Shown one piece after another: positions 1 through 11,825 of a DNA stretch of 11,825 nucleotides; positions within the stretch are counted from its first letter, which is position 1; the number at the start of each line of letters is the position of its first letter. Below the pieces are notes generated by a model. It was not told the origin of the DNA. It saw only the letters and a list, made by a program, of their open reading frames with translations, and did no database searches. This stretch comes from Selaginella moellendorffii (Eukaryota > Plantae > Lycopodiophyta): NCBI RefSeq assembly GCF_000143415.4, contig NW_003314594.1, positions 1 through 11,825 on the forward strand. The letters run 5' to 3'. The position numbers and the translations under genes are program-made.

Positions 1-5
<5 letters not shown>

Positions 6-36
<31 letters not shown>
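6..36. repeat. (CT)15 microsatellite
   Basis: Perfect CT dinucleotide run read directly from the sequence. Confidence 0.97.
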
Positions 37-40
<4 letters not shown>

Positions 41-447
41 ATCCTGTGAAGAGCTTCATATGGATAACAACATTTTTGTAAATAGTATCATATAGGCACT
101 AAACAACAGACATAAAGGAACTCAGAAGCAATCAGTCTTCTAAGCATCTTATCCTCCGGCATCAAATGTTGGATCAGTGATGTCCTTTTTGAAGTCTCGC
201 TTGTTGTTTGAGGTGGGCACGTGCTCCTATTGGTGTTCATGGGGTGTTGCAAAGCTGTGGGCTCTCAATGCAAAGGGGATTTCCTTGGCAAAAGAGCTTG
301 AAAATTTGGTGTGCTGTTTTTCTTGTTCTACCATTTTGTTTTACATGAGACATGTAGGAAATCCTGAGCTCAAAAGTTCACTAAGATTCATTTGCATAAA
401 CTACACTTTGGCAGAAAAATTATAACATTTATTACAAAATACAATAA

Positions 448-1035
448 TCAGTTAAAAACAACCCATTCATCATCGAATGGATCTAGGACGTACAATTTGC
501 CTTGCTTCTCCACACATTGTCCAATATTCCAGCGATGGATAACTTTGGTAAAATCCACACACTTTGACAGCGCAAGAAGGAACGGGGTTACATCTGCCAA
601 GAAGTGGTCATCCTTTGACCCCTCAAACTTTGGAGCCACCACCACGCTCTCTTGATGACCTTGGTAGAAGTCAATAATGTCATCCAGTGCCACCACCCGC
701 TTGAAATCCCGAAACCCTACATGGTCAAGATTCTTGACTTTCGTCCCGTCCTTTAGAACAACGCAATTGCCACCATGTAGCCTCCTCGACACAAGCCCCC
801 CAGTAGGATCCAGATGGTCAACCACAAGGTTGACATACTTCTCCTGGGCGGCACTAAACACCACGATATCGTACACTTTTGAAACCTTCCCCAGAAATTC
901 ATCTACGCCTGGTCTCTTCATGATGTGGAGTGGTGCATCATCGTCGAATTCCATGCTGAAACTCACAGAAGAGACGAGATCCTTATGAGCGTATACCAGT
1001 GTATTGTCTAGATCGAGAATGAGTGTCTTCTTCAT
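448..1035 (-). CDS. FCP1/SCP-like (NIF domain) HAD-family small CTD phosphatase, 195 aa, intronless, catalytic domain only
   Basis: The ORF has the ordered family motifs KKTLILDLDNTLV (DxDxT motif I), KRPGVDEFL, YDIVVFSA (motif II), LDP, SRRL..NC, VKNL (motif III Lys), RDFKRVVALDD (motif IV) and F.G..DD..L..VTPFL. It starts at ATG with no stops or frameshifts. Confidence 0.92.
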   Translation of the reverse strand: MKKTLILDLDNTLVYAHKDLVSSVSFSMEFDDDAPLHIMKRPGVDEFLGKVSKVYDIVVFSAAQEKYVNLVVDHLDPTGGLVSRRLHGGNCVVLKDGTKVKNLDHVGFRDFKRVVALDDIIDFYQGHQESVVVAPKFEGSKDDHFLADVTPFLLALSKCVDFTKVIHRWNIGQCVEKQGKLYVLDPFDDEWVVFN

Positions 1036-1461
1036 GATACCCTAAAAAATGACTCGTATTCCGTGGAAATGTAGAAGGGCCACAAAAGGTGACCAAAGGT
1101 GCCACGTCTGCCCTAAACTCTATCCGACGTGGCCTTTTTGTATTCTTGTACCCTACTATTGGCAAAGCCCAAGGGAGCCGGAGGAGCGCGTCGATCCTCA
1201 ATGCAGCTTAGATTCCAAATCTAGGGCTGCCGTGATCGTCTGGCAAGGGCAGAGGTGAGTGCGCTGCTGGTTTGCGGCCTACTGTTGGCGAGGCGGAAGG
1301 AGGTGAGCATGCAATTGTAGCAAGTTTGTTGTGAATCCATTGACGGACAGCTGATGTGCGCATTCTAGGCTCCAGCCGTTGGATAAGTGCAGTAACGACT
1401 CCTCAATCTCTTTTGTGCTTTCAGCAACGACTCACAATGTTAACACTGACCAGAGTCCACC
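1036..1461. promoter_or_regulatory. Putative bidirectional promoter and kinase 5'UTR; inverted ABRE/G-box-like pair GCCACGTC (1101-1108) and GACGTGGC (1126-1133)
   Basis: This 426-bp interval separates the divergent ATGs. The two 8-mers are exact reverse complements containing the ACGTGGC ABRE core. Strong donors at 1255 (AG|GTGAGT) and 1303 (AG|GTGAGC) and a polypyrimidine acceptor ending at 1424 suggest 5'UTR intron(s). The kinase ATG lies in CCACCATGG context. Confidence 0.55.
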
Positions 1462-2877
1462 ATGGAGAGGAAGAGAGCTGCTGGTCCGAAGAAACTACAC
1501 ACTCAGAAGCGATCCGACGTCATGCTCGAAAGGACCCGCCCACTGGATCCGATTAACCGAGCTCGATCAGGTTGGTCAAAACTTGAAACATCTGCACTTG
1601 TCTGACGAAGATCCTCGTTGAAGCAGGAGCAGGAGAAACTGATCATGATGCATCCGCGTTGCAGGCTGCTCCTGACGCTGGTACGAAGAATTCCTTTTGT
1701 TGGCTGACACGACTCTTTGCTGGTTTGATTCATGACTTGCAGAATATGTTCGGCAATTCCTCGCAATGGCGCAACGCTTGGAGAGATTCAAGATGCTCTC
1801 GGCGAATGTTGTGACCGGGATCGTGGAATCGATCCAAAAGGGAGGGGAGACTCTAGTTGCAGCAGCAGGTGGATACAATAATTTCTCTCTTTGGCATCTT
1901 TTCGCTTCTGAGTGGCCCCTTGTCTCTCTTGTCCAGGCCGCTTCTGCAGCAGCTACGAAGTGCTCGCTTGTGTTGGCCAGGGGGCGTCCGGGAAAGTATA
2001 CAAGTGCCGTAGCAAGGAGGACGAACAAATCTACGCCATCAAAGTCATCAAGGTTCGCACAGCAACGAAGTCCAGAGACCAGGATGTCGCGCTCGTCTTC
2101 AAGGAGGGAGAGATGCTCCAGCGCTGCGAACACCCCAACATAGTCAAATACTTCGACATGTGGAAGGAGGAAGGCGAGCCGGGCAAGTCGAAAGTGTACA
2201 TTGTCATGGAGTTTTGTGGCCGCTCGCTCCAGTCGGTGCTCCTCGGCGGTGAGTCACCACCTGCAGATGCGTTTAGGCAGCTTCTTCAAGCTGTGGCGCA
2301 TGTGCACGACAACGTGGGTGTTCATCGGGATATAGCACCACACAACATCTTCGTCACAGACGATGGACGCATCAAGCTGGGAGATTTCGGTCTTGGTAGG
2401 CAAATGAAACATCTCTTCCATCTCTCATTTGTTGGCTTACAGCTAAAAATAAGGAGTCCATGCTCGAGACCGAAAATATCAAGAAGGGGAGAGCAGTTTA
2501 CTACTCTCCCCAGCGCCGGAGCAACTCAACCTACACTGACATGCTTGCGCTTGGAGTTATACTCTTCGAACTTCATTGGAGGTGTCCCCCGGACCAGGTT
2601 TGGCTGCAGTTTGTGCAACGTGCTTGCTTAGTTTGGTGAATCTGTGTAGGAAAGGGAGTCGGTATTGATTGACGTCCGGGATGGCGTTTTACCAGCAGAC
2701 TGGGCGTACCAACACCCATCAATTGCGCCCAAGGTGTTGGAGCTGGTCGCAGCAAGACGCGACCAGCGTCCATCCGCGCGCGACATCCTCTGCGATCCTG
2801 CCTGGCAATCTGTTTGGTGAGTTTCTTTCATTACTCTGATTCTCTGCTTGGCTTCTAACATGTCTGTTTGCAGCTGA
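1462..2877 (+). CDS. Spliced Ser/Thr protein kinase, GCN2/eIF2-alpha-kinase (PEK)-like, ~357 aa; exons 1462-1570, 1627-1680, 1743-1868, 1937-2395, 2443-2597, 2650-2816, 2874-2877 (or exon 6 read through to TGA at 2818-2820)
   Basis: Manual splicing at GT-AG introns of 56, 62, 68, 47, 52 and 57 bp gives one open frame. It contains GQGASGKV, YAIK, alphaC Glu (KEGEML), HPNIVKYFDMWKE, VYIVMEFC, FRQLL, HRDIAPHNIF, GDFGLAK, YYSPQ, DMLALGVILFEL, ERESVL, LPADW and QRPSARDIL. The C-lobe appears only after splicing, which supports the model. N-terminal exons 1-2 are less certain than exons 4-6. Confidence 0.88.
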
Positions 2878-3187
2878 TCGTTGTAGTTGTTTAGATTTAC
2901 TTGCTCCTTTTTGTCATCTTTGTAGTCTTGGTCTTTTTCAGCATGCTGATTTCGATTCAGAAATATGAATTCGTTGCCAGTTCATTGCATTTCTGCCAGG
3001 CCGAGTTGTTCTCGATCAAGGTTGCTGAACAACTCAAGGGCTTCCGACATTCTTGTAGTCAGGTTCGGTTCAAGGAACAGGATTGGTAAACAGCACATTG
3101 ACGGGAGATGCAACAGCGTGGTGTCCACGGCTGGCTTCTTGTAGGGTCCATGCATCTCACCTCAAGTGGGCAGAGATCGAGTGGAAG

Positions 3188-3438
3188 CTGGAGAGCTATC
3201 CCAATTCTCGGGAGATGCGATGAAGAAAATGGCGGGATTGTTGATTTTTGTAGAGAGAATATTCGCACCTTTGACCTGTTGACCTTTTTACAGGGAAACG
3301 TTTTCCTACAGGCCTTTCTGAATTGAATCCAAGGAACCTGGAAGTCAAAACAAGAGAGTAGCTTCAGAACACTCAAAAGCTCACCCCTGCAAGTTCTGTT
3401 GTGGTACAGGGTGAATGAGTTCCCCTTTTTTGACGAGT
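3188..3438 (-). other. Possible small spliced exons (3438-3385, 3337-3269, and one beginning at 3187) of an unidentified gene converging on the kinase
   Basis: Consensus splice sites on the minus strand (TTTTGCAG|, |GTGAGC, TTCCAG|, AAG|GTGCGA, CTCCAG|) define introns of 47 and 81 bp. One spliced frame reads LVKKGELIHPVPQQNLQGFLGFNSERPVGKRFPVKRSTGQS. No family was recognised. Confidence 0.3.
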
Positions 3439-3469
3439 CTGCAAAATTATAGAAAGGATGAGTCAAATG

Positions 3470-3480
3470 GAGAGAGAGAG

Positions 3481-3512
<32 letters not shown>
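3470..3512. repeat. Compound microsatellite (GA)6 + (AT)15
   Basis: Read directly from the sequence. Confidence 0.95.
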
Positions 3513-3515
<3 letters not shown>

Positions 3516-3910
3516 TTGATCCAGGTTTCTTGTTTTTTTCATACCTTGAGGAACCAATCGTTCAATTCTACTGATTTCTTTGCATACTTGAATGCAAAGA
3601 ATAACAAATAATGAAGCTAGGTGCTTGGTTAGATTGAGGCAAGTTTTCAAATAGCTAGAACAATCTTTAGCTCTTTTAAGTTGTTTAGTGTTTAACCATC
3701 ATGACATCAATCTTAAAACATGTCCAGAAGTTGGATTTTGTGCCCTCTAGATTAATGATGTTAATTTTAGACTCTTTGTCAGTGTTAATCCTTGTAATTT
3801 ATAGGATAATATAGAGTTTCTCATATATTGTTTTTCAAATTTTACTTGATACTCTTCCAGTTCTAGATATGAGGCAAAATAAAGAACTTCATAGTTTTTA
3901 TATGAAAACT

Positions 3911-6191
3911 TTAAAGTTGCAAATCATTATGACCGCCATATTCAGTCTCCTCGCCATTGGCACCAACAGTGTTGACATTCTCATGGCCATCATCTTTGTC
4001 ATTCGGCATGTCTTCATTGTTGCCTCTTGTAGCTTCTTGGTGGGTTGGTGTATAATTTGGCATCTCTAATTCCCAAGGACAAGCTTGCTTTATTGCCGCT
4101 GGAAACTTCATTGTTGTCGGGTACATGCCTCCATCTCTCACACCATGCTTTAGGAGTCGTGTGCATACCGGTGTTTCGAGAGAAATACCTCTATATTAGA
4201 GATACCTATAATAGAATATAAACAAATTGAGTATAGTTGAGAAATTGTATGTTACTTAAAAGCCGCTCGACGCATGAAGTAAAGTTGGCCAAGTTGTTTA
4301 TCAAATGGAGTCGTGCTTGTGGCCTTCTTTGGCAGCCAGTCCTCTCCAAGTTTTATAAGCTTAGTGGTGATGAAGTCCTTGAATGGAAATTGCTCAAGAT
4401 CATCCCCTATAAAAGGTGCTAGACACATCTCCCCTTCATATACAGTTAGTGAAATGTAGACGGTCCTCCTCATCACAGTCTCCATTATACTGTCCAAACC
4501 TTTTTCTCCTTCCCTGAGTCTGTTATTAAGGTTGTTGAGAATGTGTATCTATTCCTCATATGTAAGCTTTGACTTTGAGATGTTGTAAATAATCTCATCT
4601 GGAGTCTTGCCCACTAAGAAATAACTTTTGTGAGTAACCTTCATGTAAACGCAAACAATACTTACTTTCATGACAAGAAATTTCTATTATAATATCAAAC
4701 CACTCCTTTGGGCGTCGAGGGTCAGCCACACTAAGTAATTTCTTTACCTTTGTCTTCGATGCGACTATGCATATGCATCTTGCTTAACCTTCACCAATGG
4801 CTGAAGATAACACAAACATTCTATGATAAGAAGTATACTTGGAAGAACATACCTTACTCCACATAGCTGTTATAAAAGCCATTGGATTCTTGTACCATCT
4901 ATTAGCATCTTGACGACCTCGATGATGCCGAATAAGTGATGCTAAATCATCACCATAGTGGCTGCAGACTGCATCCTCGTCGAGATTGGCAAGAAACCGG
5001 ATTTGCTCAATATCATGTACTAGGCTTCGTTTCTGCACTGCAAACTATCCTAACTTGCAAAACACAAATTGTTAAAAGTGATTGAAGAGGGAGTGGTACC
5101 TATGCATTAATTTTGTGGCAAGCTATCACAAGCCTTGCCACATCTAGAGATCCTCTCGTATGTACATGTCCAACCGAAACATTGATGTGATAGACAGGAT
5201 TGTCTCGGAAGCATTCATTGATGCACTTTATCTACGCACACTAGCGATGATTCCCGTCGATAATGTAGAACATTTTCCCCACAAATTGTTGAGTCTCAAG
5301 ATGGCTCATAAGCATGTTGTCAAATTTGCGGGACTTCATTTTCCAAATGTCATCCCAAACCCTCTCGATTTCTGGTGACACCGAGAGGGTATTTGTCGTT
5401 CTTGGCTTGAAGACCGAAACAAGGAACATACCTATGTTTGTCCCAAGGCCATTATGTTTGTACAGACTATAGATGTTCATGTTGATGAAGTGTGGTGAAG
5501 CAGACCGAATGATGCTTGTCTGAGTGAATCGACATAGTGGGATTTCTCGGATTATGTCTCCCGGGCCTTCCCACTTGAGAAACTCTAGAGTCGTGTGAAT
5601 GGCCTTTTCTTTGGTTCTCAAAACTGTCTCTTGGAAGCGCTTGTCTACAATGTGTTTAAGTAACTCCACTTCTCTTTCAGCTTCAGCTACACCTCCAGTA
5701 GCACCATTATCAGATCTAGCCCTCAACTTGAGCCTAACACCCCCGTCAGGCGCACTTGGGCACTACTTTGTAATGTAGTTAGTTTCTGCCATATTTTGTG
5801 AATATGTTAAGAGTAGTGGCATTTGTGGTTGTGACTGCAATGGTAGTGACGACAATCGCGCTGCTGGTGGTGATGATGGTGGCGGTAGTGGTGGTAATAA
5901 TGGCGATGATGGCATTGGTGGTAATGGTGGTGATGACGGTGGTGGTAATGGTGGTGATGAAGGTAGAGGTGGCAATGGTGGTGGCAGTGGTAATGGTGGT
6001 GGTGGCATCGATGGTGGTGGTGGCAAAAATGGGGGTGCATGTGGACTAGAGCTATCTGGTTGTGAAGACGGCAGAGTTGTCGCTGTGGAAATCTCTATCT
6101 GAAGGTCAACTTGATTGTCGTCTTGGATCTCATCTTCCTCATGTCTTCTCTTTGATCCAACATCCTTCTCCTTTTGTAGTTGCTTTCGTTT
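3911..6191 (-). pseudogene. Multi-exon pseudogene with a basic/acidic N-terminus, Pro-rich tract and ParB/Sulfiredoxin-like domain (GKMFYIIDGNHR); probably transposon-borne
   Basis: ORFs 5763-6344 and 5241-5726 share a frame and are split by a single TAG (5763-5765). The frame continues past DGNHR through TAGs at 5241-5243 and 5232-5234 (DGNHR*CA*IKCINECF...KINA). Further coding-like segments at 4784-5038, 4252-4600 (TAG at 4549-4551) and 3911-4141 are separated by short GT-AG intron-like spacers such as 4852-4801. An acceptor lies at 6193-6192. YIIDGxHR matches the ParB/Srx catalytic signature. Confidence 0.65.
5850..6040 (-). repeat. Degenerate (CCA)n trinucleotide tract encoding poly-proline (PPLPPPSS-like units)
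   Basis: GGT/TGG-rich on the plus strand. It is in frame with the DGNHR pseudogene and explains the spurious poly-Val and poly-His ORFs. Confidence 0.9.
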
Positions 6192-6232
6192 CTGAAAATA
6201 ATATAAATTAAAAATGCATAAGAAGCGAGGAC

Positions 6233-6688
6233 TTTGGGGCGTGGACTTGGCGTAGGAGCTGGTTCGCTGGCGAACTAGCCCTCCTCCCAATGCCAAGTCC
6301 AAGTGCCCTGGCTGGGCATTTGGCGCGGGTCGATTCGCTGGCAAACCGGCCCTCCTCCCAGCACCAAGTCCAACTGCCTAGGTCGGGCACTTGACGTGGG
6401 CCGGCCAAGGTGCTTGGGGGAGGGCCGGTTCGCCAGCGAACTGGCCCGCCCCCAAGCGCCTTGGCCGGCCTGCCCCCAAGTGCCTTTGCCGGCCCCGCGC
6501 AGAGTGCCTGGCCTGGGCACTTGGCACAGGCACTTGGCACGGGTGCCGATTCGCTGGTGTACCGATGGCCTGCCCGGGCGGAGTGCCGGGCCAAATGCCC
6601 GGCCTGGGCACTTGGCAGCGGTGGTGCTGGGCAGCGGTGGCCCTGGGCAGTGGCAGCCCTGGGCAGTGGCGGCGCTGGGCATGGCATG
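6233..6688. repeat. GC-rich complex repeat array with direct and inverted units, running into an assembly gap
   Basis: A ~45-bp unit TTCGCTGGC.AAC..GCCCTCCTCCCA...CCAAGTCCAA.TGCC occurs at 6263-6307 and 6334-6378, with an inverted copy at ~6411-6441. There are repeated GGCACTTGGCA motifs and ~16-bp CTGGGCAGYGGYRGCC-like tandem units from ~6610 to the gap. Confidence 0.85.
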
Positions 6689-7257
6689 NNNNNNNNNNNN
6701 NNNNNNNNNNNNNNNNNNNNNNNNNNNNNNNNNNNNNNNNNNNNNNNNNNNNNNNNNNNNNNNNNNNNNNNNNNNNNNNNNNNNNNNNNNNNNNNNNNNN
6801 NNNNNNNNNNNNNNNNNNNNNNNNNNNNNNNNNNNNNNNNNNNNNNNNNNNNNNNNNNNNNNNNNNNNNNNNNNNNNNNNNNNNNNNNNNNNNNNNNNNN
6901 NNNNNNNNNNNNNNNNNNNNNNNNNNNNNNNNNNNNNNNNNNNNNNNNNNNNNNNNNNNNNNNNNNNNNNNNNNNNNNNNNNNNNNNNNNNNNNNNNNNN
7001 NNNNNNNNNNNNNNNNNNNNNNNNNNNNNNNNNNNNNNNNNNNNNNNNNNNNNNNNNNNNNNNNNNNNNNNNNNNNNNNNNNNNNNNNNNNNNNNNNNNN
7101 NNNNNNNNNNNNNNNNNNNNNNNNNNNNNNNNNNNNNNNNNNNNNNNNNNNNNNNNNNNNNNNNNNNNNNNNNNNNNNNNNNNNNNNNNNNNNNNNNNNN
7201 NNNNNNNNNNNNNNNNNNNNNNNNNNNNNNNNNNNNNNNNNNNNNNNNNNNNNNNNN
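6689..7257. other. Assembly gap
   Basis: N run. Confidence 1.
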
Positions 7258-7270
7258 AGTTAGTTGATGG

Positions 7271-7541
7271 TAGATCCTAGAATAAAATCATTCATATCTT
7301 TCATATTATGGCATATGCTTGAGGTGATATTTCTTTCCGTTCTACCAAAAGTTAGTCCATATAATAAATTTGAGCATGTTTTTGAATTCAATGTATACAG
7401 ACTTTTAATATTGTACAACATAGTCCTATATACTTCATATAGAATTTATTATAACAACATTATTCAATGTTAGATCCTAGAATAAAATCGCCCTTTCTTT
7501 TCACATAATGGCATAGCACATGTTTGAGGTGACATTTCTTT
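7271..7541. repeat. Imperfect ~66-71-bp direct repeat with 200-bp period (7271-7336 and 7471-7541)
   Basis: TAGATCCTAGAATAAAATC is identical at 7271 and 7471, followed by similar ...ATGGCATA...TTGAGGTGAYATTTCTTT in both copies. Confidence 0.85.
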
Positions 7542-7578
7542 ATAAAAGTTTAAAGTTCCAAAACTTAAAGGCAACAAA

Positions 7579-9480
7579 ATGGAGAGTTTCCTTTTGCATT
7601 ACCAAAATCACCCACCGCTTTTTTTCTCTCAAAGTCTTATTTCAGAAAGTTTTCTTTGCCGACGTTTTGATCTTTCTCTCAGTTCTATTTCATTGGAGGC
7701 TGTGATTCGCAACAACATTGGTGTAGTTGAACAATCGGAGTTTCTTCTTTTAGGTGTAGGTGAAGGTGGACAACATTGGGATTTGCAACATTCCAAGTCA
7801 AAGGAGATTCGAGTTTTTGGATCTCCAATTAAAGTGCGAGGCTACAATCCTGCCAAAGTGAATGTGAAGCAAGATTCGGTCGTCATCATTTCTTCCTATT
7901 CTAGTTCTAATGGAGATTTTAGTCTAGTGCAAGCTAAGAATTTCCAAACTCGAACTTCACTGATATTCAAAGTTGTTTGCAATGCTTTCCAGTTTTCGCA
8001 CCTCTCTATTGTGTGTTCCTTTCTGGATAGGCCCGTTAGCGAGCTCCCATCTACATACAATGGCAATATCTTCTTTGAACTACCACCTTTTGTCAGCTCA
8101 AAACAAAAGGGGATGGAGACGAAGCAGGACTTCACAACTGGTGCAAGATAAGACCACNNNNNNNNNNNNNNNNNNNNNNNNNNNNNNNNNNNNNNNNNNN
8201 NNNNNNNNNNNNNNNNNNNNNNNNNNNNNNNNNNNNNNNNNNNNNNNNNNNNNNNNNNNNNNNNNNNNNNNNNNNNNNNNNNNNNNNNNNNNNNNNNNNN
8301 NNNNNNNNNNNNNNNNNNNNNNNNNNNNNNNNNNNNNNNNNNNNNNNNNNNNNNNNNNNNNNNNNNNNNNNNNNNNNNNNNNNNNNNNNNNNNNNNNNNN
8401 NNNNNNNNNNNNNNNNNNNNNNNNNGGGGAAACTCCAATAAAAAATCAACTCAATCCTTGAACTAAAATGGATTTATCCCTACGAGTTTATCCACCTTAT
8501 CAAGCCAGATTTCCAATTAGCATTTAAAGAGTTGTGCAAACAATGGCAGGCTGTACCTTCTGAAGAAGAGCACAAGGCAAAAACAAACAAGATTTGAATG
8601 TGGTGGCATAAAAATAGCCATACTGACGTAAGTTGTCTACCACAACTTGAGTCATGGTTGGGGTGGTGGGAAGTTAGAATGTTCTAATGGGGACATAACT
8701 CTTTTCAGATTGGTTTTTCTTTTTTTCCTCTCTTTTTATTGCTTTTTAATATCATCTTTTTATAAGGATCAACTACTTAAAGATCTTGCATACACCCCAA
8801 CTTTGAATCTCTCAGAGAGTAAATATTGGAGCTGGCATTCCTCTGAGGCAGGGAAAGGGAAAATGAGTCTATATGAAACATGTCTATCAAATTTGATACA
8901 CGTTGTAGAGCAGCCTTCAAAATCCTTGGCATTTGAGGAAGGAAGATACATGGGAACAGGACTTTCGGTTGAGATGTTACAAGAAGAAAGTGACTCCACC
9001 AGCACAAACAGTGGCAACTGCAGTGGAGGAAGTGGTCCGTGGAACATCTATGGAGTACACTCCCCAGGCTTCTATTGGTGATATGAAGACCGTCCGCTCA
9101 AAGCGTCGCTTTTCCTTTGTTGGTGAAGATGTTAGCACAGATCTTGGAGCAAAAAGCTCTCACAAGCTTGATGTTGAGTATCATTCTGCTCCAAGACATC
9201 ACCCCCGAACCGAGCCACCTCAAGTGGCTGATGAAGAAAGTGCATCACAGCAAGTTGAAATTGCTTATCGTAGCATAGAGCCGAAGCAATGGGCAATCCA
9301 TCGAGTGCCAGCAAAATCAAATGTAAGGTGTGTGGGGATGCTTTTGAGAGGCAAGTGTTGGGCTTGGATCCGTGGTGACAAGTCTGCTTCTATTCCAGCC
9401 CCATATTTTTATGGGGAACGAAAGCAAGTAGAATTTTCAAGATGGTGTTGGTTATATTGCTACAACATTGATGTCAACAA
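7579..9480 (+). pseudogene. Degenerate MULE/Mutator-like DDE transposase (partial, interrupted by gaps, stops and frameshifts)
   Basis: The segments in order are: LPSTYNGNIFFELPP...GMETKQD, which frameshifts into HNWCK (WRKY/GCM1-like D-G-x-x-W-x-K position); a helical Trp-rich segment HLIKPDFQLAFKELCKQW...KI*MWW...LESWLGWWEVRMF*WG from 8493 (TGA 8595, TAA 8685); TPTLNLSESKY (Glu at 8815-8817), resembling the MULE T-N-x-x-E-S-x-H/N catalytic-Glu motif; and a Cys/Trp-rich C-terminal region WAIHRVP...C...KC...PAP.F.G...YC. The two catalytic Asp are not visible and may lie in the 8158-8425 gap or be deleted. Confidence 0.6.
8158..8425. other. Assembly gap
   Basis: N run. Confidence 1.
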
Positions 9481-10258
9481 NNNNNNNNNNNNNNNNNNNN
9501 NNNNNNNNNNNNNNNNNNNNNNNNNNNNNNNNNNNNNNNNNNNNNNNNNNNNNNNNNNNNNNNNNNNNNNNNNNNNNNNNNNNNNNNNNNNNNNNNNNNN
9601 NNNNNNNNNNNNNNNNNNNNNNNNNNNNNNNNNNNNNNNNNNNNNNNNNNNNNNNNNNNNNNNNNNNNNNNNNNNNNNNNNNNNNNNNNNNNNNNNNNNN
9701 NNNNNNNNNNNNNNNNNNNNNNNNNNNNNNNNNNNNNNNNNNNNNNNNNNNNNNNNNNNNNNNNNNNNNNNNNNNNNNNNNNNNNNNNNNNNNNNNNNNN
9801 NNNNNNNNNNNNNNNNNNNNNNNNNNNNNNNNNNNNNNNNNNNNNNNNNNNNNNNNNNNNNNNNNNNNNNNNNNNNNNNNNNNNNNNNNNNNNNNNNNNN
9901 NNNNNNNNNNNNNNNNNNNNNNNNNNNNNNNNNNNNNNNNNNNNNNNNNNNNNNNNNNNNNNNNNNNNNNNNNNNNNNNNNNNNNNNNNNNNNNNNNNNN
10001 NNNNNNNNNNNNNNNNNNNNNNNNNNNNNNNNNNNNNNNNNNNNNNNNNNNNNNNNNNNNNNNNNNNNNNNNNNNNNNNNNNNNNNNNNNNNNNNNNNNN
10101 NNNNNNNNNNNNNNNNNNNNNNNNNNNNNNNNNNNNNNNNNNNNNNNNNNNNNNNNNNNNNNNNNNNNNNNNNNNNNNNNNNNNNNNNNNNNNNNNNNNN
10201 NNNNNNNNNNNNNNNNNNNNNNNNNNNNNNNNNNNNNNNNNNNNNNNNNNNNNNNNNN
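9481..10258. other. Assembly gap
   Basis: N run. Confidence 1.
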
Positions 10259-10618
10259 GAGCATATGTACCATCACAGTTTTTTTTTTTCCCTTTCAAAT
10301 GGTTATATGGCCTTATATAGAATCTTAATTCAAATTTAATAATTTTAAAATTCTAATGAACTTGACATTTACTAGCTAGAAAGCACAGAGTACAAATTTA
10401 AAGAAGTGACAAGAATACTCTTTTTGCAAACATTTTATTTTATGTTCTAACAAACGTCTCTATCATTGCATGTAGTAAATATTTAAATTATTCAAACAAG
10501 AAGTGTCCTTTAGAACATTTTTATCTATATAATATATAAAGAGTTATGAAATTATTAAGTTCACCATAACTTTAAAATTTTAAAGTTTATAATGTTTGTA
10601 CTAAATTATAATTGAAAA

Positions 10619-10662
10619 TTGAGCTCAACTCATGAGCTCAACTGTTCAACTCGTGAGCTCAA
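10619..10662. repeat. Cluster of three TGAGCTCA palindromes within a 17-bp direct repeat (TCAACTCRTGAGCTCAA x2)
   Basis: TTGAGCTCAA at 10619-10628; 17-mers at 10625-10641 and 10646-10662 differ at one base. Confidence 0.8.
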
Positions 10663-11825
10663 GTATGGTCTGCGCTCTGGATCGGGAAGTTATTAATTAT
10701 TTTTGTTTTATTTCTAATCTAGATGTAATATAAAATAAATAAGGAAGTATACAGTAACTTAAAAATGAATTTTGCTTACAGCATTATTTATTATATAGCT
10801 AGCAATATAATAATAATAATAAATAAATTTGCTCTAAATTATAAATAAATTATAAGAAAATATGTCTCTGATATATTATTTTTCAATTATAGTTAATCAC
10901 TTGGATCCCTTGGAAATGATGAACTTCAAAAGATTACACAATGGCTAGTGCAAAATTTGTTTTATAATCTTGTTGTAGAGTAACTAATAGAGCAACAATA
11001 GTATGCATAGCATTTTTAGTTTACTTTAGAAAATATAGTGTAAAGCATATACCTAAAATATTTAATATATAATAAAATATTCCTCATTCTAAGGGTTATA
11101 ATTTCTTGCTGTTAAACTTTTCTATAATTCATTTTTATCAAGATTTAATTCTAATATTCTTGGGGGATGGGGAGGGGGGACAGCTTCCTATTAGGTGTGT
11201 CTATCTTTATTTTACATTTGGCTTAGGTCTAAGCTTAAGATCCATACCATGTTAGCTAGTGGAGTATTTATATCCTTGCGCTAGACCATTAATATGTTGA
11301 AATAATGCTTTAGCTTTGTTTTACATGTTTGTTTTAATGTTGGGATGCTAAAAGTTTTAAGACTATTTTAATGTTGTTTTGTGCTCCTGTTTCATCGCTC
11401 CTTAGTTGCATATTCAAGAGTTGTTCCATACTTTTATTTTTTTGTTCATTAGGCATATGCTTAGAAGTTTGATTCTATCATTTTGTTTAGTGGCCTAAGG
11501 CCCTAAAACTTAGGTGTTGCCCTTAGCACACATATCTCAAAAGTTAGGTCTGTTCCATTGCTATCCTATAGTAATTAAAAGGTGAAAATCATATATGCTA
11601 TAGATATAAAGATGATTTTGTCTTAAGTATATGCTAGAAGATAAAGAAGATTTTATCTTGAAGCATATGCTAAAAGATAACCATGCAAAGTAAAAGAGGA
11701 TCCATATCAAAAGGTGGTAATATACCCATACAAACAATAATTTGATAGATATAAAGGAATTTAAAGTGCTCAACCATATGTTGTGTGGCATCAGAATTAA
11801 TAATAAGAGTAAAAAACAACTAATA

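Follow-up and report, generated by a model that had tools for sequence, protein, structure and literature searches.

The gene pair described here, from an 11,825-bp scaffold of Selaginella moellendorffii (the window; all positions are numbered over this whole stretch), joins an SCP/NIF-type phosphatase gene to a PEK-type protein kinase gene. The pairing is inherited and not accidental, while the idea that the two genes form a shared switch or a poison-antidote system is unsupported. In the explanation that we prefer as a whole, and whose chances we put at about even, an ancestral linkage between an SCP/NIF-type phosphatase and an orphan, sensor-less PEK-type kinase would have been carried along in an amplified block, and the phosphatase would counteract the kinase, or the substrate of the kinase, in a loosely coupled manner, or would have done so ancestrally.

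Both enzyme genes are RefSeq models of S. moellendorffii. The initial annotation had described two intact enzymes in divergent orientation, with start codons at 1035 and 1462, and this was confirmed by the open reading frame, the exon translations and the NCBI protein. The phosphatase lies on the minus strand and the kinase on the plus strand, and the 426 bp between the two start codons (1036..1461) presumably contain both promoters as well as the kinase 5'UTR. The sequence contains GTGAGT at 1255 and GTGAGC at 1303, which are candidate donors for 5'UTR introns of the kinase. Several RefSeq transcript variants of this gene encode one and the same protein, which is compatible with introns starting at these sites. 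A scan of the window against Rfam revealed no RNA family. The genes flanking the pair at loci of the window type encode a 2OG oxygenase and a PPR protein.

The phosphatase is encoded by an intronless CDS (448..1035, minus strand), whose reading frame is unbroken over 195 codons from 1035 to 448. The sequence of the product marks it as a HAD phospho-Ser/Thr phosphatase of the SCP/NIF type. The Pfam NIF model (PF03031) is matched at positions 1-159 of 160 (E 1.7e-36), corresponding to the full FCP1-homology domain; the nucleophile motif DLDNT occupies residues 8-12, and HAD motifs II (Ser), III (Lys) and IV (DD) are present. Its best solved relative is SCP1, with the catalytic motifs in register: DLDNT, VVFSAA, KVKNL and ALDD align with DLDET, VLFTAS, YVKDL and ILDN of the human protein, and the catalytic motifs are invariant across four aligned Selaginella paralogs. 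The full NIF domain, the DxDxT signature and motifs II-IV (compared with SCP1) are shared with SCP1/CTDSP, the plant SSPs, yeast Psr1/Psr2 and CTDNEP1/Dullard, and the length of 195 residues is, as in the SCP1/CTDSP group, that of a bare catalytic domain. Unlike these SCP/NIF subfamilies, the window phosphatase falls below the NCBIfam cut-offs (112.8 versus 139 bits) and belongs to a long-branch group restricted to Selaginella. It is 99% identical to the RefSeq ‘probable phosphatase PSR2’ (P0001), and its C-terminal tail is common to paralog P0004 only. With a NIF profile, the Selaginella paralogs scored 226-353 bits and proteins of other plants 135 or less; in the NIF tree the Selaginella paralogs group together with weak support (74/64). 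Long branches are joined in this tree, and its key node is weak.

The kinase gene (1462..2877, plus strand) has seven exons and six introns, all GT-AG, and encodes 357 or 358 residues. Its exons were searched one by one, while whole-protein steps used the NCBI records P0005 and P0406. The exon translations fall at consecutive positions of P0406 (XP_024523820.1), the NCBI protein for the 11,825-bp scaffold, which NCBI names ‘eIF2-alpha kinase-like’. Exon 1 (1462..1570, plus strand, as are all the others) encodes residues 1-36, which are basic and predicted to be disordered. Exon 2 (1624..1680) has alternative NAGNAG acceptors at 1624 or 1627, giving isoforms of 358 or 357 residues, and P0005 and P0406 differ there by one residue. 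Exon 3 (1743..1868) encodes a helical N-terminal extension conserved with the linker of a second lineage, B, described below. Exon 4 (1937..2395), whose ORF matches Pfam Pkinase at 7.7e-36, extends from the N-lobe to DFG and includes GQGASG, AIK, the alphaC Glu and HRDIAPHN. The short activation segment and alphaF are encoded by exon 5 (2443..2597), and the alphaG region, with a PEK-type ERxxVLxDVRDGxLP, and subdomain XI (RPSA) by exon 6 (2650..2816). After an intron of 57 nt (GTGAGT...CAG), exon 7 (2874..2877) completes the final Cys codon with a single base and adds the stop; P0005 and P0406 end in ...QSVC. In the AF2 model, residues 1-50 are disordered and residues 54-95 helical. Thus, the view that both proteins are close to bare catalytic domains holds for the phosphatase but not for the kinase, which has an N-terminal extension of about 100 residues. 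Both proteins have diverged from their relatives, as initially proposed, each being a lineage-specific version of its own family.

We assign the catalytic domain of the window kinase, on its sequence and its modelled structure, to the eIF2-alpha kinases (PEK family), with no sensor domain attached. When PDB sequences were searched with a profile of lineages A (the window type) and B, the top 14 matches were all HRI, GCN2 or PERK (165-124 bits), and the first outsider was NEK1 (124 bits). For the B kinase P0129 alone, the first 17 matches were all PEK; the window kinase as a single sequence scored 106.8 bits with HRI versus 95.2 with NEK1, a small margin. Using Foldseek on the AF2 kinase model, every listed match above rank 45 was GCN2, PERK or PKR. 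What the kinase resembles is the catalytic domain of PEK kinases at large, and the earlier label ‘GCN2-like’ had to be dropped: RWD, pseudokinase, HisRS-like and C-terminal GCN2 domains are absent, and Pfam found only Pkinase in the 357/358-aa protein.

Like GCN2, PERK, HRI and PKR, the window kinase has a helical extension ahead of the N-lobe and the ERxxxLxxVRxxxxP motif of alphaG/subdomain X; in HMMER alignments, its ERESVLIDVRDGVLP corresponds column for column to the motifs of HRI and PERK. Structures of PKR with eIF2-alpha have shown that this PEK motif docks eIF2-alpha. In contrast to these kinases, the window kinase has no RWD, pseudokinase, HisRS-like, dsRBD, luminal or haem domain, it lacks the beta4-beta5 insert (about 11 residues separate KYFDMW from VYIVMEF), and, in the collections searched, its family occurs only in S. 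moellendorffii. It also differs from them at three sites. In the catalytic loop, HRDIAPHN stands instead of the canonical HRDLKPxN, the Lys being replaced by a tyrosine-kinase-like Ala. In the activation segment, APE has become SPQ, and Arg occupies the position of the activation-loop Thr (PKR-Thr446), as seen where KKGRAVYYSPQ aligns with ...GTCLYASPE of HRI.

Because the Lys of the catalytic loop, the Glu of APE and the Thr of the activation loop are missing, both activity and eIF2-alpha specificity are uncertain. The protein could be a pseudokinase, or act on a substrate other than eIF2-alpha, with its PEK likeness reflecting ancestry only. The three replacements and the missing insert would fit this reading, as would the occurrence of the same Ala in the B lineage (HRDIAPKN), where the activation-loop Thr is kept. 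However, the protein keeps the Gly-loop, VAIK Lys, alphaC Glu, HRD Asp, catalytic Asn and DFG, none of which differs between lineages A and B (39% identity), the kinase domain is free of nonsynonymous variation among 10 copies, and the alphaG motif is present; we consider this reading unlikely, though it deserves real weight. In our preferred explanation, the kinase would be an active enzyme whose catalytic loop is atypical, and would not depend on phosphorylation of an activation-loop Thr.

GCN2 is the one eIF2-alpha kinase that can be recognised in the genomes of flowering plants, and no gene was ever matched to the ‘plant PKR’ activity reported in the 1990s (PMC2504353). The sensor-less PEK-type family of this lycophyte is thus a concrete object on which to ask if additional eIF2-alpha kinases existed in early land plants. 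This family is distinguished by its old linkage to a HAD phosphatase, by a PanK-fused sister lineage and by the Ala in its catalytic loop. Plant kinome papers list a ‘PEK_PEK’ subfamily alongside PEK_GCN2, so non-GCN2 PEK-like plant kinases have been catalogued in general; a literature search by the gene and protein identifiers returned no matches.

The window is one copy of a block of the S. moellendorffii genome that, by sequence comparison, has been amplified recently. At least 10 distinct loci carry the NIF CDS head-to-head with the kinase; across them the kinase gene is 99.4-99.9% identical, and the spacers at ten A loci are within a few bases of the 426 bp in the window. The 90% cluster comprises 17 distinct sequences on further scaffolds. 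Entire blocks, 4-11 kb long, have been copied recently, with 2OG-oxygenase and PPR genes inside them. Consequently, counting head-to-head paralogs, as the initial annotation had suggested, did reveal recurrence at 10 or more loci, but among near-identical copies this is trivial block duplication. The copy number might be an artefact of the assembly, with two haplotypes and unplaced scaffolds multiplying one true locus: over most of 11 kb the window, L004 and L005 match colinearly at 97-99%, as alleles or redundant scaffolds could. Such an artefact is nevertheless improbable, given that scaffold GL377738.1 holds two copies and that other copies (on GL377684.1, GL377619.1 and GL377730.1) lie in different flanks, with differing downstream structure and additional NIF fragments. 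We also rejected a transposon-borne cassette: the inverted (CT)n/(GA)n match at 25-39 / 3467-3481 is low-complexity, and the homology between copies extends beyond it.

Diversity among the 10 copies differs between the two genes. Kinase exons have a pi of 0.0016, whereas introns and spacer reach 0.006 (Fisher p 0.014), and there are zero nonsynonymous changes in the kinase domain; the kinase exons are constrained among the A copies. The spacer (pi 0.0060) varies exactly as the kinase introns do and shows no extra conservation. The NIF CDS has a pi of 0.010, equal to or above that of the adjoining non-coding DNA, and carries 11 nonsynonymous versus 6 synonymous changes, for which neutrality is not rejected (p 0.20). 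In two of the 10 copies NIF is frameshifted alongside an intact kinase. This pattern is one of relaxed, about neutral evolution of the phosphatase among copies.

The evidence for an old linkage comes from lineage B. Relatives of the kinase were searched among 1.84e9 representatives, and the only near relative found was lineage B (P0129/P0275), at 39% identity. The family comprises two lineages, A and B, the latter a fusion of the kinase with a Fumble/type II pantothenate kinase (PanK) domain (214.7 bits). Upstream of the B kinase, at a distance of 643 bp and in the same orientation, is a NIF gene with 38% identity to the window NIF, and the pair occurs in two 12.9-kb tandem repeats on GL377674.1. 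NIF-kinase adjacency is the only thing that the A and B loci share; orientation differs, and so do the flanks (VMP1-like and LRR genes at B, 2OG-oxygenase and PPR genes at A). Among the assessable loci (10 A and 2 B; a third B kinase copy abuts a contig end and falls outside this set), no kinase of the family was found without a NIF neighbour. As the only other kinase lineage is also linked to a NIF phosphatase, chance adjacency, which had been put forward as the null, is disfavoured by this one old comparison, A versus B. Since the A pair is divergent and the B pair co-oriented, the linkage is ancestral while the orientation is not conserved, and a head-to-head shared promoter loses its standing as a conserved feature. 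Upstream of the A-type kinase in the window, tblastn (E<=50) detected no credible Fumble relic, and the ESM Atlas returned generic kinase clusters only, none joining Fumble and Pkinase.

We then weighed what this linkage means. In the explanation we prefer, the A and B kinases each adjoin a NIF phosphatase of the Selaginella-restricted group, and the phosphatase could be lost from any single copy, since those at other loci can act in trans; it would not be a strict cis antidote. Several observations count against this explanation. Selection is not required for an adjacency that was passed on by duplication, and the old comparison is a single one; three NIF paralogs (P0004, B2/P0395 and a degenerate copy in L002) have no kinase within 10 kb; NIF varies neutrally and is broken in two A copies; and to these come the altered kinase residues and the weak key node of the NIF tree. 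Alternatively, the two genes may be neighbours by descent only, functionally unrelated, with an accidental adjacency copied by an old duplication and then by the recent amplification. The multi-gene blocks, the lack of purifying selection on NIF, the kinase-free paralogs and the differing orientation of the A and B pairs all agree with this alternative, which we find quite plausible while leaning against it: the A and B loci share just these two genes, although the proteins have diverged by about 60% and the orientation has changed, and every assessable kinase locus is NIF-linked. If the linkage is merely inherited, the finding is a neat example of a lineage-specific block of genes that has recently been amplified.

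The initial annotation had also proposed a toxin-antidote-like cassette. In such a cassette, selfish or immune, a constitutively active kinase would arrest translation unless restrained by the phosphatase linked to it in cis. The two genes are indeed tightly linked, the cassette is confined to one lineage and present in multiple copies, it sits on many small repeat-rich scaffolds, and a kinase with neither a sensor domain nor the activation-loop Thr would be compatible with constitutive activity. However, the supposed antidote evolves neutrally and has decayed in two of 10 copies while the supposed toxin stayed intact, which argues against a strict antidote, and the amplified unit is bigger than the pair; the proposal is so weakened that we regard it as extremely unlikely. 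A viral or giant-virus relic was rejected as well: neither protein found a relative in a scan against viral contigs, which reaches close relatives only, and a recent viral origin also fits poorly with the six spliceosomal introns in the kinase gene. A sigma-70 promoter/terminator scan was set aside because this is eukaryotic DNA.

A further reading, to which we give very little credence, makes the pair a lycophyte-specific integrated-stress-response module built around a non-GCN2 eIF2-alpha kinase. The kinase would ancestrally have been fused to a PanK-derived metabolite sensor, as in B, and later stripped to a bare, constitutively active A form, and a HAD-family phosphatase dedicated to the task would return the kinase or eIF2-alpha to its resting state. 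If true, land plants would have two types of eIF2-alpha kinase, and an eIF2-alpha phosphatase that is not PP1.

The gene pair also serves the question of how eukaryotic kinases and phosphatases become genomically coupled. In the bacterial eSTK operons (Stk1/Stp1, PknB/PstP), a Hanks-type kinase and its cognate PP2C phosphatase are co-transcribed, and their antagonism has been demonstrated. As in those operons, a kinase and a Ser/Thr phosphatase are inherited here as adjacent genes; unlike them, the phosphatase is of the HAD type, the genome is eukaryotic, the orientation varies and the coupling is putative. GCN2 offers a parallel to the fusion in lineage B: its HisRS-like domain is an enzyme-derived sensor joined to a PEK kinase, and the B paralog likewise carries a metabolic-enzyme fold, in this case from a different family (Fumble/PanK), whereas the A-type gene of the window lost, or never had, a fused enzyme domain.

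The divergent phosphatase-kinase pair described in the initial annotation was confirmed, with both genes present and its coordinates (448, 1035, 1462 and 2877) exact. The NIF phosphatase is an uninterrupted minus-strand ORF of 195 aa, running from 1035 to 448 and matching the Pfam NIF domain end to end (E 1.7e-36). Among solved structures it comes closest to the human small CTD phosphatases SCP1, 2 and 3 (E 6e-20), and both its nucleophile motif DLDNT and its HAD motifs II-IV can be aligned to the equivalents in SCP1. The plus-strand kinase gene has its ATG at 1462 and comprises seven exons (1462-1570, 1624 or 1627-1680, 1743-1868, 1937-2395, 2443-2597, 2650-2816 and 2874-2877), separated by introns of 47-68 nt that are all GT-AG. 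We searched the kinase exons one by one, and each translation was found in the RefSeq record P0406 (XP_024523820.1), along which they occupy consecutive positions. Whole-protein analyses were performed on the database records P0005 (358 aa) and P0406 (357 aa). These differ by the splice choice 1624/1627 at a NAGNAG tandem acceptor at 1621-1627 (AAG/CAG/, with slashes marking the splice points), which accounts for the RefSeq isoforms X1 (358 aa) and X2 (357 aa). GT dinucleotides, candidate donors of UTR introns, are present at 1255 and 1303. The best protein matches of the window genes are RefSeq proteins of Selaginella moellendorffii; both genes already carry automatic RefSeq annotation, and our literature search found no paper that mentions either of them.

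Among 1.84 billion representatives, HMMER detected only two lineages of this kinase: lineage A, comprising the window-type kinase and its near-identical copies, and lineage B (P0129/P0275), also from S. moellendorffii and 39% identical to A across ~300 aa. Next in the ranking were multi-kinase fish PKR-like proteins and generic kinases, at ≤37% identity. The lineage B protein (635 aa) carries a Fumble/type II pantothenate-kinase domain (aa 66-309, 214.7 bits) fused to a PEK-like kinase, a combination absent from Atlas clusters of at least 50 members. By analogy with the HisRS-like domain of GCN2, the Fumble domain could likewise be an enzyme-derived sensor.

Plant kinome classifications already catalogue a PEK_PEK subfamily. 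Pfam detected a protein-kinase domain alone in the window kinase (aa 104-350), and the AlphaFold2 model (mean pLDDT 75) shows a disordered, basic stretch (residues 1-50), helices between residues 54 and 95, and then a confident kinase fold. When the single sequence was compared with solved structures, HRI, PERK and GCN2 ranked top with a narrow lead over NEK1. A profile of both lineages gave clear separation, with HRI (165 bits), GCN2 (163) and PERK (151) among 14 PEK chains ahead of the first outsider (124 bits), and for the diverged lineage B alone the first 17 matches were all PEK. Among the matches listed above rank 45, Foldseek with the kinase model returned GCN2, PERK or PKR only, and the alphaG segment ERESVLIDVRDGVLP aligns to the motif of HRI and PERK. 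This makes the catalytic domain PEK-like, in agreement with NCBI's automatic name. The earlier description as a GCN2-like kinase does not hold for the architecture, since no regulatory domain is present.

The window kinase also departs from its family: it lacks the beta4-beta5 insert of PEK kinases, has SPQ instead of APE, and carries Arg at the position of PKR Thr446. Unlike other Ser/Thr kinases, its catalytic loop reads HRDIAPHN (window 2320-2343), with Ala replacing Lys. The same Ala occurs in lineage B (HRDIAPKN, P0129 aa 269-276), and in both lineages the remaining catalytic residues are all retained; in the window kinase the Gly-loop, VAIK Lys, alphaC Glu, HRD Asp, Asn and DFG are intact. 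The shared loop, with Ala followed two positions on by His or Lys, recalls the HRDLAARN of tyrosine kinases.

The initial annotation had named chance adjacency as the null explanation of the pair. The lineage B fusion gene on GL377674.1 (L008:10001-12471, plus strand; L009/L010:11285-13755) is preceded, in the same orientation and 643 bp upstream, by the gene of a 213-aa NIF phosphatase with 38% identity to that of the window. Two tandem 12.9-kb repeats carry such a pair, and a third B copy is located right at the contig end. The A and B loci have different neighbouring genes; the NIF-kinase adjacency is their sole common feature, with a changed orientation. The S. moellendorffii genome holds an estimated 22,000 or so genes, and because NIF is a small family among them, it is very unlikely that the two came to be neighbours twice by chance. 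No kinase was found within 10 kb of three NIF paralogs (P0004, B2 and a degenerate A copy). With a NIF profile, the Selaginella paralogs A, P0004, B1 and B2 scored 226-353 bits versus ≤135 for other plants, and in a maximum-likelihood tree the long-branch NIFs of Selaginella all fell on the same side, but this was weakly supported (74/64) and subject to a long-branch warning. The A and B pairs fit co-duplication of one ancestral pair, both partners having diverged to a similar degree. Inherited adjacency alone does not demand selection.

Head-to-head recurrence of the two genes was observed at ten distinct loci: the window, GL377730, GL377769, GL377821, GL377877, GL377738 (twice), GL377684, GL377619 and GL377818. 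Identity across them is 99.4-99.9% for the kinase gene and 98.1-99.7% for the NIF CDS, and their spacers differ from the window's 426 bp by few bases; other scaffolds hold further members of the kinase cluster. The duplicated unit exceeds the pair (4-11 kb, with 2OG-oxygenase and PPR genes nearby), so recurrence among these near-identical blocks is uninformative on function. Downstream of several A-type kinases, by ~1.9 kb, lie second NIF copies, 93-95% identical and with a 90-bp internal deletion (L012:13292-13787, minus strand; L013:13275-13770; L018:7676-8171; L015:11377-11928 and 14993-15312), and additional decayed fragments of NIF and of the kinase are found on GL377619.1. These remnants indicate birth-and-death turnover of the cassette. 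Another NIF copy (L002:10001-11026, GL377684.1; 92% identical), adjoining PPR and 2OG-oxygenase genes with no kinase beside it, has a foreign N-terminus, DLDNP for DLDNT and a diverged C-terminus, and is probably a decaying partial duplicate.

Across the ten aligned cassettes, diversity (pi) was 0.0016 in kinase exons, 0.0062 in kinase introns, 0.0060 in the spacer and 0.0100 in the NIF CDS. Segregating sites were scarcer in kinase exons than in introns and spacer combined (Fisher p 0.014), and scarcer also than in the NIF CDS (p 0.0002). The copies differ by 4 synonymous and 3 nonsynonymous changes in the kinase; the kinase domain is free of the latter, all three of which map to the N-terminal extension. 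The phosphatase differences (6 synonymous, 11 nonsynonymous) are not distinguishable from neutral (p 0.20), and two of the ten cassettes have a frameshifted NIF beside an intact kinase. Of the two genes, it is therefore the kinase that is under constraint. In recent copies the phosphatase behaves as if dispensable, the opposite of what is expected of a strict cis antidote; other copies could act in trans. The proposed co-regulated kinase/antidote-phosphatase cassette is partly supported: the non-random linkage stands, co-regulation stays hypothetical and the antidote idea is weakened.

These data show that two intact enzymes of opposing chemistry are present, that their linkage is ancestral and that the kinase is constrained. 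The conservation of core catalytic residues across 39% identity, together with the tyrosine-kinase-like loop, suggests that the kinase is active, and it would need no activation-loop phosphorylation. At most, the phosphatase would antagonize the kinase, or the substrate of the kinase, in a loosely coupled way. From two features, the alphaG motif and the family resemblance, we hypothesize that this substrate may be eIF2-alpha. The new findings are that the linkage to NIF is ancestral, that a sister lineage of the kinase is fused to a Fumble domain, that both lineages share the atypical catalytic loop, and that amplification was recent, with a decaying phosphatase.

The AT-rich right two-thirds of the window contains no recognisable gene (seven ORFs without a Pfam match) and no Rfam match, and three assembly gaps span 6689-7257, 8158-8425 and 9481-10258. 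The microsatellites (CT)15 at 6-36 and (AT)15 at 3483-3512 bracket the cassette; a terminal inverted repeat around it was rejected, the CT/GA inverted match being low-complexity. A proline-rich minus-strand ORF at 5763-6686 (193 aa, no Pfam match) overlaps a TGG-rich minisatellite (5865-6037) and GC-rich 16-71-nt tandem repeats (6263-6686), and this region is 89-97% conserved in other copies of the block.
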